From: a virus
Taxonomy: Duplodnaviria > Heunggongvirae > Uroviricota > Caudoviricetes
Direction: 5' to 3' (one strand)
Length of the DNA: 47,550 nucleotides
IMG/VR virus record: IMGVR_UViG_2534681704_000008
Part shown: positions 1-47,550 of the stretch, in pieces
How the letters are laid out: each line of letters begins with the position of its first letter
Numbering within the stretch: the first letter of the stretch is position 1
The notes under the pieces: model-generated
The model's database searches: none
Told to the model about the DNA's origin: nothing
The model's input: only the letters and a program-made list of their open reading frames with translations
Made by a program: the position numbers and the translations under genes

Positions 1-669
1 ATGTGTGGACGCTTTGCCCAATCCCAAACGCGTGAAGATTACCTTGCGCTTCTCGCGGAAGATATTGAACGCGATATTCCCTATGATCCCGAACCCATTG
101 GCAGATACAACGTCGCGCCGGGAACCAAAGTTCTTCTGCTCAGTGAACGTGATGAACACCTTCATCTGGATCCGGTTTTCTGGGGATATGCTCCCGGATG
201 GTGGGATAAACCGCCGCTGATTAACGCCCGCGTAGAAACTGCGGCCACCAGTCGTATGTTTAAACCGCTCTGGCAACATGGTCGGGCAATCTGTTTTGCC
301 GATGGCTGGTTTGAGTGGAAAAAAGAAGGCGACAAAAAACAGCCTTATTTTATCTATCGTGCTGACGGACAACCTGTTTTTATGGCCGCGATAGGTAGCA
401 CACCGTTTGAGCGCGGTGACGAAGCCGAAGGATTTTTAATTGTCACTGCAGCAGCAGACCAGGGTCTGGTAGATATTCATGACCGCCGCCCGCTGGTACT
501 GTCGCCAGAAGCTGCGCGGGAATGGATGCGGCAAGAGATTGGCGGTAAAGAAGCATCAGAAATTGCTACCAACGGCTGTGTGCCAGCAAACCAGTTCACC
601 TGGCACCCGGTATCGCGCGCGGTAGGTAATGTCAAAAACCAGGGCGCGGAGTTAATTCAACCTGTTTGA
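1..669 (+). CDS. yedK: SOS response-associated peptidase YedK (SRAP/HMCES family)
   Basis: Complete 222-aa ORF starting MCGRF (Cys2 nucleophile after Met removal); length and sequence match E. coli YedK as recalled. Confidence 0.85.
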   Translation: MCGRFAQSQTREDYLALLAEDIERDIPYDPEPIGRYNVAPGTKVLLLSERDEHLHLDPVFWGYAPGWWDKPPLINARVETAATSRMFKPLWQHGRAICFADGWFEWKKEGDKKQPYFIYRADGQPVFMAAIGSTPFERGDEAEGFLIVTAAADQGLVDIHDRRPLVLSPEAAREWMRQEIGGKEASEIATNGCVPANQFTWHPVSRAVGNVKNQGAELIQPV

Positions 670-917
670 TAAGCCAGGAGACTATTGATCAATAATACTG
701 CGTCATAAGAAATCTCTATTAGACAAAGTAGACGCTCCTTCCACATGCGCCACAAGAAACCTCTATTCCAGTGACACAATTACGCCTGATTATTTCCCTA
801 GCCCGGAATATGAATAAAAACATCAACAAAGATTAAATTATTCAAACGTTACTGTTGCGTCTGCGGTCGTAACAACATCCGACGTGGTGATGTGTATCAA
901 ATGAGGCCTCTGATGAT

Positions 918-1051
918 CAGAGGGTTTATCGCGTATACGGATCGTGGATGGCAGAAAACTTTCAGAATCAGGTTTCCATTTTAAACCAGAAATTGAGTGA
1001 GTTTGCCCCATCCATGCCCCACGCGGTGAGATCGGATGTAATTAACAACAG
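918..1051 (+). pseudogene. Relic 3' end of a tyrosine integrase gene (about 45 C-terminal codons, no start)
   Basis: Translation ...QRVYRVYGSWMAENFQNQVSILNQKLSEFAPSMPHAVRSDVIN closely parallels the C-terminus of the intact integrase at 46255-47550 (...VYRVYGSWMAENNQDQVLILNQKLSEFAPSMPHAVGTDDY). Confidence 0.55.
984..1024. repeat. attL core: 41-bp direct repeat identical to 47488-47528
   Basis: aaccagaaattgagtgagtttgccccatccatgccccacgc occurs identically at both ends; flanks are homologous but diverged. Confidence 0.7.
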
Positions 1052-1185
1052 GTTACAAAACCTACACCTGCATGCTCATCATATGAGCATACATTTTTCA
1101 TAATCGACAAAGATCGTCCAAGAGCGCACCAAATAACAGATGGTTAGAGTCGTCGAAAACATCAGTCGTCTAAGTTCGCCTTAGA

Positions 1186-1222
1186 ACGAGTGCTGTTTTA
1201 TGCCCCATCCATGCCCCATCAC
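1186..1222. repeat. Degenerate third copy of the att core
   Basis: gagtgctgttttatgccccatccatgcccca shares a 17-bp identical block (gccccatccatgcccca, 1202-1218) with the att core; abuts the stop codon of the UmuD'-like gene. Confidence 0.45.
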
Positions 1223-1608
1223 ATCACCGGGCAGTCGTCGAACTCGCCAGAGCGAGCATCGTTGATGCTGTAGGTGATCACCCCAAACACCGGACGCGAT
1301 GTATCTGACACTTCGTCCTTCAAAGGTAACGGCTCCCTCCTTACATTTTCAGGGTTTTCCAGATAAGGCTGCGGATGCGTTCTGTAGCGCATGATCCTGA
1401 ACTCACCATCAACAGCGCAGACGAGCAGAGAACCGTCTTTCGGTGTTAGCGATGAATCGACGATGAGCATGGCGCCCTTCATGATTCCAGCGCGAAGGTA
1501 TGTCGCGCCAGCTATCATCATGTACGTGGCTGAAGGATGCGCGATAAGCCTCTTGTCGAGTGATATGCGATCTTCAACGTAGTCTGCTGCCGGGCTCGGG
1601 AATCCCAT
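1219..1608 (-). CDS. UmuD'-like protein (S24 peptidase fold, pre-truncated, catalytic dyad apparently substituted)
   Basis: 129 aa starting MGFPSPAADYVE, equivalent to UmuD' after Cys24-Gly25 autocleavage; aligns to UmuD through LIVDS/VDGEF/VFGV; GDSM replaced by GATY and VKKL by IMRY; GGAGGTG RBS; no in-frame start upstream before a stop. Confidence 0.7.
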   Translation of the reverse strand: MGFPSPAADYVEDRISLDKRLIAHPSATYMMIAGATYLRAGIMKGAMLIVDSSLTPKDGSLLVCAVDGEFRIMRYRTHPQPYLENPENVRREPLPLKDEVSDTSRPVFGVITYSINDARSGEFDDCPVM

Positions 1609-1625
1609 GATGCACCTCCGATGGT

Positions 1626-1645
1626 TACTGTATATGCATACAGTA
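1626..1645. promoter_or_regulatory. LexA (SOS) box in the divergent promoter region
   Basis: tactgtatatgcatacagta: perfect CTGT-N8-ACAG palindrome, 18-37 nt upstream of the UmuD'-like start codon. Confidence 0.75.
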
Positions 1646-1721
1646 TTACTGATCGGCGGTATCGATCAATAGCGTTTGTGGTGCTACACTTCAGACCTTT
1701 CCGAATTCACTGATTTCTATA

Positions 1722-2084
1722 ATGTTAAAGTTATTCGCCAAGTACACATCAATAGGCATCATCAACACGCTCATCCATTGGGTTGTGTTCGCCATATGCA
1801 TCTACGCATTCCATACTGGTCAGGCGCTTGGCAATTTTGCCGGTTTTGTTGTCGCTGTATCATTCAGCTTCTTCGCAAATGCCAGATTCACCTTTAAGTC
1901 ATCAACCACGACCCTGCGTTACATGTTGTATGTCGGATTTATGGGCACGCTAAGCGCTGCGATTGGCTGGATTGCTGATAAGTCAGGCATGGCGCCTGTA
2001 GTCACGTTAATCGTGTTCTCCGCAATCAGTCTGGTTTGCGGTTTCATTTATTCAAAATTCATTGTCTTTAGGGATGCGAAATGA
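1722..2084 (+). CDS. gtrA: GtrA bactoprenol-glucose flippase
   Basis: 120 aa, [23 protein letters not shown], four predicted TM helices; overlaps gtrB start. Confidence 0.85.
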
Positions 2085-2998
2085 AAATTTCTCTGGTCGT
2101 TCCTGTCTTCAACGAAGAAGACGCGATACCTATTTTTTATAAAACTGTTCGGGAATTTGAAGGACTTCAGCAACATGAAGTTGAGATAGTCTTCATAAAT
2201 GACGGAAGCAAAGACGCGACAGAATCAATCATAAACACGCTGGCTATTGCCGATCCGCTTATTGTTCCTCTGTCTTTCACGCGCAACTTTGGCAAGGAAT
2301 CAGCACTCTTTGCCGGCCTTGACCATGCAACTGGTGAAGCGGTTATCCCTATTGACGTTGACTTGCAAGATCCCATAGAAGTCATCCCGCACCTGATTGA
2401 GAAGTGGCAGCAGGGTTCGGATATGGTTCTGGCTAAGCGCTCTGACCGCTCAACTGATAGCCGACTGAAGCGTAAGTCAGCTGAGTGGTTTTATAAGCTT
2501 CACAACAAAATAAGCAACCCGAAAATTGAAGAGAACGTAGGCGATTTCCGGCTTATGTCTCGCGAAGTTGTTGAAAACATCAAGCTCATGCCAGAACGTA
2601 ATCTATTCATGAAAGGTATCTTGAGCTGGGTTGGCGGCAGAGCAGACGTTGTTGAATACGCTCGCGCAGAACGCGTTGCGGGAAATACAAAATTCAACGG
2701 GTGGAAACTGTGGAACCTTGCCCTTGAGGGTATAACTAGCTTCTCAACATTCCCTCTGCGCGTATGGACGTACATAGGGCTTATCGTTGCTGGCATAGCG
2801 TTTATCTACGGCGCATGGATGATCATCGATACGCTGGCATTTGGTAATGCTGTGCGCGGATATCCATCTCTACTTGTCTCCATCCTGTTCCTTGGGGGAG
2901 TGCAACTTATTGGGATTGGCGTTCTTGGTGAATATATTGGAAGAATATATATCGAGTCTAAAAAGCGACCTAAATACATTCTAAGGAAGATGAAATGA
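2081..2998 (+). CDS. gtrB: GtrB bactoprenol glucosyltransferase (GT2)
   Basis: 305 aa; N-terminal GT2 signature ([11 protein letters not shown]...DGSKD...DVDLQDP) and C-terminal TM helices. Confidence 0.9.
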
Positions 2999-4557
2999 GT
3001 TCGCGTGTTGGATTAATATCAATCTTTATTGTGTTTTTATTGGTGTTAATAATTCAATTGTTAACACCATTTCACTCTGATGATTTCGGTTTTTATCTGA
3101 AAGGGTACTCATTCGAGACCCTGCATCATGTTTACATGACGTGGAGCGGAAGGCTGTTCTCCGATTTTACTGGAAGCCTTGTAATGTCCATCAAGGACAA
3201 AACAATAATTTCATTTATAAATGCATGTGCTTTTACATCGTTAATTGTCGTTTTAACAAAGCTACCGCTTGAAAACAAAAACAACTGGCCTGTTTTTATT
3301 CTGTTGTTCATGCTTTATTGGATCGACAACCCAAGTTTGAGCCAGACAAGCTTCTGGGTAGTAGGCTCTGCTAACTATCTATGGACTAATCTCTTAGCCT
3401 ATTCATGGTTATATCTTTACTTCAGGTATGGTTCAACTTCAGATGTAAAAATGAAAGCTTTGTTATTGCTAATGGCTTTCATAACAGGCATGACAACAGA
3501 GAATCTAAGCACTTCAATATTCGGTGTTTTGTTCCTCTACAATGCCTTAAATTTCTATATAGAACGAAAAATAAACTGGTTATCTGTTTCTCAAATGCTG
3601 TTGCTGCTTGCAGGTGTTGGGGTATTACTACTTGCTCCAGGTAACTTTGTGAGGTCATCATCTTGTTGTTTTGATTTTTATTCCCAGCCTCTGATTACAA
3701 GGATAACAAATCATTTCCCCGGTAAGTTCATATCAGAAATGATGGAGTACAAGCATGTTATTGTTCTAACTGTCATTTCAATTGGTTATGGGCTATATAA
3801 AAAGAAAGATATGACGTTACCATTACTTTTTGTAATTGGTGCAATAGCTTCAAACGCCATGCTGTTCGCCTCACCAACAAATACAGGTAGAGTGTTAAAC
3901 ACGGGGTTGGTAATGATGTTGGCATCTCTTTCCTTTGCTTTGAGTTCAATATCTGAATTCAAGGCAAGTAAATTTCTAATTTATGTTGCATCTATTTTAT
4001 CTTTGGTTCTTTTTGCTCAGTCGTATGCTAACAATTACCAAAGCATAAAGAGTGTGTTTGCTCAGGATCAGATCAGAACGCAGATGATAAAAGACGGGTA
4101 TGATGCCATTCCATACTTTTATCAAGGAAGCATAGAGAAAGAATCAGATAAGCTTGACATATTTTTTAATTCAAGCGCTATTTCTAAATTTTATGGAGCA
4201 ACAAAGGATGTTGGCTTAATCGATCTTCCTTTTGATTATTCTTTGATGACGCAACAAAAGACAAATATTAATGATAGCTATTTCATTAACTTCAGGAAGC
4301 TTGACGACGTATTCCTTTTTGAAGTATCAAACCCTGATGTTAAATTTGAAAACTATATTTTGTTTTTCAGATTAACAATGGATGATGGTAGCGTTGAGAA
4401 TCATGATTTCATACCTGTTCTACGTAATTATAAAGGACATTTGTATTTGAACTCATGGAAAGTTGATACAAAAGGTAAAGAAATAAAGTTATTCGAGATT
4501 GGATTCTACGATCCGGCACTTAAGAAAAATGTAAGGTCTGTCAGCGTCCCTATGTAA
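2995..4557 (+). CDS. gtrC: GtrC-type serotype-specific O-antigen glucosyltransferase (polytopic membrane protein)
   Basis: 520 aa, many TM segments, low GC, immediately downstream of and overlapping gtrAB. Confidence 0.65.
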
Positions 4558-4565
4558 AAAAATAG

Positions 4566-4601
4566 CAGTGAGACAATTTCTTAACTGTTATTGTCTCACT
4601 G
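4566..4601. terminator. Bidirectional intrinsic terminator between gtrC and the tailspike gene
   Basis: Inverted repeat cagtgagacaat/attgtctcactg flanked by an A-run and a T-run. Confidence 0.6.
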
Positions 4602-4607
4602 TTTATA

Positions 4608-6551
4608 TTATGCACCTTTAATCATAATCCACTTCCCGCCAGATGAATCTGAAACAGTAAATACTGCTGAAGATAGAGCTGGTAAAGGGTAAGGGGTGTT
4701 TATCCCTAAACCTAATATTTGTTGACCTAACGTAGGATAAATGTTTATAGAATTAGCGGAAACATTTGCTATCTGTACACTATAACCAGTGCCAACATCA
4801 GTAGTCGATGGTAGTTTCGCTCCAGTTCCAGGGCCACTAGCATTAACAGTAACACACCCTGCTGTTACACCATATCCTGCCGCGCCAGATTGACCGCCTC
4901 CAGTTCCAGTGATTGATGCTACAGGTAAATTGCTTGCCTTAACTACTTTGCGAACAACCTGTGAATAACCACCTGAAATGGTGATGTCAATATCATCAGT
5001 ACTATGAGGAGTTCCATCAAATGCGGTTGGGGTGGTAGCGACTGAGTATCCTCTAACCCTGACGCTGTTATAACCTGCGCTATCTCCAAAATAAACTGCA
5101 TTCTGATCTTGTCCATTTGCGATAACATCTATTACCGCCCCTGAGACTCCACCAAACCCTCCACCAAATGTAATTCCTGTGGACAATGGAAGCCCAATAC
5201 CCTTGTACTCTTCACCGATGTAACATGAGATTCGTGGATTTGAACCCAGCAAAACTATATTAGAGCCAGCCCACGGATAATAAACCTTGCAAGACTCACT
5301 CAAAGTAAAGTTGTTTGCCTCTACGAATACGTTTGTATCAGCACCTTCGAAATGTGAGGTATTAAATTCATTCCCTTCGGCTGGCCTGCTTACTTTTAGC
5401 GCATATTTAGATCGTAAGTCGCTCGCACTGGTCCAGCAGTGTATTCCTGACCATCGTGCATTTCCTTTCTCTATCCAGAGACCTGAGTAAGTACTCGCAG
5501 TCTTCTGCCCTGAGCTGATGATAATAACATCATTAACCACACTATCGTGCGGCCCTGCAAATCTCCAGCCATCCTCCCCACTTTTATCGATAACAATTTT
5601 ACTGAATGAGCCTTCCATGCCACCATCAGCATTGCCTGAATCAGCCCATTCTGTTCTTAATCCGTTCTTGCCTGCGTTGATGATATTGACCTTATCGATT
5701 CTGGTTCTTGGACCATAAATAGCTATAGCAGAACCATTCGGGCTATTTGCTTTATCTGCATCAATGGAGAGGTTTTCAACAATAATTCCATCTTCACCAA
5801 GTAAAGAGTTAGTACCCCAGAGAGAATTTGAGTTAGCGCCATAGAGTAATGCGTTCACTGAACCAGCTAACAGCTTGAGTTTAGTTCTCTCCTGCCCCTG
5901 TCCTCTGATTGTTGTTTTTGAATAAAGCGTAAGCGGGCCGGTTAATGTTGTGCCAGCAGGAACTATGCACGGTTTTCCCGTTAATTTATTTTCTTCTATT
6001 GCTGCCTGAAAGTTAACAGTATCTACTGTTACACCATCACATATACAGCCCCAGCCGCGAATATCTCCCTCATCTCTCCAGCGCGCAATCTGAAGCTCAG
6101 GGTATTTTACCGCACCATCAGGATCTGATATTTGTCTACGAAGAACATCACTGACATCAACAGGCTGCCATTTCCCATCACCAGTCCCGCCAGCAGAAGA
6201 TGGGGTAGAACCTGGCGGGACACTTTTTGGTAATGTCTCCAGGTCATCCCATCGGTACCAAATATCCGTACTCTCATCCTGGAGAAGGTCTCCAGCTGAC
6301 GTCACAGTGCCGCCATCCTGGAAAGATCCCCTCAGGTTCCATCCAAGGTTGTATATCTGCTGAAGCACTAACTGCTTCAGGCCTTCAATTGTATAGTGTG
6401 CTTTGCCAAAGCGATCAATGTATTGCTGAGAAATTGTGGTGACAAACTCGTCAATTTTCGCACCACCGAATACATGATCGCGAATATCAGGGCTTGGTAC
6501 AGGGTTTTGCGTCGGAGTTGGTACCGGGATGTTTGCGTATGAATCGGCCAT
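4608..6551 (-). CDS. Tailspike / side tail fiber with beta-helix (pectate-lyase-like) domain
   Basis: 647 aa; Gly/Ser/Thr/Asn-rich beta-helix-type composition; last gene of the tail module, next to gtr. Confidence 0.65.
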   Translation of the reverse strand: MADSYANIPVPTPTQNPVPSPDIRDHVFGGAKIDEFVTTISQQYIDRFGKAHYTIEGLKQLVLQQIYNLGWNLRGSFQDGGTVTSAGDLLQDESTDIWYRWDDLETLPKSVPPGSTPSSAGGTGDGKWQPVDVSDVLRRQISDPDGAVKYPELQIARWRDEGDIRGWGCICDGVTVDTVNFQAAIEENKLTGKPCIVPAGTTLTGPLTLYSKTTIRGQGQERTKLKLLAGSVNALLYGANSNSLWGTNSLLGEDGIIVENLSIDADKANSPNGSAIAIYGPRTRIDKVNIINAGKNGLRTEWADSGNADGGMEGSFSKIVIDKSGEDGWRFAGPHDSVVNDVIIISSGQKTASTYSGLWIEKGNARWSGIHCWTSASDLRSKYALKVSRPAEGNEFNTSHFEGADTNVFVEANNFTLSESCKVYYPWAGSNIVLLGSNPRISCYIGEEYKGIGLPLSTGITFGGGFGGVSGAVIDVIANGQDQNAVYFGDSAGYNSVRVRGYSVATTPTAFDGTPHSTDDIDITISGGYSQVVRKVVKASNLPVASITGTGGGQSGAAGYGVTAGCVTVNASGPGTGAKLPSTTDVGTGYSVQIANVSANSINIYPTLGQQILGLGINTPYPLPALSSAVFTVSDSSGGKWIMIKGA

Positions 6552-6615
6552 TTTTATCTCTTATAGACGTGAAGACGCCTCGGGATATACCCGAAGCCGG
6601 TTGTTAATATGCTGG

Positions 6616-9123
6616 TTAGTCGTTCAGGTAGATGTCGTCGGTGTATTCAACGAGAGAAAGCGTCTGGGTGTCATCACCATTTGGTTTCGACGACTCTACG
6701 CGCCAGAGTGTGGAATTGAGTTCTTCACTGCTGGACATGAAATACCGCGATGGTGTTTGTACAGTCCTGCCATCGTAGATATTCAGGTCGAATGCTTCAG
6801 CTGCAGCTGTGAATGCTTTTTGATTGCCATTGACTGCATAAGCCCGGTAGCGCCCATGGAAGTTACCGAGACTGTCAGTCATAACGACCCACATATCGCC
6901 GGAAAACTCCAGCCGTTCAGAGGTGGAAAAAACATCTCCGGAGCGTCCAGTCAGATATCCTGTCTGTTGCGCGTTGTCGTACATATCCGGGCACTGAACC
7001 ACCGCGCCACGTACAACCTGTGTCGTTTCGAAAACTTTTACCGTCATGCTCATGCGTGACTGAACCAGCCTGTTGGCTTCCAGCCATGCTCTATTGCGCG
7101 CCTGCGTGACGTTCCTGCACCCTGACAGACTAACTGTCATTGCATTTTCGGTCTGAGTAGCTACCTCGCTAATTCCGGAGCTACTAACCTGCAGGTAGAT
7201 ATATGCCTTCTTATTCGTGCGTGGATCGACATAATCCAGAGTGATGCCGTCATATCCGTTTGGCAGGCTCATGGAATAGCCAATTTTGAACCCATCCCAG
7301 AACATGTTGCTGCGTCCAAAAACAGCGGCCGGCACGTCCACCTTTTCGTCACGCCAGAACGTCAGCATGTCGCCGATCCAGTTGATGTCTACGCGAGCCG
7401 CGTTACAGATGACCTGAATACGCTCACCGAGAGACTGTTTCGAGTCTGAGAAGGTGTAATCGAAGAAACTTAGCTGCGGATTTGAAATGCTGTCAGCGAT
7501 GGCATATAGCGTTGGAAGGTCCAGGCGATTAACGTCCTGTTTAGCGACAACAACCCACTCATGCAGAACAGCATCAGCAAACGAACGCGAGGACCGCAGC
7601 GTGTAGTCAACTGCACCAGTAGTTCGGTTGTATGAGATGACCTGGCGCTGGGCAAGAAGGTTGTATTTCCTGTCTTTGCTTCCTGAAGCGAACTCAGTTT
7701 CCTGCACGGTCAGCTTAACCAGAGTGTCATCAGGATAGACGACATTCGTCCTGACGTTTATCGCGTGAGCAGCCAGGACATACAGTGCTGAACTGGAGTT
7801 TGAGTTATTGTCACGCTTCAACGTGAATGCATAACGAGCCTTGCCAGCTGCTGGCGCGACTTTAAACGTGTAGTAGACATAATCCTGACTGCTGCTGGTA
7901 TTACTGATAATTACCCGCATTGTCTCCTGCGTACCCGGCACGATGTTGTTGTCGTCATCGACTTTCCACCAGGTGATGATAACCGGGTTGTTTTTACCCC
8001 CTCCGATGTTCCCGGACAGATGGAACCAGAGGTAAGTTGATTCAACAGCAGAGAAGAACGGGCCGACGATAGTCCCTTCATATTCTGTAATCTGGAAGTA
8101 TGTCGTGTTAATAGTGGCGTTTGCTGGCGTCTCGGTGATGTCATTTCCACCCAGATCGCTAAAGACAAACGTATACCACTGAACAGGGTTTATAACCGCG
8201 CCATCATTGGTCAGAGTGGCACTGATAAGTTGTCCAGTAACGGTAATATTTTTCGTAACCGAACCTGATGCAGTGGCGTAGGTGACGTTGATTACGAATG
8301 TTACTGACAGAGGCTTCACTGCATCGAAGAAATAATCGAATGCGGAGTTTTTGACGATTTTTACTGAAATCTGCCCACCGGCATACGTGCCCTGGACGAT
8401 ACTGTTTGTCGTGGCCTGCTGTTTGATGGCGCCGGTATCCTCATTCAGCCCGGGAAGTTCTTGCCCGTCGACATCATCAAACGCATATCCCTCGTTAATC
8501 GTGCCTATCAGCTGCCCAGGTTGGTAAATCTGATAACTGGCCCCTGCCATCGCGGTGAATGACGATTCTGAATATCTGACAGACGAGATGTCATAGCGTC
8601 CATACCCTACTTCCATGAATTCAGTGACGAATTTCTTGTTATTGATGTACTCGAAAAGTGATTCCTGGATCAGGTCTGGGTAAGAGCGCACTTGCCCGTA
8701 AATATTAGGGCGCCCCTTGTATAGTCTGGCAACGTTTGTTTGCCCGGTTAAATCGTTGTTTGGAGACTCGCCAGTTGCGACTGATGGGGTTTTCTTGATA
8801 TCTCCTACAAGTGTCTTCTGCAGCGCTGCCATGGCCTTCTTGGTCAGCTTAATAGGGTTGAGTGCTTCCCACGGTGCAGAAAGCTTAATCAGGTCTTTAA
8901 TGCCACCCATATTCTGAGGCTGGTCAAACACTGACAGGTGATCATCAACCATGAATCGGTAACCGATATCAAAATCGTCACCTAACTCCTTGCCATTGAG
9001 CTTCACGATTACCGAATTATGCAGCTTCTGACCATTCAGCCAGTCAACCATACGCTGACCAGGCTCAATTCGTCCGCGTTGTTTTGGCGCGCCTGGTAGA
9101 CGCTGGATTTCAAATGTCGCCAT
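6616..9123 (-). CDS. Tail tip / host-specificity protein (lambda J-like)
   Basis: 835 aa from MATFEIQ (ATG at 9123; the ORF-track start at 9192 is GTG); position after NlpC/P60 and minor tail genes. Confidence 0.55.
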   Translation of the reverse strand: MATFEIQRLPGAPKQRGRIEPGQRMVDWLNGQKLHNSVIVKLNGKELGDDFDIGYRFMVDDHLSVFDQPQNMGGIKDLIKLSAPWEALNPIKLTKKAMAALQKTLVGDIKKTPSVATGESPNNDLTGQTNVARLYKGRPNIYGQVRSYPDLIQESLFEYINNKKFVTEFMEVGYGRYDISSVRYSESSFTAMAGASYQIYQPGQLIGTINEGYAFDDVDGQELPGLNEDTGAIKQQATTNSIVQGTYAGGQISVKIVKNSAFDYFFDAVKPLSVTFVINVTYATASGSVTKNITVTGQLISATLTNDGAVINPVQWYTFVFSDLGGNDITETPANATINTTYFQITEYEGTIVGPFFSAVESTYLWFHLSGNIGGGKNNPVIITWWKVDDDNNIVPGTQETMRVIISNTSSSQDYVYYTFKVAPAAGKARYAFTLKRDNNSNSSSALYVLAAHAINVRTNVVYPDDTLVKLTVQETEFASGSKDRKYNLLAQRQVISYNRTTGAVDYTLRSSRSFADAVLHEWVVVAKQDVNRLDLPTLYAIADSISNPQLSFFDYTFSDSKQSLGERIQVICNAARVDINWIGDMLTFWRDEKVDVPAAVFGRSNMFWDGFKIGYSMSLPNGYDGITLDYVDPRTNKKAYIYLQVSSSGISEVATQTENAMTVSLSGCRNVTQARNRAWLEANRLVQSRMSMTVKVFETTQVVRGAVVQCPDMYDNAQQTGYLTGRSGDVFSTSERLEFSGDMWVVMTDSLGNFHGRYRAYAVNGNQKAFTAAAEAFDLNIYDGRTVQTPSRYFMSSSEELNSTLWRVESSKPNGDDTQTLSLVEYTDDIYLND

Positions 9124-9502
9124 ACTGCAGGAACTCCGTTTTCGTGAATGCTCTTTCAAGTACAGGAAGCGGGTCAATCCGAACGCCCTCACCTTCCCCG
9201 CGGGAATGCAGACAGCGATTACTCCCGATCACGATACCAACATGATCTGGCCGCTCTCCTCGATAGAAGACAGCAATGTGCCCCTCCTTACGAGATCCAG
9301 CCCTCCAGAAAATTCGATCGCCTTCGTAGCATGTGATGAAATCTTCACCGGCCTCGTAATCCGGCGTCTGATGTATTTCGATTCCTGATACATGGCGAAA
9401 GTAAAGAACGACTAATCCCCAGCAGTCCACTGCATCAAAACTACACGCGCGATCAGCCCACGGAAGTGAATTAACCTTCCGGATAAATTCAAATTTATTC
9501 AT
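9110..9502 (-). CDS. NlpC/P60-family tail protein (lambda K-like)
   Basis: 130 aa; Cys in DCWGLV and His in GHIAVF typical of NlpC/P60. Confidence 0.6.
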   Translation of the reverse strand: MNKFEFIRKVNSLPWADRACSFDAVDCWGLVVLYFRHVSGIEIHQTPDYEAGEDFITCYEGDRIFWRAGSRKEGHIAVFYRGERPDHVGIVIGSNRCLHSRGEGEGVRIDPLPVLERAFTKTEFLQYGDI

Positions 9503-9972
9503 CAGATATTACTCAGACCGGGATACAGTTCGACGGTATAGATAATGCTTGTGGCCACGGTAAGAGGGTTTGTCATCCCCACCGTGACAGAAACGTTTTC
9601 AGCGGCGGCTGCCACATCACGTACATACATTGAATACGTCTTAAGGGGTACGGTGTCGCCTATGTTTTCCCAGATGTCGTAGCGGAAAAGGATCGGCTCC
9701 ATGCGGGCTGGGCCGCGCCACAGTTTCAATCGCTGCTTTATGTCCTGAGATAGCGAAGCGAAAGTAATCGTTGCATTGAGCGTGGTTGTTCCATCCTGTG
9801 CAGGTTCAGAGAAATCGAACCTGGTTGGCTGGTATACCTGACCGTTAAATGTGGCGGGTTCGAACAGGTTATTTACCAGCCTGTCAGTACCGAATGCAGA
9901 ATGTGAAAAGACAACAGTCTGCTTAAGATCTGACGCCGGCCTGCGCTCTTTCCATTCACGGAGTGTTGGCAT
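9502..9972 (-). CDS. Minor tail protein (lambda L-like position)
   Basis: 156 aa; tiled with neighbours by overlapping stop/start. Confidence 0.45.
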   Translation of the reverse strand: MPTLREWKERRPASDLKQTVVFSHSAFGTDRLVNNLFEPATFNGQVYQPTRFDFSEPAQDGTTTLNATITFASLSQDIKQRLKLWRGPARMEPILFRYDIWENIGDTVPLKTYSMYVRDVAAAAENVSVTVGMTNPLTVATSIIYTVELYPGLSNI

Positions 9973-10438
9973 CTGGAAGGATCTCCGTAACGATTAAGTC
10001 ATACCAGTAACCCGCGCCTGGCTGGGCTCCAACAATCCAGTCGTCGTAGTCTTCAGTAATATCATTCATGAAATTACAGATGATGTCCGCCGTCCAGGTG
10101 ACAGTGTTTCCATTCTTGCTGGTCTGCACCGGCATGGTGATGAAGTGAACCTCCTGTACCTGCACGCCCTGGGTATCGCCCAAATCAACAGGAATGTCGA
10201 ACCATACCTGGCCACGATTACAATATGTTGGCGACCGGAGCCATGACTTGAAACGCTCGGCTTCAGCAAGGGTGAAAATCCAGTTAAGATTCCAGGTCGT
10301 TTTCAGGTCAGTGGTTATCGGGGTGAACACCGCAGGACCAACTGCAGGATTGCTTTGCCTGAAGCTGGTATCCTGTGTCATGTTCATGTTTGCACGCTGA
10401 GGAAGCGGCAGGAATGGCGGGTATTTTACATCTGCCAT
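9956..10438 (-). CDS. Minor tail protein (lambda M-like position)
   Basis: 160 aa, immediately downstream of the tape measure gene. Confidence 0.45.
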   Translation of the reverse strand: MADVKYPPFLPLPQRANMNMTQDTSFRQSNPAVGPAVFTPITTDLKTTWNLNWIFTLAEAERFKSWLRSPTYCNRGQVWFDIPVDLGDTQGVQVQEVHFITMPVQTSKNGNTVTWTADIICNFMNDITEDYDDWIVGAQPGAGYWYDLIVTEILPDANTP

Positions 10439-13383
10439 TAGTAGTCTCCGTTTGCCTGGCGTGAAAGTCCGTATGTTGATTCCAGCGTTGATGACATGGG
10501 CCCGCCAGTCTCTACGTCCTGAATGAAAAGATCGACCACCTGATTTCCATTATCATTCCTTGTCCTGGTCTGAACGTCAGCGCCGGTGTAGTTATTCACG
10601 TTAACCACGACGCCACCGCTTCCAGATCCAGCTGAAGACATATCCTTATTGCTGATGACCCGTCCATTATCCCCTGGAATCATGTACTGCTTACCGGTAC
10701 TCGCCCGGTAAATCTCCGGCATACCGCCCTCACCCACCTGGTACATGGAGCCAGCCGATACCGGTCCGCCATTCTTGCGCTTCCCAGACAGTCCCTTTCC
10801 AACAGCCATGGCGGCCACCAGGGCCCCAAGACCTATCGCCACAGCACCGCCGAATGAGCCGATAGAGGCTACAAGCGCTGCTGGCGTCCATGCAGCAGTA
10901 GTTGTGGCGGCTGAAGCTGTGCTGGCGGCGGTAGTAGTGGCAAGGCTGGCCGTTTGCGCCGCAGTAGTGGTTGCAATCGCAGAGGTTTGCGCCGCAGCAC
11001 CCATCACAGCAGATTTAACCCAGTCGACTCCCATCTGAACGAAGCCGTTAATCAGGCTATTCAGCGCATTGCTGGCGAGAGATTGCATTGCCTCCTGAGC
11101 CGACATGCTGCCAGTCAGGATCCCGGTAAAGGCATTTGATGCATTGCCTGCGAGAGAGTCAAAGCTCGCTGCCAGCAACTCATTACCCATACTCTGCTTG
11201 CGGAAAATCTCCCACTGTGCAGCGATGCGCGCCTGCTCATATTGCGTGTCAGTTGCAGCACGCAATGCCATGGCGTTCTGGTGAGTAATCAGTCCCTGCT
11301 GCTCGTATGCCTGAATAAGCGCAAGTTTCCTGGCGTTCTCGTTAGCCAACTGCTGAACAGGGTCAACCCCGCCGACAGCCTCCTGATGTGGTGTTACGGC
11401 CTGTTGAGCCTGGATTTTCGCGAGGTTAGCCTGGTGCGTTGCCGCCAGTCGCTCTGAAGTCTGGTTGTACTGCTCCTGGCTGATTTTCTTCGCAGCCAGC
11501 GCCGTATCCAGATCCTCAACATCCTGTTTGTAGCTGGCGTTCTCAGCCGCTTCAGGTAGAAGCTTCTGCGCAGCAGCTTCAGCCTTAATGGCATTGGCAG
11601 TGTCCCATTTTTTAGCCGCATACTGACCAGCCAGAGCTATTTGCTCTTTGGTGGCACCTTTTCCAAGCGACTGCTGCGCAGCCAGGATGGCCTGCTCGCG
11701 GCTCAGCTTGTTCGTTGAGTCGGCGGCAAGTTCTGACTGCTGTTTGAGGTTCGCCAGCTTCTGGGCAATAGAATCAGCCTGGGAAGCTCCCTTCTTCTGC
11801 TCAGACTGAAGCGTCTTCTGCGCCTGCGTATTTTTGTACGTAGCAGCAGCATCATCTTCCATCTGTTTGGCGTGCGGATCATCCTTCGCAAACCCGGCAT
11901 CTTCGGCAGCGTATTGCGCCTGCAGCCGCGCGCGGGCCTCGCCCTGTAGTTTCGACAGGGCAAGGTTTCGCTCAGACTGCTTGATGAGGTTCTTCTGCCC
12001 GGCCGTGAGGTTGTCAGTGGACTTGTTCAGACTGTCGACGTTTATCTTCGCGTTGGCTGCTTCTCTAGCCAGATCTACAAGCTTACCTGCCAGTTCAGCA
12101 ATGGCTGACTGCCCATCTTTGGATGATGACTGCATTTCCTGGAGTTTTTTCGCCAGTTCCTGAAGTGCTTCCGGTGAAGGGTTATTGCTCAGGTCTGATA
12201 GTTCTCTTGCCAGATCAAACGCTGACTGTTTGCTGATGCCCAGGCGAGAAGAAAGCGTGCTGACCGTTGAAGATAAAGAGTTCACAATGCCAGAGGCATA
12301 TTGCCCCTGACTGTTGGCCTGCTGAATGGCCTGGCTCCAGTCAGTGGTGGTAACACCAAGCGCAGAAAGCTCATCGTTGAATTTCTTGATGCTTGGAGAC
12401 GCCCCGCCGACCGCCGCCAGTGCGCGATCGCCTAACGTGATGAAAGCATCAGACGCGTCACTTATGGCCTTCGGAATCTTTGAGATGGCCTGGTTATACT
12501 CGAGCAGCGCCTGATTTCGCAGCAAAGTAGCCACGTCGGCATTTACGCGCGCCAGGGCGGCATATTTGTCTGAAAGCGCGGCCACGCCTTGCGAGGAAAT
12601 GGTGATCACCTTATCCATCGTTTCAGCTGCGTCTTTCAGCGCATCCATGGCGTTCTTACCGCCATTCAGAGAAGTAATCAGCACACCAGCAAGGACTGAA
12701 CTAAAAGCGATTATGGCTCCAACCACGGCACCGCCAGGGCCAAATGCACCGGCAAGCTGTGAACCCTGCTGAGCGAACGCCACCAGCGCAGACTGCCCAC
12801 CCTGCACCTGTACGATGAAGTCCTGAACCTGGTATCCGGCCTGCTGCATGCTGGTTTTCCAGCTACCAGTACCCTTTGCGCCATTTTCAACGCCGGTCTT
12901 CATGTCATACAGGCGACCGGTCAATTCGCCGATCTTCTGCTTTTCTTCGTCTGTCGCTTTCGACCCGGCACGCAACTGAGCAGCCAGAACTGCGGCACTA
13001 CGCGCGCCATTCTCCTGCGCTTCGTCCAGCACAGCCAGCTGGTTACCCAGCGCCTCGATGATGGATTCCGCTCGACTGAATTCACTGCTCGCGCCGCCGG
13101 TACCGTTGCGGGCCTCTTCCATTGCGCGGGCAATTCCGCTCACGTTGGTGTTCAGCTTGCGTAGCTGGTTATCCATCGAGTTGGCATAACCAGCCAGTTC
13201 AGTAAACGCGGACCCGGTTTGAGACGTGCTCTGATCAAGATTATCCATTCCCTTACCGGACTGCTGGGCCGCAGCATCCAGTTTATCCAGAGCATCAATG
13301 GCCTGTTTCCCGCCCTGAAGCAGCGGCTCAACGTCGGCGCTGATTTCATAAACGATGCTACCGGCGTTCTTCTCACCTGCCAT
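10438..13383 (-). CDS. Tail tape measure protein
   Basis: 981 aa, Ala/Gln-rich coiled-coil composition, C-terminal ATTTAA-type repeats and Gly-rich hydrophobic segment. Confidence 0.85.
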   Translation of the reverse strand: MAGEKNAGSIVYEISADVEPLLQGGKQAIDALDKLDAAAQQSGKGMDNLDQSTSQTGSAFTELAGYANSMDNQLRKLNTNVSGIARAMEEARNGTGGASSEFSRAESIIEALGNQLAVLDEAQENGARSAAVLAAQLRAGSKATDEEKQKIGELTGRLYDMKTGVENGAKGTGSWKTSMQQAGYQVQDFIVQVQGGQSALVAFAQQGSQLAGAFGPGGAVVGAIIAFSSVLAGVLITSLNGGKNAMDALKDAAETMDKVITISSQGVAALSDKYAALARVNADVATLLRNQALLEYNQAISKIPKAISDASDAFITLGDRALAAVGGASPSIKKFNDELSALGVTTTDWSQAIQQANSQGQYASGIVNSLSSTVSTLSSRLGISKQSAFDLARELSDLSNNPSPEALQELAKKLQEMQSSSKDGQSAIAELAGKLVDLAREAANAKINVDSLNKSTDNLTAGQKNLIKQSERNLALSKLQGEARARLQAQYAAEDAGFAKDDPHAKQMEDDAAATYKNTQAQKTLQSEQKKGASQADSIAQKLANLKQQSELAADSTNKLSREQAILAAQQSLGKGATKEQIALAGQYAAKKWDTANAIKAEAAAQKLLPEAAENASYKQDVEDLDTALAAKKISQEQYNQTSERLAATHQANLAKIQAQQAVTPHQEAVGGVDPVQQLANENARKLALIQAYEQQGLITHQNAMALRAATDTQYEQARIAAQWEIFRKQSMGNELLAASFDSLAGNASNAFTGILTGSMSAQEAMQSLASNALNSLINGFVQMGVDWVKSAVMGAAAQTSAIATTTAAQTASLATTTAASTASAATTTAAWTPAALVASIGSFGGAVAIGLGALVAAMAVGKGLSGKRKNGGPVSAGSMYQVGEGGMPEIYRASTGKQYMIPGDNGRVISNKDMSSAGSGSGGVVVNVNNYTGADVQTRTRNDNGNQVVDLFIQDVETGGPMSSTLESTYGLSRQANGDY

Positions 13384-13498
13384 TAGTTTCTCCAGAAATA
13401 ATTTCGTTACTTATGGATTGTTTTATCCACAGTTTTAACTGATATTTGAAGGGCTACCGCCTGGATTTCGCGGGCCAACTCTTGAATGGATGACATAA

Positions 13499-13786
13499 AT
13501 GCAAACGAAGCTTATTGCAGAATTAAAGAGAATCGAGAATGGAATCATGAAAAATTCTGGACAGGATATTCCATATTCCCACCCTGCATACGATCAATTA
13601 ATTGATGACTTTTCAGCTCAAAATAAGTTATTCAAAGATGTTGATCCAAAGGATGTTGATTATGATGTTGCTTATAACTTAGTCACCGCTATCGATAATG
13701 AGCTTACCGCTCTACATGAGAACGAGGAGATAATGGGCACCTTTAAAGGCGACCTAAAACGTAGGCCTCCATTTAAGCGTTTATAG
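13499..13786 (+). CDS. Hypothetical protein, opposite-strand cargo gene inside the tail module
   Basis: 95 aa, AT-rich, opposite orientation to flanking tail genes. Confidence 0.4.
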   Translation: MQTKLIAELKRIENGIMKNSGQDIPYSHPAYDQLIDDFSAQNKLFKDVDPKDVDYDVAYNLVTAIDNELTALHENEEIMGTFKGDLKRRPPFKRL

Positions 13787-13803
13787 GTTTGATCTATATT
13801 CCA

Positions 13804-14469
13804 CTACTCTTGTCTTGCCCTCTTGGCTCTTCGGGCAAGATAAGCATCCGCTACAGCGTCGTACTCTTCTCTTGTAAATCCTTTCTGATCGGGATATTTC
13901 GCCGCCAACAGCATCTGAAATTCGGTCATCGTTAACTGAGAGGCTTCGGCGCGGTTCATTTCGAAGTGACTGCGCGCTGCACTGATATAGTCGAAGGCTT
14001 TAAATTCGTTCGTTCTGGCGCCTGTTTCGTGGCGCTGCAGCTGGCGAACCTTTGCCTTTCCGACGACACCGTGCTGCATAAGGTGCTGCGCCAGCACGAC
14101 GATGTCGTTCTTCGGCATCTGGCCCGGACGGTAGACTACGCAGTGTCGCCACCCCTTCCATTCTCCGATCATCGGTGTCAGGTCTTCATCGCAGCACGCC
14201 TGCAGCACCAGCATGCACGTTGATAACAGCTTCTCGGCAGCGCGGTTGAATGATGGGGCCAGCCAGGCAGGAAAACACCCCAGCGTGCCAGCGCACACCT
14301 CAATCAATTGAGCGACATCATTGCCGTGGATGGTGGCGTATGCCTGCACAATCTCTTCCGGGCTGCCGATCCTGGTCATAGCCTCGAATGAAGGCCTGAG
14401 CAGGAAGTCTTTCCCGCCTTCGCGGCTGTCGCTGATGGAGAGTTCGCCAATATCGGTTAAAGCGGTCAT
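13804..14469 (-). CDS. Putative tail assembly chaperone (position-based)
   Basis: 221 aa between the major tail and tape measure genes; no motif recognised. Confidence 0.4.
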   Translation of the reverse strand: MTALTDIGELSISDSREGGKDFLLRPSFEAMTRIGSPEEIVQAYATIHGNDVAQLIEVCAGTLGCFPAWLAPSFNRAAEKLLSTCMLVLQACCDEDLTPMIGEWKGWRHCVVYRPGQMPKNDIVVLAQHLMQHGVVGKAKVRQLQRHETGARTNEFKAFDYISAARSHFEMNRAEASQLTMTEFQMLLAAKYPDQKGFTREEYDAVADAYLARRAKRARQE

Positions 14470-14526
14470 AGGCCTTCCAGTAAACAGTCATTATCAAGGG
14501 CAGCACGCCGCCCTTTGGAATGTCCG

Positions 14527-15270
14527 TTAGGTAACGGTAACCGTATGCACGGCCACAAAGTTGCCGTCTTCGGTGTTGATGATGATCTGCGCGCTGCCGG
14601 TGGCGACACGCGTCACGGTAACGGTGTTGCCGGATACCGTGGCCGTTGCTTTTGTCGCATCGGTAGTCGCTACAGTGAAGTCTTTGTTGGTTGCGCCGGT
14701 TGGTGCGATATTCACCGTGAAGGTGCTGGTACCGCCCGCCGTACCGGTGCTGGTTGTCGGAATTACCGTCACGCCAGTCACCGCAACAGCAGTGATTTCG
14801 TTCACTTCGATGGTGCTTGCGTCGCCGACTTTGAACTCGGTAGAGAACGTGACGATGTCATTTGTGCCGCCGTCAGAGCTCAGCGCGGTGATGTTCATGT
14901 AGCCGATGAATTCAACCGGGCCGTAGTCCATGCGCACCCAGATCCCAGGCTGGCGCTTGGACTTCAGCTCGTCAGCAAAATACTTGATGAACTTGCCGAC
15001 ACCGTACTGATCCAGCTTATCCTTCTTGCGCACCTCGCCTTCAAAGCTCAGCGTGAAGTCACTGTTGGTGATGATGGTCTCGACATAGCCGCCGCCGTCA
15101 TCCGCATCAGAGGTTACCGAGTTCGGGTTGAAGTCGAAGCCTTTCGACGTACCAGCAGCCAGCGCCTTCCACTCAGATTCGAGTGGTTTAACATCCGGGC
15201 AGCCATCGGCGACTTCCAGCACGACCGCACCGCCGAACAGGCGCTCGTTCGAGTTCTGGCAATTAGCCAT
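14527..15270 (-). CDS. Major tail protein with C-terminal Ig-like domain (lambda V-like)
   Basis: 247 aa; C-terminal Thr/Val-rich Ig-like repeat (TAVAVTGVTV...TVTVT). Confidence 0.7.
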   Translation of the reverse strand: MANCQNSNERLFGGAVVLEVADGCPDVKPLESEWKALAAGTSKGFDFNPNSVTSDADDGGGYVETIITNSDFTLSFEGEVRKKDKLDQYGVGKFIKYFADELKSKRQPGIWVRMDYGPVEFIGYMNITALSSDGGTNDIVTFSTEFKVGDASTIEVNEITAVAVTGVTVIPTTSTGTAGGTSTFTVNIAPTGATNKDFTVATTDATKATATVSGNTVTVTRVATGSAQIIINTEDGNFVAVHTVTVT

Positions 15271-15288
15271 GTGAAACTCCTCTTTGAC

Positions 15289-15317
15289 GTATAAAAAAGA
15301 AAACCCGCCAGAGCGGG
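15289..15317 (-). terminator. Hairpin plus T-run just upstream of the major tail gene
   Basis: cccgc-caga-gcggg stem followed on the minus strand by ttttcttttttat. Confidence 0.45.
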
Positions 15318-15334
15318 TTGTTGGGTTGGGATGG

Positions 15335-15718
15335 CTATTCGCCGTAAGTGCAGGCGAACTGGAGTCGGAAGACTATTCGCCCTTCTTCTGTGAGCACTGG
15401 CGCGGGAATTGCGCCCATGTTCTGGATGTAGCCGACGCACTCGTCAGCCATGGGGTTTGCCTGGACGTAATCGACGATGCGCTGCACGGCGTTGAGCGCG
15501 TCTTTGCGCTTATCCTTCGCGCCTACGACGTCTACCAGGACGTGATACTCAGAGCCGAGGTTAGTGCGGATATTTGAGCCGCCGTTTGGCCTGAACACCA
15601 TGATCGCCTTCGATAGGTCTTTCGGGTCGTCGTACATCAACTGCTGTACCGTGAAGCCAGTCGTCAGCCCGGCATCGCCAAACATGTTGCGCACCCGTTC
15701 GTGCATCATGGGTGTCAT
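15335..15718 (-). CDS. Tail terminator / tail completion protein
   Basis: 127 aa, position upstream of the major tail gene; overlapping stop/start with neighbour. Confidence 0.5.
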   Translation of the reverse strand: MTPMMHERVRNMFGDAGLTTGFTVQQLMYDDPKDLSKAIMVFRPNGGSNIRTNLGSEYHVLVDVVGAKDKRKDALNAVQRIVDYVQANPMADECVGYIQNMGAIPAPVLTEEGRIVFRLQFACTYGE

Positions 15719-16179
15719 AACGAAAGCTCCTTGCGCATCACAGCATCAACGCTATCGCGCTCGTCATTCGCGCCTTTAGTCAGGAATTGCGGCTCACCAT
15801 GGGGATCCCAGTAGTTGCCCGTTCCAGTCCCGCCGCCGAACTCTTTCGGCTTCTGCGGGCCGAACTCAGACCGGTTACTGGTCACGCCGAAGTGCGCGCG
15901 CGGCTGGCCCTTCAGCTTTCCTGACGCTTCGTGCACGTACGCGGCATAGTTGGCTGAGTAACCGATGCGCCCGGTGATGAGAACCCCGCCAGCGTCGATT
16001 TCGCGGAACTGGCTATTAATCAGAGTTGAGGTGTCGATCGGGGTGTAATATGCCGCCCGGGTACCGATAAGCATCATCGCTGACTGCAACGCGCGGATTA
16101 CCTTGCGCCCCTTAACGTTGTTGATGACATCGTTCAGGTGCTTCTTCGCCTGGCTGATGCCCTTCACTTTGATGCCCAT
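15715..16179 (-). CDS. Head-tail joining protein
   Basis: 154 aa, position and size; resemblance to HK97 gp10-type proteins is by recollection only. Confidence 0.5.
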   Translation of the reverse strand: MGIKVKGISQAKKHLNDVINNVKGRKVIRALQSAMMLIGTRAAYYTPIDTSTLINSQFREIDAGGVLITGRIGYSANYAAYVHEASGKLKGQPRAHFGVTSNRSEFGPQKPKEFGGGTGTGNYWDPHGEPQFLTKGANDERDSVDAVMRKELSL

Positions 16180-16181
16180 GG

Positions 16182-16538
16182 CTATACTCCAGTAATTATC
16201 GCCCAGTCATCTTCCAGACCGTCGAGAGTGTCGTTCCAGCGCGTCACGTGGCGAACCTCATCGGCACCAGCTACGACCGGATCCGGCTCAACGCTCTCAC
16301 CAATCAGGATGTAATCGCCCTCATCGGCCAGCGCATAAGCTGTAAAGAAGGTGTTTTTTACGACAACCTCTTTACCGATTGATCCGAGCTTTGCTGACAG
16401 GCCGCCGATGTAGTCGCACATGATGGTTTCAGGCGGCTCGTATGGGTCGACAGGATCGCCCCACTCGTCATTACCGCCTGCGCCCTTGCGCCATATCGTG
16501 CACGGCTTGTTGTATGACCATGAAGCAGTAGACGACAT
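16182..16538 (-). CDS. Head-tail connector module protein
   Basis: 118 aa from MSSTASW (ATG at 16538 with GGAAGGAGGG RBS); the longer ORF-track start at 16604 is GTG without RBS. Confidence 0.5.
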   Translation of the reverse strand: MSSTASWSYNKPCTIWRKGAGGNDEWGDPVDPYEPPETIMCDYIGGLSAKLGSIGKEVVVKNTFFTAYALADEGDYILIGESVEPDPVVAGADEVRHVTRWNDTLDGLEDDWAIITGV

Positions 16539-16711
16539 CAGCCCTCCTTCCAACGCAGCACCTTCGCGCCAGTCGCCCGGATGCGCGGGCAGTTGATGAA
16601 CCACTCGCCATCCGATTTCACGTAGCCGGTAGTCTCCCGCCCGGTGTCGGTCATCACCCAGACGCGGGTGAACGAATGCGGCAGTCCGTGCTTAACTGAT
16701 TTGTACGTCAT
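16538..16711 (-). CDS. Small hypothetical protein absent from the ORF track
   Basis: 57 aa (MTYKSVKHGLPHSF...); ATGA overlap with the upstream gene stop and TGATG overlap with the downstream start. Confidence 0.45.
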   Translation of the reverse strand: MTYKSVKHGLPHSFTRVWVMTDTGRETTGYVKSDGEWFINCPRIRATGAKVLRWKEG

Positions 16712-17091
16712 CAGCATCCCCCGACCACCATGAACAGGCCGACGCTGTTACCGGCGCTGATAGGCAGTTCACCAGTGCAACCGCTGGTATCAAGCCGGGC
16801 CAGCGAGTCGCGCAGCCAGGTAATGCTGTCGTCGCCATATTCAAACGAGCGGGAAGCGCCAGACGGCGCACCCTGCGATTTGATGCGGCGCGCGCCGGAC
16901 GACGTAGCCATAAGCGAGGCGGCGTACATCAGGATCAGCTTCGCGGTGCAGTCGTCATAACCCGCGCCATCTAGGCACGGGATAATCTTGTTCACCACGC
17001 AGAGGATCGGCGTAAGCAAGGCATCAGGTATGGCGTACCCCAACTCAGCGAGGAAGCCTTTAATTTCTTCTGGCGTAAGCGGGGTTGCCAT
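16711..17091 (-). CDS. Head-tail adaptor / head completion protein
   Basis: 126 aa, position after the capsid genes. Confidence 0.5.
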   Translation of the reverse strand: MATPLTPEEIKGFLAELGYAIPDALLTPILCVVNKIIPCLDGAGYDDCTAKLILMYAASLMATSSGARRIKSQGAPSGASRSFEYGDDSITWLRDSLARLDTSGCTGELPISAGNSVGLFMVVGGC

Positions 17092-17093
17092 GG

Positions 17094-17417
17094 TTATTTC
17101 ACCTTTTTCTTCAGCTCGTCGATTTGTTTATGAGCCTCGTCGAGGTCAGCCTGCAGCTTTGCGTTGTCAGCGGTCAGCGACTCAACTTTGCCATTGGCCT
17201 CGTCGAGGTCAGCCTGCAACTTTTGCACGTCGGCAGGTGTCGCCACTTCCAGGACCTGGTCGCTTACCGGGATCGCTTTTCCTGCCAGCCACAGCGGGAG
17301 AGTCTCGCCTTTGTAGACTTCACCCTTTTTCAGTTCGTGGCTGTCGTGGGTGAGCAGCCAATTTTGTTCTTTACCAGCCATACGGCCTCCGGAAAAAAGA
17401 TGGGGCCTGAGCCCCAT
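17094..17417 (-). CDS. Hypothetical head protein with internal repeat
   Basis: 107 aa; KLQADLDEA occurs twice, encoded by a 22-bp direct repeat; GGAGG RBS. Confidence 0.5.
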   Translation of the reverse strand: MGLRPHLFSGGRMAGKEQNWLLTHDSHELKKGEVYKGETLPLWLAGKAIPVSDQVLEVATPADVQKLQADLDEANGKVESLTADNAKLQADLDEAHKQIDELKKKVK

Positions 17418-17426
17418 GAATTATGC
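17399..17426 (-). terminator. Intrinsic terminator/attenuator after the major capsid gene
   Basis: atggggc-ctga-gccccat hairpin followed on the minus strand by cttttttcc. Confidence 0.55.
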
Positions 17427-18452
17427 TTTGGTCAGCTGGGCGTAACCGGCCTGGCCATTCGCGTCGTGTTTGAACTGCGGCGCCGCAGCAGCCAGCACGG
17501 AGAAGACATAATCGTCTTCCGGATTCTGGCGAGCTTTCGGGCGCATGGTCATCGGCATGCCGTTGAGGATCTGCACAACGTCAGGACGCTTAACCACACC
17601 CAGCAGTTCGTTTTGCGGTACCTTCGAAGCCGGAACCAGCGCCGCAACACCAGGGATTTCCATGATGCGGGACAGGATGGTCTTCGGATAGTTTGCCGCG
17701 TAGTCGTTCACAGACGCGTAGAACCAGTCTTTGTAATTCACGTAGATGGTTACCGGGCCGTAGAAATTCTTGGACTGCAGCAGCCCAATCAGCGCGGAGA
17801 TGGCCCCGACCCACTGAGCGCCGGTTGCGCCGTTCAGGTCAAGACCATGCGTGCCGGTTGCGCGGTTTGGCGCAGTGCGCAGACCGTAAATGGTCGCGCC
17901 CCCGACGTTGATGTTTGGATCGCCGTTAAGCACCATGTCTTCCAGCTTCTCAGCCACTTTACGCTGATGGTTGGAGATGGCGTCGCTGTCCAGAGAGTAG
18001 CCTTCAGTCTGCGCTGCCAGCATCTGGCGCCAGCCAAAAGTCAGTTCACTGTCGATGATAGGCAGCGGCGTGCCTTCGTAATCCATGACAGGCTGATCGC
18101 CCTTCGCCTTGCCGCGGCCATCCAGGCTGATGTTTGCATCACCGGAATCTGACAGAGTCATGAAGTAGTGAACGATCTTACCGAGTGCCATCGGGCGGGA
18201 AACGCTGGCGGCCAGGTCGTTAAACACTGACAGCACGTCGCGCTGAACGGTAATCGCAGAGCGGTCCCATTCCCCCCAGACATCTTTCGGCAGCACGGAG
18301 GCGTTACCGACGAGGTCATCAAACGCAATGAACTGACCGCCAGCGTCGTTGACTGCAAAGCCATGCTGTGCAGCCATATTGCGCTGCATCATGTCCCAGC
18401 GACGGCGCGCGTTGATGATCAGCCCCTGCTGTTGTGGAGTAAACTTTAACAT
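17421..18452 (-). CDS. Major capsid protein
   Basis: 343 aa, AAGGAAA RBS, position between decoration-like and connector genes. Confidence 0.7.
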
Positions 18453-18463
18453 TCTTGTTTTCC

Positions 18464-18898
18464 TTATGCCTTGGCGTACGGAGTGGAGAGGATCACCACG
18501 TCGGCGAAACCTTCCGCCGCCAGAGTGCGCCCTGCTTTTTCGTCGAACGTAGCGACGACCTGGTTGCCTGTTGCGGCCGCTTTGAATACGCCGCCGGTAC
18601 CGATTGTCAGCTCTTGGCCTACCGTATAGGCCGCCGCTGCCAGGCGAACGTTGTATTCCTGCTCACCTTCAACGCGGTACGCCACGCCGGTTTCATTGGC
18701 TGCGTATGCGGTGGTGATTGCCTGGCCGATGAAACGACGGTTTCCGAGGATGAGCCAGCGGCCGGTAGTATCAGCGGCTGCTGCGAGCTTGCCTGATGCA
18801 ACCTTCACTGCCACGCCAGGGTTAAGCGCCGCAGCCACAGGCAGGTTGATGGTTTCCGGCTCACGCTCGACCGGGCCACGATAGATGACGTTAGCCAT
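18464..18898 (-). CDS. Head decoration-like protein
   Basis: 145 aa from MANVIYRGP (AGGAGA RBS); Ala/Gly/Thr-rich; between scaffold/protease and capsid genes. Confidence 0.45.
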
Positions 18899-20292
18899 TA
18901 TTTTTTCTCCTGATCGATGCCAGCGTTGAGGTCGTAGTCTTTCCACTGGTCGTTTTCAGAATTGACCAACTGGAATGATGGATTCAGCGGAGTGCTGGTC
19001 TGGCACTGTGAATACATGTCGTTCAGCGCTTCGCCTGAAAGCGAGTTGATCGCTGCTTCGGTCATGAACGAGAATTTCGCTTTAACAGCGTCACGTTTGG
19101 TTTTCAGGTCGCTCTCAGCGTTCGCCTGCAGTTGGGTTTCCAGCTTGCCCAACTTTTCATTCAGCGGGGTGAGTGCCGCATTAACGGCCGCGGTGATCAC
19201 GTCAGAGTTAATTTGAGCCTGGCCCGGGTCGCCGCCCCCCTCTTTCTTCTGCATCTGCTGGTTGTAGGCATCCCAGACCTGATCGTCGGTCAGCCCCTCG
19301 GTTTTAACGCCTGCGGCATTGAGCGCGGCGATCATCTTCTCTTTCATCGGGTTTGTTTCTCCGTTGGTTTTGACTTCGTACTCAGTTGGTTTGCGCACGA
19401 CTTCTACTGGATCGCCGACAAGCGTTACGACCTTGTCAGAGATGAGGTACTTCTGGTCAAAGAGCTTCGGCTTGGCATTTTCGCCATCCTCTTCGTAAAC
19501 GAAATGGTCAGGCCAGACGCTGACGACATAGCGCCACTTTTTGTCGTCCTGCTTGATGGACATGCGCAGCGCCTGGTAGATGTCGTCGAAGGACATCTCT
19601 GAGGCGTTGCTGATGAAGAACTTCACTTTGTTCCACCAGCCGTCTTTCATGCTGTTGGCGGCATCGATGAGGCTCGTCGATTCAACATCAGCCTCCTGCC
19701 CGTCAGCGTTGACGAACATGCCGACGCCTTCATCAGGAGTACCGGCGCCAGGCTCGTCGAGCAGGATCGCGATGTGGTCGAACTGCATGTTGTGAGCGAC
19801 CCAGGAGTATTTCTTCTGCTTCGACTCACCTGCCTTTTGCTCTTTGTTCAGCAGCAGACCTGTAGAAACATGAATCGGGTCGGCGTTGTTTCCGGAAATC
19901 ATGTCGTCCAGGCGCTGAATAAGGCGCTTACCGTCAGGCTTGGTGTCAGCCACAGCCTTATTGACGTAAACGTCCATCACGACCTTGTCGTTGGCCTTGC
20001 TGACGTTCTGAGCCCACGCTCCGGCGTAGTAATCATTGACAGCCTGCGGGTCGTTGGCGCTGACGTATTTGCCGTTCACCATCGGGTGGCCGATCGGCAT
20101 TAACTTGCGCTCCATCGTCTGGTAGCTGTTGTTAATCTCCTCCGCCGGGTACAGGCCGCCATTCATCACGATGTCATCGACGATCGGGACCGCACCACGA
20201 ATGACGTAGTGTTCCTGGCCGTTGATTGTGGTCGTTGAGATGTTGGAAGCGTTGATGGCGAGGGATTTAACGTGGATGCTGGATAGCTTCAC
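18898..20292 (-). CDS. Prohead protease / scaffolding-like protein
   Basis: 464 aa, GTG start with GAGGA RBS; acidic C-terminal coiled-coil region typical of scaffolds. Confidence 0.45.
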
Positions 20293-20351
20293 GTTGCGTC
20301 CTCATTGGTGGATTTCAGGCAATAAAAAAGGCCGCCGTGGCGACCTTGTTA

Positions 20352-20540
20352 TTATTTTTTAAAGCTTACTAGTTCAATCCCTTCTTTGGGGTATCGTTTC
20401 TTTAATTCAGCAATTAATGCTGATTCGGTGTCACCGTTAATCGTCAGAAAAGCTATGTGCGTTCGGTACTTAGCTTTAGTGACTGGCTGCACTCTATCAA
20501 AGCGAATATCTTTAAATTTTGATTGCATGTCATTTTCCAT
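20352..20540 (-). CDS. Small hypothetical protein in an AT-rich insert
   Basis: 62 aa ORF in an AT-rich segment; no convincing RBS. Confidence 0.3.
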   Translation of the reverse strand: MENDMQSKFKDIRFDRVQPVTKAKYRTHIAFLTINGDTESALIAELKKRYPKEGIELVSFKK

Positions 20541-20593
20541 TTAATTAAGGAGTCGTTAATTAATAACGGCAAAAATAACATGAACTTTATTGA

Positions 20594-21589
20594 TTATTTA
20601 CCCCAGTCTTTTCTCTCTTTTGCAAGCTTATCAGCCAGCCCTTCGTTGAAAATACTGCCGTCGTCGTTGAGCAGCACCGGAATCTGGCTGCAGTAGCAGT
20701 TATACCGGTTACCGTTCTCTGCGTAGAAGTCCCGCACCTCTTCGGTGGTGTAGACCTTTCCGTGACGGCTGGCGTGCCAGGTGCGCGTCGTAGGTTTGAG
20801 CGCTGACAACCACAGCAGACCGGTATTCAGCCCCAGCCTGTCAGCCGCCCAGTCCGTTTCGTTCCATTGCGCCTGCCGCAGTGCGCCGATCTGCTCGGTC
20901 TGAGCGATGGTCTTGGCCTTCGACATCGACACATCGAGGCGCTTGCTGATGACGCTGGCCGTCTCACGAGGATTTACCCCGCGCGCTACAGCATCGGTGA
21001 TGATGTTGGTCAGGTCGCCACGGGCAGTGTCGCTGATTACCTTCCAGTCACTGAACGTTGTCAGCCTGGCCGCCGATATCTGGTTAAGATGACCGGGACT
21101 GCTTAAAAGCTGCTGTAACGTCGTCTGACTGGCGTACACCTGCGACTGCTGCGAGAGGTTATTGAATGCCTCCAGCGTGCCGCGCTGCGCCTCTGCTACG
21201 ACGTAATCCATCGCCCAGAGGTTTTGCTCGCCACCATCCAGCAGGTATTCGTCGAGAATGCCCTGCACCGCTTCCAGCAGGTCAGCCAGTTCCTGCGCCG
21301 ACATGTCGTAGATGAACTTGCCTGCGTTGACCTGGTAGAGCCGCATATCCTCGCCGTGGTCGTGGCACAGGAAGTGCCAGTTATGGCTGTTTACCTCGCG
21401 CTCACGCCCGGTCAGGCGCTGGTCAAACAGAGCTTTCAGCGCGCGCTTGATGCCGAGATACCGATCTTCGATATCCCGGAACATCGCGGTGACCTGTTTT
21501 GCCGAACGGGTCGGGTCAACCTTGCTGCGCGGAACTATCGGCAGCCCCACCTTTGCCGTCTGTTCTGGTGTCATCGGCCAGTGGATCAT
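20594..21589 (-). CDS. Head morphogenesis protein (minor head protein)
   Basis: 331 aa, position directly after portal; start uncertain (74-nt overlap with the portal ORF). Confidence 0.6.
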   Translation of the reverse strand: MIHWPMTPEQTAKVGLPIVPRSKVDPTRSAKQVTAMFRDIEDRYLGIKRALKALFDQRLTGREREVNSHNWHFLCHDHGEDMRLYQVNAGKFIYDMSAQELADLLEAVQGILDEYLLDGGEQNLWAMDYVVAEAQRGTLEAFNNLSQQSQVYASQTTLQQLLSSPGHLNQISAARLTTFSDWKVISDTARGDLTNIITDAVARGVNPRETASVISKRLDVSMSKAKTIAQTEQIGALRQAQWNETDWAADRLGLNTGLLWLSALKPTTRTWHASRHGKVYTTEEVRDFYAENGNRYNCYCSQIPVLLNDDGSIFNEGLADKLAKERKDWGK

Positions 21590-22985
21590 CGGTAGTCACC
21601 TTCTCGTCCGGTTTAGGCGGTTCTTTTGGTTCAGGCAGCGGGTCAAGCCCCACAATCTCGCGCAACTCATTTGCGGTAAACGGCGCGTCTCCACCATAGT
21701 AAGGCGTGGTTTTCTGCACGATGTCAGCGAGTTTCGAAGCGTTCTCGATCTTCTCTTTCTCGCCTGGCGCCAGCAGGTCGCTCCACGAAATGGTGACCTC
21801 GCCTTTTGTCGGCGGGTCGATAATCCCCAGCGTCCAGAAGCGTTCAAGCAGCGCGGTGATGCGGTCTGTCAGGAAGCCATTGCGCCGCGTGTTGCGCCGG
21901 ATAGCCCAGTCTGTTTTGTCCTCGTCGCTCGCCAGTCTCCCGGTCTGCTGACCGAACAGGATGGTGAACGGGATCTGTACGGAGGCGGCCAGTTCGTTCG
22001 CGGTAACCTCCCATGTCGGCCCCGGGTCGCCAGGCGTAACGCTCAGAACGTGCATCTGACCAGCCTGCATTACGGCCGCCGCATCGGTACCGCGGTTCAG
22101 CTTATTGACCTTGTCGCCCATCGCTTCGCCGAGATCGGCATAGCCAGCCTTCTTAGCCTGGTCTGCCAGCGTGTTCATGTCGGTTTCTTTGCTGAACTCG
22201 ACGGCGATCTGACGGCTGGCGTTCTTCAGGAAGCCCTCGGCGCCACCGCCGGAAATCTTCTCGATATCGAGGCCTTTGTTGAAACCAGCCTCCAGCAGCG
22301 GGATGCCGGACAGCACGTTGTCGTCTTCAGATCCTTCGCAGAACAAGATAACGCGGCTCGGGTGTACCGGTTCTCCGCGCATCGGACCGACAAAAGGCTC
22401 ATCACCGACCGGCTGCTCGTTGAAGTTGAACATCTTCGGCTGACCGAACGTTTCTGACTGACGGTCGTTATCCCATTCAGCGACGGTTAACTGCGGCTCC
22501 CACACAGGGATAAGTTTTACCAGCGCTGACTCGCCGAGTCGTTTTACTAAAGCAGTATCGACTTCCTGATCCCAGTTCCGATTGTCTTTCACCTGCAGCA
22601 GGAGCGCTGAGTAACGCCCAACCATATTGCGGCGATCGGCATCCTTCACCTTCGGCCACAGCCTCTTCATGAACTTGGTGACTTTCTTTTCCCAGGCGTT
22701 TGTATTCTTCGCCTCCTGAGCTTCATCACCGTCAACAATGACCGGATAGTCTTGCCAGCAACCATCCAGCAGACGATGCACCACAGCGAAGCCAGCGGCG
22801 TTGCGGCGGTACATGTTGTAGAAGTCGTTGAAGGTGATCGTGCGCGGGTAGCCAAATTCCTGGTAAAGCGTCGGTCGCTTCGTGTTGCCGCCACCGATGC
22901 CGATGGTATTCAGGTAATTCGCTCGCCTCATTTCAGTGGCGAGGTTGTTCACAGCCATCTGAAGGCCGTTATCTTGTTCGCTCAC
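21516..22985 (-). CDS. Portal protein
   Basis: 489 aa directly downstream of terminase large subunit. Confidence 0.75.
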   Translation of the reverse strand: MSEQDNGLQMAVNNLATEMRRANYLNTIGIGGGNTKRPTLYQEFGYPRTITFNDFYNMYRRNAAGFAVVHRLLDGCWQDYPVIVDGDEAQEAKNTNAWEKKVTKFMKRLWPKVKDADRRNMVGRYSALLLQVKDNRNWDQEVDTALVKRLGESALVKLIPVWEPQLTVAEWDNDRQSETFGQPKMFNFNEQPVGDEPFVGPMRGEPVHPSRVILFCEGSEDDNVLSGIPLLEAGFNKGLDIEKISGGGAEGFLKNASRQIAVEFSKETDMNTLADQAKKAGYADLGEAMGDKVNKLNRGTDAAAVMQAGQMHVLSVTPGDPGPTWEVTANELAASVQIPFTILFGQQTGRLASDEDKTDWAIRRNTRRNGFLTDRITALLERFWTLGIIDPPTKGEVTISWSDLLAPGEKEKIENASKLADIVQKTTPYYGGDAPFTANELREIVGLDPLPEPKEPPKPDEKVTTDDPLADDTRTDGKGGAADSSAQQG

Positions 22986-22997
22986 TGGCGATGCTCC

Positions 22998-24470
22998 TTA
23001 GAAGAATACTGTGCCGACTTGCTTGCGGTTATTCTTCGCTACTGCGAAATAACGGAAACTGTCAGCACCGTGCGATGTGAAGTCATGAAGCGGTTTATCT
23101 TTCCAGCAGCCGCGTTTGTCGTCCCACTCCTTGCGGTAGCCCTCAAGGTGAGAGATGCCAACAGCACACTTCTCTTCATCGAATACGCAGGACTTGAGGA
23201 TTTCACGGACCGACTCAATACCAGTGTCGATCCCTGCTTTCGGCACAACGCGGAAGTTCATCGAATACATCTGACCATCAATCTCGTAACCCTCGCGCGC
23301 CAGCTCTTTGCGTGACTTCGCATCAGCAGCAAACTCGCGGTTTTCGATGTCGTGCGGACCCCAGTGCTCGCCGTACTCATAGCCCCGGTCTTTCAGCACC
23401 TTCATGTAGTGCCTCAGCCCCTCGCCGGAGTTTTCGTAGTAGTCGATGATGTGGAACTCTTCGCCGACCTCACGAACGAACCATATCGCCGTGGAGTCAC
23501 CCACACCGATATCCCAGAACGTGTGTACCGGGAGGTGCGAGTTATCAGGGATTTGGCCGATCCGTTTGTTGGTGTAAAGCCAACGGAACTGCTTGGCGTA
23601 GTACGCGCCCTCGACCGACTGCTGAAACGCCTCGGCCGGAATGGTCGGGTATTCTCGCTTCATGTCATCGCCGAGGGTTTTCTCTTTGGCGTAGTACCAG
23701 GCTTTCTGGCGCTCATTGACGACTACGCCGTGCTTCGCCGCCATCTCAGCGAAGTATTCCAGCAGGCGCACCGGCAGTGCTTCGACAGGGTCGATTGCGT
23801 ACTGCGGATTCTTCCACCAGGAGAAGAAGAAAAACTTCCAGTCCAGCGCGGATAAGGGCTTCCCCTGCAGCAACGCTTTCTCTGCCGTCTGGCAGTAATC
23901 GAAGAAGTAACCCGCCCGCCCCTCGGCAGTGCTCTCGATAGTAGCGAAGCATCCGGTCGATACTGCCTCAAACGCGCCAGTGACGATCTCACGGGCTTTG
24001 TCAGGATACTTGGCGCATATCTTCCCGAACTCAGAAACGTGCAGGTAGCGCAGCGTACCGCCACGAAATGACGTGCTGACGTATAGCGAGCCGCCCTTCT
24101 TAAAAACGAGCTCGCCGGATGAATCATTGCTGGCCGGGTTGGCAGCCTTTATCTCTGACGGCAGTTTGTCGTATGCGTACTTCACTTTTTCGCGAAACAG
24201 GCGCTTTGCGTCATTCAGCGTATGGGCAATCAGCGCACACTTTGCTGATTCGAACAGGGCCGCGTCGAGCTGGATGATACACACCTCAGTTGTGAAACCG
24301 AGTTGCCTGGCCTTAAGGATGATGTTGCGGGTGTGGATCCCCTCGAAGTATTCCCGCTGCTCAGGCGTCATCCTGAACCGCGTAGGCTTTCCCTCTTTGT
24401 CGGTGATCCAGTAGAGATTGTTAAGCCGCCAGTCTTTGTCGGCCAGCAGCTTGAGGTGCTCAGGTTTCAT
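22998..24470 (-). CDS. Terminase large subunit
   Basis: 490 aa; N-terminal ATPase region and C-terminal nuclease region. Confidence 0.85.
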   Translation of the reverse strand: MKPEHLKLLADKDWRLNNLYWITDKEGKPTRFRMTPEQREYFEGIHTRNIILKARQLGFTTEVCIIQLDAALFESAKCALIAHTLNDAKRLFREKVKYAYDKLPSEIKAANPASNDSSGELVFKKGGSLYVSTSFRGGTLRYLHVSEFGKICAKYPDKAREIVTGAFEAVSTGCFATIESTAEGRAGYFFDYCQTAEKALLQGKPLSALDWKFFFFSWWKNPQYAIDPVEALPVRLLEYFAEMAAKHGVVVNERQKAWYYAKEKTLGDDMKREYPTIPAEAFQQSVEGAYYAKQFRWLYTNKRIGQIPDNSHLPVHTFWDIGVGDSTAIWFVREVGEEFHIIDYYENSGEGLRHYMKVLKDRGYEYGEHWGPHDIENREFAADAKSRKELAREGYEIDGQMYSMNFRVVPKAGIDTGIESVREILKSCVFDEEKCAVGISHLEGYRKEWDDKRGCWKDKPLHDFTSHGADSFRYFAVAKNNRKQVGTVFF

Positions 24471-24985
24471 TACGCCCCCTGAGACAGTGAATCCATCAGG
24501 TCAGATATTGAATTAACTACGTGCTCTGTTTTCACCTGCTCACGGAATGCCTGGACGTCGATATGCTTACCAATCAGCTCAAGGTTCTTCACCTTATCAG
24601 GCCACTTAATCTTCTTGAGCAGTGCGGCGGTGTTTCCCTCGGCTGACATCTCGACGACATCCAGCCCGGATAATGTCGTCCTCCAGACCTTCGGCCACTG
24701 AGAGACCGGCTTCAACTCTCCGGTCGAGGTCAGGATGTCGAGCACGTCCATCTGGTCTATCTCAACGAGACGATTCAGGACGTATGTCGCATTTATGCCA
24801 ACCAGATCATTGCGTTGCGCTTTAAGTTCGGCAATTCTGGACTGGATGTCAGGTTTTGACAGGTTTTCGGACGCAGTGCGGTTAGCTGTCTTTGCGCTGT
24901 ACCCCGCCCGAATAGCCGCTTGCGTGGCGTTCAAATCGATGAGGTACTCGCGACAGAACATTTCTTGCTTGTCTGTGAGTGCCAT
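24470..24985 (-). CDS. Terminase small subunit
   Basis: 171 aa, MALTDKQEMFCREYLIDLNATQAAIRAGYS HTH-type N-terminus. Confidence 0.8.
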   Translation of the reverse strand: MALTDKQEMFCREYLIDLNATQAAIRAGYSAKTANRTASENLSKPDIQSRIAELKAQRNDLVGINATYVLNRLVEIDQMDVLDILTSTGELKPVSQWPKVWRTTLSGLDVVEMSAEGNTAALLKKIKWPDKVKNLELIGKHIDVQAFREQVKTEHVVNSISDLMDSLSQGA

Positions 24986-25005
24986 TTCTTCTCCAAGGAG
25001 GATTT

Positions 25006-25437
25006 ATGAGCTCATTAACTTTTATCGGATTGTCGCAATTACTTTCGAAGAAAGGTGAGTTGTTACAGCAAAATACGCATGGCTTACTGGATCGTGTTAA
25101 CACCGCATGGAATAACAAACGAGACCTTAATAAGCAAATTTCCATACAGTTAAAGGATGGTGGGCTTGAAGTTTTAATTCCCCAACTACGCTTTAAATGT
25201 TTTACGGAAAGCAAGCTTTCACTTCACGAGGGCTCGTTAATGGGGGTCATCACTTTTTACACGCCTCTGGATGGAAAAAATCAGGAATTTCATAAAGTTT
25301 TTCTTGATTGGGACAATTGCATGCATTTTGGGGCGCCAGATTCGACTCCTTCAATCGACACCGATTATGCTGAAAATGTTGAATATCATTTCATGAACGC
25401 CCTGATCGAGTCTGCCTCTCGTAATAATTTAATTTAG
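25006..25437 (+). CDS. Hypothetical protein, opposite-strand cargo gene
   Basis: 143 aa from MSSLTFIG (ATG 25006, AAGGAGG RBS); AT-rich; followed by a terminator hairpin. Confidence 0.5.
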   Translation: MSSLTFIGLSQLLSKKGELLQQNTHGLLDRVNTAWNNKRDLNKQISIQLKDGGLEVLIPQLRFKCFTESKLSLHEGSLMGVITFYTPLDGKNQEFHKVFLDWDNCMHFGAPDSTPSIDTDYAENVEYHFMNALIESASRNNLI

Positions 25438-25448
25438 AAACCATCTCA

Positions 25449-25472
25449 AGGGTGGTGAATATTACCCACCCT
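25449..25472 (+). terminator. Intrinsic terminator after the 143-aa cargo gene
   Basis: agggtgg-N10-ccaccct hairpin followed by cttaatttt. Confidence 0.5.
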
Positions 25473-25473
25473 C

Positions 25474-25682
25474 TTAATTTTCATCCTCTTGTACAAGAGT
25501 AATGTTGGGCAGAGGCGTGAACTGCACGCGCTTAACGTCGGCAGGAGCGAAATACAGCCACTGTCCCGTTTCCGTCGCCAGCGGCACAAGCCGTTAACCA
25601 GCTCAGGCTGACGTCGTGACATCTTGCCCGTGAAGGTTTCGCCTGTTTGGGTGGTTAGCGTGATTTGGTAGATGTCGGACAT
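25474..25682 (-). pseudogene. Small gene with an apparent -1 frameshift
   Basis: N-terminal frame MSDIYQITLTTQTGETFTGKMSRRQPELVNG; C-terminal frame LVPLATETGQWLYFAPADVKRVQFTPLPNITLVQEDEN ending just before the hairpin; shift at a C/G run near 25587-25592. Confidence 0.4.
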
Positions 25683-25744
25683 TGAGAGCCTCTTTATCCG
25701 CTTATGTGAATATTGCCATTACGATGGGCTAACCCATGGTGATG

Positions 25745-25770
25745 GCAACAAAAAACCGCCAGTAGGCGGT
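25745..25770 (-). terminator. Intrinsic terminator directly after the DUF4145-like gene
   Basis: accgcc-agta-ggcggt hairpin next to the stop codon, followed on the minus strand by tttttgttgc. Confidence 0.55.
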
Positions 25771-26454
25771 TTATTTTGTTTGTTTTAATGCTTTTTTCTC
25801 AGCCGCTAAAGCGGTAATGGCGTCAATTCGTAGTTGCCTTTCATGCTTTTCAACATACCACTCTTGAATTAGAAGCTCGAGGAGGCCTATCAGCATCTCA
25901 GCTTCGTCTGGATCGACATCAACAATGACATTGATATCATTTTCCATATGAGCACCAATGTTGCCAATATTCCGAACAGCATCGATGGCTTTCCAAACAT
26001 TCGATTCAATCTGCCCCTCGATGGCTTTTATTTCGTCAACAAGTCTCGCGGGCTTAACATTCCAGACGTTCCTAATCATCCCTTGAAGACACCTGCGTGA
26101 CAAAGTTGCAGAAGCTTTAGGTGATAGATTTTTGATTAACACTGCCTCTTTATAGTCATCTAAAATCGGCTTCGGCACATAATCAGGAAACTGTTTATAA
26201 ATTCCATTTGGCCTATTAACCCACTGCTCGATTAAGTTGACCGGTCTGTAATAGCCACCTTCAAGTTTCGCAGTAGATACCTTCGATACGTATGTGAATT
26301 CTTTACATTCTTTGTTCGGGCAAACGTTGACCGAAGATTCAAAAGCCAAAACCCCGTACTTAGTGTCAGCTGCCACAGCGAAACTGTTATTTTTTTTCTC
26401 AATTGACTCGAAAACTGACAAGCGCCCACAAAAAGGGCATTCCCAAGATGACAT
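25771..26454 (-). CDS. Zinc-ribbon plus DUF4145-like (HEPN-superfamily) protein; candidate abortive-infection/defence gene
   Basis: 227 aa from MSSWECPFCG (ATG 26454, AAGGAGG RBS); CxxC...CxxxC ribbon; C-terminal AVRNIGNIGAH resembling the DUF4145/HEPN R...H signature; low GC; own AT-rich promoter and terminator. Confidence 0.55.
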   Translation of the reverse strand: MSSWECPFCGRLSVFESIEKKNNSFAVAADTKYGVLAFESSVNVCPNKECKEFTYVSKVSTAKLEGGYYRPVNLIEQWVNRPNGIYKQFPDYVPKPILDDYKEAVLIKNLSPKASATLSRRCLQGMIRNVWNVKPARLVDEIKAIEGQIESNVWKAIDAVRNIGNIGAHMENDINVIVDVDPDEAEMLIGLLELLIQEWYVEKHERQLRIDAITALAAEKKALKQTK

Positions 26455-26518
26455 GTAAACCTCCTTAGATTTAAGAAGGTTAATATATTGCAAAACATTA
26501 GAGTGTTAAACGTACAAA

Positions 26519-26980
26519 TTAATTCAAGCATTGCTCTTTAATGTAGTCCTGCAGATAGCCGACCTGCTTCGTCACTGTGACGATTCGCTCTCTGAGGGTG
26601 AAATAATCCCGTTCAGCGGAGTCAGTAAGTCTGGGGCCGGAAGCATCGCCCACGCCGCTGGCGCCGGCCGTTCCGTTCGCGGGACATCTGGCGTTGACGT
26701 GCAGCCCACACTTACCAGTGCTAACGCAACGCTGCAGATCTTCAAGCTGAGATTTCGCATCAGCTAATTCCTTAATGTATTTGGCATCCAGCGCAGCGAC
26801 ATCTCGCTGCCGGGTCTGCATGTCTTTGATGGTGGAGTTCGCCAGGCTGAGTTTCTCAGTGGCCTTATCGCGCTGTTCTTTGTAGTTGATGGCGTTGTCA
26901 CGGTAATGGTTAATCGCCCAGGCCATGGAAACCAGCAGGCAGATAACGACAGCGCAGATGATGGCTGTTGATCGGCTCAT
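26519..26980 (-). CDS. Rz: Rz-like i-spanin
   Basis: [24 protein letters not shown]-terminal TM anchor then coiled-coil periplasmic domain; ATGA overlap with the endolysin stop. Confidence 0.8.
26572..26760 (-). CDS. Rz1: Rz1-like o-spanin lipoprotein embedded in the +1 frame of Rz
   Basis: 62 aa, LVSVGC lipobox, Pro-rich, C-terminal [11 protein letters not shown] matches lambda Rz1. Confidence 0.75.
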
Positions 26981-27471
26981 TTCTGGCCCCACTCGCAAAC
27001 TTCACGCTCAATCTCGCGCCGGGTGATAAGCCCCTTCCACTGTTTGCCACCGGCAAACGTCCAGCGCTGCAGTTCTTTGCATGCCCCCGGCACGTCTCCG
27101 GCGTTCAGCTTCTTCAGCAGTGTGGAGCTGGCAAAAGCACCAGAGCCAACGTTATAGGTGAAGGAGTAAAGTGCGGCACGCGTAGGCTCAGGGATGCGAA
27201 CCTTGATCAGCGGGTCGATGGCGTTTGCCACCTTCCGCAGATCTGCCTTAAGCAGGTTGTCACACTCTTTGTCGGTGTAGCGGTGACCGCGGCGAATGTC
27301 GGATCCGGTGTGCCCATCGCAAACAGTCCAGACGCCGACCACATCCTGATAGGCGTAATAGCGCCGCCCTTCCAGCCCATCCGCATTGCCAAGCATTACT
27401 GCAGCAATGGTGATTGCTCCGGATCCGCCAACAATGGCACCCACCAGCTTATTCCTGAGTGTCGGGTTCAT
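26977..27471 (-). CDS. SAR endolysin (phage lysozyme, GH24)
   Basis: 164 aa; N-terminal Gly/Ala-rich SAR segment ([20 protein letters not shown]); catalytic E-x8-D-x5-T ([16 protein letters not shown]). Confidence 0.8.
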
Positions 27472-27673
27472 CTCGGCTCCTGCTGCGGCGGTTGTCTTCG
27501 CGGATCTTGAAATAGAGATTCGTCAGATACGTCAGTACGGCAATGATGATACCCACCAGCACGCCGATAGCGTTCCACTGCTCGGGGCTGTAGGCATTAA
27601 GCATGCCGTTTAGGATGCTCCCGGCTGAAGCGCCATAGGCAGCACCAGTGGTTATTTTTTCCATGCGATACAT
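27449..27673 (-). CDS. Class II holin (pinholin, S21-like) with dual-start motif
   Basis: 74 aa starting MYRMEK (two in-frame Met); C-terminus [17 protein letters not shown] matches S21. Confidence 0.8.
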
Positions 27674-27774
27674 GCTCTCACCTCGCGTAGTTAGCGGGTG
27701 CTGTGTGTGTTTGAAAAGGGTCAGGCCCTCGGGACGATTTAACAAGTAGGCGTGTCGATGATGGTTCCCGGAGC

Positions 27775-27804
27775 CTGAAATAAAAAACCCGGCGACAGGC
27801 CGGG
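27775..27804 (-). terminator. Intrinsic terminator in the late leader (tR'-like)
   Basis: cccggc-gacag-gccggg hairpin followed on the minus strand by ttttttatttcag, about 100 nt upstream of the holin start. Confidence 0.55.
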
Positions 27805-28079
27805 AAGATGAGGGTAAGGCAATGTCGGCTCTCTGGCCGAAGGGTCCCAGGTAGTGGGTTCTGTGTGTGGCGATCGGACTCGAACCGATACTCAGGTTCA
27901 GCATTAGCATCATGCCTGCCCTGCCGGATAACCGGTTGATGCGTTACTCTACCCATCTAACCCGCAAGCTGGAATTGAGTTACACCACAACGGATAGAGC
28001 ACTGAGCATTTCGTTGGCGCTCCATGCTGCTGCGTGGGCTGGGTTATGAGCCCTTCACGCCAATGCTCTTTCCTGTTGT

Positions 28080-28112
28080 GCAGATACAAAAAAGGCCGCT
28101 TTTGTGCGGCCT
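28080..28112 (-). terminator. Intrinsic terminator after the late cargo gene
   Basis: aggccgc-ttttgt-gcggcct hairpin followed on the minus strand by tttttgtatc. Confidence 0.55.
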
Positions 28113-28128
28113 CAGTTCATTCATAATA

Positions 28129-28485
28129 CTAATTATCTGGATTCCAGATGGTTTCATCCAACTCAAAAACTAGACACTTTTTAGATTTATCCAGATAAAA
28201 TTCTGCAGTTCTTGCTTCTTGATCTAAATAATCCCTATCTTTACAACCTTCGAAATACTGAACATCAACCTCAAACTCAAAAGAGCCAGCATTATCGCCT
28301 TTTTCATACCAGACTTCGGTCACCTCAAAGCTGTCTGATTGATAGCTATATCGTGGATCGCCACGATAATCAGCCATGACATAACCTTCAAAATAATGTG
28401 AATGCTGCTTTATAAGATCCCGAAATGCTGCTTCTGTATTTGAAAAATCATCAGGAATATAGATCTCATATCTTTTGGTGCCCAT
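28129..28485 (-). CDS. Hypothetical acidic protein; cargo gene between Q and the lysis cassette
   Basis: 118 aa from MGTKRYEIYIPDDF (ATG 28485; the longer ORF-track start at 28536 is GTG); AT-rich; flanked by terminators. Confidence 0.5.
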   Translation of the reverse strand: MGTKRYEIYIPDDFSNTEAAFRDLIKQHSHYFEGYVMADYRGDPRYSYQSDSFEVTEVWYEKGDNAGSFEFEVDVQYFEGCKDRDYLDQEARTAEFYLDKSKKCLVFELDETIWNPDN

Positions 28486-28509
28486 TGGGAAAACCTTAGA
28501 GTTTGATAT

Positions 28510-28555
28510 TAGAGCAAATATTAAAACAAAAGCCACCGACTTTAACCAGTGGCTT
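28510..28555 (-). terminator. Intrinsic terminator directly downstream of Q
   Basis: aagccac-N12-gtggctt hairpin followed on the minus strand by ttgttttaatattt. Confidence 0.5.
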
Positions 28556-28622
28556 AAAAGGCTTTTCCTGACACTAAATAGAACAATGGCACAATATCAG
28601 ATTCACATGAAATGTATGCTAT

Positions 28623-29312
28623 TTAATTGACTTTTGCAATACCCTGCTGCGAAAAAGTCGCCTTTTGTTGCGATCGTGTTCTCACAGCGCAGAGAAGAGA
28701 GTCGCTATCAAGCCGCTTAAAGATGGTGCACATGGCCCGCCAGTAATCGGCGTAGTTATGGCACCAGTTATCAGGTTTAACGCCGCACAGGGCCGCCAGG
28801 TCCTGATGCTGATATACATCCTTGCCTGCCAGCTCCGCTTTGACGTCCTGCGCCGCCAGCCAGATAAGTTTCTTCAGGCGCTCCATCGTCTTGCCGGCCA
28901 CCTTCTTCGTGCCGAGTTGCTCACGGAACTCTGCCCATGCCCACTGAGTTATCGCCACCTGATACTCGAAGCGGATGTTCTCGCTGTAGTTCCACAACAG
29001 CCATGCTTTCTGGTGGTCTTCAAGCGACAGGACGGCGCGGCGCCACGATGCGGTCACGAACTCAACCGGGCCCACCAGCGCAATGGATGAACCCTTGGCG
29101 CGTGACTGGCTGCCGCTCATCGGCGGGCCGTCCGGGTTGACCATGCGCTGCTTATCCTTGTCGAATACCTTTTTCCGGCCCCGACTGCGCGCCGTCGCGG
29201 TGAATTGCGCATTCTCGGCGAAGGCTACCAACTGCCCTTTCGTCGACCCGCTCAGATCTGCGGTCGCCACAATGAGCTGCTGACGTACGTATTCCAGTTG
29301 CTGACTGTTCAT
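28623..29312 (-). CDS. Late antitermination protein Q (assigned by position and size)
   Basis: 229 aa, located between rusA and the late/lysis region, Cys-containing C-terminus. Confidence 0.55.
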   Translation of the reverse strand: MNSQQLEYVRQQLIVATADLSGSTKGQLVAFAENAQFTATARSRGRKKVFDKDKQRMVNPDGPPMSGSQSRAKGSSIALVGPVEFVTASWRRAVLSLEDHQKAWLLWNYSENIRFEYQVAITQWAWAEFREQLGTKKVAGKTMERLKKLIWLAAQDVKAELAGKDVYQHQDLAALCGVKPDNWCHNYADYWRAMCTIFKRLDSDSLLCAVRTRSQQKATFSQQGIAKVN

Positions 29313-29421
29313 GCGGCTTCCTTCTGTGGCTGGTTGGTTTTGGTCTTGCTGTGCTTTGCTACTGGTGGCATGCTGGCGCGCTTAACGCTTTCGGCCTGGT
29401 ATCTGGTTATCTCGTCTCTGG

Positions 29422-29781
29422 TCACGGCGCGCACTCCCCAATAATGATCTGCCCCTTCTCTCCCCAAAGTTTTGTAACCCGGCCATCCCAGACGCGGCTG
29501 TCGTCGTCGAAAATGGCATCGAGTAGCGCCTTTTCCAGGTTGTCTTTATCCGGTTTCTGCTGATGCGCCTGGCCGTTGAGTTGCGCGCGCTTCTTCTGGC
29601 TCCAGCTTTTTGGCATGGGAATAATGAAGGTGATGTGATAACCGGATTCAGGAATGTTGATTCCAAGCAGGCGCACTTCGGCTTTGAAAGCCCAATATGC
29701 CGCCGTCGCAGGTCTTTTATGCCAGCGATCTCTCTGTGTCATGCGCGGCTTACTGACCGGCGTGATATCGTAAATATTCAT
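29422..29781 (-). CDS. rusA: RusA Holliday-junction resolvase
   Basis: 119 aa from MNIYDITPVSKPRMTQRDRW; typical nin-region position; ATGA overlap with upstream gene. Confidence 0.8.
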   Translation of the reverse strand: MNIYDITPVSKPRMTQRDRWHKRPATAAYWAFKAEVRLLGINIPESGYHITFIIPMPKSWSQKKRAQLNGQAHQQKPDKDNLEKALLDAIFDDDSRVWDGRVTKLWGEKGQIIIGECAP

Positions 29782-30068
29782 ACCTTTACAAGCCCCTCTT
29801 TCAGCCAGATAACCTGCGTGCGGGCCATGCCTTCCAGCGCGCACTCCTTTGCATATTCGGCATCTACCAAACGCGTACGGCGATCTATCTCGTCGTGGCA
29901 GCTGCTGCATGCGATGGTGGCGATCAGGTCAGGCGGCTTAATTCCGGTTCCGCACAGGCCGGCAAGGCGGATATGTGCCAGCACTGAGGTTTCAGGATTG
30001 CCGTTGCATACGCCGGGGATCCGCACCTGACATTCGCGGCCGCGTGCCGCTTTGCACAAATTAGCCAT
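29778..30068 (-). CDS. Cys-rich nin-region protein
   Basis: 96 aa, MANLCKAARGRECQVRIPGVCNGNPETS with several Cys pairs. Confidence 0.6.
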   Translation of the reverse strand: MANLCKAARGRECQVRIPGVCNGNPETSVLAHIRLAGLCGTGIKPPDLIATIACSSCHDEIDRRTRLVDAEYAKECALEGMARTQVIWLKEGLVKV

Positions 30069-30231
30069 GCGCCCTCCGTGCCGCGAGGCGCAGCCATTTC
30101 TGATCCACCAGGCGGGCGGTGTAGTCTTTCATGGTCGGGATGTCGGACGGCTTAACCGCGGGCTTGCGCTGGCGGCGCGCCGGAACGCGGAAGATTTCGT
30201 TTGTGATGACGCGTGCGAGAGGGTTATTCAT
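30061..30231 (-). CDS. Small nin-region protein absent from the ORF track
   Basis: 56 aa (MNNPLARVITNEIFRVPARRQRKPAVKPSD...); ATGA overlap with ninB stop and overlap with the next start. Confidence 0.45.
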   Translation of the reverse strand: MNNPLARVITNEIFRVPARRQRKPAVKPSDIPTMKDYTARLVDQKWLRLAARRAHG

Positions 30232-30665
30232 GCAAGCCTCCCGAAATAATCGCCACGATAACGTACATCGCGAAGCTGGACGTTCTGACTGACGGCGAAA
30301 GCCTGGGTGTACTCAATCAGGCTGTTCATCCGTTTGATCCCCATCGATGAGGTGCTTTCGCGAATTGCCACCAATTCGCCCTCAAGCCCGGCGATAACCT
30401 TCCCCTGCCCGCCAGTGGCAATGGAGTGACCGGAAACCAGAATTGACTTCCATGACGGAAGCGACCACGCAGATCCAGCCCACTGAATGCGATGCTTTGC
30501 CAGGTCGCCGCAAAGCGCGTGGAATAGTGAATTCTGAGGCAGGGTGCGCTTAGGGTCGGCAAAACTCACTACGAGCGGGAAATCTGCGTTTACAGGCTGT
30601 TTGTTGATGTAGTCAATGAGGTTGCGGCGAACCTGCTCGTCACGGAGGTAAAATTTAATACTCAT
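30228..30665 (-). CDS. ninB: NinB recombination protein
   Basis: 145 aa from MSIKFYLRDEQ (ATG 30665, GGAGGTG RBS); FPLVVSFADPKRTLPQNSLFHALCGD resembles lambda NinB. Confidence 0.75.
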   Translation of the reverse strand: MSIKFYLRDEQVRRNLIDYINKQPVNADFPLVVSFADPKRTLPQNSLFHALCGDLAKHRIQWAGSAWSLPSWKSILVSGHSIATGGQGKVIAGLEGELVAIRESTSSMGIKRMNSLIEYTQAFAVSQNVQLRDVRYRGDYFGRLA

Positions 30666-30871
30666 ACGCCACCTCCGAGAGGTAACGCAGAATGCAGAAA
30701 ATCGCAGGTGCATTTCTGCATCTGTGACAATGTTAGGAGTTCAGATTGTGGTCGCATTTAAGTCCCCTTAAATGCGCAGAAGTCACCGGAGTTGTTCAGG
30801 CTCCGATGACATGATTATGGCGGGTTGATTTCAGAAAATCAAAGTAGTTTTTGTTATGCGTTACTTATGCC

Positions 30872-31273
30872 TTATTTCAATTCGTAGATGAGGCAATCAA
30901 CGATTTCAAGACCGTTCACCATAGAGTTAGTTAAACGAATCGTGCTATTGCTGATCCTAGAAAATCCTTTAAGCATCTTATATAGATAATCATTATCGCC
31001 TTTAGCTTCGATTGTATCCAAAGGGATTGGCTTGTACTTTTTCGAAACGCTATTTCTGTTTATGTCACTGATTTTCTTATAAACATATGCTGGCCCTCGT
31101 TCTTGAATTTCTTTTATTACCAACATATATCGCCATGATAGATCTGGATAATAGAACCACAATGCGGCATCAACAGTTAAATTCTCTGCTTTCAATTTTT
31201 TTAACAAAAATTGTCCGGAGAACTCCATGTCTTTAGTCAACTCCCTGCCGACTACCAGTGTGTTTTTAACCAT
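30872..31273 (-). CDS. Hypothetical protein, partner of the HEPN-like gene
   Basis: 133 aa, Lys-rich, very low GC; 22-nt overlap with the upstream gene. Confidence 0.5.
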   Translation of the reverse strand: MVKNTLVVGRELTKDMEFSGQFLLKKLKAENLTVDAALWFYYPDLSWRYMLVIKEIQERGPAYVYKKISDINRNSVSKKYKPIPLDTIEAKGDNDYLYKMLKGFSRISNSTIRLTNSMVNGLEIVDCLIYELK

Positions 31274-31668
31274 TTCAAAACTCCAGATTGTTGGTCACCT
31301 ACAGCATCAATAAGTTGTTCTGACAATGCTCTAGTTATGTTGGTATCGTAACGAAACTGCTCACTCCAGTCTTTCACGACAGTCCAGTTTATTTCTAACG
31401 ATGCATCATTTCTTGAGTCGGCAATCAACATTTGATGTAAGTTAGCGATCTTCAGAAGTTTCGATAAATCATGAGTGTAGGAATCGTTCACTGTGGTCTT
31501 GTTAGGGAATTCATGTTGCAAAAATGTCTTTGCAATACAAGCCTTGAGCGCACATTCCACAGCATAACCACAAAGATAATAGGCACCATGGTATAACCCA
31601 TTAGCAAATAAACATTTAGCTTCGTCAAATCTAATGGTAGACAAGGATTCAAGATCATTCTTAGTCAT
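31252..31668 (-). CDS. HEPN-like domain protein (candidate toxin/abortive-infection effector)
   Basis: 138 aa; N-terminal helix FDEAKCLFANGLYHGAYYLCGYAVECALKACIAK is HEPN-like; low GC; no canonical Rx4-6H seen. Confidence 0.5.
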   Translation of the reverse strand: MTKNDLESLSTIRFDEAKCLFANGLYHGAYYLCGYAVECALKACIAKTFLQHEFPNKTTVNDSYTHDLSKLLKIANLHQMLIADSRNDASLEINWTVVKDWSEQFRYDTNITRALSEQLIDAVGDQQSGVLKWLKTHW

Positions 31669-31739
31669 ATAATTCTAGCTGGAATTATGTTCATTTCTCA
31701 GGATTATACCCCTTTTAGGCATTGAGTTGTAAGTTGATT

Positions 31740-31910
31740 TTGTTTTCTATCAAGCATCTAGTTCAGCTATCCGCCTTTCTTTGGCTTCCAGCTCATCCAG
31801 CAGCGCCAGCACATCGCGAGTGTGAGCCTCAAGCACGGGATTAAGTTGTCTTTCGCTCTCTCAGCCGCTTCTCTTAATGCGCGTTTAGCGAGTTTGTCGA
31901 TGCTGCTCAT
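31740..31910 (-). pseudogene. Small early gene with an apparent -1 frameshift
   Basis: N-terminal frame MSSIDKLAKRALREAAERAKDNLIP; C-terminal frame VLEAHTRDVLALLDELEAKERRIAELDA; shift at a C/G run near 31837. Confidence 0.4.
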
Positions 31911-32104
31911 TGGGCGGCCTCCTGCATGGCTGGGTCTGCTGGTAAAGTCATGTGCGGCACTTCAATCAGTTCTGCCCGAGCATCAGCCGTGTTCAGCGCC
32001 ATTAATGCGACGATCCGCTTCTGCTCAGCATCCATTCGTAAAGCTACTGTCTTGCCGTTCATATTGAAGAACACCGCAACGTTTTTGATATCTTCGATTT
32101 TCAT
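31907..32104 (-). CDS. Small hypothetical protein
   Basis: 65 aa from MKIEDIKNV (GGGGGAGGG RBS); ATGA-type overlaps with neighbours. Confidence 0.5.
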   Translation of the reverse strand: MKIEDIKNVAVFFNMNGKTVALRMDAEQKRIVALMALNTADARAELIEVPHMTLPADPAMQEAAQ

Positions 32105-32445
32105 ACCCCTACCCTCCCCCAAACCATCAATACTCGCTTCATAGCCGGACTATTCCGGCACTCCTGGCAGATAACGTTTGTGTCTGTCCGCTGAATTAAC
32201 TTCGACTTGCCCTGCTTAATGCCCGGTATCGTGTCAGGGGCGAAGCGCATGCCGTAACTGGTCAGGCTATACAGGCGCTGACCATATTTGCCTTCGCAGC
32301 TGATCAGCCCATCGGCCAGCAGCGTGCTCACCGTCCCGGATATTTTTTTGGTGTCCATACCGATAAGTCCTGCCAGCTTAGCGTTGTTCAGCCCTGGGTT
32401 ATTACGCAGGGCGGCCAGCACCTGCTCACGGATTGTTATGGTCAT
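32101..32445 (-). CDS. Small winged-helix-like protein downstream of P
   Basis: 114 aa from MTITIREQVLAALRNNPGLNNAKLAGLIGMD. Confidence 0.5.
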   Translation of the reverse strand: MTITIREQVLAALRNNPGLNNAKLAGLIGMDTKKISGTVSTLLADGLISCEGKYGQRLYSLTSYGMRFAPDTIPGIKQGKSKLIQRTDTNVICQECRNSPAMKRVLMVWGRVGV

Positions 32446-32446
32446 G

Positions 32447-33136
32447 TCACACCATCCCGTTCGACTTGTTTCGGTTGTACTTCGCCAGCAGCAGCTGGAT
32501 CGGCGTCGGACCGTGCTCGGCAGCCGGTGCTGCAATTGCCCGGCGTACCGGCGGCACAGGCTTACCCTCGGTGACGCGCTTCTCCCACATGTCCAGCAAA
32601 TCGCCTGCCTCGCGTGCCAGCTCACCATGCGTTAACTGGCGCTCAGTGCTGCGGTGGCGCAATTCTACGCAAATGTGGTACATGACCGGCTGCGACCATG
32701 GAAATTGCTCGCTGGAGGTGAATTCGAACGAACGGTTACGCCAGTCCCAGTATTCGGCGATCACCTGGTCAACGTTGATTCCTAGCGCCCCGCCACTCTG
32801 TTTGCACCAGGCGACGAACTGGCCCGGCGACGGCAGGAATGGGCGCTCCTGGCGGCGGGCAATGCGCATACCGGCATCGACTTGCGCCATTGAGTGGATC
32901 CCGTTCTCCTGAAACGCCAGCAGCCACTGACGGCGGAATTCGTTCAGGTCGTCCTGGGTGCGGAAGTTCGCCATGCTGGCCGGGAACGCGGCACGCAGTT
33001 CGTTGAACAGCTTGTTGAATACCTGCGCCACCTGCTCTACTGGCGCCCGCTCCTGGTACTGATCTGGCAGGTTATGGGCCATGCGGCTCATCTGCTCGCG
33101 GTCATGGTTACGCATCTGCTCTGCAAGAGATTTCAT
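32447..33136 (-). CDS. P: Replication protein P (helicase loader)
   Basis: 229 aa; RPFLPSPGQFVAWC and FDREQMSRMAHNLPDQY closely resemble lambda P. Confidence 0.85.
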   Translation of the reverse strand: MKSLAEQMRNHDREQMSRMAHNLPDQYQERAPVEQVAQVFNKLFNELRAAFPASMANFRTQDDLNEFRRQWLLAFQENGIHSMAQVDAGMRIARRQERPFLPSPGQFVAWCKQSGGALGINVDQVIAEYWDWRNRSFEFTSSEQFPWSQPVMYHICVELRHRSTERQLTHGELAREAGDLLDMWEKRVTEGKPVPPVRRAIAAPAAEHGPTPIQLLLAKYNRNKSNGMV

Positions 33137-34098
33137 CGGATCACCCCATAGGCCCAGTCAGTGTTGTTGAAGTCCAGTTCCTGCTTGACGGCGCGCTGCT
33201 CACCACCAGCGCTGCGCTGCATCGTCAGCTTGTCCCACTGCTTACGCAGGCTTTCCGGGCTCAGGATGTTGGTCTGCCAGAAGTGGTGTTTGCTGGCCCA
33301 GTCATACAGCGCGCAGATATCCTGGTGCGACCGGTTATCTATCTGTCGCATCAGGCGAACGGTGTTAGACCAGGAGGTCATGTCCGGGGCTTTGCAGGTT
33401 GGGTTAATCAGCTTCACCCTTGTGGAAATCCACTGGGCGGTTTTTAGGTCTTCAGCCGATCCCCACTTCGCACCGGATGGTGTGTAGATCGCAGCTTCAG
33501 GATGAGCTGATAAAAATTTCTTCAGGCGTGCGTCTGAGGATTCGCCAGAATTCTCGGACGAAGATCTTTTAATGTTTTTATTGTTGTTATTACATTGTTG
33601 TTCATGATTCTCGGTGAAACGCTCGGATAAATGCGCGCAGTTATGCGCGGCATCACCTTCCGAAGCCGCACCATCACTGGCTTCGCCATGCTCGGCATTA
33701 AGCGCGGAGATATGCGCGGTGAAACGCTCGGGTGGATTGTCCATTTTTTGAGCATATTCAGCGTAATTTGTGATGGTTATCACAGAGCCTTTTCGCTTCT
33801 CTCCGGAGCGGGAAATCATTCCTTCACGCTCGAAAACATCAAGCATCCTGTCGACGGCGTGGCGACTGCATGGCTTCCCTTCCCTGTCGCATAAATTCAG
33901 CCCGAGATCGGCTGAGGTGGTGACCAGTTGTCCGGTTTGCAGCGGCCATTGGCGCCCCTTGAAGTTTGCCGTGTATGGCTGGCGGGCAGCACACAGCAGC
34001 AGGTTTTCCCACAGCGTGCGCAGGAAGACGTCCTTCGACCAGGTTTGCTTAAGAACACTCCGGTACAACGGGATGAATCCGGTTTTCTGGTTCTCCAT
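33133..34098 (-). CDS. O: Replication initiator O
   Basis: 321 aa from MENQKTGFIPLYR (ATG 34098, AGGAGC RBS; the ORF-track start at 34155 is GTG); contains ori repeats and an Asn-rich AT-rich linker. Confidence 0.75.
   Translation of the reverse strand: MENQKTGFIPLYRSVLKQTWSKDVFLRTLWENLLLCAARQPYTANFKGRQWPLQTGQLVTTSADLGLNLCDREGKPCSRHAVDRMLDVFEREGMISRSGEKRKGSVITITNYAEYAQKMDNPPERFTAHISALNAEHGEASDGAASEGDAAHNCAHLSERFTENHEQQCNNNNKNIKRSSSENSGESSDARLKKFLSAHPEAAIYTPSGAKWGSAEDLKTAQWISTRVKLINPTCKAPDMTSWSNTVRLMRQIDNRSHQDICALYDWASKHHFWQTNILSPESLRKQWDKLTMQRSAGGEQRAVKQELDFNNTDWAYGVIR
33550..33740. repeat. Putative replication origin inside O (iteron-like repeats plus AT-rich tract)
   Basis: GGTGAAACGCTCGG at 33612-33625 and 33717-33730; (A/T)ATGCGCGG three times; adjacent AT-rich tract 33551-33600. 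Confidence 0.55.
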
Positions 34099-34283
34099 CC
34101 GGTTGCTCCTGGCGGCTGAGTGCGCCGCGAAATTAGCGTAAGCGACGTTCGACACAGTTAAACCTCCTGCGCCTGGCGTTTTGGATTAGCGTTTGTCATA
34201 ATGACCTCGCAATTGACTGACGTTTGTTGCACCAGAAAGTCGGTTCTGTTCGCGCAGACCGGCTTTCGCCATTTCTGTATTTC

Positions 34284-34778
34284 TCACATAACCCCCAGCA
34301 TTGATGTAACCATCGTCATCAGTGGCCCTACCTGCTCCGGCATGAGGCGGAACAGCGAAGCTATACCCTCGCTTACCTCTTTCAGCTTCTGATGCTCTGG
34401 AGCGTCCAGCAGCACAGCCTGTTTAGCCTCTGCGAGTTCTTTCTCGGCTTCAGCCAGGCGAGACATTTTGCAATCGGCACCGATCAGGCGAGTGCGATAC
34501 TCAACCGGCAGCACGGCCATGATTGCTGGCGTCAGCTGGCGCACGTTCTCGCGGTACTGCTCGGAGTCGAAACGGTTGTCCAGAAAGCGGAACAGCTTCT
34601 GGCGGGCCCGGCTGATGTCTTCCGGGAAGCTGATAGCGGTCCCGCCCTGCTCCCGGTATTCGTTGATGATCAGCGCCGAAACGACGTCCTGATTGTCCAG
34701 CGCCGACGACCATGCCCGGACCGCATCGCGGATCTTTTCGTGGTCCGGCGCCGCCTTAGGTTGAGCGCGGTTTATCAT
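34284..34778 (-). CDS. YdaT-like protein
   Basis: 164 aa from MINRAQPK; EYREQGG and LTPAIMAVLPVEYRTRL resemble E. coli Rac YdaT. Confidence 0.6.
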   Translation of the reverse strand: MINRAQPKAAPDHEKIRDAVRAWSSALDNQDVVSALIINEYREQGGTAISFPEDISRARQKLFRFLDNRFDSEQYRENVRQLTPAIMAVLPVEYRTRLIGADCKMSRLAEAEKELAEAKQAVLLDAPEHQKLKEVSEGIASLFRLMPEQVGPLMTMVTSMLGVM

Positions 34779-34843
34779 CGCTCCCGGGTGTATTCCGGTA
34801 TTGTGTTGATACGCAAGTGAATGCATTGCTTTCCCTTTCGTGG

Positions 34844-35077
34844 TTAGGCCGCAGTATCACGCGGCGATGCGAATACCAGGCTTTCTTTGAGGACCGGAGC
34901 CTGACGGTGAAAATTCTTCGTGCCTTTCTCGATAGCAGATGCCATTTCTGGAGATGCCCGGCGATTTCCGTAGGCGATCTGGTCCAGGTAACCTGGCGTC
35001 GTGTTAGCCAACTTTGCGAGCTGCGCCCATTCGTCGGTAGTGGCGGCCTTGCGCCAGCGGTGTAGTTCAGTGCTCAT
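34844..35077 (-). CDS. Cro-like repressor (YdaS/Cro HTH family)
   Basis: 77 aa, divergent from cI across the operator region. Confidence 0.7.
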   Translation of the reverse strand: MSTELHRWRKAATTDEWAQLAKLANTTPGYLDQIAYGNRRASPEMASAIEKGTKNFHRQAPVLKESLVFASPRDTAA

Positions 35078-35109
35078 TGTTGTCTCCGGGTGAGTCGTTT
35101 GATTTGGAG

Positions 35110-35174
35110 TTTAGCGTTATGCTAAATACTACGCAAGCATCATTTAGCAATTTGCACATTTATCATTTTGCTAA
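35110..35174. promoter_or_regulatory. OR operator cluster between cro and cI
   Basis: 17-bp palindrome TTTAGCgttatGCTAAA (35110-35126) plus weaker copies at about 35143-35159 and 35158-35174. Confidence 0.6.
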
Positions 35175-35193
35175 AAGAAGTAACAATGCAGGG

Positions 35194-35871
35194 ATGGAAA
35201 ATAAAGAAATCAGAAAAGCCAACCTGGAAGCGCTGTATGAGAAGCGCCAGCACGAGTCTGGAATGACCAAGGCACAGTTCGCCGAGCTCATCGAGACAAG
35301 TCCGGCTGCGCTTAGCCAGCTACTGGGACCAAACCCTCATCGCAATATCGGCGATAAGATGGCTCGCAAAATTGAATCTGCGCTTGATCTGCCTTTTGGC
35401 TGGATGGATGTTTTACACGCCAGTGAAGAACCTTCGAACGTTGCATTTCGAGGACTGAACGAGACAAAAGGAAGTTATCCTGTAATCAGCTGGGTAAGTG
35501 CGGGGCAATGGATGGAAGCTGTAGAACCTTATCACCGAAGAGCGATTGATCGCTGGTATGACACTACCGTTGTCTGCTCAGACGATTCATTCTGGCTGGA
35601 CGTTAAAGGGGATTCTATGACCTCCCCGGCCGGGCTGAGCATTCCTGAGGGAGCGGCTATTTTAGTTGATCCTGAAATCGAGCCACGCAATGGGAAGTTG
35701 GTTGTAGCGAAGCTTGAAGGCGATAACGAAGCGACCTTTAAGAAGCTTGTAATTGATGCCGGCAGACGCTTCCTTAAGCCACTTAACCCCGCATATCCAA
35801 TGATAGAGGTTAATGGCAACTGCAAAATTATCGGCGTTGTTGTTGATGCGAAGATACTAAACATCCCATAA
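35194..35871 (+). CDS. cI: CI repressor (HTH plus S24 LexA-like autopeptidase)
   Basis: 225 aa from MENKEIRK; intact catalytic Ser (GDSM) and Lys (FKKL). Confidence 0.85.
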   Translation: MENKEIRKANLEALYEKRQHESGMTKAQFAELIETSPAALSQLLGPNPHRNIGDKMARKIESALDLPFGWMDVLHASEEPSNVAFRGLNETKGSYPVISWVSAGQWMEAVEPYHRRAIDRWYDTTVVCSDDSFWLDVKGDSMTSPAGLSIPEGAAILVDPEIEPRNGKLVVAKLEGDNEATFKKLVIDAGRRFLKPLNPAYPMIEVNGNCKIIGVVVDAKILNIP

Positions 35872-35891
35872 CCTAACGCTAAACCCTTCAA

Positions 35892-35916
35892 GCCCGCCGT
35901 CGTGCGGGTTTTTTTA
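35892..35916 (+). terminator. Intrinsic terminator after cI
   Basis: cccgc-cgtcgt-gcggg hairpin followed by ttttttt. Confidence 0.6.
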
Positions 35917-35954
35917 TGCCCTAAATTCCTCCCCAGTAAATTTTAATCGCTTAT

Positions 35955-36028
35955 TAATCAATACGCTAAATAAAATCCATCAATAATTTAGCATTTTGCT
36001 ATTGCGCATAATTTAGCATCACGCTAAA
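35955..36028. promoter_or_regulatory. OL operator cluster
   Basis: Perfect TTTAGCatcacGCTAAA at 36012-36028 and weaker copies at 35987-36003 and 35955-35971. Confidence 0.6.
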
Positions 36029-36362
36029 TTTACCTCATCGAAACGAAACATCGACAGCTGAGCGAATTTAGCCAGCGGCGGACAGCAAGTCGCCTGCTTT
36101 TTAACAACATGCAAAGTCGGAACAGCACTCGGTAATCCTGTTTAGACCCCAACGCACAAAATGCGGCGTATCACCGGCGGCGAACCGGTCGGTGAGAAGG
36201 CTACCCCCTCGCGAGAGCGATAAAGGCGTGGGAACGGGCAACACTGGCGGGATGAGAGGTGCGAAGCGCAAACAGATTTATTCCAGTCCATTCGAAGTTG
36301 AGTGGGCTGGGCTGAATTAAGCATTACTCCCGCATCAGCGGGTAACGACAGAGGGTAAGACG

Positions 36363-36611
36363 ATGGCCATGCTCAGACTTTCTCCTGAAGAAGCGGTTAA
36401 ACAAATGACTGCATCGGGATTGATGGATGAATTGGATGCATTGATCGACAAATACAAAATCGACAAGGCAGCGCGCAGGTTATCGGGTGACAGAACGTGG
36501 CTCGTCGCTTCCGAAAGCATTTACGGGGAATTTTGCGGAGACACGTTAACACATGCCGTTCATATCTTCGTTTTGAGTTATGAGGCAAACAAAAATTCAT
36601 TGTTCGTCTGA
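36363..36611 (+). CDS. First early-left gene, hypothetical (no Arg-rich N-like motif)
   Basis: 82 aa, GAGGG RBS; first ORF after a ~320-nt leader from OL. Confidence 0.5.
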   Translation: MAMLRLSPEEAVKQMTASGLMDELDALIDKYKIDKAARRLSGDRTWLVASESIYGEFCGDTLTHAVHIFVLSYEANKNSLFV

Positions 36612-36770
36612 AGCCGCTTAACCAGCGGCTTTTTTCATACCTCAGTCGCTTCACCGAGGCGGCTTAGTTATGACAACCGGCGGCCATCCACCGCCCATTT
36701 AAACACTGAATAAATGCGTTGAAGTCTTGTATTAACCGTTCCGTTCGCCGCGATAAGGCCAAGAGGATTT

Positions 36771-37040
36771 ATGACAATTGATTTTGAAGTGAAAGCTACA
36801 GGTATTGATGTTTCAACAAGTGGTTACCGCGACCACGTCAATTTAGAAGTTCGTGGCGTGGAACTCTCAGACCTTGTCTCTGAAATTGAAGGGAAAGCGC
36901 TCTTTCAGGAAATCGATCTTGATGACTACATAGACTGGGCTGAGGCCGCTGGTCACATCGAAGACATTCTTGAACGGCTTGATGTAGATGAAGTTATCGC
37001 ATGGTTGCGCAGCAACGGGCACCTGGAGACTGAATCATGA
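36771..37040 (+). CDS. Small acidic hypothetical protein
   Basis: 89 aa, AAGAGGA RBS. Confidence 0.5.
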   Translation: MTIDFEVKATGIDVSTSGYRDHVNLEVRGVELSDLVSEIEGKALFQEIDLDDYIDWAEAAGHIEDILERLDVDEVIAWLRSNGHLETES

Positions 37041-37195
37041 CAGTCACCCACAACGACAAGCAGTACACCGTAAAAAAACTCAACGATAACGAGTGGCAGC
37101 TGACGTCGGTATCGAACCCGCGTGAAAAGCTGACGATGAACCGCTGGCACATGAAGCTGGCTGGGCTCCTGGAACAGGTTGAGGTGAAGGTATGA
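37037..37195 (+). CDS. Small hypothetical protein absent from the ORF track
   Basis: 52 aa (MTVTHNDKQYTVKKLNDNEWQ...), ATGA overlaps at both ends. Confidence 0.45.
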   Translation: MTVTHNDKQYTVKKLNDNEWQLTSVSNPREKLTMNRWHMKLAGLLEQVEVKV

Positions 37196-37398
37196 TTGGA
37201 ATGCACTACGGCACCGCATCAGTGCCACGCAGCGAGGTTTTACCGGGCACAATGCTGCAACACCACGGAAAAACTTATCGCGCCTCTGCGAACGTTGAGA
37301 AAGGCCTGTACGCCTTCAACATATTCGAAAAAACCATCATCAAAAGTGATTCCGTCGTTGTGCTGCTGAATGAGCGCGGCGAGCCGATGGTTCACTGA
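37192..37398 (+). CDS. Small hypothetical protein
   Basis: 68 aa, tiled in the operon. Confidence 0.45.
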   Translation: MIGMHYGTASVPRSEVLPGTMLQHHGKTYRASANVEKGLYAFNIFEKTIIKSDSVVVLLNERGEPMVH

Positions 37399-37408
37399 GG
37401 CCGCTGAT

Positions 37409-37843
37409 ATGGAAATCAAAACTCCAGCAAATCCAAGCAAAAAGGCGACGGCCAGGGTAAAGAATCCTCTTCCCGCGCCAACTAATTGTCACCTGTGCTC
37501 TGGTTCAGTGCGAATCGGCACTCATGAAGAAGTCTATGGACGCGACTTCAGTGAATGGCCGTATGTCTATCTGTGCGAATGCTGCGGAGCATACGTCGGG
37601 CTTCATCCTTTCACAGCGATACCTCTCGGGACTCTAGCAGACAAGCCAACCCGCGACGCGCGGAAGAGCTGCAAGATGCCTTTTGAACGGATCTGGAAGT
37701 CCGGAGCCATGACGCGCACTGAGGCATACCAATGGCTGGCTGGCAAGATGGGTATACCTGTTCATGAATGCCACTTCGGCTGGTTCACCGTAGAGCAGTG
37801 CCAGGCTGCAATGCATCACTGTAACGACTGGCTAAACCGCTAA
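37409..37843 (+). CDS. Cys/His-rich zinc-finger-like early protein
   Basis: 144 aa from MEIKTPANP; CHLCSG...CECCGAY...CHFGW...HHCNDW clusters. Confidence 0.5.
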   Translation: MEIKTPANPSKKATARVKNPLPAPTNCHLCSGSVRIGTHEEVYGRDFSEWPYVYLCECCGAYVGLHPFTAIPLGTLADKPTRDARKSCKMPFERIWKSGAMTRTEAYQWLAGKMGIPVHECHFGWFTVEQCQAAMHHCNDWLNR

Positions 37844-37914
37844 CCACCCTATTCAACGATCGGCCTGGCAATTCGCGGGCGGCCTCTGCACATCCAAATT
37901 TCAGGAGTTAAGCC

Positions 37915-38199
37915 ATGAACGCATACCTCACTTACGACCGCATCGAAGATCGGCGGTGGGTTGAGCAGCAACTCACCGACGAGAAAGAGAAGTGGATCGG
38001 CGACCGGGCGCAGCAAATTATCGACATGATGCCAAAAGAGCCGTCCGGCCTCTTCCACTTCACGGTCCCGATTGACTCCAGCCCGTACGAAGGACTTCGC
38101 AGCGATAAAGCTGGCGAGGCCTACAACGATTTCATTTCGGCAGTTGCTTACGCCCAGGCGGAATACGACTGGGAACACCGTACCGGCTGCCCGTTTTAA
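37915..38199 (+). CDS. Hypothetical early protein
   Basis: 94 aa, CAGGAG RBS. Confidence 0.5.
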   Translation: MNAYLTYDRIEDRRWVEQQLTDEKEKWIGDRAQQIIDMMPKEPSGLFHFTVPIDSSPYEGLRSDKAGEAYNDFISAVAYAQAEYDWEHRTGCPF

Positions 38200-38217
38200 T
38201 TTTTGAGGGGATTAACG

Positions 38218-39063
38218 ATGGCAAACGAATTAACAATCACAGCGACGTCGCTTCAGGAGATAGGCGTCGACGTCTCCACCTGGAGCGCGCTGAAGAACAG
38301 CATCTACCCTGGCGCCAAAGACGAATCGGTAATGATGGCGCTTGACTACTGCAGAGCCCGCCAGCTGGATCCGTTGCTCAAACCTGTCCACCTCGTTCCG
38401 ATGTACGTCAAAGACTCGAAAACAGGTAAAGGCGACTGGCGAGACGTCGTCATGCCTGGCATCGGGCTTTACCGCATTCAGGCAGACCGTTCTGGCGATT
38501 ATGCCGGTGCCCGCGAACCAGAGTTCGGGCCCGACGTAACTCAAACGCTTACTGGTGTCGAGGTGACCTTCCCTCAGTGGTGCAAATACACCGTCTACAA
38601 GCGCATGCCCAGTGGAGAGATCGTCGAGTTCAGCGCCAAAGAATACTGGATTGAGAACTACGCCACCGGCGGACGCGACACCACGGCGCCGAACGCGATG
38701 TGGAAAAAGCGCCCATACGGACAGCTGGCGAAATGCGCGGAAGCCCAGGCTTTGCGTAAGGCATGGCCTGAGATTGGACAGCAGCCTACCGCCGAAGAAA
38801 TGGAAGGCAAATCACTGGAGGTAGATATCCGTGACGTCACGCCGCGCAACACCACAGAAGCGCTTCCACCAGCAGCAAGCGAAGAAACGCTTCAGGCGAT
38901 AACCGATCTCTTAAAAACTCTGGATAAAGACTGGGAGAAAGACTTCCTACCACTGTGCAGCGACATCTTCAAACGGCAAATTCTTGAGGCGTCAGAACTC
39001 ACTGAAGAAGAGGCTCAGAAAGGGTTTGGCTTCCTTCAGAAAAGGGCTAAGGCGGCAGCATGA
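38218..39063 (+). CDS. recT: RecT single-strand annealing recombinase
   Basis: 281 aa from MANELTIT (GAGGGG RBS); paired with the downstream exonuclease. Confidence 0.8.
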
Positions 39064-39740
39064 CACCCGAAATTATCCTGGCCCGGACCGGTATTGACGT
39101 TACCACTATCCAACAGGGCGATGAGGCGTGGCACCGGCTGCGCCTCGGCGTTATCACCGCCTCTGAAGTGCACAACGTCATCGCCAAGCCAAGATCGGGA
39201 AAGAAGTGGACAGACATGAAAATGTCCTACTTCCACACGCTGCTCGCCGAGGTATGCACCGGCGTGGCGCCAGAGGTTAACGCCAAGGCGCTGGCCTGGG
39301 GCAAGCAGTACGAGGAAGACGCCCGCACGCTCTTCGAGTTCACCACTGACGTGAAAGTCACGGAGTCTCCGATCCTGTTCCGTGACGAGAGCATGCGCAC
39401 AGCGTGCTCCCCTGACGGTCTGTGCAGTAACGGGTTCGGTCTTGAGCTTAAATGCCCTTTCACCTCTCGCGACTTCATGAAATTTCGGCTTGGCGGTTTC
39501 GAAGCCATCAAGTCTGCGTACATGGCCCAGGTGCAGTACAGCATGTGGGTGACCGGGAAAGATGCCTGGTTTTTTGCTAACTACGACCCGCGCATGAAGC
39601 GCGAAGGTATTCACCACGTCGTCGTTGAGCGGGATCCGCAATACATGACCGATTTCAACGAAATGGTGCCGGAGTTCATCGAGAAGATGGACGAGGCGCT
39701 GGCGGAGATCGGCTTCACGTTCGGGGAGCAGTGGAAATGA
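39060..39740 (+). CDS. Lambda-type 5'-3' exonuclease (YqaJ-like)
   Basis: 226 aa; ATGA overlap with recT. Confidence 0.75.
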
Positions 39741-40165
39741 AACGCACACCCTTCTATCGCCGGCCCGGGCGAACCGGGCAATTCTCCGGCCTCCGTGAGC
39801 GCGTTATCTGGATGATTCAGACGCGCGGCCGCCCGGTAACAGGCAGCGAAATCGCTGAGAAGTTTGGCGTAACGCTCATCGAGTTTAACCGGGTCGCCAA
39901 CGGCATCACCCGCGGCACCGGACAGATAGCACAGATTGTTGAGTCGGAAAAATGGCTCAACGAGGACGGCATCTGCGACCGGGCATTCGACCTGATCACG
40001 AAGCCAAAAGTAGTAACACCTCAGGGTAAATCGCGGTTGTTCACCCGGCGCGCCATAGAGCAATCGAAGGAAGGCAGACGGCAGGAGTGCATTGCCCGCG
40101 CCGCCCGCCGTAGCCGCCTGATTGCTCAGGGCCTCTACATCGACGAAATGGAGTCAGTGCTATGA
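39737..40165 (+). CDS. Hypothetical protein, possibly winged-helix
   Basis: 142 aa from MKRTPFYRR; ATGA overlap with exo stop. Confidence 0.45.
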
Positions 40166-40329
40166 AAGCGTGGTCTCTCGAAGAGCTGGCGCTGCTGTGG
40201 CGACACTCAAACGCTGAAGTCGCAGAGATTACCGGCCGCAGTATTGATGAGGTCGGAGATAAGCGGCTGCAAACCAATATTGAGCGTAATGGCTGGGATG
40301 TAAACGATCCGGAACGGGAGGATGCATGA
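40162..40329 (+). CDS. Small hypothetical protein absent from the ORF track
   Basis: 55 aa ([25 protein letters not shown]...), ATGA overlaps at both ends. Confidence 0.45.
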   Translation: MKAWSLEELALLWRHSNAEVAEITGRSIDEVGDKRLQTNIERNGWDVNDPEREDA

Positions 40330-41387
40330 GCAAAGTAGGCGATTATTTCTTTGAGTTCCCGGCGTCGCGCGGCACGCAGGGTTGTACGGTGACTTACATG
40401 ATCACAGCACCTGCCCGCGCACTGACGCGCATACTTGCCTCCGACAATCACGGCAGCACGCTCGATCGTTCTCAACGCGAAATTAACCAGGCGCGAGTGA
40501 AGAAGTTTTACCAGTACCTCGTCAATGCATACCAAAATAAAGAGCCCTTCATCATCCCGCCACTGGTCGGCAACTGCGACGCGGATATTGAGTTTGAAGA
40601 GTTCGGCAATACGAATGTGGGCGTCGCACGCTTCCCTATGGATGCAGTGATCAAGCTGTTCGACGGCCAGCACCGCGCAGCCGGATTAGCTGAGTTCTGC
40701 CGGACTTACGGAGAGCCAATCAGCATCCCGCTGATGCTAACCCATAATCTCCCACTGAAGGCACGCCAGCAGTTCTTCTCCGATATCAATAACAACGTCT
40801 CGAAACCTTCCGCTGCGATCAACATGGCCTATGACGGGCGTAATGAAGTTGCACAGGGGATGGTGACGTTCCTGTCTCAGCACGACACCTTCGCAGAGGT
40901 GACAGACTTCGAGCACAACGTCGTACCGGCGAAAAGTAAGTTGTGGGTGAGCTTCAAGGCGCTTAGCGACGCGACGGCCAAGTTTGCCAACGCGGGCGGC
41001 AAGCCGCTGGAAATGGGCGACATCGAATCCATCTGGGAGGCCTGGTTGGCCCTGACGCAGATCGAAGCGATTCGCCACGGCACCAGCCAGGCAGACTACA
41101 AGCGCGACTACATTCAGTTCCACGCAGTGATGATTAACGCCTTCGGCTATGCCGTTCAGCGGCTGATGGCTGACCACTCAATCGTAGATATCGTCCAGAT
41201 GATTGAGGAACTGGCGAGCAGTGCGGGCTCCTCTGAGATGGAAGACTTCTTCCTGATTTCCCGGTGGGGTGGTGTCTGCGTGAATGCCGAAAAAGACCGT
41301 CCAACGGTCATTGCCTCCGTTCCGGCGCAGAAATCTGCTGCAGACCGTCTCGTCAAAGTTATCCTGGCGAAAAGCCTTGAGGAGTAG
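40326..41387 (+). CDS. DGQHR-domain protein (ParB/DndB-like superfamily)
   Basis: 353 aa with an exact FDGQHRAAG motif. Confidence 0.7.
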   Translation: MSKVGDYFFEFPASRGTQGCTVTYMITAPARALTRILASDNHGSTLDRSQREINQARVKKFYQYLVNAYQNKEPFIIPPLVGNCDADIEFEEFGNTNVGVARFPMDAVIKLFDGQHRAAGLAEFCRTYGEPISIPLMLTHNLPLKARQQFFSDINNNVSKPSAAINMAYDGRNEVAQGMVTFLSQHDTFAEVTDFEHNVVPAKSKLWVSFKALSDATAKFANAGGKPLEMGDIESIWEAWLALTQIEAIRHGTSQADYKRDYIQFHAVMINAFGYAVQRLMADHSIVDIVQMIEELASSAGSSEMEDFFLISRWGGVCVNAEKDRPTVIASVPAQKSAADRLVKVILAKSLEE

Positions 41388-41389
41388 TT

Positions 41390-41845
41390 ATGACAATGCA
41401 GATGCACTCAATGCCCTGGCCTGAATCTCAGGCCATCTTTTTGTCAAAAACCTACCTTTACATGAACATGGATGAGCTGTGCAAAAGGTTACAACGCACC
41501 AAAGCGTCTATCCAGATGAAGGCCAGCAGCATGGGTCTTTACCGCTGTGGGAAATTAACCATCGACGATCTGCAGCTGATTGAAGCCCTGCTTGATGCCG
41601 GTCTTGAGCATGCGGTTATTGCCAGAAAGTTCGAACTCTCCAAGCCTCAGCTAATGAGGGTTCTGGAAACGGGAGCCTTTCATTGCGATATCTGCGGCAC
41701 GTTCTCCGCGTCTATGCGTTCCTCTTACTGGAAATTCGACGGAGAGCCGCAAAGGACTTATAGCTGCTGTCCGGAGTGTTGCCGGGCGATGGTTGAAAGC
41801 TTTAACGCAGGACACGACGGGCCGTTGCTGGCACGCAGACGGTAG
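41390..41845 (+). CDS. Hypothetical protein with C-terminal Cys-rich zinc-ribbon-like motif
   Basis: 151 aa; HCDICGTF...SCCPECC. Confidence 0.45.
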   Translation: MTMQMHSMPWPESQAIFLSKTYLYMNMDELCKRLQRTKASIQMKASSMGLYRCGKLTIDDLQLIEALLDAGLEHAVIARKFELSKPQLMRVLETGAFHCDICGTFSASMRSSYWKFDGEPQRTYSCCPECCRAMVESFNAGHDGPLLARRR

Positions 41846-41850
41846 GAGGC

Positions 41851-42510
41851 ATGACCGAAAAATACGCTCTTATCTACGCAGATCCTCCCTGGTCTTACGG
41901 CAACACCATCAGCAATGGCGCCGCTGCCGACCACTATTCCACCATGAAGCTAATCGACATCAAACGCCTGCCAGTCTGGGAACTTGCCGCCGAAAACGCT
42001 GTGCTGGCGATGTGGTACACCGGCACGCATAACCAGGAGGCGATCGAACTGGCCGAGGCCTGGGGCTTTACCGTTCGCACTATGAAAGGCTTTACCTGGG
42101 TGAAGCTGAACCAGAACGCCGAACTGCGCATCAACAAGGCGCTGGCTGAGGGTGAGGTCATCGACTTTTACGACTTCCTCGATCTGCTTAACGCCGAGAC
42201 TCGCATGAATGGCGGCAACCACACCCGGGCCAATACTGAAGACCTGCTGATAGCTACCCGCGGCGCCGGGCTGGAACGTAAGCACGCCGGGATTAAGCAG
42301 GTGGTGTACAGCCCACTCGGCGCGCACAGCGAAAAGCCGTGGGAAGTTCGGCACCGGCTGGAGCTGCTTTATGGAGATGTGCCGCGCATTGAGCTATTTA
42401 GCCGCAGCGCGGCGCCGGGCTGGGATCACTGGGGGAATCAGTGCGCCACCGCCGCGGTGGAACTGCTTCCCGGCTGCGCCATCGATGTTGTGAAAACGGA
42501 GGCCGCATGA
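41851..42510 (+). CDS. N6-adenine DNA methyltransferase, MT-A70-like
   Basis: 219 aa with the DPPW catalytic motif (YADPPWSYGN) near the N-terminus. Confidence 0.75.
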   Translation: MTEKYALIYADPPWSYGNTISNGAAADHYSTMKLIDIKRLPVWELAAENAVLAMWYTGTHNQEAIELAEAWGFTVRTMKGFTWVKLNQNAELRINKALAEGEVIDFYDFLDLLNAETRMNGGNHTRANTEDLLIATRGAGLERKHAGIKQVVYSPLGAHSEKPWEVRHRLELLYGDVPRIELFSRSAAPGWDHWGNQCATAAVELLPGCAIDVVKTEAA

Positions 42511-43556
42511 CGCCAGCAGCTTATTACAACGAAATCGACCCGTTCGCTGCTCAGTGGCTGCGTAACCTGATCGCCGGCGGTCATATCGCCCCGGGCGAAG
42601 TTGATGAAAGGAGTATTGAAGATGTCACACCTGACGATCTGCGAGGATTCACGCAGTGCCACTTCTTCGCCGGAATTGGCGTATGGTCTCATTCCCTGCG
42701 GCTCGCCGGATGGCCTGACGATAAACCAGTCTGGACCGGCTCCTGCCCGTGCCAGCCTTTCAGCGCGGCAGGCAAAGGAGATGGGTTTGCTGACGAGCGG
42801 CACCTTTGGCCCCACTTCTTCCACCTCATCAGCGAGCGCAGACCTGAGCATGTCTTTGGCGAACAGGTTGCAAGCGGTAACGCAAACACATGGTTCGACC
42901 TTGTACAAGCTGACCTGGAAGGAATGGAATACGCCTTCGGGCTTGTGCCGTTTGCGGCAGCGGGCGTCGGTGCTCCGCACATCAGAGAGCGGGCCTACTG
43001 GGTGGCCTACGCCAACAGCCAGATCGACGACCGGCGCAGGCACATCGGGGCGGATGGGAGGAATGAACATTCAGACTGCAGTAACCCTGACAGGTTGGCC
43101 GACACCCACAACGATCGACAACAATCAGGTTGCTGGCCAAGCTGCGGCTGCAAATGCACCAAAGCGGGGATCCACACTGGGCGGAGCATCAAGGCTTGCA
43201 GGATGGGTGACGCCAACCTCACGCGACTGGAAGGACTCGGCGGGAATGACTGCGCAGCGGGATGGCAAGGAGCGACTGGACCAGTTGCCTCGCCAGGCGT
43301 ACACATGCGGGCCCTTGAGGTTAACGGTTTTTGGCGAGATGCGGACTGGCTCTTTTGTAGAGATGGAAAATGGCGTCCAGTTGAACCCGGCACATTCCCG
43401 CTGGTTGATGGGGCTGCCGCGCGCCTGGTGCGAGTCGAGCCCGGGGTGGCAAGAGTGGCAAGCAGCAACCGCGTCGGCCGCCTGAAAGGGTACGGCAACG
43501 CCATAAACGCACAGGCTGCGGCTGAATTTATCCGGGCCTATATGGAGGGTTTATGA
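42507..43556 (+). CDS. DNA cytosine-5 methyltransferase (Dcm-like); reading frame possibly disrupted
   Basis: Motifs I (FFAGIGVW), IV (SCPCQPFSAAGK), VI (VFGEQV), VIII (HIRERAYW) and X-like (RLKGYGNAINAQAAAEFI) in the annotated frame; the +1 frame also looks coding in the middle. Confidence 0.6.
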   Translation: MTPAAYYNEIDPFAAQWLRNLIAGGHIAPGEVDERSIEDVTPDDLRGFTQCHFFAGIGVWSHSLRLAGWPDDKPVWTGSCPCQPFSAAGKGDGFADERHLWPHFFHLISERRPEHVFGEQVASGNANTWFDLVQADLEGMEYAFGLVPFAAAGVGAPHIRERAYWVAYANSQIDDRRRHIGADGRNEHSDCSNPDRLADTHNDRQQSGCWPSCGCKCTKAGIHTGRSIKACRMGDANLTRLEGLGGNDCAAGWQGATGPVASPGVHMRALEVNGFWRDADWLFCRDGKWRPVEPGTFPLVDGAAARLVRVEPGVARVASSNRVGRLKGYGNAINAQAAAEFIRAYMEGL

Positions 43557-43771
43557 CACCAGCAAATGAAAACGCCATCCGCGCGGCCTGCCGACGCTGC
43601 ACCGAAGAAATCCAGCAGGCCATGCGCAAGAAGCCAAAGCCTAACTGGAACGCAACGGTGCCTCCCATCATCAACAAGCATCACAAGAAAATTGAAGCTC
43701 TGGGAGTTAGCCTCCTGGAGTTCGTCGTATACACAGGGCGGCTTAATCGCCGCTTCGGAGTTGAATTGTGA
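43553..43771 (+). CDS. Hypothetical protein
   Basis: 72 aa, ATGA overlap with the methyltransferase stop. Confidence 0.45.
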   Translation: MTPANENAIRAACRRCTEEIQQAMRKKPKPNWNATVPPIINKHHKKIEALGVSLLEFVVYTGRLNRRFGVEL

Positions 43772-44304
43772 AGGTTGAAAAAAGCGATGTTCTGGCGTTT
43801 ACCATTTCAGATGTTGAACGTCTCGACCCTGTCAGGGTGATGATTGAAAACTATGAACCTGGTAAGGGTCGCATCACCATCACCTGCTTCGGTAAGGCCT
43901 GGACCGGCGCATGGTTTGCTATGGGCGGTGATACCGTGCAGGAGTTCATTAAGCACGTCAGCAATGAGTACCTTATAGGCTATTTCGACCCGCAACTGCA
44001 AAGCACGGTGGATGATGATAACGACGCCAACCTTGAATTCGTCAAAGGTGAGATCATCAAACTCCGGCGCCAGCAGGAAATCGATGCTGATGATGCCAGG
44101 GAAATGTGGGATGAGGCTGAAGATGCTGAAGATGTGAAGGCGAGCTGCTGCAACTATCTCGTCGGCGACAAGTTGCTTAACCTGCTGGGTGATGACCCAT
44201 GGTACGCAAAATGGCCGTCTGTGCCGAACCATCATTATCAGTACCTCGAACGCATCATTGATGCAGTGCGCGGTGGGCTCGCAGAACTGGAGCGTGCTGC
44301 ATGA
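43768..44304 (+). CDS. Hypothetical acidic protein
   Basis: 178 aa, tiled in the operon. Confidence 0.5.
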   Translation: MKVEKSDVLAFTISDVERLDPVRVMIENYEPGKGRITITCFGKAWTGAWFAMGGDTVQEFIKHVSNEYLIGYFDPQLQSTVDDDNDANLEFVKGEIIKLRRQQEIDADDAREMWDEAEDAEDVKASCCNYLVGDKLLNLLGDDPWYAKWPSVPNHHYQYLERIIDAVRGGLAELERAA

Positions 44305-44492
44305 ACAGAGCCTCTCCAGTTGATTTGAGGAAAAGCCTCGAAATAGCCAACCATCTGGCGCACATCGGGATTCGCTTTGTGCCGATCCCGGTGGCCACCA
44401 AAGAAGAATTCCAGACGCTGGCCGCCGAGTTATCGCGACGGCTTGAGCAGATGGCGGTCGAAGCCGAGAAGAATGAAGGCGGTGCAGCATGA
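44301..44492 (+). CDS. Small hypothetical protein
   Basis: 63 aa, tiled in the operon. Confidence 0.45.
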   Translation: MNRASPVDLRKSLEIANHLAHIGIRFVPIPVATKEEFQTLAAELSRRLEQMAVEAEKNEGGAA

Positions 44493-44583
44493 AGGAACTA
44501 ATCACCCAGGAGCTTAAGGCTCCTTTTTTATTGCTGGCGTTCACATTCAACCGAATTAACCGACAGTTCCGGGAGCATTGACC

Positions 44584-44802
44584 ATGGCCGATATCATCGA
44601 TACCGCAGCAGAGATTGAAGAGCTTCAGCGTAACGCTGCCCTTTCCGCTCACCGCGTAAATCGCAACGCCGTATCAGCTGAGCATTGCGCGGAATGCGGC
44701 GAGGATATCCCGGCGCCGCGGCGCGCTGCCGTTCCCGGCTGCCAGACGTGCGCGGATTGCCAGAGTGTTATCGAATTGAGGAATAAGCAAAGAGGACTTT
44801 GA
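44584..44802 (+). CDS. TraR/DksA-family C4 zinc-finger protein
   Basis: 72 aa from MADIID; CAECGEDIP...CQTCADCQ four-Cys motif. Confidence 0.7.
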   Translation: MADIIDTAAEIEELQRNAALSAHRVNRNAVSAEHCAECGEDIPAPRRAAVPGCQTCADCQSVIELRNKQRGL

Positions 44803-44848
44803 TAATGAAATTCGGGTTGCGGTCGCCACTCCGCTTCCCTGGCGCTTA

Positions 44849-44926
44849 TTAGGCGCTTAGTTGGTGAATCATATAGGCAAACATCACAAAGTAGTAGATG
44901 GCCTGAAAAACTTTGATTGCGTCCAT
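44849..44926 (-). CDS. Candidate 25-aa hydrophobic peptide with hairpin-sequestered SD
   Basis: MDAIKVFQAIYYFVMFAYMIHQLSA; GAGGGG SD 7 nt upstream forms the 3' arm of the cccctttgagggg hairpin. Confidence 0.3.
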   Translation of the reverse strand: MDAIKVFQAIYYFVMFAYMIHQLSA

Positions 44927-45236
44927 GTTTAGACCCCTCAAAGGGGCAAGGTCTTATCAGTAGCTGCCCACTTACCCCGCACTGATAACCCTCCATTACG
45001 GAGGGATTGCAGGTTGACAGCAATAGCCTGGCGGCGTAGCAGGGCAAGACCATTGAATAAAAGTTTGCGAATTACGCGTTAACGTAATTGCAGTAGTTTT
45101 TATCCATGGATTGCGGGCCTGTCTGTTCGCACCCCTCCGATATGTTGGCGTTTATATCACAAGCATTAGATTATTCCGATATCTTTTTTATGATCGGCAA
45201 CCAAAGGCTCATTTAACAAGCAAATAGAGGGTCAAA

Positions 45237-45563
45237 ATGGAGCAATACGAAACCGGTTCATCACTTCAGTTACGCAACCTTATTCGCCAACGCCACGCTG
45301 AATGGTCAGAAAAGACCTTCGGCAATGTCGGCCCCATTGGACCGCTGAAGCACCTTTCCAAAGAGGCGCTGGAAGCTGCAGCCGATCCTGGCGACCTCAG
45401 CGAGTGGGCTGATATGCAGTTCCTGCTATGGGACGCGCAGCGGCGCGCCGGTATCACCGATGAGCAAATCACCGCGGCGCTGGAAGAAAAGCTGAAGGTG
45501 AACATGACCCGCCACTGGCCGGAACCGAAAGACGGTGAGCCGCGTCTTCACATCAAACCATGA
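45237..45563 (+). CDS. DUF550-like protein
   Basis: 108 aa, AGAGGG RBS, MQFLLWDAQRRAGITDEQI; followed by a terminator-like hairpin plus T-run near 45622-45650. Confidence 0.55.
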   Translation: MEQYETGSSLQLRNLIRQRHAEWSEKTFGNVGPIGPLKHLSKEALEAAADPGDLSEWADMQFLLWDAQRRAGITDEQITAALEEKLKVNMTRHWPEPKDGEPRLHIKP

Positions 45564-45754
45564 CGCAACTGATAGCCAGTTATGAGCTGGCTATTGGGTG
45601 CGAAAGCACTGCAACGTCATCCCTTTTGCCCGGCCCCGCGCCGGGCTTCTTTTTGGGAGTTAACCATGCAATCAAACCCCATGACTTGGCTCATCGCCGC
45701 ACTTATGGCGCTGGGCGCGCTCATATCATTTCTTCACGAACCGGAAGGTGTGCA

Positions 45755-45955
45755 ATGGCTGCTTTTAATGTGGGCGCATTAGTCCAGAAGAAGACTGGCG
45801 GTATCAGAGGAAGGATAGAAAGCCTGCTGGAGCCGGAAAACGATAAGGCGAGGGTTTATGTCGCATGGGACGGCGGCACATATCAGATCCATTACGAATA
45901 CGAACTCCGCGCGGCCACGCCAGACCAGCCGCAGTTTTATAAAACGATGTCATAG
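45755..45955 (+). CDS. Small hypothetical protein upstream of xis
   Basis: 66 aa from MAAFNVGALV (GGAAGG RBS); a possible 38-aa membrane peptide (45666-45782) overlaps upstream. Confidence 0.4.
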   Translation: MAAFNVGALVQKKTGGIRGRIESLLEPENDKARVYVAWDGGTYQIHYEYELRAATPDQPQFYKTMS

Positions 45956-45963
45956 GAGCGACC

Positions 45964-46209
45964 ATGAGCGAAATTATTCAAATCGTGCCCAGTGACTGGG
46001 TGACAGAAGACCTGCTTGTGAAGATGACAGGGCTACGCCCGGGAACGATAGCGCGGGCCCGTAAAAAAAGCTGGCTCTGCGGCAGGGAGTACGTCCACAT
46101 GTCTCCGGACAGTGTCCCAAAGGAAAACAGCGAGTGCTTGTATAACCACAAAGCGATCGACCAGTGGGTTGAGAGCCTCAAAAAGAAACAGCCAGGTGCG
46201 CGCCAATGA
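45964..46209 (+). CDS. xis: Excisionase
   Basis: 81 aa, basic, immediately upstream of int. Confidence 0.7.
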   Translation: MSEIIQIVPSDWVTEDLLVKMTGLRPGTIARARKKSWLCGREYVHMSPDSVPKENSECLYNHKAIDQWVESLKKKQPGARQ

Positions 46210-46254
46210 GGATCCGTTTATGCTTAGCGGGCTCTTGGACGTCAGGAGGGAATA

Positions 46255-47550
46255 ATGGCTAAGTCAGCATACCCAACAGGCGTGGAGAATCATGGCGGTA
46301 CGCTCCGCATATGGTTCATCTATAAAGGCAGCCGGGTGCGTGAAAGCCTCGGCGTGCCGGATACACCAAAAAATAGAAAAGTAGCTGGCGAGTTACGCGC
46401 GTCGGTGTGCTTCGCGATAAAGACAGGCAACTTCAACTATGCCGCACAGTTCCCTGACTCGCCGAACCTGAGAAGATTTGGGGTGGAGAGCAAGGAAATC
46501 ACCGTGCTCGAACTGGCGAACAAGTGGCTTGAACTGAAGCGTATGGAGATCAGCACCAACGCGATGTCACGTTATACATCTATAACGCGCAATATGGTAC
46601 CGCGGATCGGCGGAGACAGGCTGGTATCTGCGGTGACGCAGGAAGACCTGCTGTTTATCAGAAAGGAACTGCTGACCGGGTATCAGACGCTGAAGGCTGG
46701 ACACAAAACACCAGTTAAAGGCCGCACAGTCAGAACGGTCAACAACTACATGAAGACCATGGCTGGCATGTTCAAGTTCGCTGCTGAAAGTGGTTATGTG
46801 AAGGTGAGCCCTTTCACCGGGATCGCCCTTCTCAAGCGTTCGCGTTGCGAGCCTGATCCGCTCACCCGCGATGAGTTTGTCAGGCTGATTAACGCTTGCG
46901 CCACCCAGCAGTTGAAAAACATGTGGTCGCTGGCAGTGTACACCGGCGTGCGCCACGGTGAACTGGTGTCGCTGGCCTGGGAAGATATCGACCTGAAAGC
47001 AGGAACGATGATGATCCGCCGAAACCACACGTTGACGAAGGAGTTTACCCTTCCGAAAACCGAGGCTGGGACAAACCGCATCATCAACCTTATTCAGCCA
47101 GCTATTGACGTGCTGAAGAACCAGGCCGAATTAACCCGCCTGGGTAAGCAGTATCAGGTAGAGGTGAAACTGCGTGAGTTTGGTCGCACAGAAGTGCATC
47201 CGTGCACATTCGTGTTTAACCCACAAAAAGGATTGCGCAATGGCCGTGCAGGGCATCATTACGCAGTGGGGTCGATCAACCAGTCGTGGGAGGCAGCAAT
47301 GCGACGCGCCGGGATTCGCTATCGCAGAGCATACCAGTCCCGACACACGTATGCATGCTGGTCGTTGGCCGCCGGTGCTAACCCGAACTTCATCGCGAAG
47401 CAAATGGGCCACACCGACGCACAAATGGTTTACCGGGTGTACGGATCCTGGATGGCTGAAAATAACCAGGACCAGGTACTCATCCTCAACCAGAAATTGA
47501 GTGAGTTTGCCCCATCCATGCCCCACGCAGTGGGAACGGATGATTATTAA
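46255..47550 (+). CDS. int: Tyrosine integrase (lambda Int family)
   Basis: 431 aa, AGGAGGG RBS; catalytic region RHTYACWSLAAGANPNFIAKQMGHTDAQMVYRVY; the 3' end contains the att core. Confidence 0.9.
   Translation: MAKSAYPTGVENHGGTLRIWFIYKGSRVRESLGVPDTPKNRKVAGELRASVCFAIKTGNFNYAAQFPDSPNLRRFGVESKEITVLELANKWLELKRMEISTNAMSRYTSITRNMVPRIGGDRLVSAVTQEDLLFIRKELLTGYQTLKAGHKTPVKGRTVRTVNNYMKTMAGMFKFAAESGYVKVSPFTGIALLKRSRCEPDPLTRDEFVRLINACATQQLKNMWSLAVYTGVRHGELVSLAWEDIDLKAGTMMIRRNHTLTKEFTLPKTEAGTNRIINLIQPAIDVLKNQAELTRLGKQYQVEVKLREFGRTEVHPCTFVFNPQKGLRNGRAGHHYAVGSINQSWEAAMRRAGIRYRRAYQSRHTYACWSLAAGANPNFIAKQMGHTDAQMVYRVYGSWMAENNQDQVLILNQKLSEFAPSMPHAVGTDDY
47488..47528. repeat. attR core: 41-bp direct repeat identical to 984-1024, inside the int 3' end
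   Basis: Exact identity with 984-1024. Confidence 0.7.

Follow-up and report, generated by a model that had tools for sequence, protein, structure and literature searches.

The interval between the antiterminator gene Q and the holin gene in this viral record (IMG/VR IMGVR_UViG_2534681704_000008) encodes a 124-nt RNA that is shaped like a tRNA and has no anticodon. It represents an intact, covarying RNA family, conserved in many enterobacterial phages, that neither tRNA finders nor Rfam detect. The window analyzed here, 47,550 nucleotides, carries it in what is probably the Q-dependent late-operon leader of a lambdoid enterobacterial prophage, assembled from three exchangeable modules. The architecture of that leader is ordinary, textbook lambdoid; what is new in it is the family of tRNA-like RNAs. 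All genes of the Q-lysis region read on the minus strand (Table 1). A preliminary description had listed Q, an acidic 118-aa ORF, terminators, a ccggataaccgg hairpin and a T-arm/acceptor segment, and all of these are present on that strand. Its observations are confirmed and its interpretation is partly supported.

TABLE 1 Features of the Q-to-lysis region, with positions as counted in the window
Feature	Position	Strand	Description
Antiterminator Q, 229 aa	29312..28623	-	Pfam PF06323, E 3.4e-81
Candidate late promoter PR'	28604..28639	-	Overlaps the end of Q; phylogenetic footprint
-10-like element cTGATATT (candidate pause site)	28593..28600	-	Initial transcribed region; CTGATAT invariant in 100 loci
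Terminator T1	28555..28520	-	11-bp stem at 28555..28530, -13.7 kcal/mol, then UUUUGUUUU
ORF118 (moron), 118 aa	28485..28129	-	Acidic 14-kDa cytoplasmic protein, pI 4.35
Terminator T2	28113..28084	-	8-bp stem (6 GC pairs) at 28113..28092, -15.3 kcal/mol, then UUUUUU
Non-coding spacer, T2 to tRNA-like RNA	27990..28083	-	Conserved in L001 and other relatives
tRNA-like RNA without anticodon, 124 nt	27989..27866	-	Covarying structure
3' trailer, AACCCACUACCUGGG...CGGCCAGAGAGCCG...CAUUGCCUUACCCUCA	27779..27865	-	Conserved in relatives; ends in T3
Terminator T3	Stem 27804..27788	-	6 bp, -11.8 kcal/mol, then UUUUUU
Holin, phage 21 S type	27449..27673	-	Pfam PF04971, E 1.5e-25
Lysozyme	27471..26977	-	Pfam
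Rz	26980..26519	-	Pfam

The region follows the lambdoid PR'-tR' plan familiar from the λ 6S RNA and the StxS RNA of Stx phages. Q lies directly upstream, the candidate promoter overlaps the end of Q, a terminator within ~85 nt would give a short RNA, and the lysis genes stand behind terminators. It departs from that plan in having three successive terminators instead of one and a PF06323-type Q, for which no solved-structure relative was found by sequence; this Q also matches phrog_304 ("anti-termination protein Q-like," E 3e-99). The candidate PR' is marked by conservation. Among 100 related loci, which comprise 69 distinct sequences, TTGCAAAA and the block GCATATATTTCATGTAAATCTGATAT hardly vary, in contrast to the flanking Q codons and the downstream DNA. 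The promoter would consist of a -35 element, TTGCAA (28639-28634), a 17-nt spacer and a -10 element, TACATT (28616-28611), with transcription starting near 28604. In the window it agrees with the consensus at 8 of 12 positions, which is under the threshold of the promoter scan; in relatives the -10 element is TATATT and the agreement is 9 of 12. By analogy with the PR' promoters of λ and phage 82, the -10-like element in the initial transcribed region is a candidate σ70-dependent pause site for Q loading. Without Q, transcripts from PR' would stop at T1 as a short RNA of ~83 nt. After induction, Q would carry polymerase past all three terminators, and the genes for the holin, SAR endolysin and spanin would be transcribed. 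A late leader had been suggested before, and it is the natural reading of a footprinted promoter over the end of Q followed by three sense terminators before the holin; its dependence on Q is probable from the same arrangement.

A scan for terminator-like sites returned five, against 2.3 ± 1.7 in shuffled sequence, an excess that is weak when taken alone. T1, T2 and T3 are all intergenic, lie on the sense strand and are conserved or covarying in relatives. The promoter-proximal T1 is the functional equivalent of tR', T2 is the 3' end of the ORF118 cassette, and T3 is the end of the conserved trailer of the tRNA slot. The terminator previously placed about 100 nt before the holin is real, being T3, whose end is ~109 nt from the holin ATG (27673), whereas the tR'-like role that had been given to it belongs to T1. 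A relative with a different Q (L009) has a T1-equivalent terminator between that Q and its ORF117, and a T2-like terminator, AGGCCGCCACATAGCGGCCTTTTT, 3' of ORF117. An Rfam Trp-leader match at 28086-28166 was rejected as being just T2. The leader ends at the holin, the first lysis gene, in which a dual start (MYRM, with ATGs at 27673 and 27664) can be read from the sequence.

T1, ORF118 and T2 form an AT-rich cassette that took the place of an ancestral tR'. The GC content of ORF118 is 0.37, compared with 0.55-0.60 in its flanks, and its product has 27 Asp and Glu residues versus 13 Lys and Arg. The preliminary description had regarded this gene, bracketed by terminators between Q and the holin, as cargo in the slot used for toxin genes, and the relatives bear this out: a close relative is without the moron (L001), another locus has a different one (L002), a third has a real tRNA (L003), and the Stx1 phage YYZ-2008 has stx in the same interval. 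Indeed, the Q-holin interval readily takes up foreign genes, with at least 10 different small-ORF families across 80 related loci. As in the morons of Juhala and Hendrix, and in stx, the gene lies between genes that are adjacent in relatives, deviates in composition, has its own terminator and occupies the stx slot. It differs from them in that no promoter of its own was detected and in that its product, a small acidic cytoplasmic alpha+beta protein, is not toxin-like. The promoter search between T1 and the ORF118 ATG was a consensus scan, which found no promoter-like site and which a weak promoter could escape. Having no recognizable promoter of its own, ORF118 would be made by Q-modified RNA polymerase reading through T1, like stx in Stx phages.

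ORF118 does have homologues, and the family is rare and without functional annotation. Ten were found among 5.8e9 proteins, 40 cluster representatives among 1.8e9 proteins, and none in 50,697 phage records. The protein matches phrog_13663, a family of unknown function (E 3.7e-44); searches of Pfam, NCBIfam, PADLOC and PDB gave no match, and there was no likeness to toxins or to any annotated family. In every place examined the homologues sit between Q and the holin. The Q families beside them are PF06323, PF03589 and one that is unannotated, and the holins belong to PF04971, PF16931/PF05449 and PF16083.

The third module is a tRNA slot, filled in the window by the tRNA-like RNA, then the trailer and T3. 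The non-coding spacer that precedes it gave no Rfam match and no tRNA. In relatives the slot holds one to four tRNAs (Arg-UCU, Thr-UGU, Asn, Phe, Gly, Met/Ile-CAU); genuine tRNAs occupy it in 55 of 124 loci, and in 28 of these the last tRNA, with its CCA end, stops exactly where the trailer starts. In 13 of 87 loci a genuine tRNA array has the tRNA-like RNA itself as its final member. Stx phages carry the tRNA genes ileZ, argN and argO at the 5' end of the late operon. Asn and Leu tRNA genes of phage L and Asn and Thr tRNA genes of Sf6 have the same location (PMC8022706). The tRNA-like RNA shares with such genes its position, its place in tRNA arrays, a 7-bp acceptor, a UUCGAGU T loop and GG in the D-like loop. 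It differs in its length of 124 nt (tRNAs have ~70-95 nt), in two extra hairpins, in lacking a loop with U33 and a purine at 37, and in that the window copy encodes no CCA.

The acceptor stem is formed by UGUGGUG (27989..27983) and CGCCACA (27872..27866), and by this pairing the element is closed and complete. The D-like arm has GG in its loop and holds an inserted hairpin, CCAG-CUUG-CGGG. In this hairpin the window copy has one A·G mismatch, private among the copies, so that it could be slightly impaired. The ccggataaccgg hairpin (CCGG-UUAU-CCGG, 27924-27935) had been noticed as a feature of the leader in its own right; the hairpin is there, as one helix of the 124-nt RNA, its extra tetraloop hairpin, and not as a separate structure. 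The long arm carries GAUGCUA, the only 7-nt loop in the RNA, with A at 33 and U at 37, and the hairpin in the position of the anticodon arm is capped by loops of 3-5 nt, including GAAA. The T arm AUCGGUUCGAGUCCGAU (AUCGG-UUCGAGU-CCGAU, 27889..27873) is canonical. Both the 7-bp acceptor and the 5-bp T stem, with its TΨCRANY-type loop, are thus of standard form, and both covary. This segment had earlier been called a tRNA remnant; its likeness to a T arm and acceptor holds, and it is part of an intact covarying RNA rather than a remnant.

Database and program searches did not place the element in any known class. ARAGORN called no tRNA at its default setting, at an 80% threshold or with its intron options, which rejects a canonical tRNA; at thresholds of 50-60% it gave implausible calls only. 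A tmRNA is rejected by the ARAGORN tmRNA mode, negative even at a lowered threshold, and by the lack of an Rfam match. Rfam 15 has nothing in 27680-28090 at gathering thresholds or at E<=10. A bacterial Y RNA of the YrlA kind is likewise rejected, having no Rfam match at E<=10 and finding here only Q, lysis, terminase and portal genes as neighbors, from which alone linkage to rsr/rtc was judged. A search for a specific parental tRNA by blastn against 42 distinct tRNAs of related loci returned the generic T loop only.

About 80 copies of the tRNA-like RNA were collected, with 38 distinct sequences. RNAalifold of these 38 gives 36 pairs, with compensatory changes at 8. Paired cells amount to 98.8%, versus 28-42% when the partners are slid, and double-change cells number 77, versus at most 4 when slid; none of 500 shuffles reached the observed covariation. 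The collection scans used the 5' half of the RNA as search pattern, which is partly why that half looks invariant, and the covariation thus carries information on four elements only: acceptor, extra hairpin, long arm and T arm. With a covariance model built for the family (R1), the window copy reaches 149.9 bits; genuine tRNAs align to the model along their whole length, but weakly. A shorter tRNA-like variant, GUGGUG...CACCACAAACCA, occurs in 38 loci of relatives; one copy only scores with R1, and weakly (13.6 bits).

The family occupies two late-operon contexts, Q to lysis and terL to portal. The second comprises about 14 loci, including Cronobacter phage ES2, whose copy is 90% identical, with the acceptor and T stems compensated. 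In the terL-portal copies the similarity starts and stops exactly at the acceptor stem. The six matches in bacterial genomes all lie in prophage contexts (Enterobacter, Yersinia, Rahnella and Atlantibacter). Whatever the context, the RNA is followed by a terminator within 10-90 nt.

The trailer has a distribution of its own. At least 120 IMG/VR contigs contain its 20-mer core, and the trailer is found after real tRNAs, after tRNA-like RNAs or after only a terminator. Compensatory changes occur in its small hairpin and in the terminator stem; the stretch between these is conserved and unpaired, and contains CCUC, which resembles an anti-Shine-Dalgarno sequence. A 92-aa ORF that runs through the trailer (27956..27678) was rejected as a gene: its reading frame is not kept in relatives, since these have tRNAs or other DNA in place of the upstream half.

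We propose that the tRNA-processing enzymes of the host would excise the tRNA-like RNA from the late transcript. RNase P cleavage would form the 5' end of the acceptor, and the 3' side would be matured by endo- and exonucleases, giving a stable L-shaped RNA unable to decode; the same cleavage would release the trailer as an 80-nt terminator-ended RNA. RNase P does process non-tRNA phage RNAs (M3 RNA and C4 RNA) as well as tRNA-like structures (PMC11143913), and for the tRNA genes at the late-operon 5' end of P22-like phages, excision from the late mRNA was left open (PMC8022706).

What such products would do is a matter on which we are more tentative. One proposal, which we put forward as somewhat doubtful, is that the 124-nt element may represent an undescribed class of anticodon-less phage tRNA mimics, made late in enterobacterial temperate phages, excised by the host and acting through the elbow and acceptor as a decoy, inhibitor or cofactor, with the trailer as a co-released regulatory RNA. 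As a decoy or inhibitor it might act on a host factor that targets tRNAs, such as an anticodon-nuclease defense, an enzyme that modifies or repairs tRNAs, or a sensor of tRNAs. There are precedents by analogy. One such case is the species 1 and 2 RNAs of phage T4, for which no function is known. They are stable tRNA-like RNAs of the T-even tRNA clusters (Moen, Seidman and McClain 1978, as reported in PMC11143913). Together with the M3 RNA of φ80 and the C4 RNA of P1 and P7, they are phage-encoded and non-decoding, share transcripts with tRNAs or mRNAs, and are processed by the tRNA-maturation enzymes of the host. The present RNA differs from them in belonging to a temperate lambdoid phage group and in its architecture, and sequence kinship is not expected.

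It is possible, though less likely than not, that the key product is the 80-nt trailer, acting as an Hfq-type base-pairing sRNA like PasA, and that the tRNA-like element is a mere processing signal. The trailer occurs more widely than the tRNA-like RNA, follows genuine tRNAs, tRNA-like RNAs or a bare terminator alike, and has a conserved single-stranded stretch beside a terminator with a U tail. Moreover, the prophage sRNAs PasA, PasC and PasD are encoded directly before holin-lysozyme operons, and mature PasA arises by cleavage (preprint 10.64898/2026.05.13.724894). Like PasA, the trailer is a candidate ~80-nt terminator-ended RNA just before the holin, here with a 5' boundary defined by a tRNA. 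It differs in sequence: blastn against the esterase-holin interval of YYZ-2008, the PasA locus, gave chance matches only (E >= 1), so the trailer is rejected as a PasA homologue. A trailer sRNA would also leave unexplained the conservation of the tRNA-like RNA in the terL-portal context, where there is no trailer. The idea of a processing signal has its model in the t-elements of plant mitochondria, non-decoding tRNA-like structures within mRNAs that direct cleavage by RNase P and RNase Z to form mRNA ends (PMC1920247). The element here is likewise a tRNA-like structure within a longer transcript, and could work in this way. However, t-elements belong to another domain of life and are usually degenerate, unlike the strongly conserved RNA described here, which suggests that the RNA itself matters.

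An action purely in cis, with no excised RNA, is unlikely. The element would then tune holin translation or lysis timing, or confer terminator resistance in the manner of HK022 put. Its position in the leader directly before the lysis genes, the nearby terminator in every context and the CCUC stretch of the trailer are what one would expect of such an element. However, at least three unrelated lysis cassettes stand behind the same RNA and trailer, the RNA also lies between terL and portal, and, a Q protein being present, an RNA antiterminator is not needed. The trailer is also rejected as an anti-Shine-Dalgarno partner of the holin start: the duplex is predicted at -17.6 kcal/mol, weaker than the average of -21.2 kcal/mol for shuffled sequence, with 420 of 500 shuffles pairing at least as well.

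The reading of the T arm and acceptor as a decaying tRNA pseudogene, functionless debris of a tRNA that once filled the slot, is disfavored and very improbable. ARAGORN and Rfam make no call, the element sits where relatives have real tRNAs, the long-arm loop is without U33, the window encodes no CCA, and its copy has the private mismatch; all of this would suit debris. Debris would not, however, keep insertions and covary. Of the 36 pairs, 98.8% are kept in the 38 distinct copies, and the 8 that are compensated include two non-tRNA helices; moreover, the 124-nt unit recurs with identical boundaries in the terL-portal context and across several genera.

The T-arm/acceptor portion of tRNA genes is a common target of integrases. 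The element might act as DNA, either as a site at which an integrase or satellite attaches or recombines or as a conserved linker for mosaic module exchange: the attP sites of P22 and L lie within tRNA-like sequence (PMC8022706), satellites are known to integrate into late genes of prophages (PMC10111431), and the element and trailer are located at mosaic junctions. We consider this very improbable, since the compensatory changes keep pairing rather than sequence and so indicate selection on an RNA, no integrase is nearby in the Q-lysis or the terL-portal context, and neither interrupted copies nor direct repeats were observed.

The tRNA-like RNA thus adds a new item to phage late operons: a strongly conserved, covarying, non-decoding tRNA-shaped RNA in the place where phages usually keep real tRNAs, and one that shifts as a whole between two sites in the late operon. 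The accompanying ORF118 is a rare, position-locked family of the late leader, and is of interest for lysis timing or for phage-host conflict. As a mimic or decoy, the 124-nt RNA would bring an RNA-based player into the present view of phage tRNAs and of host defenses that target tRNAs. As nothing more than a processing signal, it would be a bacterial-virus counterpart of the mitochondrial t-elements. Either way, a covariance model is now available for annotating this tRNA-like RNA.

The late region of the window lies on the minus strand, and the genes, terminators, hairpin and T-arm/acceptor sequence that the preliminary description had picked out there were all located, the last two where it had placed them.

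Features of the late region of the window
Feature	Coordinates	Strand	Remarks
Q (antiterminator)	29312..28623	-	PF06323, E 3.4e-81; phrog_304
T1 intrinsic terminator	28555..28530	sense (-)	consensus scan; hairpin -13.7 kcal/mol, then U run
ORF118 (118-aa ORF)	28485..28129	-	
T2 intrinsic terminator	28113..28092	sense (-)	consensus scan; hairpin -15.3 kcal/mol, then U run
Hairpin ccggataaccgg	27924-27935		
T-arm/acceptor	27889..27866		
Trailer	27865..27779	-	
T3 intrinsic terminator	27804..27788	sense (-)	consensus scan; hairpin -11.8 kcal/mol, then U run
Holin	27673..27449	-	PF04971, phage-21 S family; two in-frame starts, MYRM
Lysozyme	27471..26977	-	3' of holin
Rz	26980..26519	-	after lysozyme

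The lysis cassette (26977-27673, minus strand) looks like that of phage 21, with its dual-start S21-family holin and a lysozyme whose Gly/Ala-rich N terminus resembles a signal-anchor-release (SAR) domain; the two would form a pinholin/SAR-endolysin pair. A 62-aa ORF lying out of frame within Rz (26572-26760, minus strand) has a proline-rich tail and the lipobox-like LVSVGC; it probably encodes the outer-membrane spanin Rz1.

A candidate late promoter, PR', overlaps the final codons of Q: TTGCAA (28639-28634), a 17-nt spacer and TACATT (28616-28611). This copy agrees with the consensus at 8 of 12 positions, under the threshold of the consensus scan. Across 100 related loci, which comprise 69 distinct sequences, hardly any variation is seen in TTGCAAAA and the block GCATATATTTCATGTAAATCTGATAT, in contrast to the adjoining Q codons and the DNA beyond the block, which are variable. 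We read this footprint as PR' followed by a conserved, putative initial transcribed region with a -10-like element, CTGATATT. In phages λ and 82, the -10-like element after PR' serves sigma70-dependent pausing and Q loading, and PR' with CTGATATT would be the arrangement expected for both. T1 lies about 50-85 nt downstream of PR' and is therefore the tR' equivalent; the terminator near the holin, previously described as tR'-like, is a separate feature, T3. The PR'-T1 transcript would be a short RNA, comparable to the leader RNAs λ 6S and StxS (PMC7547250).

Homology to moron-less relatives ends near 28592 and picks up again past T2; thus, the inserted cassette is T1-ORF118-T2, with a GC content of 0.37 versus 0.55-0.60 in the flanks. 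At its position, the related locus of E. coli HL15 (L001) is empty, L002 carries a 79-aa ORF with its own terminator bracket, and L003 has a real tRNA. Among 80 related loci, the length of the Q-holin interval varies between about 100 and 1300 nt, and no fewer than 10 unrelated small-ORF families occur in it; stx of phage YYZ-2008 occupies the same interval. The low GC content, the absence from L001 and the slot shared with stx bear out the earlier proposal of a cargo gene, as T1 upstream and T2 downstream do that of a terminator bracket.

ORF118 is acidic (pI 4.35) and belongs to phrog_13663, a family of unknown function. Homologues exist and are rare: 10 matches among 5.8 billion proteins and 40 cluster representatives among 1.8 billion, with no match in 50,697 phage records. 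Wherever examined, they lie between Q and holin, adjoining a PF06323 Q, a PF03589 (λ-type) Q or an unannotated Q-sized protein on one side and at least three holin types on the other; L009, a related locus with a different Q, has the identical promoter-terminator-ORF-terminator order. The consensus scan found no promoter-like site between T1 and the ORF118 ATG, and the most economical model would therefore be Q-dependent late expression, as for stx. The family libraries searched with ORF118 gave no named match, and we commit only to a late-expressed accessory protein.

Just 3' of Rz lies an AT-rich gene (GC about 0.40; 25771-26454, minus strand). Its product is a 227-aa DUF4145 protein (PF13643, E 1.3e-9) with a match to the PADLOC model of PD-T7-4, a single-gene anti-phage defence (E 1.4e-12); the gene is apparently a second piece of cargo, in a post-lysis moron slot. 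A further cargo insertion in the same family of prophages comes from Klebsiella aerogenes: the nin region of a prophage with a 97% identical ORF118 (L004 1-2000) contains, upstream of Q, genes for a pyocin-S/cloacin-type bacteriocin and its immunity protein.

A 20-mer taken from the leader where conservation is highest, CCTTCGGCCAGAGAGCCGAC, served as a probe for related contigs and is present in at least 120 IMG/VR contigs. Just upstream of it, ARAGORN calls one to four genuine tRNAs in 55 of 124 loci (Arg-UCU, Thr-UGU, Asn-GUU, Phe, Gly-UCC and Met/Ile-CAU), and in 28 loci the end of the last tRNA is the exact start of the conserved AACCCACUACC... stretch. In the P22-like phages L and Sf6 the late operon begins with tRNA genes, and their excision from the late mRNA is an open question (PMC8022706). 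In the window, ARAGORN finds no genuine tRNA, and the T-arm/acceptor sits at exactly the tRNA position of the relatives.

This T-arm/acceptor, taken in the preliminary description for a remnant, belongs to an intact 124-nt tRNA-like RNA that covaries in 38 distinct sequences. UGUGGUG (27989..27983) pairs with CGCCACA (27872..27866), closing the unit. A search for distant relatives turned up a copy, 90% identical, in Cronobacter phage ES2, where it lies in the interval from the large terminase gene to the portal gene, ahead of its own terminator. The similarity is bounded at both ends by the acceptor stem, and all changes are compensated in the acceptor (UGAGGCG/CGCCUCA in ES2, UGUGGUG/CGCCACA in the window) and the T stem (GCUGG/CCAGC and AUCGG/CCGAU, respectively).

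The RNAalifold consensus of the 38 sequences comprises a 7-bp acceptor, a D-like arm (ACUC AAUU ... GGGUA GAGU) whose loop holds an inserted CCCG-CUUG-CGGG hairpin, a short extra hairpin with 3-5-nt loop caps, a long arm of 4+5 bp with the 7-nt loop GAUGCUA, and a canonical T arm. The extra hairpin is ccggataaccgg, which is real but is one helix of this RNA rather than a separate leader structure; relatives have CUGGC-AUA-GCCAG, CCUG-GAAA-CAGG and others. Of 1368 cells, 98.8% are paired, versus 28-42% with partners slid by 1-3 columns; both sides change in 77 cells, versus at most 4 when slid. Compensatory changes fall at 8 pairs (acceptor 1, extra hairpin 2, long arm 2, T arm 3), and 0 of 500 shuffles reached the observed covariation. 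The invariance of the D-like arm and insert is uninformative, since both were part of the search pattern; an A.G mismatch in the insert is unique to the window copy. We conclude that the RNA is very probably under selection as a structured RNA.

Pattern scans placed it in 75 viral and 6 bacterial contigs (three Enterobacter, Yersinia alsatica, Rahnella and Atlantibacter), all six in prophage contexts. It lies between Q and lysis genes in about 60 cases and between terL and portal in about 14, and is the final unit of a genuine tRNA array in 13 of 87 loci. In ES2 (L131 2499-2660) and about 14 similar loci it directly follows the terL stop codon and precedes an intrinsic terminator, a small ORF and the portal gene, which puts a terminator inside the expected single late operon. 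R1, the covariance model derived from these aligned copies, picks up more divergent ones (related loci L186 and L192, 102.6 bits); its weak full-length alignments to genuine tRNAs (18.8 and 14.6 bits) are consistent with a tRNA-derived architecture. A weak full-length match at 31950-32080 of the window (minus strand; 11.4 bits, E 0.84) is probably noise.

A shorter, tRNA-sized element of about 77 nt, GUUGUGGUG...GCCGGAUAGCAGCGCCGGCCACCACAAACCA, which may be either a gene or debris, with an ACCA end and flanks common with the 124-nt RNA, occupies the same slot in 38 loci (including L001 2640-2716 and L003); ARAGORN does not call it in these, and a single copy matches R1, weakly (13.6 bits). The spacer of roughly 95 nt that separates T2 from the tRNA-like RNA (27990-28083, minus strand), kept in moron-less relatives such as L001, gave no RNA-family match and ARAGORN calls at very low threshold only.

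The 124-nt RNA cannot decode, given that length, the tetraloops on the hairpin at the anticodon-arm position and the lack of any loop with U33 and purine-37. ARAGORN does not detect it, the RNA-family check previously suggested for this region yields no match to it in Rfam 15, and comparison with the tRNAs of related loci names no parent. We found it described neither in Rfam 15 nor in the searchable literature; it may be one of the unnamed viral candidates, thousands in number, in PMC10690425. Late leader, moron slot and tRNA slot are of known kinds; the 124-nt RNA is new.

From the end of this RNA through T3 runs a conserved trailer: AACCCACUACCUGGG, a small hairpin CGGC-CAGAGA-GCCG (compensated to CGGU...ACCG in Klebsiella phages), a conserved, unpaired CAUUGCC-UUACCCUCA, and T3, whose stem has several compensated versions among relatives. 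RNA family and trailer are mobile modules: upstream of the trailer stand real tRNAs, either tRNA-like variant or a terminator alone, and downstream at least three different lysis cassettes. The layout resembles PasA, a processed, terminator-ended small RNA that likewise has a holin gene as its immediate 3' neighbour (preprint 10.64898/2026.05.13.724894); sequence comparison shows no homology between the two.

It is plausible that the trailer is the main product and the tRNA-like RNA merely its processing handle, but this leaves unexplained why the terL-portal copies have no trailer. A cis-acting leader structure is contradicted by the independence from the downstream cassette and by a pairing test in which the trailer paired with the holin start region no better than shuffled sequence did. 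The second genomic context contradicts a decaying pseudogene, as does the covariation of helices absent from tRNAs; the compensatory changes contradict a DNA-level att or linker site.

We consider it likely that a Q-dependent leader carries the cassette and that the tRNA-like RNA is processed from the late transcript. In lysogens, PR' transcripts would stop at T1; upon induction, Q-modified polymerase would pass T1, T2 and T3 to transcribe ORF118, the RNA, the trailer and the lysis genes. With its acceptor/T-arm stack, the RNA would be cleaved by RNase P and trimmed at its 3' end in the manner of the tRNAs in this slot; several non-tRNA phage RNAs are processed by RNase P (PMC11143913). The freed L-shaped RNA might act as a tRNA mimic; alternatively, cleavage itself might punctuate the late transcript, as with plant mitochondrial t-elements (PMC1920247). 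Any specific downstream role is far less certain than this overall picture or selection on the structure. The architecture is otherwise ordinary, apart from an RNA family that is unexpected and open to testing and a protein family that is rare and locked to one position.

Follow-up and report, generated by a model that had tools for sequence, protein, structure and literature searches.

HEPN modules are among the most abundant components of prokaryotic toxin and defence systems, and the PF05168 branch of these modules is one for which no biochemistry exists (PMC7641770). Pairs formed by a PF05168 and a PF01909 protein are designated class II HEPN/MNT, the HEPN component being characterised by a conserved Tyr and the lack of RX4H, and neither RNase activity nor toxicity having been demonstrated for it (Yao et al., PMC7641770). 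Members of PF05168 (also named ‘HEPN-T’) often lose the His of the canonical motif and keep a conserved His elsewhere in the protein, which may represent an alternative active site (Anantharaman et al., PMC3710099).

The locus analysed in our work is a two-gene cassette located on the minus strand of a viral DNA of 47,550 nucleotides (IMG/VR record IMGVR_UViG_2534681704_000008), the whole of which is referred to below as the window. The features of the cassette and of its immediate boundary are as follows.

31252–31668, minus strand: gene A, encoding a HEPN-domain protein of the PF05168 type (138 aa), putatively the effector or toxin (open reading frame, Pfam)
30872–31273, minus strand: gene B, encoding a basic alpha/beta protein (133 aa) that belongs to an uncurated family and is putatively the cognate partner by which A is neutralised or regulated
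31252–31273, minus strand: A/B overlap of 22 nt, where A ends and B starts (read from the sequence)
31703–31732, minus strand: promoter-like element of the cassette, with -35 TTACAA at 31732–31727, an 18-nt spacer and -10 TATAAT at 31708–31703 (read from the sequence)
30846–31766, minus strand: low-GC cargo segment composed of the promoter-like element, A and B (GC 0.365)
30720–30845, no strand assigned: conserved lambdoid intergenic segment upstream of ninB, representing the slot boundary and lying outside the cassette (megablast)

The nearest described family is class II HEPN/MNT, which has in common with the cassette a small stand-alone PF05168 HEPN protein with a conserved Tyr and no RX4HXY, both being two-gene systems that are sporadic, mobile and biochemically uncharacterised (PMC7641770). 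The partners differ, however, in that the partner in class II is a PF01909 MNT with GSX10DXD that is usually encoded upstream, whereas B possesses neither of these two features and is encoded downstream with a fixed 22-nt overlap. The type VII HepT/MntA system (class I; SO_3166/SO_3165, PDB 5YEP) differs in its toxin, which carries the RX4HXY that is missing from A; in addition, A belongs to PF05168 and not to PF01934, B is without a nucleotidyltransferase motif, and the gene order is opposite. HepS, encoded by the Salmonella prophage Gifsy-1, is expressed in the lysogen, acts by abortive infection and is located in the accessory region that corresponds to the position of the cassette (PMC13043305). 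By its description it resembles A in being a small HEPN protein carried as lambdoid prophage accessory cargo after the replication genes, but it acts alone, with no conserved partner and with a canonical R100-H105, whereas A has an obligate partner (116/116 loci) and a non-canonical motif. The closest functional analogue is Tha/Ith of Staphylococcus aureus prophages, in which a prophage HEPN effector is combined with a small cognate protein inhibitor (PMC11087260); no homology is evident, however, Tha being a protein of ~300 aa with a canonical R265/H270, and ith has a promoter of its own and is transcribed in the antisense direction, whereas B is located downstream of A, to which it is probably translationally coupled.

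Among candidate defence systems, a weak match was obtained between A and PADLOC PDC-M28A (E 1.9e-8), a 138-position model that is matched by all 117 aligned relatives of A (best E 1.6e-11), and a HEPN-like protein related to A is therefore found inside loci of BREX, DISARM or type I RM systems. PDC-M28 is a three-gene candidate defence cassette of composition FAM_01482>>FAM_02546>>FAM_01036 (Payne et al., bioRxiv 10.1101/2024.01.29.577857), and membership of the present cassette in this system was rejected because only A matches and B fits none of its models. The HEPN system DS-28 of DefensePredictor was set apart from the A-B dyad owing to its different gene sizes, and in a non-exhaustive search of the DefensePredictor supplements the A and B peptides were without match among the entries listed. 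A published description of the dyad was not found in a literature survey of incomplete coverage, and an earlier description is thus possible.

The original prediction, made from the sequence of this region, had described two overlapping genes (138 and 133 aa) with a GC content lower than that of their neighbours, leaving their strand unstated. Both open reading frames are present, and the GC content of 30846–31766 compares with 0.565 for the segment from Q to ninB, 0.560 for that from orf47 to O and 0.520 for the whole window, in which only 3.7% of 800-nt intervals have a GC content of 0.38 or less. A GGAG Shine-Dalgarno sequence for B is found at 31284–31281, inside A and 7 nt upstream of the B ATG, and the overlap is probably a site of translational coupling. 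At the B side the cargo ends 27 nt past the stop codon, where the sequence common to other lambdoid phages starts, and at the A side it adjoins orf47. No terminator was found after B in a sequence scan; no direct repeats flank the cassette, which is thus without a transposon-like insertion signature. With respect to an RNA component, the sole Rfam match was a sub-threshold snoRNA, which is taken as a chance match.

Protein A matches the Pfam HEPN family PF05168 over residues 14–108 with a score of 27.3 bits (gathering cut-off 22), and also has a full-length match to phrog_5737, a family without assigned function. Judged by this profile match, it is of the PF05168 (‘class II’) HEPN type. More than 506 homologues of ~138 aa were retrieved, which are ~50% identical even across phyla, and most of those listed carry a precomputed PF05168 match, the public records reading ‘HEPN domain-containing protein’. 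The claim that A is HEPN-like was therefore correct, but the peptide given for its N-terminal helix, GAYYLCGYAVECALKACIAK, is not that helix: it represents residues 28–47 and constitutes the most conserved block of the A family. Positions invariant in an alignment of 117 sequences are R13, G28, Y31, G34, Y35, E38, C39, K42, F54, P55, H66, L71, W101, R106, Y107 and G129. Neither A nor the consensus of its family contains the canonical Rx4-6H RNase motif, R106 being followed by YDTNIT with no conserved H or D 4–6 positions on, and RX4HXY is likewise found in neither. The invariant H66 lies N-terminal to R106 and fits the case of an ‘alternative His’ made for PF05168 (PMC3710099), and a catalytic activity of A is plausible on the basis of these residues. 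Assignment of A to AbiV (TIGR04498) was rejected, considering that it scores 13.9 bits against an NCBIfam cut-off of 27 (E 0.052). Sequence searches of the PDB with A, with the A profile and with the B profile retrieved nothing meaningful, so that no solved structure is detectable for A.

Protein B had been predicted to be Lys-rich and devoid of a recognised domain, which is borne out by a Lys content of 11.3% (pI 9.2) and by the lack of any match to a Pfam, NCBIfam or PADLOC family, its only match being to phrog_5760, again a family without assigned function. While no curated domain covers it, B is nevertheless no lone orphan. A search with the single sequence identified just 22 relatives, from Klebsiella, E. 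coli, Citrobacter and Acinetobacter; the gene located downstream of distant A homologues is, however, a B homologue with 28–32% identity (pairwise E 1e-15), a B profile search yielded at least 315 proteins, and when the representatives of 1.84 billion clusters (50% identity) were searched exhaustively with an HMM, 3,057 clusters were returned at E<=1e-3, of which 1,607 also pass E<=1e-10. Nearly all of the best 150 of these 3,057 relatives are stand-alone proteins of ~120–140 aa, and no A-B fusion was present among the four longest of the 150.

An alignment of 111 B sequences, among which no consistent match to a Pfam or PADLOC family was found, was used to generate an AlphaFold2 model of B with a pLDDT of 93 and a pTM of 0.88, an earlier model from 17 close relatives having been poor (pLDDT 62.6). 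The predicted topology is alpha(14-29), beta-hairpin(34-41/47-53), alpha(55-74), beta(88-91), alpha(96-101), beta-hairpin(112-119/122-132), and a Foldseek search of the model against PDB and BFVD gave no significant match. Conserved polar residues comprise the invariant R113 and D126, the near-invariant N120 and Y130, and position 44, which is always D or E. The GSx8-12DxD motif is present in 0 of the 111 proteins, none of them matches PF01909 even at E<=1, and a beta-hairpin is predicted where nucleotidyltransferases have a strand-GS-helix-strand arrangement, on account of which the assignment of B as an MNT was rejected. A DNA-binding domain of the RHH, HTH, AbrB or Phd type was found neither in B nor in its 111 relatives. 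Such a domain is usual in type II antitoxins and is not strictly required of that class.

The two genes behave as one unit. B directly follows A in every one of 116 loci, which stem from many bacterial phyla and one archaeal MAG, in agreement with the operon that had been predicted: each of the 80 genome loci retrieved by means of A alone has a B gene as the next gene downstream, on the same strand, and each of the 29 viral loci retrieved by means of B alone has A as its immediate upstream neighbour. The overlap amounts to exactly 22 nt in 104 of 111 A-B loci. The 80 genome loci are distributed over Gammaproteobacteria, Acidobacteriota, Chloroflexota, Desulfobacterota, Planctomycetota, Verrucomicrobiota, Chlorobi, Bacteroidota, Gemmatimonadota and one Aenigmatarchaeota MAG, and at least 584 species genomes match the A alignment. 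The spread across phyla is sporadic, with two copies in one Acidobacteriota MAG (L040/L041), and the dyad is also found in prophages of Klebsiella, E. coli, Enterobacter and Citrobacter. Mean pairwise identity is 0.33 for B and 0.50 for A, that of B being the lower one in 97% of pairs, and the distance matrices of the two proteins correlate (r 0.56 among distant pairs, a value reached in 0 of 200 label permutations). A faster-evolving partner with correlated distances is the pattern typical of an antitoxin and a toxin that are inherited together. A and B are obligately linked, have a fixed overlap, co-evolve and are mobile; taken over these loci, the dyad is a widespread chromosomal pair and not a phage-specific one. 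Genomic traits generally associated with type II TA modules are seen, namely small, adjacent, co-directional and co-inherited genes with a sporadic distribution that are carried on mobile elements.

The MAG of the Aenigmatarchaeota (a DPANN archaeon; L064, 1000–1796) encodes both A and B at full length with an overlap like that of the other loci, for which either inter-domain transfer or contamination of the bin would account. The IMG/VR contig 3300042995_000011 (L036, 5621–6405) carries a distant dyad, A being 47% and B 29% identical to the proteins of the window; since this contig is without any lambdoid neighbour genes, the dyad is present in an unrelated type of phage as well.

A census of the two immediate neighbours of the dyad in the 80 genomes (140 neighbours) recorded 168 Pfam families, none of which occurs more than three times. 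The heterogeneity of these neighbours implies that there is no conserved third gene and that the dyad is autonomous. PIN and AAA_21 occur three times each and PtuA-like proteins twice, two to three of the 140 neighbours match PADLOC defence models (e.g., PtuA or AriA), and one locus lies inside a PIN/HicB/PIN island. About a quarter of the chromosomal copies are located less than 60 nt downstream of co-directional housekeeping genes (purM/purH, secDF, release factor, EF-P), which suggests stable residence of the dyad in core operons, and such tight embedding would be unusual for a selfish TA module. As individual instances, the dyad of a Chloroflexi MAG (L001, 3001–3800) is part of a purine operon of the order purN-purM-A-B-purH, with B overlapping purH by 4 nt, and in Methylococcales-lineage genomes (L004, L037, L049) the dyad directly follows secD-secF.

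The window corresponds to a whole prophage of the phi80/HK639/HK225-like type, with gtrA, a family-2 glycosyltransferase gene, a DUF6056 gene, a tail spike gene and an integrase gene. Its ends are formed by a SRAP (YedK-like) gene at 1–669 and by a gene for a tyrosine integrase with an Arm DNA-binding domain at 46255–47550, from which it follows that essentially the complete integrated prophage is spanned. The neighbours of the cassette, as identified by Pfam and PHROGs, are all on the minus strand.

33133–34155, minus strand: replication gene O (Pfam/PHROGs)
32447–33136, minus strand: replication gene P (Pfam/PHROGs)
32101–32445, minus strand: gene for a Ren-like wHTH exclusion protein, after P (phrog_142, E 1e-28)
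31907–32122, minus strand: 71-aa open reading frame following the Ren-like gene, common to phage mEp237 (phrog_12311)
30228–30671, minus strand: ninB (Pfam/PHROGs)
28623–29312, minus strand: antiterminator gene Q (Pfam/PHROGs)

The order is thus O, P, Ren-like wHTH, two small open reading frames, cassette, ninB, a 56-aa open reading frame, YbcO, RusA and Q, and the position in the nin region that had been ascribed to the cassette is accurate, being the left end of that region between the Ren-like gene with its small open reading frames and ninB. Homology to mEp237 ends at ~31892, such that the variable slot starts just after the 71-aa open reading frame. Related phages without the insert, comparison with which had been proposed as a check, hold unrelated genes in the slot: an N15 gp45-like gene in phi80, and in mEp237 the genes for DinI and for a DNA methyltransferase together with a hypothetical gene that bears a promoter. 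Among the 29 viral contigs of IMG/VR that were retrieved through B, O/P homologues are found upstream of the cassette in 19, and orf56, YbcO or Q downstream in 26. The O/P proteins of cassette-bearing contigs are only ~46% identical to those of the window, and only four of the 29 have a ninB homologue that can be recognised (28% identity). The prediction of horizontal acquisition agrees with both sets of observations, i.e. with the other slot genes of phi80 and mEp237 and with the differing O/P and ninB alleles of the phages that share the cassette.

When the segment 30720–31760 was searched by megablast, only 30720–30845 found matches, in 26 phage records and 2,197 of 5,426 E. coli genomes; it contains at 30753–30776 a hairpin, which is an inverted repeat equivalent to IR4 as annotated in phi80. 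The cassette DNA itself had no near match by megablast in these collections of phage and E. coli genomes. By tblastn, a single phage, Klebsiella phage Kp4864-1, was found to have both genes adjoining and overlapping, in a record that is without annotation. The promoter-like element is positioned 34 nt upstream of the ATG of A. In an alignment of upstream regions, an identical TATAAT together with a -35-like hexamer is present in seven of eight diverged cassette-bearing phage loci, with a spacer of 17–18 nt; the hexamer reads TTACAA in the window and four other loci and is a variant of it in two. This element was missed by a consensus scan since its -35 fits the consensus at only 3/6 positions. 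Homology between the upstream regions of cassette-bearing phages starts only ~75 nt before the A ATG, and the cassette is therefore a mobile cargo (moron) with a promoter-like element of its own. The traits by which morons are recognised are seen here in the atypical GC content, the slot with its unrelated genes in phi80 and mEp237, and the conserved TTACAA-18-TATAAT. On these comparative grounds, the cassette was acquired horizontally and is carried as cargo in the variable slot that separates ninB from the replication/Ren genes, its promoter-like element being a putative one.

The reading that we prefer, with a rough probability of 0.55, is that A is a HEPN effector and B the cognate protein that neutralises it, the two forming an autonomous module that represents a non-MNT, HEPN-first variant of the HEPN/MNT toxin-antitoxin systems. 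In the prophage analysed here this module would be a moron expressed in the lysogen, with stabilisation of the prophage and/or abortion of superinfecting phage as its possible effects. If A behaves like other HEPN proteins, it would be an RNase that acts as a dimer, with a non-canonical active site in which the invariant R106/Y107 and H66 (with E38/K42) would replace Rx4-6H. In the lysogen, a promoter belonging to the cassette would drive expression of the pair, the translation of B, which starts 22 nt inside A, probably being coupled to that of A, and B would most likely hold A inactive through direct binding and not through AMPylation, since the catalytic motif of nucleotidyltransferases is missing from B. 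A would then be freed when B is lost or titrated, or by a phage cue, and would arrest the cell, resulting in retention of the prophage or host (addiction) and/or in abortive infection directed against a superinfecting phage. The RNase activity of A via R106, Y107 and H66, its toxicity, its neutralisation by binding and a defence phenotype are what we infer.

Behaviour of the TA kind is indicated by the sporadic spread, the two copies in one MAG, the PIN/HicB/PIN island and the threefold occurrence of PIN neighbours. HepS of Gifsy-1 (PMC13043305) and Tha with its inhibitor Ith (PMC11087260) provide precedents for HEPN effectors encoded by prophages. The original prediction had proposed a toxin-antitoxin or abortive-infection pair, which is a reasonable interpretation of the cassette: the architecture is TA-like, but an MNT partner is absent, the order is HEPN-first, A is without Rx4-6H, and the dyad is rarely found beside defence genes. 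Counting against the HEPN-effector reading, a toxin gene in first position is the less common order in TA systems, B has no DNA-binding domain like those of type II antitoxins, about a quarter of the chromosomal copies reside in core operons, and few of the neighbours are defence genes. The lack of Rx4-6H from A and of demonstrated RNase activity or toxicity for the PF05168 class also speaks against it (PMC7641770). A more far-reaching version, which we regard as tentative and rather doubtful, would have the dyad represent an undescribed and very widespread HEPN conflict family, in which an orphan-fold B (that may descend from an inactivated MNT) controls an alternative His/Arg/Tyr HEPN enzyme, and which in lambdoid prophages would operate as a lysogen-expressed Abi system with B as its phage-responsive switch.

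Three other explanations were weighed against the HEPN-effector reading. It is unlikely, and of these three explanations the one to be taken most seriously, that the pair is non-toxic and has a regulatory or housekeeping role, A being a non-catalytic HEPN that binds nucleotides or RNA, B its structural partner, and the prophage copy a passenger of modest effect. Such a role would be consistent with the missing Rx4-6H and with class II HEPN proteins being unvalidated as toxins (PMC7641770), with the use of inactive HEPN domains as binding or regulatory modules (PMC3710099), with the binding role proposed for sacsin-type and MNT-fused HEPN domains, and with the co-directional arrangement and short or overlapping junctions of the dyad in the purine operon (L001) and after secD-secF (L004, L037, L049). 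However, R13, E38, K42, H66, R106 and Y107 are invariant across phyla in an active-site-like manner, an alternative catalytic His has been explicitly proposed for PF05168 members (PMC3710099), and a sporadic, multi-copy and mobile spread together with recurrent low-GC phage cargo bearing a promoter-like element would be unexpected of housekeeping genes.

An exchange of roles, with B as the toxic effector and the upstream HEPN protein A as antitoxin or regulator, is improbable, even though it would restore the classical antitoxin-first order to a pair in which A is upstream and B downstream, and B, with its invariant R113 and D126, near-invariant N120 and Y130 and the acidic position 44, has a basic pI like that of many nucleic-acid-binding toxins. 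The much faster evolution of B than of A is the usual signature of an antitoxin, B resembles no toxin fold, and all HEPN systems that have been characterised use the HEPN domain as their effector (PMC3710099, PMC7641770, PMC13043305, PMC11087260). Very improbable, finally, is the idea that B is a cryptic enzymatic antitoxin of the MNT type (type VII), which might for instance AMPylate the invariant Tyr107 of A as MntA does HepT: the nucleotidyltransferase motif is missing from every one of the 111 B proteins, PF01909 is not matched, the predicted hairpin replaces the strand-GS-helix-strand arrangement, Foldseek returned nothing significant, and the order of the genes is opposite to that of MntA-HepT.

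What is new here is a large uncurated partner family that is strictly tied, across phyla and with a fixed 22-nt overlap, to the HEPN subfamily of A, the partner not being an MNT and the HEPN protein being without a canonical RNase motif. If the dyad were toxic or defensive, it would represent a new type of HEPN defence or TA system, would provide a test of the ‘alternative histidine’ active site that was proposed in 2013 and would explain the recurrent cargo in the replication-nin slot of lambdoid prophages. If the conflict-family reading were true, it would provide a first functional handle on class II PF05168 HEPN proteins, while an absence of toxicity would be informative on non-catalytic HEPN domains. 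The presence of the dyad in enterobacterial prophages makes it directly testable in a native lysogen.

Other loci of the same prophage are noted here in their own right. Just upstream of O, at 34284–34826 (minus strand), a 180-aa protein with a match to Pfam YdaT_toxin (E 1e-29) is encoded at the place where phages of the phi80 type have their cII-like activator. A second low-GC island (28129–28536, minus strand, GC 0.36) is located between Q and the lysis genes and contains a 135-aa open reading frame with its ATG at 28484, which matches phrog_13663 (function unassigned) and has no Pfam match. It is accompanied by hairpins at ~28548–28520 and 28113–28088, of which a tR'-like hairpin is associated with the Q gene and a strong terminator composed of a GC stem and a T run follows the open reading frame; this is the classic late-operon moron position, at which stx or bor is found in other lambdoid phages. 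A third low-GC block (1722–4557, plus strand) encodes GtrA (PF04138), a GtrB-like glycosyltransferase of family 2 and a DUF6056 membrane protein of 520 aa. The DUF6056 protein sits in the position of GtrC, the tail-spike gene (4608–6551) adjoins the block, and from its gene content the block looks like an O-antigen modification (lysogenic conversion) module.

What the first reader, a model, noticed from the sequence alone, without database searches (positions are those of the whole stretch)
33550..33740. Origin-like iterons and AT-rich tract inside the O gene
Two 14-bp GGTGAAACGCTCGG repeats and three (A/T)ATGCGCGG elements lie next to an AT-rich tract, all within the O coding region where lambda places its origin. 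The repeats encode a repeated HLSERFT segment and an Asn-rich linker.
Basis: partly seen in the sequence, partly recalled or inferred. Interest (0 to 1): 0.25.

Follow-up and report, generated by a model that had tools for sequence, protein, structure and literature searches.

The report
Phage replication origin inside O gene
This is almost certainly the replication origin of a lambda-like prophage, sitting inside its initiator gene where expected, but it is built from eight tightly packed 12-bp direct repeats in two blocks around a conserved central element, not from lambda's four palindromic sites.

Summary
They form two blocks of four (33731-33684 and 33650-33603) separated by a 33-bp central element. 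A 38-bp AT-rich tract (33602-33565) follows, then the palindrome that lambda and phi80 also carry to the right of their AT-rich regions. All of this lies in the disordered linker of an O-family initiator. Its C-terminal half is 88% identical to phi80 gp15, and the adjacent P protein is 96% identical to phi80 gp14. In 77 unique relatives, synonymous codon choice inside the units is fixed while the encoded amino acids vary, so selection acts on the DNA. At least six iteron cores each go with different residues in the stretch that aligns with the start of the predicted recognition helix. The block–spacer–block–AT-rich layout and the central dyad stay the same throughout. No paper describing this layout was found. 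Verdict: a lambdoid origin and a new variant of a known kind. Function rests on comparison only; nothing has been tested experimentally.

The parts
33133..34155 (-). O-family replication initiator gene. It is 340 aa from the GTG at 34155, or 321 aa from the alternative ATG at 34098. Residue numbers in this report use the 321-aa form.
   Evidence: ORF listed. Pfam Phage_rep_O 4.3e-13, residues 19-131 of the 340-aa ORF submitted (= residues 1-112 in the 321-aa numbering). Closest proteins are 93-96% identical 'replication protein' entries from Enterobacter. Both starts have a Shine-Dalgarno-like sequence upstream, and the BHUENT6 homologue lacks the internal Met.
33748..34098 (-). Coding sequence for the N-terminal winged-helix-like DNA-binding domain (residues 1-117). 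The predicted recognition helix is 79-91, with His80 encoded at 33861-33859.
   Evidence: AF2 model topology is H19-36, three strands, H62-67, H79-91, wing E95-100/E104-109, with pLDDT 62-82. Foldseek hits are only weak winged-helix regulators, E >= 0.018. Codon-position conservation of 1.74/1.87/1.17 is typical of protein-level selection.
33732..33753 (-). Conserved A-tract lead, GCTCAAAAAATGGACAATCCAC, just upstream of block A.
   Evidence: Third codon positions are as conserved as the first two (1.72/1.84/1.78) in 83 relatives. It is not conserved in distant relatives.
33684..33731 (-). Iteron block A, four head-to-tail 12-bp units: A1 33731-33720, A2 33719-33708, A3 33707-33696, A4 33695-33684.
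   Evidence: The pooled logo from 77 unique arrays is C-C-G-M-G-C-A-T followed by 4 variable bases. Synonymous sites are fixed.
33651..33683 (-). Conserved 33-bp central element. The dyad arms are GAAGCC (33684-33679; its first G, 33684, is the last base of iteron A4) and GGCTTC (33667-33662).
   Evidence: The length is constant at 33 bp in the 4+4, 4+3 and 3+3 arrays. The arms are 81% Watson-Crick paired, against at most 39% in shifted registers. It is constrained at the DNA level and retained in relatives with different iteron cores.
33603..33650 (-). Iteron block B, four head-to-tail 12-bp units: B1 33650-33639, B2 33638-33627, B3 33626-33615, B4 33614-33603.
33565..33602 (.). AT-rich tract and presumed DNA-unwinding element. 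It is A-rich on the coding strand and encodes QQCNNNNKNIK.
   Evidence: GC is 0.20-0.30. It is the least stable 40-mer of the O region and lies in the least stable ~0.1% of the window. It is homologous in position to the AT-rich regions of lambda, phi80 and P22.
33531..33560 (.). Right-arm palindrome, CGTCCGAGAATTC-TGGC-GAATCCTCAGACG.
   Evidence: The terminator scan found a 13-pair stem (G-T pairs allowed by the scan). The same sequence lies to the right of the AT-rich tract in lambda and phi80. A lambda-ori primer in PMC7466680 carries it.
33133..33588 (-). Coding sequence for the phi80-type C-terminal domain of O, the presumed P-binding module.
   Evidence: 92% DNA identity to phi80 gene 15. 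88% amino-acid identity over residues 161-321. 47% identity to the lambda O C-terminal half.
32447..33136 (-). Lambda-P-family helicase loader gene. It overlaps the O stop codon.
   Evidence: Pfam Phage_lambda_P 1.1e-49. 96% identical to phi80 gp14.

Best explanation
The segment 33531-33753 is the vegetative replication origin of a lambdoid (P22-like/phi80-like mosaic) prophage, probably from Enterobacter. It is embedded in the linker-coding part of the phage's own initiator gene.

The proposed mechanism has three steps. First, the N-terminal winged-helix domain of the O-like protein binds the eight 12-bp iterons (core CCG(A/C)GCAT). All eight point the same way, in two blocks of four on either side of a conserved 33-bp dyad element. 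Second, the resulting nucleoprotein complex strains and melts the adjacent 38-bp AT-rich tract. Third, the phi80-type C-terminal domain of O recruits the P protein with host DnaB to the opened DNA. Transcription from the early rightward promoter runs through the origin, as in lambda.

What is shown: the repeat anatomy, the DNA-level selection on it, its positional homology to the lambda, phi80 and P22 origins, and the coupling between iteron core and initiator residues.

What is inferred: O binding, its stoichiometry (probably one domain per 12-bp unit), unwinding, helicase loading, and any role for the central element.
For: Position. The window is homologous to phi80 up to the AT-rich tract, and the annotated gp15 sites of phi80 lie just upstream of that point. 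The lambda and P22 origins occupy the same place in their O/18 genes.

Repeat anatomy. There are eight phased units, and the phased pattern is found only here (4 hits against 0.17 expected). Across 179 unique relatives the linker DNA shows a lag-12 autocorrelation of 0.44, against at most 0.31 at other lags and 0.25 in N-domain coding DNA.

DNA-level selection. Within the units, His is CAT in 370/371 cases against 31% elsewhere in the same genes. Pro is CCC in 231/232 against 15%, Glu is GAG in 247/247 against 46%, Leu is CTT in 63/63 against 13%, and Asn is AAT in 57/57 against 28%. The encoded residues meanwhile vary: P/A/T/S/G at slot 1 and H/R/L/N/Q at slot 3. The usual relaxation of third codon positions (1.17 in the N-domain) is absent throughout the origin segment.

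Specificity coupling. Residue 80 lies at the start of the predicted recognition helix. It is His in all 43 unique domains with CCGMGCAT cores and Asp in all 8 with CCGCACAT cores. Three loci fetched afterwards fitted this rule. More distant relatives with other residues at the aligned position (SPQ, SAK, T[P/Q]KQ, PRMA) carry other 12-bp cores in the same layout.

Orientation. 536 cores face forward and 1 faces backward.

Unwinding element and partners. The AT-rich tract is the stability minimum of the O region. P is 96% identical to phi80 gp14 and the O C-terminal half is 88% identical to gp15.

Background on lambda. The lambda origin lies within O, comprises iterons plus a 40-bp AT-rich region, and is activated by PR transcription, with O-P-DnaB assembly (PMC5043065; PMC7466680).
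Against: There is no experimental evidence for binding or firing in this phage or in any relative that I could find.

In the window itself only 3 of the 8 units match the full 8-bp consensus. B4 (CCGAGAAT) and B2 (GCGCGCAT) deviate from it.

The His80/Asp80 correlation reflects a single evolutionary event, because the Asp clade is monophyletic.

The structural model is weak overall (mean pLDDT 56.8). Foldseek found no match at E <= 0.001, and no solved structure matches by sequence.

A 12-bp head-to-tail spacing is unlike the 19-bp dyad iterons bound by lambda O dimers, so the binding mode cannot simply be carried over from lambda.

The conserved central element has no assigned role. The prophage could be defective.
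Confidence: 0.8

Rival explanations
1. The repeats are only a repetitive, low-complexity protein linker (a four-residue periodic peptide plus an Asn-rich stretch) with no cis-acting DNA role.
For: The segment encodes a region predicted to be disordered (pLDDT below 40 for residues 120-191). A 12-nt period equals exactly four codons, so a peptide repeat would give the same periodicity.
Against: Amino acids at the repeat slots vary freely, while synonymous positions are fixed against the gene's own codon bias (for example CAT 370/371 against 31%, and CCC 231/232 against 15%). Third codon positions are as conserved as, or more conserved than, the first two only in this segment.
Confidence: 0.03
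2. The array is a cis site for a different process, such as a partition or centromere-like site, a regulatory operator, or a recombination hotspot that marks the mosaic joint, and replication starts elsewhere.
For: The mosaic joint with phi80 falls at the AT-rich tract. Several relatives carry a ParB-like HTH gene directly upstream of O. The central dyad does not co-vary with the initiator.
Against: The array is present whether or not the ParB-like gene is there, and the window lacks that gene. The repeat core changes together with the O N-domain, not with neighbouring genes. The iterons / AT-rich / palindrome order copies the lambda and phi80 origins. No promoter-like site was found in 33000-35200.
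Confidence: 0.05
3. The sequence is a genuine origin type, but in this particular prophage it is a silent relic of a defective element that no longer replicates.
For: Nothing in the window demonstrates inducibility. Some units deviate from consensus.
Against: The O and P genes, the CI-like repressor, the Cro-like and cII-position genes, the integrase and the tailspike are all intact ORFs. The array differs from 77 related arrays only in ways that respect the consensus.
Confidence: 0.1

Closest known systems
Bacteriophage lambda origin (ori-lambda) with the O protein
   Same: The origin lies inside the initiator gene, between the DNA-binding and P-binding halves. Initiator-site repeats are followed by an AT-rich tract of about 40 bp and then the same GAGAATTCTGGCGAATCC palindrome. 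The N-domain belongs to Pfam Phage_rep_O. The C-terminal half is 47% identical to lambda O. The partner is a lambda-P-family protein.
   Different: Lambda has four 18-19-bp imperfect inverted repeats at 20-24-bp spacing, each binding an O dimer. Here there are eight 12-bp direct repeats, all in one orientation, split 4+4 by a conserved 33-bp element that lambda lacks. The N-domains do not align by BLASTP.
Phage phi80 origin with gp15/gp14
   Same: The right half is essentially the same DNA: 92% identity from the AT-rich tract to the end of O. The O C-terminal half is 88% identical and P is 96% identical. A YdaT-family protein occupies the cII position in both.
   Different: The phi80 gp15 sites are four dyad-symmetric GGGAA..TTCCC elements about 21 bp apart. 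The N-domain and the iterons of the window are unrelated to them.
Phage P22 origin in gene 18
   Same: The origin is annotated inside the O-like gene, with repeats followed by an A-rich tract. Some relatives of the window's initiator (the Stx2a phage and L188-type loci) carry a short proline/glycine-rich segment right after the AT-rich tract that resembles the one in P22 gene 18, and the Stx2a phage has a DNA helicase gene next to it.
   Different: The P22 repeats are TCGGTAAAAC/TTTACCGA-type units at roughly 21-bp spacing. There is no protein similarity to the window's O.
Iteron origins of plasmids (RepA, pi and TrfA types)
   Same: These are arrays of directly repeated, replicon-specific initiator sites next to an AT-rich unwinding region (review PMC5043065).
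   Different: From my own knowledge, not tested here: plasmid iterons are typically 17-22 bp at roughly 22-bp spacing. They lie in intergenic DNA, often alongside DnaA boxes. Here the units are 12 bp, abut one another, and lie inside the initiator's reading frame.
Stx-phage 'Eru2' replication module (Llarena et al. 2021, PMC8044961)
   Same: The paper describes a Phage_rep_O-containing replication protein paired with a DnaB-type helicase in Stx phages. The Stx2a phage relative used here has that gene pair.
   Different: Identity between Eru2A and this family was not checked directly. The paper does not use the terms 'iteron', 'origin of replication', 'direct repeat' or 'AT-rich' at all (0 occurrences each).

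Membership tests
Lambdoid phage origin (ori-lambda type) | The origin lies within the initiator (O) gene, between the segments coding for the N-terminal DNA-binding and C-terminal P-binding domains | tested here: met
   The array lies at residues 123-165 of the 321-aa O. That is after the Phage_rep_O domain and before the phi80/lambda-like C-terminal half.
Lambdoid phage origin (ori-lambda type) | Multiple repeated initiator-binding sites (iterons) | tested here: inconclusive
   The repeats are present, phased, constrained at the DNA level and coupled to initiator residues. Binding itself cannot be tested with these tools.
Lambdoid phage origin (ori-lambda type) | Each iteron is an imperfect inverted repeat of about 19 bp, bound by an O dimer | tested here: not met
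   The units are 12 bp and head-to-tail. 536 cores face forward and 1 faces backward. The CCGCACAT variant has no self-complementarity. Arrays with odd unit counts per block (3+3) or unequal blocks (4+3) exist.
Lambdoid phage origin (ori-lambda type) | An adjacent AT-rich region of about 40 bp on the downstream side | tested here: met
   33565-33602, with GC 0.20-0.30. It is the stability minimum of the region.
Lambdoid phage origin (ori-lambda type) | A cognate P-type helicase loader encoded immediately downstream | tested here: met
   Phage_lambda_P 1.1e-49. 96% identical to phi80 gp14.
Lambdoid phage origin (ori-lambda type) | Replication actually initiates here, dependent on O, P and transcription | not testable with these tools
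   This needs replicon cloning, marker-frequency analysis or 2D gels.
phi80 origin specificity class (gp15 sites) | GGGAA-N-TTCCC gp15-binding repeats and a gp15-type N-domain | tested here: not met
   There is no similarity upstream of 33588. The N-terminal halves do not align. The phi80 sites have a different sequence.
Pfam Phage_rep_O initiator family | The N-terminal domain scores above the curated Pfam threshold | tested here: met
   50 bits against a cut-off of 28.7, E = 4.3e-13.
Plasmid-type iteron origin | 17-22-bp direct repeats at about 22-bp spacing in intergenic DNA, usually with DnaA boxes | tested here: not met
   The period is 12 bp and the array is intragenic. By eye I saw no convincing DnaA box, but no formal scan was run.

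The most novel reading that the evidence does not exclude
A branch of the O-initiator family uses a distinct origin layout. That branch comprises 255 clusters at 50% identity. At least six iteron specificities were seen here, in Enterobacter, Klebsiella, Escherichia, Salmonella, Xenorhabdus, Pantoea and others.

The layout has two blocks of abutting 12-bp head-to-tail iterons, probably one winged-helix domain per helical turn. Between them is an invariant-length 33-bp element whose dyad (AAGCC...GGCTT) is conserved at the DNA level even where iteron specificity has changed.

This would imply a second, conserved reader of the origin.
Probability: 0.3. Interest if true: 0.55.

Novelty: new variant of a known kind. 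Interest (0 to 1): 0.35.

Why it matters
Lambda's origin is the textbook model for how an initiator opens DNA. This family keeps lambda's right half (AT-rich tract, palindrome, P-binding domain, P) but swaps the left half for a different grammar. That makes it a natural experiment in how differently arranged initiator sites can drive the same unwinding and helicase-loading steps.

The family includes Stx2a-converting phages and prophages of Klebsiella, Enterobacter and Salmonella. Defining its origin and specificity residues would help with three things:
- annotating origins in prophages;
- predicting replication incompatibility or cross-activation between co-resident prophages;
- designing origin-decoy or recoding experiments.

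The strict DNA-level constraint inside a coding region is also a clean example of overlapping codes.

Tried and rejected
- **RNA and promoter scans.** Rfam at gathering thresholds and tRNA scans of the whole window found nothing. The promoter scan of 33000-35200 found none. Its three terminator-like hits did not exceed the shuffle expectation, and the best one is the ori palindrome, not a terminator.
- **Structure.** A PDB sequence search with O gave no hit. The AF2 model was only moderately confident in the two folded domains. Foldseek against PDB gave only weak winged-helix hits, none at E <= 0.001. The fold assignment is therefore suggestive only.
- **Central dyad as a hairpin or paired element.** The arms are 81% Watson-Crick paired with a few compensatory changes, but many sequences break a pair, so this is inconclusive.
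- **Central element as an inverted iteron.** It contains GCGCGG, but that does not change to GTGCGG in the CCGCACAT clade, so this was rejected.
- **IHF or DnaA-box matches in the spacer and lead.** None was convincing by eye. No formal scan was run.
- **His80/Asp80 as independent covariation.** The Asp clade is monophyletic, so this counts as one event.
- **Isolated CCGMGCAT 8-mers elsewhere in the window.** Ten were found against 5.4 expected, scattered along the window. There are no secondary sites.
- **Literature.** Six full-text searches found no description of 12-bp CCGCGCAT/CCGCACAT iterons or of a split iteron origin in O-family phages. Older subscription-journal papers are not in that library.
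- **P0164.** A scan of viral contigs found no loci.

Full report
**Observation.** The flagged interval lies inside a 340-aa ORF on the minus strand (33133-34155; an internal ATG at 34098 gives a 321-aa form, whose numbering I use). Its N-terminus matches Pfam Phage_rep_O (E 4.3e-13), and a lambda-P-family gene follows it.

Both 14-mers are present exactly, at 33613-33626 and 33718-33731. Only two exact WATGCGCGG copies lie in the interval, and the third is AATGCGCGC. The AT-rich tract is real (GC 0.20-0.30). It is the least stable 40-mer of the O region and falls in the least stable ~0.1% of the whole window. The repeated peptide is ERFT rather than HLSERFT.

**True anatomy.** Read on the coding strand, the pieces fall into register as eight head-to-tail 12-bp units:
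- Block A (33731-33684): CCGAGCGTTTCA, CCGCGCATATCT, CCGCGCTTAATG, CCGAGCATGGCG.
- A 33-bp spacer (33683-33651).
- Block B (33650-33603): CCGCGCATAACT, GCGCGCATTTAT, CCGAGCGTTTCA, CCGAGAATCATG.
- The A-rich tract (33602-33565).
- A palindrome with 13-bp arms (33560-33531).

A phased two-unit pattern matches four times in 47.5 kb, all of them here, against 0.17 expected. Single 8-mers elsewhere occur at chance level.

**Positional homology.** The DNA from the end of O up to 33588 is 92% identical to phi80 gene 15. The phi80 record annotates four gp15-binding sites immediately upstream of that joint. Lambda's annotated iterons, its AT-rich tract and the same GAGAATTCTGGCGAATCC palindrome have the same order and position in its O gene. 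P22's annotated origin sits in the equivalent place in gene 18.

The O C-terminal half is 88% identical to phi80 gp15 and 47% identical to lambda O. P is 96% identical to phi80 gp14. The N-terminal half and the repeats have no counterpart in phi80, lambda or P22. Instead they match (72% over the whole protein) the O proteins of Klebsiella phages, and more generally those of Stx2a-converting phages, P22-like coliphages and Yersinia phages. This is the classical lambdoid mosaic: the N-domain and its iterons travel together, and the recombination joint lies at the AT-rich tract.

**Comparative evidence that the DNA itself is selected.** I fetched 114 related loci. They gave 77 unique, gaplessly alignable 151-nt arrays with the layout of a 22-nt lead, 4x12, 33, 4x12. 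Versions with 3+3 and 4+3 units keep the 33-nt spacer.

The pooled unit is C-C-G-M-G-C-A-T followed by four nearly free positions. Because 12 nt is four codons, a peptide repeat could in principle explain this, but codon usage rules it out. The table compares codon choice inside the units with the rest of the same genes.

| Amino acid | Codon | Inside units | Elsewhere in the same genes |
|---|---|---|---|
| His | CAT | 370/371 | 31% |
| Pro | CCC | 231/232 | 15% |
| Glu | GAG | 247/247 | 46% |
| Leu | CTT | 63/63 | 13% |
| Asn | AAT | 57/57 | 28% |

Meanwhile the amino acids at those slots vary: P/A/T/S/G at slot 1 and H/R/L/N/Q at slot 3. Mean conservation at codon positions 1/2/3 is 1.74/1.87/1.17 in the N-domain. 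It is 1.48/1.29/1.62 in block A, 1.47/1.39/1.39 in the spacer and 1.68/1.58/1.60 in the AT-rich tract. About 220 bp is therefore constrained as DNA on top of the reading frame.

**Coupling to the initiator.** An AF2 model gives a winged-helix-like N-domain (pLDDT 62-82), with a predicted recognition helix at 79-91, a wing at 95-109, and a disordered linker at 120-191 that corresponds to the origin. Foldseek hits are all winged-helix regulators but are weak.

Residue 80 is His in all 43 unique domains whose cores are CCG(A/C)GCAT, and Asp in all 8 whose cores are CCGCACAT. Three loci fetched afterwards obeyed this rule. The Asp clade is monophyletic, so this is one event.

More distant relatives extend the pattern. 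In each, different residues in the stretch aligned with the start of the predicted helix go with a different 12-bp core, in the same block–spacer–block–AT-rich layout:

| Residues aligned with the start of the predicted recognition helix | Iteron core |
|---|---|
| SPQ | (C/G)CGAT(G/A)AAC |
| SAK | G(T/A)CGA(A/G) |
| T(P/Q)KQ | (G/C)AGGTAACAAA |
| PRMA | CCGACCA |

Across 179 unique linkers, lag-12 autocorrelation is 0.44, against at most 0.31 at other lags and 0.25 in control coding DNA. All cores point the same way, 536 forward to 1 reverse. A search of 1.84 billion representative proteins found 255 clusters for this N-domain plus linker. Many of them show two sets of four-residue repeats around a K-P/A-S-x-G-A-x-L motif, followed by an Asn/Lys-rich stretch.

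**The central element.** The 33-bp spacer has constant length and carries the dyad GAAGCC-N11-GGCTTC. The arms are 81% paired, against at most 39% in shifted registers, with a few compensatory changes and also many breaks.

Its invariant bases (xCC-AG ... G-GCT-T) sit at codon positions where the amino acid changes but the base does not. It persists in relatives with different iteron cores. It does not change from GCGCGG to GTGCGG in the CCGCACAT clade, so it is unlikely to be read by the specificity residues. I could not assign it a function.

**Mechanism, and how sure I am.** The most likely reading (about 0.8) is that this is the phage's origin. O N-domains occupy the 12-bp iterons and the complex opens the AT-rich tract. 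The phi80-type C-domain then brings in P and DnaB, as established for lambda (PMC5043065; PMC7466680). Every step after "the repeats are selected as DNA and track the initiator" is inferred.

Three rivals are less likely:
- A peptide-only repeat is excluded by the codon data.
- A site for another process fits poorly with the coupling to O and the lambda-like order of elements.
- A silent relic cannot be excluded without induction data.

**Comparison and novelty.** It works like ori-lambda and shares the right arm of the lambda and phi80 origins. It fails one defining feature of the classical lambdoid iteron, the roughly 19-bp inverted repeat bound by a dimer. It also adds a conserved central element.

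Six literature searches found no description of this layout. The one paper dealing with a probably related Stx-phage replication protein does not use the terms iteron or origin of replication at all. I rate it a new variant of a known kind and of moderate interest. The finding as originally stated, an origin inside O, is what one would expect. The 12-bp split-array grammar and the invariant dyad are the parts worth an experiment.

Noticed in passing
window 33651-33683 (dyad arms 33684-33679 and 33667-33662); also L126, L143, L149, L174 and L128 linkers: The 33-bp central element between the iteron blocks is conserved at the DNA level across relatives with different iteron cores and different recognition-helix residues. 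Its function is unknown.
   Followed up: partly
window ~800-4560: This is a low-GC island holding several of the least stable 40-mers in the window. It carries a family-2 glycosyltransferase (2081-2998, +) and a DUF6056 membrane protein (2995-4557, +), next to a tailspike gene (4608-6551, -). It looks like a gtr-type O-antigen-modification cargo.
   Followed up: partly
window 34236-34290: A hairpin at 34236-34266 is followed on the + strand by CGCCATTTCTGTATTTCT, between the cII-position gene and O. It could be the terminator of an oop-like antisense RNA; phi80 has its M3 RNA at this position. Neither the terminator scan nor Rfam called it.
   Followed up: partly
window 34284-34826 (-): The gene at the cII position encodes a 180-aa YdaT_toxin-family protein, the same length as the gene annotated cII at that position in phi80 (180 aa).
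   Followed up: no
window 34098-34155: The O gene has two plausible starts, each with a Shine-Dalgarno-like sequence: GTG at 34155 and ATG at 34098. Databases hold both the 340-aa and the 321-aa forms. A distant homologue lacks the internal Met, which favours the long form.
   Followed up: partly
L001 4017-4814, L004 2517-3314, L123 623-1441, L124 707-1504: Several relatives carry a ParB-like HTH gene directly upstream of O, overlapping its start in three of the four (L001, L004, L124). The window has none.
   Followed up: no
window 31252-31668 (-), 41851-42510 (+), 46255-47550 (+): A HEPN-domain protein lies about 800 bp downstream of the P gene (beyond a small winged-helix gene), and there is an MT-A70 DNA methyltransferase. 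A tyrosine integrase with an Arm-binding domain runs off the right end of the window.
   Followed up: no
window 33771-33786: The palindrome TGTGATGGTTATCACA lies inside the wing-coding VITITN segment, and similar GTGAT..ATCAC arrangements recur in many relatives. Codon choice for a conserved peptide probably explains it.
   Followed up: no

Follow-up and report, generated by a model that had tools for sequence, protein, structure and literature searches.

The DGQHR gene of this lambdoid prophage, the small gene behind it and two DNA methyltransferase genes are very probably three separately exchangeable cassettes (the DGQHR pair, an MT-A70 methylase and a C5-cytosine methylase) in a cargo slot of a pL-type early-left operon. 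A sequence-only reading of the same DNA had taken the DGQHR gene and the two methylases for one module, and this grouping is not supported: since the methylases are standard cargo of the slot, the apparent system of DGQHR plus two methylases is mosaic cassette stacking. In the account that we favour, the methylases would protect the element's own DNA, and the DGQHR protein and its partner would be a nucleotide-dependent DNA-binding pair that acts in establishment or anti-defence. To this account as a whole we give a probability of about 50%.

Four coupled genes in a cargo slot

The window (the whole stretch of 47,550 nucleotides of the IMG/VR virus record IMGVR_UViG_2534681704_000008) contains genes for a CI-like repressor, O, P, NinB, RusA, Q, RecT, YqaJ, xis and int, and is a lambdoid Enterobacter-type prophage. 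The four genes follow one another on the + strand and encode a 353-aa DGQHR-domain protein (40326-41387), a 151-aa HTH-repeat protein with a C-terminal Cys4 zinc-ribbon-like motif (41390-41845), a 219-aa MT-A70-family N6-adenine DNA methyltransferase (41851-42510) and a C5-cytosine DNA methyltransferase of 349 aa from its ATG (42507-43556). All junctions from 39731 to at least 44301 are ATGA or GTGA overlaps or spacers of 2-5 nt, which indicates translational coupling, and neither an internal promoter nor an above-chance terminator was predicted in the coupled stretch. The tightly overlapping, early operon of the sequence-only reading is thus real in its coupling and location, but the four genes do not form an operon of their own. 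They are part of a long early-left operon that includes RecT (38203), the YqaJ exonuclease (39060), TraR (44578), xis (45964) and int (46255). Upstream, a 144-aa 'regulator' (phrog_1680) and a 55-aa protein (39731-40329, + strand) are coupled to the DGQHR gene by ATGA overlaps; both are also present in relatives without DGQHR and are backbone genes outside the cassette. Downstream, a 72-aa backbone gene (phrog_303; 43553-43771, + strand) follows the methylase slot whatever the methylase family, and is not a cognate restriction enzyme.

As a control that was anchored outside the four genes, we used 59 related prophages with a near-identical exonuclease gene. A methylase occupied the slot in 58 of the 59 loci and DGQHR in 5, the methylase being retained in 53 of the 54 loci that have no DGQHR, and the partner protein occurred only together with DGQHR. 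Blastn comparison with two relatives that are 92-93% identical (L157 and L150) placed the boundaries: the match runs through 40329 and resumes at 41840-41844, in the MT-A70 gene, and the two ends are contiguous in the relative, which leaves the DGQHR and partner genes as an insertion at 40330-41843 (+ strand). The same relatives also skip 42517-43552 with a clean junction and resume at 43553, so that the C5 methylase is a further independent insertion. Because relatives separately lack exactly 40330-41843 and 42517-43552, the locus resolves into three cassettes, of which the DGQHR gene is the first gene of an optional two-gene one. Other occupants of the slot in relatives are a DpdA-like TGT (transglycosylase) and a PD-(D/E)XK protein. 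The slot thus accumulates DNA-modification and anti-restriction cargo, which agrees with the kind of function suggested from the sequence, with the difference that DGQHR is tied to the HTH/zinc-ribbon protein and not to the methylases.

Both methylase assignments of the sequence-only reading were borne out. The MT-A70 enzyme matched PF05063 (7e-24, 85 bits, cut-off 23.9), phrog_359 (1e-100) and PADLOC MTase_II (3e-53), and has DPPW at residues 11-14. The C5 enzyme matched PF00145 (2e-13, 50.9 bits, cut-off 22) and phrog_363 (3e-95), and its residues 74-171 align to residues 73-174 of M.HhaI with motifs IV (PCQ), VI (EQV) and VIII (RER). The ATG at 42507, with its GGAGG ribosome-binding site and its ATGA overlap with the stop codon of the MT-A70 gene, is almost certainly where translation of the C5 enzyme begins, and initiation at the GTG at 42441 is unlikely. 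Neither enzyme has an adjacent restriction enzyme, and both stand alone and early, like the orphan phage and plasmid methyltransferases that serve in restriction evasion (such as the leading-region M.EcoGIX), a known anti-restriction strategy (PMC11541004, PMC7736820). From these family roles, we propose that the two are ordinary orphan phage methyltransferases that would be made early after infection or induction and would methylate phage DNA as it replicates, which would shield the progeny DNA from host restriction enzymes. The one notable difference from such enzymes is the unusual motif order at the N-terminus of the C5 methylase, where NEID (motif II-like) comes first and FFAGIG (residues 53-58) after it, although the SAM-binding motif I (FxGxG) canonically stands ahead of motif II; the first 73 residues did not align to M.HhaI.

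The DGQHR protein and its HTH/zinc-ribbon partner

Profile searches assigned the 353-aa protein to the DGQHR family and not to an unrelated one. It matched NCBIfam TIGR03187 'DGQHR domain' (E=1e-60, 205.8 bits, cut-off 58.85), Pfam PF14072 DndB (9.7e-47, 160 bits, cut-off 29.1), phrog_7901 (2e-217) and the PADLOC DndB model, and is about 26% identical to a Salmonella DndB. The exact DGQHR pentapeptide lies at residues 113-117, and the pentapeptide, the QR pair (Q50-R51) and FxxxN (F151 to N155), the motifs by which the family is defined (PMC4619093), were invariant across 26 relatives. An AF2 model of the protein (pLDDT 81), which would have a putative ParB/Srx-fold N-terminal domain followed by a helical C-terminal domain, gave only weak fold matches to PadC, BrxU and SspE of the ParB superfamily; a PDB sequence search with the DGQHR profile had no match. 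A Pfam scan found no nuclease effector domain in the protein, and, in the N- and C-terminal extensions of longer relatives, no domains except MutS domain I fused to one distant homologue. In the C-terminus, the segment K259-[RK]-[DE]-Y-I-Q-F-H266 resembles the HEPN RNase motif Rx4-6H, a fit that is only loose since the R position varies between R and K.

Of the earlier label 'ParB/DndB/DpdB-like', membership of the DGQHR/ParB superfamily stands, while 'DpdB-like' is loose because DpdB carries DGQQR and not DGQHR (PMC10164549). The protein has PF14072, the DGQHR-domain model, the DGQHR, QR and FxxxN motifs and a similar length in common with DndB of the dndBCDE phosphorothioation system. However, it scored 117 bits against the cut-off of 328 of the DndB equivalog TIGR03233, it is encoded in a phage early operon beside a dedicated HTH/zinc-ribbon gene, and dndC, dndD, dndE and dndA/iscS were found neither in its operon, where the neighbours are phage genes, nor in the other non-structural ORFs scanned. 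DpdB of the Dpd 7-deazaguanine system is likewise an NTPase-type member of the ParB superfamily encoded beside base-flipping DNA-modifying enzymes, but a Dpd locus has DGQQR with adjacent DpdA and DpdC, whereas the window has DGQHR without either; in related phages, the DpdA-like gene fills the slot instead of DGQHR and does not stand alongside it. As the sequence-only reading had noted, no dnd or dpd cluster is present: Pfam found no Dnd, Que or PAPS-reductase domains among the non-structural ORFs scanned, and the best tblastn match in the window to a phage DpdA-like protein had E=0.63. The DGQHR protein is therefore neither DndB nor DpdB. JSS1_004, a known anti-Dnd factor of a phage, was considered as a DndB homologue and ruled out, as it is a kinase/shutoff protein.

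All nucleotide-binding signature residues are intact in the DGQHR protein, which makes binding and hydrolysis of ATP or GTP, in association with DNA, its most likely activity. The NTPase activity of SspE and DpdB depends on the equivalent motif (PMC10164549), and a DndB-like protein binds both ATP and GTP (PMC12704722). The protein itself has no recognisable DNA-reading domain, and DNA targeting would most likely come from the adjoining HTH/zinc-ribbon protein, to judge from weak HTH similarity and a low-confidence model.

This 151-aa partner matched phrog_323 'D5-like transcriptional regulator' (6.8e-17) and no Pfam family. Its AF2 model was of low confidence (pLDDT 49), too poor for a fold search, and a PDB sequence search had no match. 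The pattern C99-x2-C102 ... C126-C127-P-x-C130-C131 was invariant in six full-length relatives, so the earlier term 'zinc-ribbon-like' is reasonable, but it fits the C-terminal third only, the remainder being HTH-like. An alternative partner of 179 aa has a homologous HTH core (hhalign probability 90%) and matches Sigma70_r4_2/HTH_23. The partner stood directly after DGQHR in every case, across different prophage backbones. Since the 151-aa protein was never seen without DGQHR, we take the pair to be a real unit; DGQHR also occurs alone, without this partner. In deposited phage genomes, tblastn found no match to the 151-aa protein, and the same search with the 179-aa protein found generic HTH-repeat matches only. 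An hhalign comparison of the partner with the small protein encoded behind DGQHR on a Vibrio plasmid was not significant (probability 5%) and therefore gives no support for a universal partner family. In all 31 loci of the clade (at least 82%) with either partner type, an adenine methylase follows the partner with an overlapping start, and the link between partner and methylase is for this reason inseparable from the constancy of the slot.

DGQHR and the genes that follow it at other loci

Across DGQHR-anchored loci, methylases were concentrated just downstream of DGQHR (61 of 210 proteins at positions +1 to +3, versus 7 of 614 elsewhere), and they belonged to at least five families in 6 of 14 clades defined at 60% identity. 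Because of this strong enrichment, a functional link between DGQHR and methylation may still exist. As a methylase helper, the DGQHR protein with its HTH partner would be an NTP-driven DNA clamp or remodeller that is loaded onto phage DNA and stimulates or targets the base-flipping methylases downstream. The five families do stand directly downstream, often with overlapping stop and start codons, in clades as distant as Enterobacterales, Rheinheimera, Shewanella and the Vibrio phage Va_PF430-3_p42. DpdB is a precedent for a ParB-like ATPase that assists a DNA modifier, since base exchange by DpdA needs the DpdB ATPase without a stable complex between them (PMC10164549), and ParB_N domains fused to N6_N4 or SAM methyltransferases, enriched in prophages (PMC12704722), likewise bring a ParB-fold module together with orphan methylases, so that the genes here could be an unfused counterpart. 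Unlike these fusions, the genes of the window are separate ORFs with one gene between them and are separable by recombination, and methylases of the window type occur without DGQHR in most relatives: beside the 53 of 54 loci described above, the same MT-A70 gene (92% DNA identity) lies directly after the upstream 55-aa gene in prophages without DGQHR. In about 60% of the distinct architectures around DGQHR, no methylase is near. These include the commonest E. coli variant (Gam-DUF1317-DGQHR-TraR) and a Klebsiella variant in which a ParB-like protein precedes DGQHR. Methylase families of this kind also act alone in known cases. We thus regard the helper role as unlikely; most likely the pair is neither a dedicated helper of the neighbouring methylases nor part of a Dnd- or Dpd-type modification function.

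The pair could instead be regulatory, with DGQHR, its partner or both setting when or how strongly the downstream methylases or other early genes are expressed, or repressing a host dnd-type operon. In restriction-modification systems, small controller proteins are frequently encoded upstream of methylases, and the partner is similar to HTH regulators. DndB negatively regulates dnd expression (PMC4507180), but the DGQHR protein falls well short of the DndB equivalog cut-off, the genes are coupled translationally within a long operon that offers a regulator no promoter-like site, and unrelated genes lie downstream of DGQHR elsewhere, all of which makes this role quite unlikely.

The surroundings of other DGQHR genes also bear on whether the protein is an accessory of recombination or replication, a ParB-like binder of DNA ends, nicks or lesions that works with the neighbouring RecT and exonuclease. 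The recombination genes lie a short way upstream of the gene, RdgC, Gam or DNA ligase is encoded near DGQHR in other clades, and one distant homologue carries the MutS fusion. Against this, two backbone genes separate DGQHR from the recombination genes, just 5 of 59 members of a lineage with identical recombination genes have the cassette, which is thus optional, and plasmid homologues lie among antirestriction, psiA and ssb genes and not among recombinases. Of the alternatives, we consider this the least likely.

Plasmid leading regions and the role of the pair

Relatives of the DGQHR protein were found in 1067 plasmid records, 883 of them conjugative. On an IncL/M plasmid of the pOXA-48 type, the gene has RadC/JAB, HTH, DUF4942, Hha, antirestriction and ssb genes around it and mobC/mobA at a distance of about 10 kb, in the same orientation. 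The order on pKM0260a is DGQHR-psiA-hok-antirestriction, and on a Vibrio plasmid RadC and a large ParB-N protein are encoded near DGQHR. The plasmid homologues, at 35-40% identity to the window protein, thus lie in leading regions, close to oriT and co-oriented with ssb, psi and antirestriction genes, and the window gene in its early-left operon is the phage equivalent of them. Leading regions are known as islands of anti-defence genes in which orphan methylases and ParB homologues abound (PMC11541004, PMC7736820), and a ParB-like establishment factor has been described in them: YfjB/HerB of F, a ParB-fold NTP-binding protein encoded among the early-entry genes ssb, psiB/psiA and antirestriction, where the DGQHR homologues of IncL/M and other plasmids are similarly placed (PMC13370423). 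HerB has a canonical CTP-binding ParB N-domain, an HTH and extra domains, whereas the DGQHR branch has no HTH and is only distantly related.

The pair would be expressed solely with the early lytic genes, and its relatives have ssb, psiA and antirestriction genes as neighbours in leading regions. It therefore most likely acts in establishment or anti-defence, on the element's own incoming or replicating DNA. This assignment, by association, is tentative. In the literature, we found nothing specific on the function of phage or plasmid DGQHR proteins and no experimental report that they inhibit a host defence system; the supplement of Samuel et al. has a DGQHR family with just 7 members and no comment on it.

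The opposite role, in which the DGQHR protein defends the prophage by acting on other invading DNA in the manner of the NTPase-nucleases DUF262/GmrSD, SspE and BrxU, would agree with its superfamily, which includes the NTPase domains of type IV restriction and phosphorothioate-sensing enzymes (PMC4619093 and the weak fold matches), with the PADLOC DndB match, and with the rexAB genes carried by the prophage of the E. coli variant. We consider it very unlikely: the protein has no nuclease effector domain by Pfam, its gene lacks a separate promoter and belongs to an operon kept repressed in lysogens, and its relatives lie in leading regions, which are expressed transiently on entry to benefit the incoming element.

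Returning to establishment or anti-defence, it is possible, though rather doubtful, that orphan DGQHR proteins with a dedicated DNA-binding partner (HTH/zinc-ribbon here, ParB-like or HTH elsewhere) form a widespread and previously unrecognised module found both in the early operons of prophages and in the leading regions of conjugative plasmids, carbapenemase plasmids of the pOXA-48 type among them. Such a module would be a DNA clamp of ParB fold, gated by nucleotide, by which incoming DNA is shielded or marked. The clamp might, for example, poison the homologous DUF262-type modification-dependent restriction enzymes, which would otherwise attack methylated phage DNA. Should the DGQHR pair indeed act in establishment or anti-defence, the means by which phages and plasmids enter a cell would include a new branch of nucleotide switches with a ParB fold, and the pair would be relevant to the spread of the pOXA-48-type resistance plasmids that carry a homologue.

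As a separate observation, the DGQHR homologue of pOXA-48-type plasmids is often disrupted by IS1.

Gene identities and the early operon

The sequence-only reading had called a 353-aa product a DGQHR-domain protein, and profile searches agreed: the protein, encoded at window 40326-41387, matched TIGR03187 (E=1e-60) and PF14072 (E=1e-46) and has an exact DGQHR at residues 113-117. The neighbouring methylases were also what they had been called, the MT-A70-type enzyme (41851-42510) by a PF05063 match (7e-24) with DPPW present, and the C5-cytosine enzyme by PF00145 (2e-13) with motifs IV, VI and VIII aligning to M.HhaI. DpdA-like, Dnd and Que genes were absent among the non-structural ORFs scanned, in line with the claim that no Dnd or DpdA-like gene is visible. 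The 151-aa protein (41390-41845) had no Pfam match and matched phrog_323; its HTH-like core shares homology with an alternative protein of 179 aa, which matches Sigma70_r4_2/HTH_23, and its C-terminal Cys4 pattern is invariant.

The start of the C5 methylase was corrected to 42507 (gene 42507-43556). Its N-terminus is unusual in that NEID (motif II-like) at residues 8-11 precedes FFAGIG (motif I-like) at 53-58, and no alignment to M.HhaI was obtained over residues 1-73. Because the same order is conserved in the large phage family phrog_363, it suggests that the SAM-binding region is permuted or divergent.

All these genes lie on the plus strand in one translationally coupled chain, which runs from RecT (38203-39063) through a YqaJ-type exonuclease (39060-39740), a 144-aa phrog_1680 'regulator' (39731-40165) and a 55-aa protein (40162-40329) to the DGQHR gene, the 151-aa gene and the two methylases. 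Genes for 72-aa, 178-aa and 63-aa proteins and then a TraR/DksA-like protein follow 3' of the C5 methylase, a dATP/dGTP pyrophosphohydrolase (PF04447, 45237-45563) belongs to the same early operon, and excisionase and integrase stand at the distal end. Successive genes either overlap (ATGA/GTGA) or are 2-5 nt apart, with good ribosome-binding sites, and prediction found no promoter-like sites or above-chance terminators inside the region. The coupling that had been proposed is real, but the operon is a long one, of which the four genes are only a part, and is not dedicated to them. The other genes of the window are those of a lambdoid prophage (CI-like repressor, YdaT, O, P, NinB, RusA, Q, lysis genes, tail spike, gtrABC), and the coupled chain therefore places the locus in a pL-type early-left operon, between the recombination genes and xis-int. 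Enterobacter quasiroggenkampii has the nearest genomic relative, whose DGQHR protein is 97% identical.

The PF04447 family also recurs 3' of DGQHR in the Klebsiella-type clade, and the same early operon encodes a DUF3268 zinc-finger protein (37370-37843, plus strand). Beyond the tail spike gene is a low-GC (36-45%) gtrA/gtrB/gtrC-like O-antigen modification cluster (1722-4557, plus strand; GtrA_DPMS_TM, glycosyltransferase family 2 and DUF6056 domains), with an SRAP (YedK-like) gene just 5' of it at the window's left edge (1-669). A 240-aa DUF4145 ORF between the lysis and packaging genes (25771-26493, minus strand) could be a moron or defence-type gene.

Cassette stacking in a methylase slot

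DNA alignment with two comparison loci, L157 and L150, showed 92-93% identity to the window up to 40329. Both loci then go straight to 41840-41844 at the MT-A70 gene, skip 42517-43552 and resume at 43553. From these breaks, the window stacks three cassettes: the DGQHR gene with the 151-aa gene, the MT-A70 gene, and the C5 gene. The same MT-A70 gene exists without DGQHR.

We surveyed 121 loci encoding DGQHR relatives, calling the neighbours and annotating cluster representatives, and found that methylases accounted for 61 of the 210 proteins of 100 aa or more at +1 to +3 of DGQHR versus 7 of 614 elsewhere. They occurred in 32 of 81 distinct DGQHR architectures and in 6 of 14 clades at 60% identity, and belonged to the MT-A70, phage Dam (PF05869), D12 (PF02086), N6_N4 (PF01555) and C5 families. 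Vibrio phage Va_PF430-3_p42 has the same order, DGQHR, methylase, integrase. A large Klebsiella-type clade has no methylase, and the commonest E. coli DGQHR variant stands alone between Gam/DUF1317 and TraR.

Despite this face-value enrichment, a control that used the exonuclease gene as anchor (identity of 96% or more; 59 usable prophage loci) was decisive against a pairing of DGQHR with the methylases. A methylase lay in the slot bounded by the 144-aa gene and the 72-aa/TraR genes in 58 of the 59 loci, and DGQHR was present in only 5; 53 of the 54 loci without DGQHR still had a methylase. The proposed module of DGQHR plus two methylases is therefore an artefact: cassettes have stacked up in a slot that is hardly ever without a methylase.

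Two more genes, for a DpdA-like transglycosylase and for a PD-(D/E)XK protein, occupy the slot in some control loci; alternative DNA-modification genes collect here. In related prophages, among them Klebsiella phage KO-TP1 (3575-4858) and several IMG/VR loci, the place of DGQHR and its partner is taken by a DpdA-like queuine tRNA-ribosyltransferase homologue and a PD-(D/E)XK protein, ahead of the same two methylases, MT-A70 and C5.

The DGQHR protein and its partner

What is specifically tied to DGQHR is a DNA-binding-type partner, and the two form the unit. Wherever the 151-154-aa HTH/Zn protein was found, it stood directly after DGQHR, in 23/23 survey loci and 5/5 control loci, and it was in none of the 54 control loci without DGQHR; in 8 loci its place is taken by a homologous HTH protein of 179 aa. 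In the Klebsiella-type clade, a ParB-like protein (N-domain plus HTH) overlaps the DGQHR start. Two Klebsiella-type prophages (L107, 5216-6001; L135, 4216-5004) encode a 261-aa ParB-like protein with a DGRQR box directly before DGQHR, the stop/start overlap giving two ParB-superfamily genes in tandem. The DGQHR-HTH/Zn order is kept in prophages with differing recombination and integrase modules.

The DGQHR, QR and FxxxN residues stay unchanged in relatives with as little as 54% identity. NTPase activity of SspE and DpdB depends on the equivalent motif, and the ATPase of DpdB enables a base-flipping DNA modifier (PMC10164549). A DndB-like protein binds ATP and GTP (PMC12704722). The AF2 model of the DGQHR protein is confident (pLDDT 81), and comparison with solved structures gave no close relative, the best matches, all with marginal scores, being PadC, BrxU and SspE. 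Neither an HTH nor a nuclease domain was detected in the protein, and its predicted expression is only within the early lytic operon. Based on the conserved motifs, the SspE, DpdB and DndB-like precedents, the lack of an HTH or nuclease of its own and the early operon, we favour DGQHR and its partner as a putative early-acting, nucleotide-dependent, DNA-associated establishment or anti-defence pair. The partner would provide DNA targeting, and the MT-A70 and C5 methylases would be independent orphan self-protection enzymes. Helper, regulator, defence and recombination models for the pair are less probable.

The window protein is a member of the DGQHR domain family. With 117 bits it falls under the 328-bit DndB equivalog cut-off, and dndCDE are missing; it is not DpdB, having DGQHR where DpdB has DGQQR, with no DpdA or DpdC in the window; nor is it a fusion of ParB and methyltransferase. 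No description of orphan DGQHR proteins borne by phages or plasmids turned up in literature searches. What is left is an uncharacterised, widespread DGQHR/HTH-Zn pair.

Relatives on plasmids, chromosomes and other phages

A full-library search returned 563 clusters (50% identity) related to the DGQHR protein, 47 of them at E<=1e-30. With a 40%-identical relative as query, homologues were found on 1067 plasmids, 883 of which are conjugative. In the IncL/M pOXA-48-type plasmid NZ_CP068897.1, the DGQHR protein has 427 aa and is encoded near oriT, in the ssb/antirestriction region, with RadC/JAB, HTH regulator, DUF4942, Hha, DUF1380, antirestriction and ssb genes as neighbours. All are oriented towards the mobC/mobA-relaxase region about 10 kb off, the arrangement expected of a leading region; in many pOXA-48 copies (63.5 kb) the DGQHR gene is split by IS1B. 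Serratia plasmid pKM0260a (4992-8429) has a DGQHR gene that overlaps the psiA start, with hok and an antirestriction gene after it; psiB has this position in F-like leading regions. Chromosomal relatives adjoin PsiA, ArdB/KlcA-type antirestriction and DUF4942 genes. Leading regions are known to be anti-defence islands, in which orphan methylases, Ssb and ParB homologues abound (PMC11541004, PMC7736820), and a ParB-like leading-region protein was recently shown to be an establishment factor (PMC13370423).

Pseudoalteromonas phage KB12-38 (935-5553) has two PAPS-reductase-like genes and a C5 methylase flanking its DGQHR/DndB-like gene; of the phage contexts seen, no other hints at sulfur-type (DndC-like) chemistry. 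In a distant relative of 591 aa (P0270), a fusion joins the DGQHR domain to MutS domain I, which binds mismatches.

Follow-up and report, generated by a model that had tools for sequence, protein, structure and literature searches.

The cytosine methyltransferase gene of this phage is very probably a conserved nested gene pair in which the same DNA codes for two proteins. The window analyzed here is a 47,550-nucleotide stretch of a Caudoviricetes virus (IMG/VR record IMGVR_UViG_2534681704_000008), and within it the recognizable methyltransferase frame (frame A, alpha) contains a second frame on the same strand (frame B, beta). That this dual coding goes together with heterodimer function as one alpha/beta C5-methyltransferase, similar to M.EcoHK31I, is a probable though less secure reading; the heterodimer function of A and B is one that we infer by analogy. 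According to this model, alpha would be the large, AdoMet-binding and catalytic domain, carrying a catalytic core with motifs I-VIII, a free spacer of ~100 residues kept stop-free, a conserved block and motif X. Beta would be initiated at its own start (42622) behind AAGGAG and would comprise a leader, a helix-hairpin, three W-x-T-P repeats and the motif-IX-like LNPAHSRWLMGLP, forming the small, DNA-recognition domain. The two products would then assemble into one enzyme.

The methyltransferase frame and the frame nested within it

The methyltransferase gene lies in the phage early region and adjoins an MT-A70 methylase gene, whose stop codon overlaps the frame-A ATG (ATGA). In frame A, PCQ (motif IV), an ENV-like motif VI and a QxRxR-like motif VIII occur in order and are accompanied by a significant match to the Pfam C5-cytosine DNA methyltransferase profile (PF00145; E = 1.7e-13, residues 76-175). 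An alignment with M.HhaI spans residues 74-171, which correspond to motifs IV-VIII, the PADLOC models DruM and MTase_II also match, and phrog_363 matches over the full length. Motif IX was not detected in frame A, the listed Pfam, PADLOC and PDB C5-methyltransferase alignments all ending at motif VIII. Homologues are colinear with frame A at 99-100% coverage and include epsilon15 gp41 and hundreds of NCBI proteins called ‘DNA cytosine methyltransferase’, a name borne by 120 full-length homologues. One relative (L172) has an intein at PC|Q, a placement implying translation of frame A through motif IV. Further downstream, the conserved block NGFWRDADWLFCRDGKWRPVEPG contains an 8-codon internal duplication (43329-43374), and its DNA retains 84-89% identity even in Bordetella, Burkholderia and Pseudomonas phages. 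The structure predicted for frame A alone had a pLDDT of 29.5, because all sequences in the underlying alignment shared 79% identity or more.

Frame B is open from 42571, and the ORF as listed runs from 42601 to 43485. A poorly constrained leader of ~65 residues precedes the conserved parts, and the motif-IX-like element (LNPxxSRWLMGLP) lies ~20 residues before motif X. The frame-B motifs persist in proteins only 33-53% identical to that of the window, with spacers of variable length. W-x-T-P copies number from one to five in the tabulated loci, with more seen by eye in the longer frame-B proteins P0181 and P0231, and the spacers between them vary as widely as the copy number. Frame B had no significant match in Pfam, NCBIfam, PADLOC or PDB, and a profile search against PDB sequences gave chance matches only; its sole hhalign match to M.HhaI was to motif IX (residues 273-290) and was non-significant (E = 0.47). 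Searches with frame B itself returned 6746 matches and 9108 cluster representatives, a very large family whose members have been predicted as genes thousands of times, and phrog_1008 and phrog_31772 match as well. When modeled alone, frame B reached a mean pLDDT of 58, mostly at low confidence, with the helix-hairpin modeled best (pLDDT 72-82). Its translation includes the peptides LTWKEWNTPSGLCR, DWKDSAGMTAQR and LDQLPR. The frame-B peptide LSARQAKE is the +1 reading of frame-A PCQPFSAAG, and CAPTETPS in the frame B of relatives is the +1 reading of frame-A LRAYGNAI.

Much of this had been anticipated in a sequence-only reading of the same DNA. Its C5-methyltransferase frame with motifs and GNAI is borne out by the profile match and the M.HhaI alignment, motif X does return in frame A, and the middle of the annotated frame is indeed Cys-rich (7 Cys per ~100 residues). 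The second, more protein-like frame that it described also held up: B is the selected frame across ~43000-43320, the two-frame signal exceeds chance, and both frames are open over the intervals in Table 1. The motif-IX-like segment that it noticed in the +1 frame can be read as QLNPAHSRWLMGLPRAW, with a likeness at the level of pattern. Two of its three GWPTPT repeats were recovered (at 43000 and at 43093, the latter given as 43094), and the third reads GWVTPT; as claimed, most differences among the three DNA copies fall at third positions of frame-B codons.

Table 1. Positions of frame A and frame B features in the window
Feature	Position	Strand	Description
Frame A ORF (alpha)	42507-43556	+	C5-cytosine methyltransferase, 349 aa
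Frame A catalytic motifs	42663-43007	+	FFAGIG 42663-42689; PCQ 42747-42755; FGEQV 42855-42869; PHIRERAYWVA 42975-43007
Frame A spacer	43008-43316	+	Amino acids unconstrained, pN/pS ~1.0-1.9; frame always open
Frame A conserved block NGFWRDADWLFCRDGKWRPVEPG	43323-43391	+	NGFWRDADWLxCRDGKWRPVEPG
Frame A motif X (GNAI)	43494-43505	+	Frame-A pN/pS 0.05-0.16
Frame B ORF (beta)	42622-43485	+	287 aa, +1 relative to A, wholly nested in A
Shine-Dalgarno AAGGAG	42608-42613	+	8 nt upstream of frame-B ATG (42622-42624)
Frame B helix and beta-hairpin module SLANRLQAVTQTHGSTLYKLTWKEWNTPSGLCRLRQRASVLRTS	42829-42975	+	Overlaps frame-A motifs VI-VIII; doubly constrained
Frame B W-x-T-P repeats	43000-43218	+	GWPTPT 43000-43017; GWPTPT 43093-43110; GWVTPT 43201-43218
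Frame B motif-IX-like QLNPAHSRWLMGLPRAW	43378-43428	+	Columns fully or nearly invariant in 49 diverse B proteins
CCCGGGG heptamer	43440-43446	+	C_CCG_GGG in frame B; rejected as recoding site

Conservation and selection in both frames

The two-frame layout recurs in ~160 independent loci. Of 84 close loci, 81 have both frames A and B open, as do all 78 testable loci among 80 fetched from bacteria at one genome per species and 213 isolated phage genomes with a frame-B match; the layout is also found in Salmonella SI7, Edwardsiella eiAU, Bordetella PHB09, Erythrobacter R6L and Tunturiibacter phages. Open runs in the third frame of relatives reach only ~35-120 codons, against ~275-420 for A and B. 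The unconstrained middle of frame A has no stop in 76/76 and 73/73 loci, where the third frame averages 4.5 stops. The chance of an open second frame was estimated by permuting synonymous codons, which gave a mean P(open) per locus of 0.19 and 0.105 for these two sets of loci. The window gene translates to the same protein as locus L004 (100%, residues 1-349), in which, as in the window, the open stretches measure 1152 nt for A and 912 nt for B. Rare relatives carry indels that switch frames (P0392-P0412, L026, L029 and L040). Both nested ORFs are annotated in phage K1ind2, and all NCBI-named full-length matches record a single ‘DNA cytosine methyltransferase’ only. For the annotation label ‘Mte8-like’, no traceable source was found in the literature.

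Phase-specific diversity and pN/pS divide the gene into successive zones. Frame A alone is selected at 42507-42790 (frame-A pN/pS = 0.02-0.12 up to ~42790), and both frames are selected at ~42810-42990, where the helix-hairpin region shows low diversity at all three codon phases; frame-B pN/pS is 0.36-0.75 from 42811. At 43000-43320 selection acts on B alone: variation peaks at frame-B third positions, and frame-A pN/pS is ~1-1.9 with never a stop. Both frames are again selected at 43320-43430, followed by A alone from 43450. Each doubly constrained zone extends over 110-190 nt, and indels in relatives leave frame B intact. These comparisons show a long same-strand dual-coding pair, with purifying selection on both frames in interleaved segments and openness beyond chance, throughout a phage and prophage family of very large size.

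The start of frame B is marked by a codon bias. AAGGAG (GGAG core) is encoded by the E-R-S codons within frame-A DERSIEDV; 77 of 82 loci use AGG or CGG for Arg, and 80 of 82 use AGY for Ser. The frame-B ATG is created by an Asp codon that is GAT in 80/82 close and 49/59 diverse loci; neighboring Asp codons are mostly GAC. These biased codon choices, synonymous in A, uphold both the frame-B ATG and its Shine-Dalgarno sequence.

In some relatives frame B is joined to a nuclease, an arrangement absent from this window. Endonuclease VII/HNH domains are fused to B in P0137, P0139 and P0186, and loci L084 and L085 carry an endonuclease-VII/HNH domain (PHROG E = 1.9e-26) as an insertion fused in frame B, with the helix-hairpin module kept downstream of it. 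Frame A has 0 stops over 190-195 codons in these two loci (simulated P <= 0.001).

Alternative explanations of the second frame

The sequence-only reading had explained the two-frame signal by two shifts, +1 near 42991 and -1 near 43445. Recoding of this kind, with A read to ~42991, then B, then A again from CCCGGGG, would yield one polypeptide with the canonical order of motifs I-VIII, target recognition, IX and X. It would account for the A-B-A pattern of selection, C_CCG_GGG has the X_XXY_YYZ form when read in frame B, and an artificial A-B-A chimera reaches position 320 of 324 in the Pfam profile with 55.9 bits versus 51.1; one natural single-ORF A-B-A variant is also known (P0395/L174). 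However, control chimeras score about equally, the constructs differing by only 2-5 bits, and the natural variant has no motif VIII and comes from a single contig. A search with the artificial chimera for single-frame canonical relatives returned only L174 and the rare frame-fusion variants P0392-P0412. Of 62 distinct close loci, 32 have the heptamer (30 CCCGGGG, 2 CCCGGGA), and 68 of 77 distant ones lack it altogether, which speaks against the proposed -1 shift. Frame B is already open ~380 nt upstream of the proposed +1 shift, with its own conserved ATG and Shine-Dalgarno sequence, and recoding requires neither this upstream openness nor an open frame A in the middle. The length of the doubly constrained zones argues against it as well. 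Furthermore, the motif VIII strand RERAYWVA (42984-43007) overlaps the first GWPTPT, so that one chain cannot hold both. The colinearity of full-length homologues in frame A went against the shifts in the frame-change test that had been suggested. Programmed ribosomal frameshifting at CCCGGGG or at the GGG run was thus rejected, as the site is unconserved and both frames are open far past the junctions, and we regard a single recoded polypeptide as highly improbable. Equally hard to credit is an untranslated frame B, conserved through DNA- or RNA-level constraint or through frame-A codon bias. Parts of B do shadow frame-A motifs, as LSARQAKE and CAPTETPS illustrate. This reading is nevertheless opposed by the zone in which B third positions vary most while A is unconstrained, by indels that spare frame B, by motifs that outlast divergence and spacer changes, by a recognizable nuclease domain fused in frame B, and by codon choices that preserve its start codon and Shine-Dalgarno sequence. 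Sequencing error or a decaying pseudogene in this genome would find a parallel in the frame-switching indels of the rare relatives, but is ruled out by the identity with L004, the same layout in ~160 loci with both ORFs intact, and the colinear homologues.

A more serious alternative is that B is a genuine protein that does not complete the methyltransferase, such as a modular protein that binds or targets DNA, a regulator or an anti-defence factor, encoded by an overprinted gene that shares DNA with the methyltransferase. The nuclease fusions show that the module can serve other partners and that its role need not be methylation; no known methyltransferase domain is significantly similar to B, and its W-x-T-P array varies widely in copy number and spacing. 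Against this, the methyltransferase gene is the only setting in which B has been seen, a pattern common to all 78 testable diverse loci. The most conserved element of B has motif IX form and placement, and no motif IX was detected in A; M.EcoHK31I, the one nested case studied by experiment, has two subunits. We consider this alternative unlikely, and the two-subunit enzyme the better explanation. A more speculative and rather improbable reading holds that frame B is a portable DNA-targeting subunit, whose variable W-x-T-P array sets specificity and which serves both the methyltransferase chain and a fused nuclease. If true, it would represent a minimal specificity subunit common to modification and cleavage, packed in its partner's DNA, kept in all related loci that were examined and almost never annotated.

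Comparison with known systems

A literature search for this nested family found the M.EcoHK31I precedent and a 2025 paper on hidden HNH nucleases, and not the nested gene itself. If both products are real, an overlap of ~860 nt is conserved from Enterobacterales to Acidobacteria phages, and few same-strand overlapping gene pairs of bacteria or their viruses would be longer or more widespread. Most annotation records lack the second protein. Expression, specificity prediction or structure modeling based on frame A only may handle half an enzyme. The large natural family could be used to study the co-evolution of two proteins on one DNA sequence, as well as how inteins and homing nucleases insert without closing either frame.

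Lambda Rz/Rz1 is another case of a gene embedded in the +1 frame of a second gene, with products that form one complex; Rz/Rz1 is a spanin with a function unrelated to methylation, and Rz1 is short (~60 codons). The subunits of M.AquI are consecutive (motifs I-VIII, then IX-X), with a short overlap only. They are not nested over ~860 nt as here, and motif X is on beta. M.AquI alpha/beta is likewise a natural two-polypeptide C5-methyltransferase, split in the variable region (PMC3404938). The 2025 hidden-HNH paper describes a phage methylase with a nuclease ORF in another frame and a stop-free methylase frame, as in L084 and L085. The nuclease of that paper is a mobile insertion that brings its own start and stop, and no resident second gene is described, whereas in the relatives studied here the nuclease forms a fusion with the resident frame-B protein.

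The monomeric C5-methyltransferase M.HhaI (PDB 1mht and others) resembles frame A in motifs IV-VIII, and GNAI fits the motif X pattern; frame-B LNPAHSRWLMGLP in turn resembles M.HhaI KLHPRECARVMGYP. M.HhaI has its small domain and motif IX on one chain, read in one frame, whereas here they would be in the other frame and presumably on another chain. Frame-A motif I also lies unusually near motif IV (~25 residues).

To our knowledge, M.EcoHK31I, with a beta chain of 176 residues, is the one described C5-methyltransferase with a motif-IX beta chain out of frame inside the alpha gene. Its alpha/beta composition was reportedly described by Lee, Kam and Shaw in 1995. Judged by description, the present gene shares with it a C5-cytosine methyltransferase with a beta ORF wholly inside alpha in another frame. 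In M.EcoHK31I (YGGCCR), the alpha gene contains the whole of beta in a different frame; beta has motif IX, is expressed from internal start codons in its frame and is needed for activity, and the target-recognition domain is assigned to alpha (PMC2836561, PMC3404938). In contrast, beta is longer here, covers ~82% of alpha and carries the W-x-T-P repeats and helix-hairpin; the alpha variable region is evolutionarily unconstrained, and the recognition domain is proposed to be on beta. M.EcoHK31I has been treated as a one-off, and by the present finding its architecture would be the rule throughout a phage and prophage methyltransferase family.

Layout and neighborhood of the two reading frames

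The + strand of the window carries two long ORFs at 42.4-43.6 kb: frame A, a C5-cytosine methyltransferase, and frame B, nested inside it. The likely start of frame B is ATG 42622, giving 287 aa. Frame A matches PF00145 (E=1.7e-13), and its alignment with M.HhaI is limited to motifs IV-VIII. The sequence-only reading had described the two frames accurately overall, with two exceptions: frame B reads GWVTPT in its third repeat, and its second repeat begins at 43093 instead of 43094. The frame A N-terminus (42507-42760) is unusual, with YYNEIDPxAAxWLRNLI first and FFAGIG only ~25 residues before PCQ; since the Pfam alignment begins only at motif IV, frame A may differ from canonical C5-methyltransferases by a rearranged motif I-III region. 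The gene lies in the phage early region, where a YqaJ exonuclease is among the nearby genes. The stop codon of the MT-A70 gene overlaps the frame A start codon (ATGA), which suggests translational coupling of the two methyltransferases.

Positions of ORFs, motifs, selection zones and insertions (window coordinates unless a relative is named)
Feature	Position	Strand	Description
DndB-family protein (DndB-like)	40326-41387		just upstream of frame A; PF14072, E=1e-46
MT-A70 adenine methylase	41851-42510		just upstream of frame A; PF05063
Frame A ORF	ATG 42507 to stop 43556	+	349 aa
Frame A motifs FFAGIG, PCQ, FGEQV, PHIRERAYWVA, GNAI	in 42507-43556	+	read in sequence
Frame B ORF	open 42571-43485	+	shifted +1 relative to frame A
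Frame B GWPTPT	43000	+	first repeat
Frame B GWPTPT	43093	+	second repeat
Frame B GWVTPT	43201	+	third repeat
Frame B QLNPAHSRWLMGLPRAW	43378-43428	+	read in sequence
Constraint on A only	42507 to ~42790		variation at frame A third positions; pN/pS of A 0.02-0.12, of B >1.7
Constraint on A and B	~42810-42990		three phases quiet; A-synonymous pS down to 0.07-0.18; B pN/pS 0.36-0.75
Constraint on B only	43000-43320		variation peak at B third positions; pN/pS of B 0.36-0.74, of A 0.94-1.9
Constraint on A and B	43320-43430		every phase very quiet
Constraint on A only	43450 to end		A pN/pS 0.05-0.16
Nuclease insertions in metagenomic relatives	L084 4001-5449; L085 4001-5644		encoded in frame B, fused to B module

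An 8-codon tandem duplication (TTTTGGCGAGATGCGGACTGGC / TTTTGTAGAGATGGAAAATGGC) occupies 43329-43374 and reads FWRDADWL/FCRDGKWR in frame A and FGEMRTGS/FVEMENGV in frame B. Antisense ORFs of 210 codons (42438-43070) and 165 codons (43007-43504) lie opposite the dual-coding region, probably because the + strand is depleted of stop codons.

The frame B family is very large (6746 hits; 9108 representatives of 50%-identity clusters) and matches phrog_1008 and phrog_31772, labelled 'DNA methyltransferase'; searches of Pfam, NCBIfam, PADLOC and PDB sequences gave no significant match. Derived from 49 diverse members, the family consensus begins SLxSRLxARTxxLGSTLYKLTWKxWxTPSGxSxxRLRASVRRTS, continues with LAGWPTPxAxD repeats separated by variable spacers, and ends PARLTASGEMLTGSxAGMESGGQLNPAHSRWLMGLPxxWD. 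Some stretches of B only appear conserved and are shadows of frame A motifs, LSARQAKE being the +1 reading of PCQPFSAAG and CAPTETPS, found in relatives, that of LRAYGNAI. AlphaFold2 modeled B alone at a mean pLDDT of 58, with a helix (residues 70-90) and hairpin (95-118) at pLDDT 72-82, a short helix across the LNP...LMG motif, and the remainder unstructured; the model is compatible with, but does not prove, folding of B on a partner. In hhalign, the B profile gave a single match to M.HhaI, which pairs QLNPAHSRWLMGLPRAWC with KLHPRECARVMGYPDSYK (motif IX) and is not significant (E=0.47); the M.HhaI sequence used was confirmed over residues 73-174 by the frame A alignment. Pfam scoring of chimeric constructs was uninformative on the motif IX question.

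Joint conservation and selection

The gene was found by megablast in Klebsiella, Salmonella (including epsilon15 gp41), Escherichia and Edwardsiella phages. Each frame is open for >320 codons in the three relatives that were inspected first; their middle DNA is diverged and indel-rich, yet both frames stay open. Among 84 loci, 81 keep both frames open, over ~325-420 codons for A and ~275-358 for B, with only ~35-120 in the third frame. Scanning a profile of diverse frame B proteins against one genome per bacterial species yielded 80 diverse loci, from Enterobacterales, Pseudomonas, Burkholderiales, Sphingomonas, Ochrobactrum, Desulfovibrio, Lentisphaerae, Planctomycetota and Peribacteria, of which 78 were testable (no LNP anchor motif was located in two). 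The frame one base upstream of B is open in all 78; all of motifs I, IV, VI, VIII and X are present in that frame in 68 loci, and four of these five in the remaining 10. At the anchor point, the open stretch of the third frame is ~12 codons. The same layout occurs in phages Salmonella SI7, Edwardsiella eiAU, Bordetella PHB09 and Erythrobacter R6L and in an Acidobacteria (Tunturiibacter) phage, and tblastn with B matched 213 isolated phage genomes. Neither a sequencing error nor a pseudogene is compatible with this joint conservation.

Codon-phase nucleotide diversity over 79 distinct genes and pN/pS from protein-guided codon alignments agree on which frame is selected where (see table). Across 43320-43430, DNA identity is 84-89% even in Bordetella, Burkholderia and Pseudomonas phages, with A dominant in the first half (NGFWRDADWLFCRDGKWRPV) and B in the second (NPAHSRWLMGLP). 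Openness was evaluated by permuting synonymous codons of the constrained frame, a conservative procedure since that frame's protein and exact codon content are kept. The mean probability that the other frame stays open was 0.21 (B upstream) and 0.19 (A in the middle), and 76/76 were observed open in each case. In the diverse set, the frame A middle is stop-free in 73/73 loci (mean 122 codons), where simulation gives 2.4 stops and a mean P(open) of 0.105 and the third frame averages 4.5 stops; these open-frame counts are not independent trials, as the loci are phylogenetically related, and the diverse set is only 41-77% identical in B. By these comparisons, selection maintains the openness of both frames, and sequence evolution shows dual coding of A and B with high confidence.

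Probable separate translation of frame B

In nearly all enterobacterial loci, the ATG located 122 nt ahead of PCQ (42622 in the window) is preceded by GA(A/C)(A/C)GGAGTATTGAAG, and an ATG at -122 or -110 occurs in 81/82 close and 54/59 diverse loci. Codon bias in the conserved frame A segment DERSIEDV is exactly that needed to build this start: the Asp before Val is GAT, creating the ATG, in 80/82 close and 49/59 diverse loci (neighboring Asp codons are mostly GAC), and Arg is AGG or CGG (77/82) and Ser AGT or AGC (80/82), which together produce GGAG. This codon usage indicates a separate translation start for frame B. The first ~65 residues of B are without protein-level constraint; the constrained module begins at ~42810-42850, the same point at which homology begins in the nuclease-fused relatives.

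Those two relatives (L084, L085) carry an endonuclease VII/HNH domain between frame A motifs VI and VII (PHROG matches, E=1.9e-26 and 3.5e-18). Across the insert, frame A has 0 stops over 190 and 195 codons (simulated P(open) <=0.001), and the third frame has 10 and 16. The insert resembles the 'ShiLan domain', a hidden HNH of actinophage methylases reported in 2025 (PMC11855218). In EBPR siphovirus 2 gp44 (L172 636-3131), an intein-like insertion of ~450 residues (FPAGALVLT...VVHN), recognized by eye, interrupts frame A exactly at the catalytic PC|Q; within the insertion frame B contains stops, and it is open again immediately ahead of the LSARQAK shadow. In phage K1ind2 (GU196280), the two nested ORFs are both annotated, one as 'C-specific methylase' (309 aa) and the other as 'Mte8-like protein' (265 aa). 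PMG1 and Tunturi_1 annotate only the frame B ORF. The nuclease and intein-like inserts and the frame B annotations are independent signs that each frame is translated. Annotation of the pair is inconsistent among these three phages, and in PMG1 the reading frame of A is also broken at the N-terminal end. The two-frame finding is genuine and of greater interest than a frameshift would be, and the nested pair is almost never annotated.

Frameshifting, variant loci and the proposed heterodimer

The sequence-only reading had instead proposed a +1 shift near 42991 and a -1 shift near the CCCGGGG run at ~43445. At the first site, the frame A motif VIII strand RERAYWVA (42984-43007), which aligns with M.HhaI RERIYMIC, overlaps the first GWPTPT (43000-43017). 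At the second, C_CCG_GGG (43440-43446) does match a slippery pattern, but the heptamer is present in only 32/62 distinct close loci (2 as CCCGGGA) and absent from 68/77 distant loci. The double-constraint zones span 110-190 nt, and both frames stay open well past the supposed junctions. Full-length homologues named DNA cytosine methyltransferase are colinear in frame A, the very outcome that the sequence-only reading had named as refuting its frameshift model. Frame-switching variants, sought with an artificial A-B-A chimera as query, are rare. The predicted proteins P0392-P0412 pass from A into B at various places within the variable middle and terminate at the stop of B, and hence lack motif X; P0235, P0081 and P0128 also switch between the frames, mostly in the variable middle. 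All of them probably reflect 1-nt indels or errors of assembly. One single metagenomic contig (L174 53-1105, P0395) has one ORF reading A(1-147)-B-A(motif X), without motif VIII, created by the loss of 1 nt ahead of motif VIII and the gain of 1 nt ahead of motif X; its IX-X connector has diverged. Two other loci (L026, L029) have a stop in B, and in L040 A is truncated. The rare variants look like occasional mutations or assembly errors, with no canonical single-frame lineage.

The sequence comparisons instead describe a phage C5-methyltransferase gene in which a second gene is nested on the same strand over ~860 nt, an arrangement that is conserved. Among described systems, the closest is M.EcoHK31I, in which alpha holds motifs I-VIII and X, beta, encoded out of frame inside the alpha gene, holds motif IX, and both are required; an alpha clone lost activity only after the internal start codons of the beta frame were removed (PMC2836561, PMC3404938). 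By analogy, A would be the large catalytic domain, threaded via a disposable spacer to motif X, and B, translated separately from its own start, would be the small-domain equivalent (helix-hairpin, W-x-T-P repeats, Gly-rich loop and motif IX), the two assembling into an active enzyme. Alternatively, B may serve an independent function, a rival reading supported by the nuclease fusions. Heterodimer function of A and B is favored here with moderate confidence, and the best interpretation of the nested pair is that it represents a widespread variant on the alpha/beta architecture of M.EcoHK31I.

Follow-up and report, generated by a model that had tools for sequence, protein, structure and literature searches.

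Lambdoid phages reportedly harbor so-called morons, cassettes made of a promoter, a gene and a terminator which are inserted between conserved genes (Juhala et al. 2000; Hendrix et al. 2000). Another group of loci, the type I toxin–antitoxin systems, is frequently, but not obligatorily, found as tandem duplications. Several type I loci, such as tisB/istR-1, zorO/orzO and shoB/ohsC, possess long structured toxin leaders (PMC2887945, PMC3919570), and one of them, hokW-sokW, is located in prophage Sp5 (PMC8621323). Prophages of E. coli also encode base-pairing sRNAs, including the Pas sRNAs, DicF, AgvB/AsxR and STnc100 (bioRxiv 10.64898/2026.05.13.724894).

The DNA considered here, a stretch of 47,550 nucleotides hereafter called the window, is a lambdoid prophage. 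An earlier note, made from its sequence alone, had drawn attention to a structured gap between a TraR-like gene and a DUF550 gene, with an arrangement likened to that of type I toxin mRNAs. This gap shares with type I loci a tiny hydrophobic ORF (25 amino acids here) in a locus of ~0.3–0.4 kb set apart from its neighbors, a Shine–Dalgarno (SD) sequence and AUG buried in RNA structure, a prophage location and an orientation against the surrounding operon, so that an antisense RNA is possible. Unlike in type I loci, no antitoxin sRNA gene having a promoter and a terminator could be defined in it from the sequence scans and, unlike many type I toxins, its peptide is aromatic-rich and devoid of a charged C-terminal cluster. 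Similarly to morons, the gap lies between genes of fixed order, has a lower GC content, is bounded by hairpins and moves as a unit among prophage mosaics. It departs from morons by replacing two genes instead of being a pure insertion, by a cargo of just 25 codons and by promoter and terminator signals which are only sub-consensus. Finally, like prophage sRNA loci, it is a gene-free structured segment of a lambdoid prophage, possibly giving rise to an RNA of ~90 nt ending with a hairpin and a U-run. In contrast to the Pas-type sRNAs, it is located in the early-left region and not in the late/Q-lysis region, and has no Rfam match. The gap is unrelated to the Pas, DicF or AgvB class; the Pas sRNAs were rejected as an identity for it, as they occupy another prophage region and the gap is absent from 5,426 complete E. 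coli genomes.

The reading that we tentatively favor is that the gap is a leftward cassette for a small membrane peptide, which would function like the mRNA of a type I toxin or like a small-membrane-protein moron. Judging from profile searches, this putative cassette falls outside the known toxin families.

Genomic Setting and Origin of the Gap

A 4-kb stretch of the window is identical in E. coli MP021561.2 (GCA_000354795.2), in which the integrase adjoins fliE. The gap is located within the rightward early-left operon of the prophage, whose order, established from the Pfam families of identical loci and from PHROGs, is YqaJ, DndB, MT-A70, cytosine methylase, DUF1382, TraR, DUF550, a 66-aa gene, excisionase and integrase. 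It extends from 44803 to 45236, between the TraR gene (44584–44802, plus strand, with a TGA stop at 44800–44802) and the DUF550 gene (45237–45563, plus strand; a dATP/dGTP pyrophosphohydrolase, Pfam PF04447). Its size, initially given as ~430 bp, is exactly 434 bp. Because the genes of the operon are tightly packed, 434 bp without any called gene is unusual. The GC content is 44–49% in the gap and 52–59% in its flanks.

Thirteen loci, some from isolates and some from gut metagenomes, contain the gap, with 11 copies being 100% identical and two containing one SNP. The loci fall into at least four prophage mosaics, which carry DndB with methylases, RecT with YqaJ and HNH, Erf with SSB and Kil, or a fused methylase. 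Across mosaics, TraR differs by ~7–13% and the sequence past the DUF550 terminator is unrelated. The identical block spans ~44740 to ~45600. Besides the gap, it includes the 3′ end of TraR on one side and DUF550 up to the terminator on the other, and the gap occurs solely within this block. The left limit of the block lies just past a hairpin (44814–44839) adjacent to the TraR stop codon, and its right limit is the DUF550 terminator. Such an identical block among distinct mosaics shows a recent spread via recombination. The copies being near-identical, they hold no divergence with which selection or covariation could be assessed.

In more than 25 related loci, from E. coli, Enterobacter, Citrobacter and a P22-like Salmonella phage, TraR is followed by a variable gene encoding 73–240 aa, by DUF4222 and, 9 nt later, by DUF550. 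Homology with these loci ends at the TraR stop codon and restarts at the SD and ATG of DUF550. As homology breaks precisely at these two points, the gap corresponds to a replacement of two genes and is a derived state in which foreign DNA stands in place of the variable gene and DUF4222. Similar short sequences are present at the junctions (AATAAGCAAAGAG at 44782 and AACAAGCAAATAG at 45215), 433 nt apart.

The gap itself is an orphan sequence. No match was obtained with Rfam 15, either at gathering score over the whole window or at E≤10 over 44500–45500 on both strands, and a known RNA family was therefore rejected. In BLAST searches, the 434 bp matched nothing among 50,697 phage records, 72,556 plasmids and 5,426 complete E. 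coli genomes, in the latter case even at E≤10, and exact 20–26-mers from six parts of the gap were absent from viral contigs, species-representative genomes and JGI metagenomes. Likewise, blastn revealed no diverged copy of the gap beside relatives of the flanking genes, in 19 species-representative loci or in E. coli relatives. Within the 90%-identity cluster of DUF550, the loci of four other members of 108 aa exhibit the standard gene order and no gap copy, as does the P22-like phage. Two further candidates were discarded: a decayed gene, since six-frame segments of the gap have no Pfam or PHROG match and tblastx against the slot genes of the relatives gave nothing, and membership in a defence system, since PADLOC returned no match.

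These data bear on a neutral origin, in which the gap would be inert foreign filler, captured by an illegitimate recombination event in which the variable gene and DUF4222 were lost and retained solely through its neutrality, with its hairpins and ORF being leftovers or the product of chance. We consider such an origin unlikely. It is favored by the lack of relatives in every collection searched, by the rarity of this derived state, known from identical copies only, by the similar junction sequences and, as described below, by negative promoter and terminator scans and by a total number of hairpins not above chance. Conversely, no pseudogene remnant is present in any of the six frames, the block has reached at least four prophage backgrounds, and both the ORF and the predicted fold of a minus-strand transcript depart from chance.

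A Small Minus-Strand ORF

The hydrophobic 25-aa ORF which had been noticed on the minus strand (44849–44926) is present, running from the ATG at 44926 to a TAA at 44851–44849. With its second stop codon, this 25-codon ORF (MDAIKVFQAIYYFVMFAYMIHQLSA) occupies 44846–44926, the ATG being at 44926–44924 and the tandem stops TAA TAA at 44851–44846. Its SD, GAGGGG, is the complement of 44934–44939, with the ATG 7 nt downstream. In agreement with the earlier note, this SD lies inside a hairpin stem, forming on the minus strand the 3′ arm of the hairpin designated below as hairpin 1.

When the gap was subjected to 3000 dinucleotide shuffles, ORFs of 20–60 aa having an ATG and an SD and being equally hydrophobic occurred in 1.0% of them; by the GRAVY criterion, a comparable ORF was obtained in 0.5% of gap shuffles. 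The 47.5-kb window contains, on both strands, 22 small ORFs with an ATG and an SD, 3 of which are equally hydrophobic. The coding potential was evaluated with a codon log-likelihood model trained on the genes of the window. The ORF scores 0.344 per codon, compared to 0.267 ± 0.19 for random 25-codon pieces of real genes and −0.10 ± 0.19 for 480 spurious ORFs of the window, 1.9% of which score as high, which translates into a rough likelihood ratio of 13. This score is also the highest of all frames of the gap (P=0.001 vs stop-free shuffles). Compared to synonymous recodings, P is 0.17: the coding score reflects mostly amino-acid composition, codon choice not being its source. The ORF is the least chance-like feature of the gap and, on these sequence grounds, a credible candidate for an unannotated micro-gene. 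Its probability by chance and its gene-like composition also count against the gap being neutral filler.

Regarding the encoded peptide, 11 of the 15 residues of its best window are hydrophobic (I/V/L/F/C/M/A), which places it above the threshold of at least 10 of 15 used as a membrane criterion by Fozo et al. 2010 (PMC2887945). Its Kyte–Doolittle GRAVY is 0.99 and its aromatic-rich composition includes three F, three Y and one H. An amphipathic helix was considered and dropped, the hydrophobic moment being the same as in shuffles.

The ORF is called as a gene in none of the 13 loci and an exact look-up of the peptide in a collection of 15 billion proteins showed it to be absent. Similarly, tblastn identified no counterpart of the peptide in phages or plasmids, Pfam-A and NCBIfam contained no match at E≤10, and the sole match among PHROGs was phrog_5552, a "membrane protein" (E=0.11). 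Patterns back-translated from the peptide were not found in viral contigs; a single metagenome match (L036) was attributed to chance, as it is antisense to a glycosyltransferase gene.

The likeness to type I toxins holds for the small hydrophobic ORF and its occluded ribosome-binding site; it does not extend to a family match, and no antitoxin RNA could be defined from the promoter and terminator scans. Models of known type I toxin families (Hok/Gef, Ldr, Ibs, ShoB, TisB, ZorO, DinQ, Fst and others) gave no match. Alignment of the two halves of the gap was no better than that of shuffles (P=0.41) and no second copy exists in the window: the locus is not tandemly duplicated. On the plus strand, the only terminator within reach of the ORF would be the palindrome described below. 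An imperfect repeat (44915–39/45109–37), considered as an element for trans-pairing with the start region, could pair but is not significant, and was rejected. Calling this locus a type I toxin is speculation.

RNA Structures of the Gap

On the minus strand, the SD (44939–44934) and the AUG are both enclosed in a 33-nt hairpin (CUUUGAGGGGUCUAAACAUGGACGCAAUCAAAG, 44911–44943; −12.1 kcal/mol). In longer minus-strand RNAs, this start-region hairpin prevails in the ensemble, most of its stem bases having a pairing probability above 0.9. The hairpin originally proposed to carry the SD, hairpin 1 (CCCCT-CAA-AGGGG), is exactly where it had been described, at 44934–44946, and folds on both strands (−7.2 kcal/mol on the plus strand and −8.6 on the minus strand). 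Hairpin 1 and the 33-nt hairpin are alternative folds, of which the longer minus-strand RNAs prefer the latter. The opening energy of the start region is 10.9 kcal/mol, around the 88th percentile of 40 genes of the window. As 5 of these 40 ordinary genes equal or exceed this value, the occlusion of the ribosome-binding site is present but unspecific, and SD sequestration does not single out the ORF.

Three other small hairpins, each able to form on both strands, were analyzed. Hairpin 2 (CCCTCC-ATTAC-GGAGGG; −11.3 and −10.9 kcal/mol), reported near 44990–45006, is real and located one base away, at 44989–45005; it is unique in the window. Adjacent to it, an 8-bp perfect stem (TTATCAGT-N19-ACTGATAA, 44954–44988) has an energy of approximately −10 to −11 kcal/mol. 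The third one, GGG..GCGG-N8-CCGC..CCC (44814–44839), is the hairpin beside the TraR stop codon (−13.8 kcal/mol on the plus strand and −11.4 on the minus strand). On the minus strand, it lies downstream of the small ORF, with GAAUUUCAUUAU coming next, and is a candidate for the weak 3′ end of a leftward transcript, although it was not called in the terminator scan. The latter two hairpins had been missed by the earlier note.

The number of perfect hairpins in the gap is ordinary compared to dinucleotide shuffles (P=0.23), and GC-rich hairpins are mildly enriched (P~0.02, a value in which hairpin 2 is counted twice). Against the same type of shuffles, folding of the whole gap has a z of −1.7 on the plus strand and −2.1 on the minus strand. 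The gap as a whole is hence more structured than shuffles, but only mildly so, with structures slightly more stable on the minus strand. A model minus-strand transcript running from 45144 to 44805 has a z of −2.62, and none of 100 shuffles folds as well, which speaks against inert filler. The impression that this region is organized rather than spacer is accordingly sustained by the SD, ATG and tandem stops of the ORF, its coding score and low probability by chance, the start-region hairpin and the fold of this transcript, within a gap whose overall structure is only mildly unusual.

The Central Palindrome and Transcription Signals

The strongest local structure of the gap is a 60-nt imperfect palindrome (45050–45109, both strands), whose inner stem is formed by GCGAATTACG and CGTAATTGC (45067–45091) and which is flanked by an A-run (45056–45062) and a T-run (45097–45101). 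It folds at −17.5 kcal/mol (z −4.8) on the minus strand and at −16.1 kcal/mol (z −2.2) on the plus strand, and the free-energy minimum of the gap coincides with it (45040–45119). The palindrome resembles in sequence a bidirectional terminator, yet the distance between the inner stem and the U-run is 4–5 nt on both strands, and the palindrome is not among the terminators called by the scan. The palindrome and hairpin 2 are single-copy in the window, and operator-like repeats were therefore rejected. This palindrome went unmentioned in the earlier note.

A strict consensus scan for sigma-70 promoters over 44400–45700 found none on either strand, and the number of relaxed promoter-matrix matches equals the chance expectation. 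The same holds for termination: the scan identified intrinsic terminators solely at 44508–44531, before TraR, and at 45628–45653, after DUF550 on the plus strand, both outside the gap. No canonical intrinsic terminator was found in the gap, where hairpins 1 and 2 lack U-runs. Below the strict threshold, the best minus-strand site is TCGGAA-17-TGaTATAAA (45151–45192, with its elements at 45179–45151). This leftward promoter candidate has an extended −10 element and an A6 tract upstream, ranks in the top 0.1% of the window and implies a transcription start at ~45144. Back-to-back with it, the plus-strand site TTAGAT-17-TATGAT (45166–45194; top 0.27%, negative in the strict scan) could, from its position, drive DUF550. 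A second rightward match of the promoter matrix, TTGGCG-16-TAGATT, is located within 45145–45194. The search for an antisense RNA promoter, which had been suggested earlier, yielded no strict consensus on either strand but two sub-consensus sites on the plus strand. One is TTGAGG-19-GATAAT at 44776. The other, TTGACA-17-TAGCAG (45014–45042), ranks in the top 0.05% of the window, has a −10 element without the conserved final T and is negative in the strict scan; it would start a rightward RNA of ~57 nt terminating at the palindrome.

These signals invite an explanation in which the gap provides the rightward operon with transcriptional punctuation, the small ORF being there by coincidence. The palindrome would act as a bidirectional terminator, ending transcripts of the TraR operon unless antitermination is active, while 45145–45200 would supply an internal promoter and a 5′ UTR to DUF550, forming with the terminator at 45628–45653 a classic moron. 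This explanation, which we regard as somewhat unlikely, accounts for the position of the palindrome as the strongest structure of the gap and for its A-run and T-run. It is also in line with the canonical terminators preceding TraR and following DUF550, with the two rightward promoter-like sites at 45145–45194 and with the fact that the gap and DUF550 are always found together in an identical block reaching the terminator. Nevertheless, it leaves 44803–45050 unexplained, notably an ORF with SD, ATG and tandem stops and three hairpins, and both the ~1% estimate from shuffles and the high coding score speak against a coincidental ORF. In addition, the DUF550 genes of all relatives lie 9 nt after DUF4222 and do without their own promoter, and the promoter and terminator signals concerned fail the strict scans.

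The same region could alternatively specify a small regulatory RNA, the functional product being this RNA rather than a peptide. Two candidates can be drawn: a minus-strand RNA of ~90 nt (~45144 to ~45055), which would be terminated by the palindrome and contain GGAGGGG in a single-stranded 5′ region, and the plus-strand RNA of ~57 nt (~45049 to 45105). Such a product agrees with the location and depth of the free-energy minimum (z −4.8 on the minus strand), with the predicted fold of a 95-nt RNA, which has an unpaired 5′ region and ends with a hairpin, and with the orientation of the best promoter-like site of each strand, which points into the palindrome. Prophage-encoded sRNAs are, moreover, common in E. 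coli (bioRxiv 10.64898/2026.05.13.724894). It is at odds with the failure of Rfam to return a match even at E≤10 and with a U-run which is 4–5 nt from the inner stem and paired with the A-run. The promoters are sub-consensus, there are no homologues for covariation, and the ORF would be left unexplained. An sRNA as the functional product consequently appears distinctly unlikely.

A Possible Leftward Peptide Cassette

Returning to the leftward peptide cassette, the following sequence of events can be proposed. A foreign cassette would have displaced the variable gene and DUF4222 between TraR and DUF550 in a prophage lineage. Its transcription would begin in an AT-rich segment (45150–45200) in which back-to-back promoter-like sites are seen, with a leftward start that we infer to be at ~45144; the cassette is possibly back-to-back with a DUF550 promoter. 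The leader first meets the palindrome and its U-run, where most transcripts would stop, yielding an RNA of ~90 nt and some read-through. In the read-through RNA, folding predicts three hairpins and then the 33-nt hairpin over the SD and AUG, which would keep translation low. The ORF closes with the tandem TAA and is followed by the hairpin beside the TraR stop codon. Upon induction, rightward early-left transcription would cross the cassette, generating a perfect antisense RNA as well as collisions that may silence the peptide. Expression of the peptide would therefore be confined to the lysogen.

This leftward cassette is supported by the anatomy of the ORF, its ~1% probability by chance, its coding score, the 11 hydrophobic residues out of 15, the start-region hairpin and the z of −2.62 of the model transcript. 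Further support comes from the higher stability of minus-strand structures, the top-0.1% promoter site, the low GC content, the packed plus strand of the relatives and the limits of the identical block. It is weakened by the negative strict promoter and terminator scans, the chance-level number of relaxed matches, the P value of 0.17 for codon choice, the 5 of 40 genes having an equally structured start, an ORF which is never called and has no homologue, and the identity of all copies.

A more specific version assumes a type I-like module in which the role of the antitoxin is played by the rightward early-left transcript of the prophage itself, with no dedicated sRNA. The peptide would be made at low level only during repression and shut off by antisense RNA on induction, or, with the reverse logic, the module would serve as an abortive or addiction device. 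While we consider this version improbable, it would, if true, tie toxin expression directly to the lysogenic state.

If the peptide is real, the gap would add a homologue-free unannotated micro-gene to the accessory repertoire of E. coli prophages, one that gene callers missed in 13 of 13 loci. It would also illustrate that a sub-kilobase cassette can displace early genes and spread by recombination in its TraR and terminator flanks. Should the peptide prove to be a toxin, it would be the founder of a new family; if not, the gap would exemplify foreign non-coding DNA tolerated among the closely spaced genes of a phage operon. As the element is rare, its practical value is modest. Small prophage ORFs of this kind are unsurprising.

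A Short Plus-Strand ORF Next to TraR

The gap also contains, on the plus strand, a 15-codon ORF (MKFGLRSPLRFPGAY, 44805–44852), which starts 2 nt past the TraR stop codon with an AGAGGA motif 8 nt upstream. In the junction alignment, this ORF sits at the start position of the next gene in related prophages and is thus probably a leftover start site or a coupling ORF. Among the copies of the gap, a single SNP is seen, 44810 A>G (loci L001 and L008), and it is synonymous in the frame of this ORF.

Small membrane protein candidate and apparent module boundaries

An uncalled hydrophobic ORF of 38 aa, MQSNPMTWLIAALMALGALISFLHEPEGVQWLLLMWAH, was found on the plus strand at 45666-45782, preceded by a GGGAG motif 7 nt upstream. 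It lies directly past the terminator of the DUF550 gene and overlaps the start of the following 66-aa gene. A diverged allele is carried by two of the compared loci (L004 and L009), in which both frame and length are preserved, and seven of its ten differences fall in third codon positions. This ORF probably encodes a genuine small membrane protein overlooked by gene callers.

The terminator scan identified the DUF550 terminator as a canonical intrinsic terminator (45628-45653, plus strand). Its structure is preserved in loci L001 and L006 while its stem and loop sequences differ, and it is the point of complete divergence between prophage mosaics. Shortly upstream of TraR on the plus strand (44484-44531), within a 30-aa ORF annotated by some callers, the same scan picked up a hairpin that resembles a terminator, AGGAGCTTAAGGCTCCT with T5 directly behind it. 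Homology to other mosaics (L004, L006) starts at 44484-44487. Taken with this hairpin, the position of the homology start makes TraR look like a separate module with terminators at its bounds.

At either end of the 434-bp replacement separating TraR from DUF550 (44803-45236), immediately within the junction, lies one of two similar 13-mers, AATAAGCAAAGAG (44782-44794) and AACAAGCAAATAG (45215-45227); each is followed by a Shine-Dalgarno sequence and then an ATG. These 13-mers may represent micro-homology used in recombination by which the gap arose or can be lost; their resemblance may, alternatively, be due to chance.

Within the gap, a second stop-free frame on the minus strand (45075-45170) spans the 60-nt imperfect palindrome (45050-45109), with a coding-like score of 0.34 per codon, nearly equal to that of the 25-aa hydrophobic ORF on the same strand (44926-44849). 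Its sole start codon opens an 11-aa ORF, MDKNYCNYVNA, which lacks a Shine-Dalgarno sequence and overlaps the palindrome in its 5' half; this short ORF may encode a leader peptide or be of no significance.

Neighboring genes

The DUF550 protein (108 aa, 45237-45563, plus strand) matches the C-terminal part of far longer PHROG profiles, for example residues 279-376 of 385, and several species-representative loci encode the DUF550 domain as part of a fusion, behind N-terminal extensions that reach ~400 aa. The stand-alone form found here is thus one among several architectures. In the E. coli relative L037, the 248 nt upstream of DUF550 (2253-2500), annotated by no caller, read like a DUF4222 gene, either uncalled or decayed, and are no counterpart of the orphan gap.

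Further upstream, the early-left operon encodes on the plus strand (40326-43556), in this order, a DndB-like protein, an unknown 151-aa protein, an MT-A70 adenine methylase and a C5 cytosine methylase, their identities being taken from the Pfam families of the identical locus L002. Such a DNA-modification gene cluster is unusual for a lambdoid early region.
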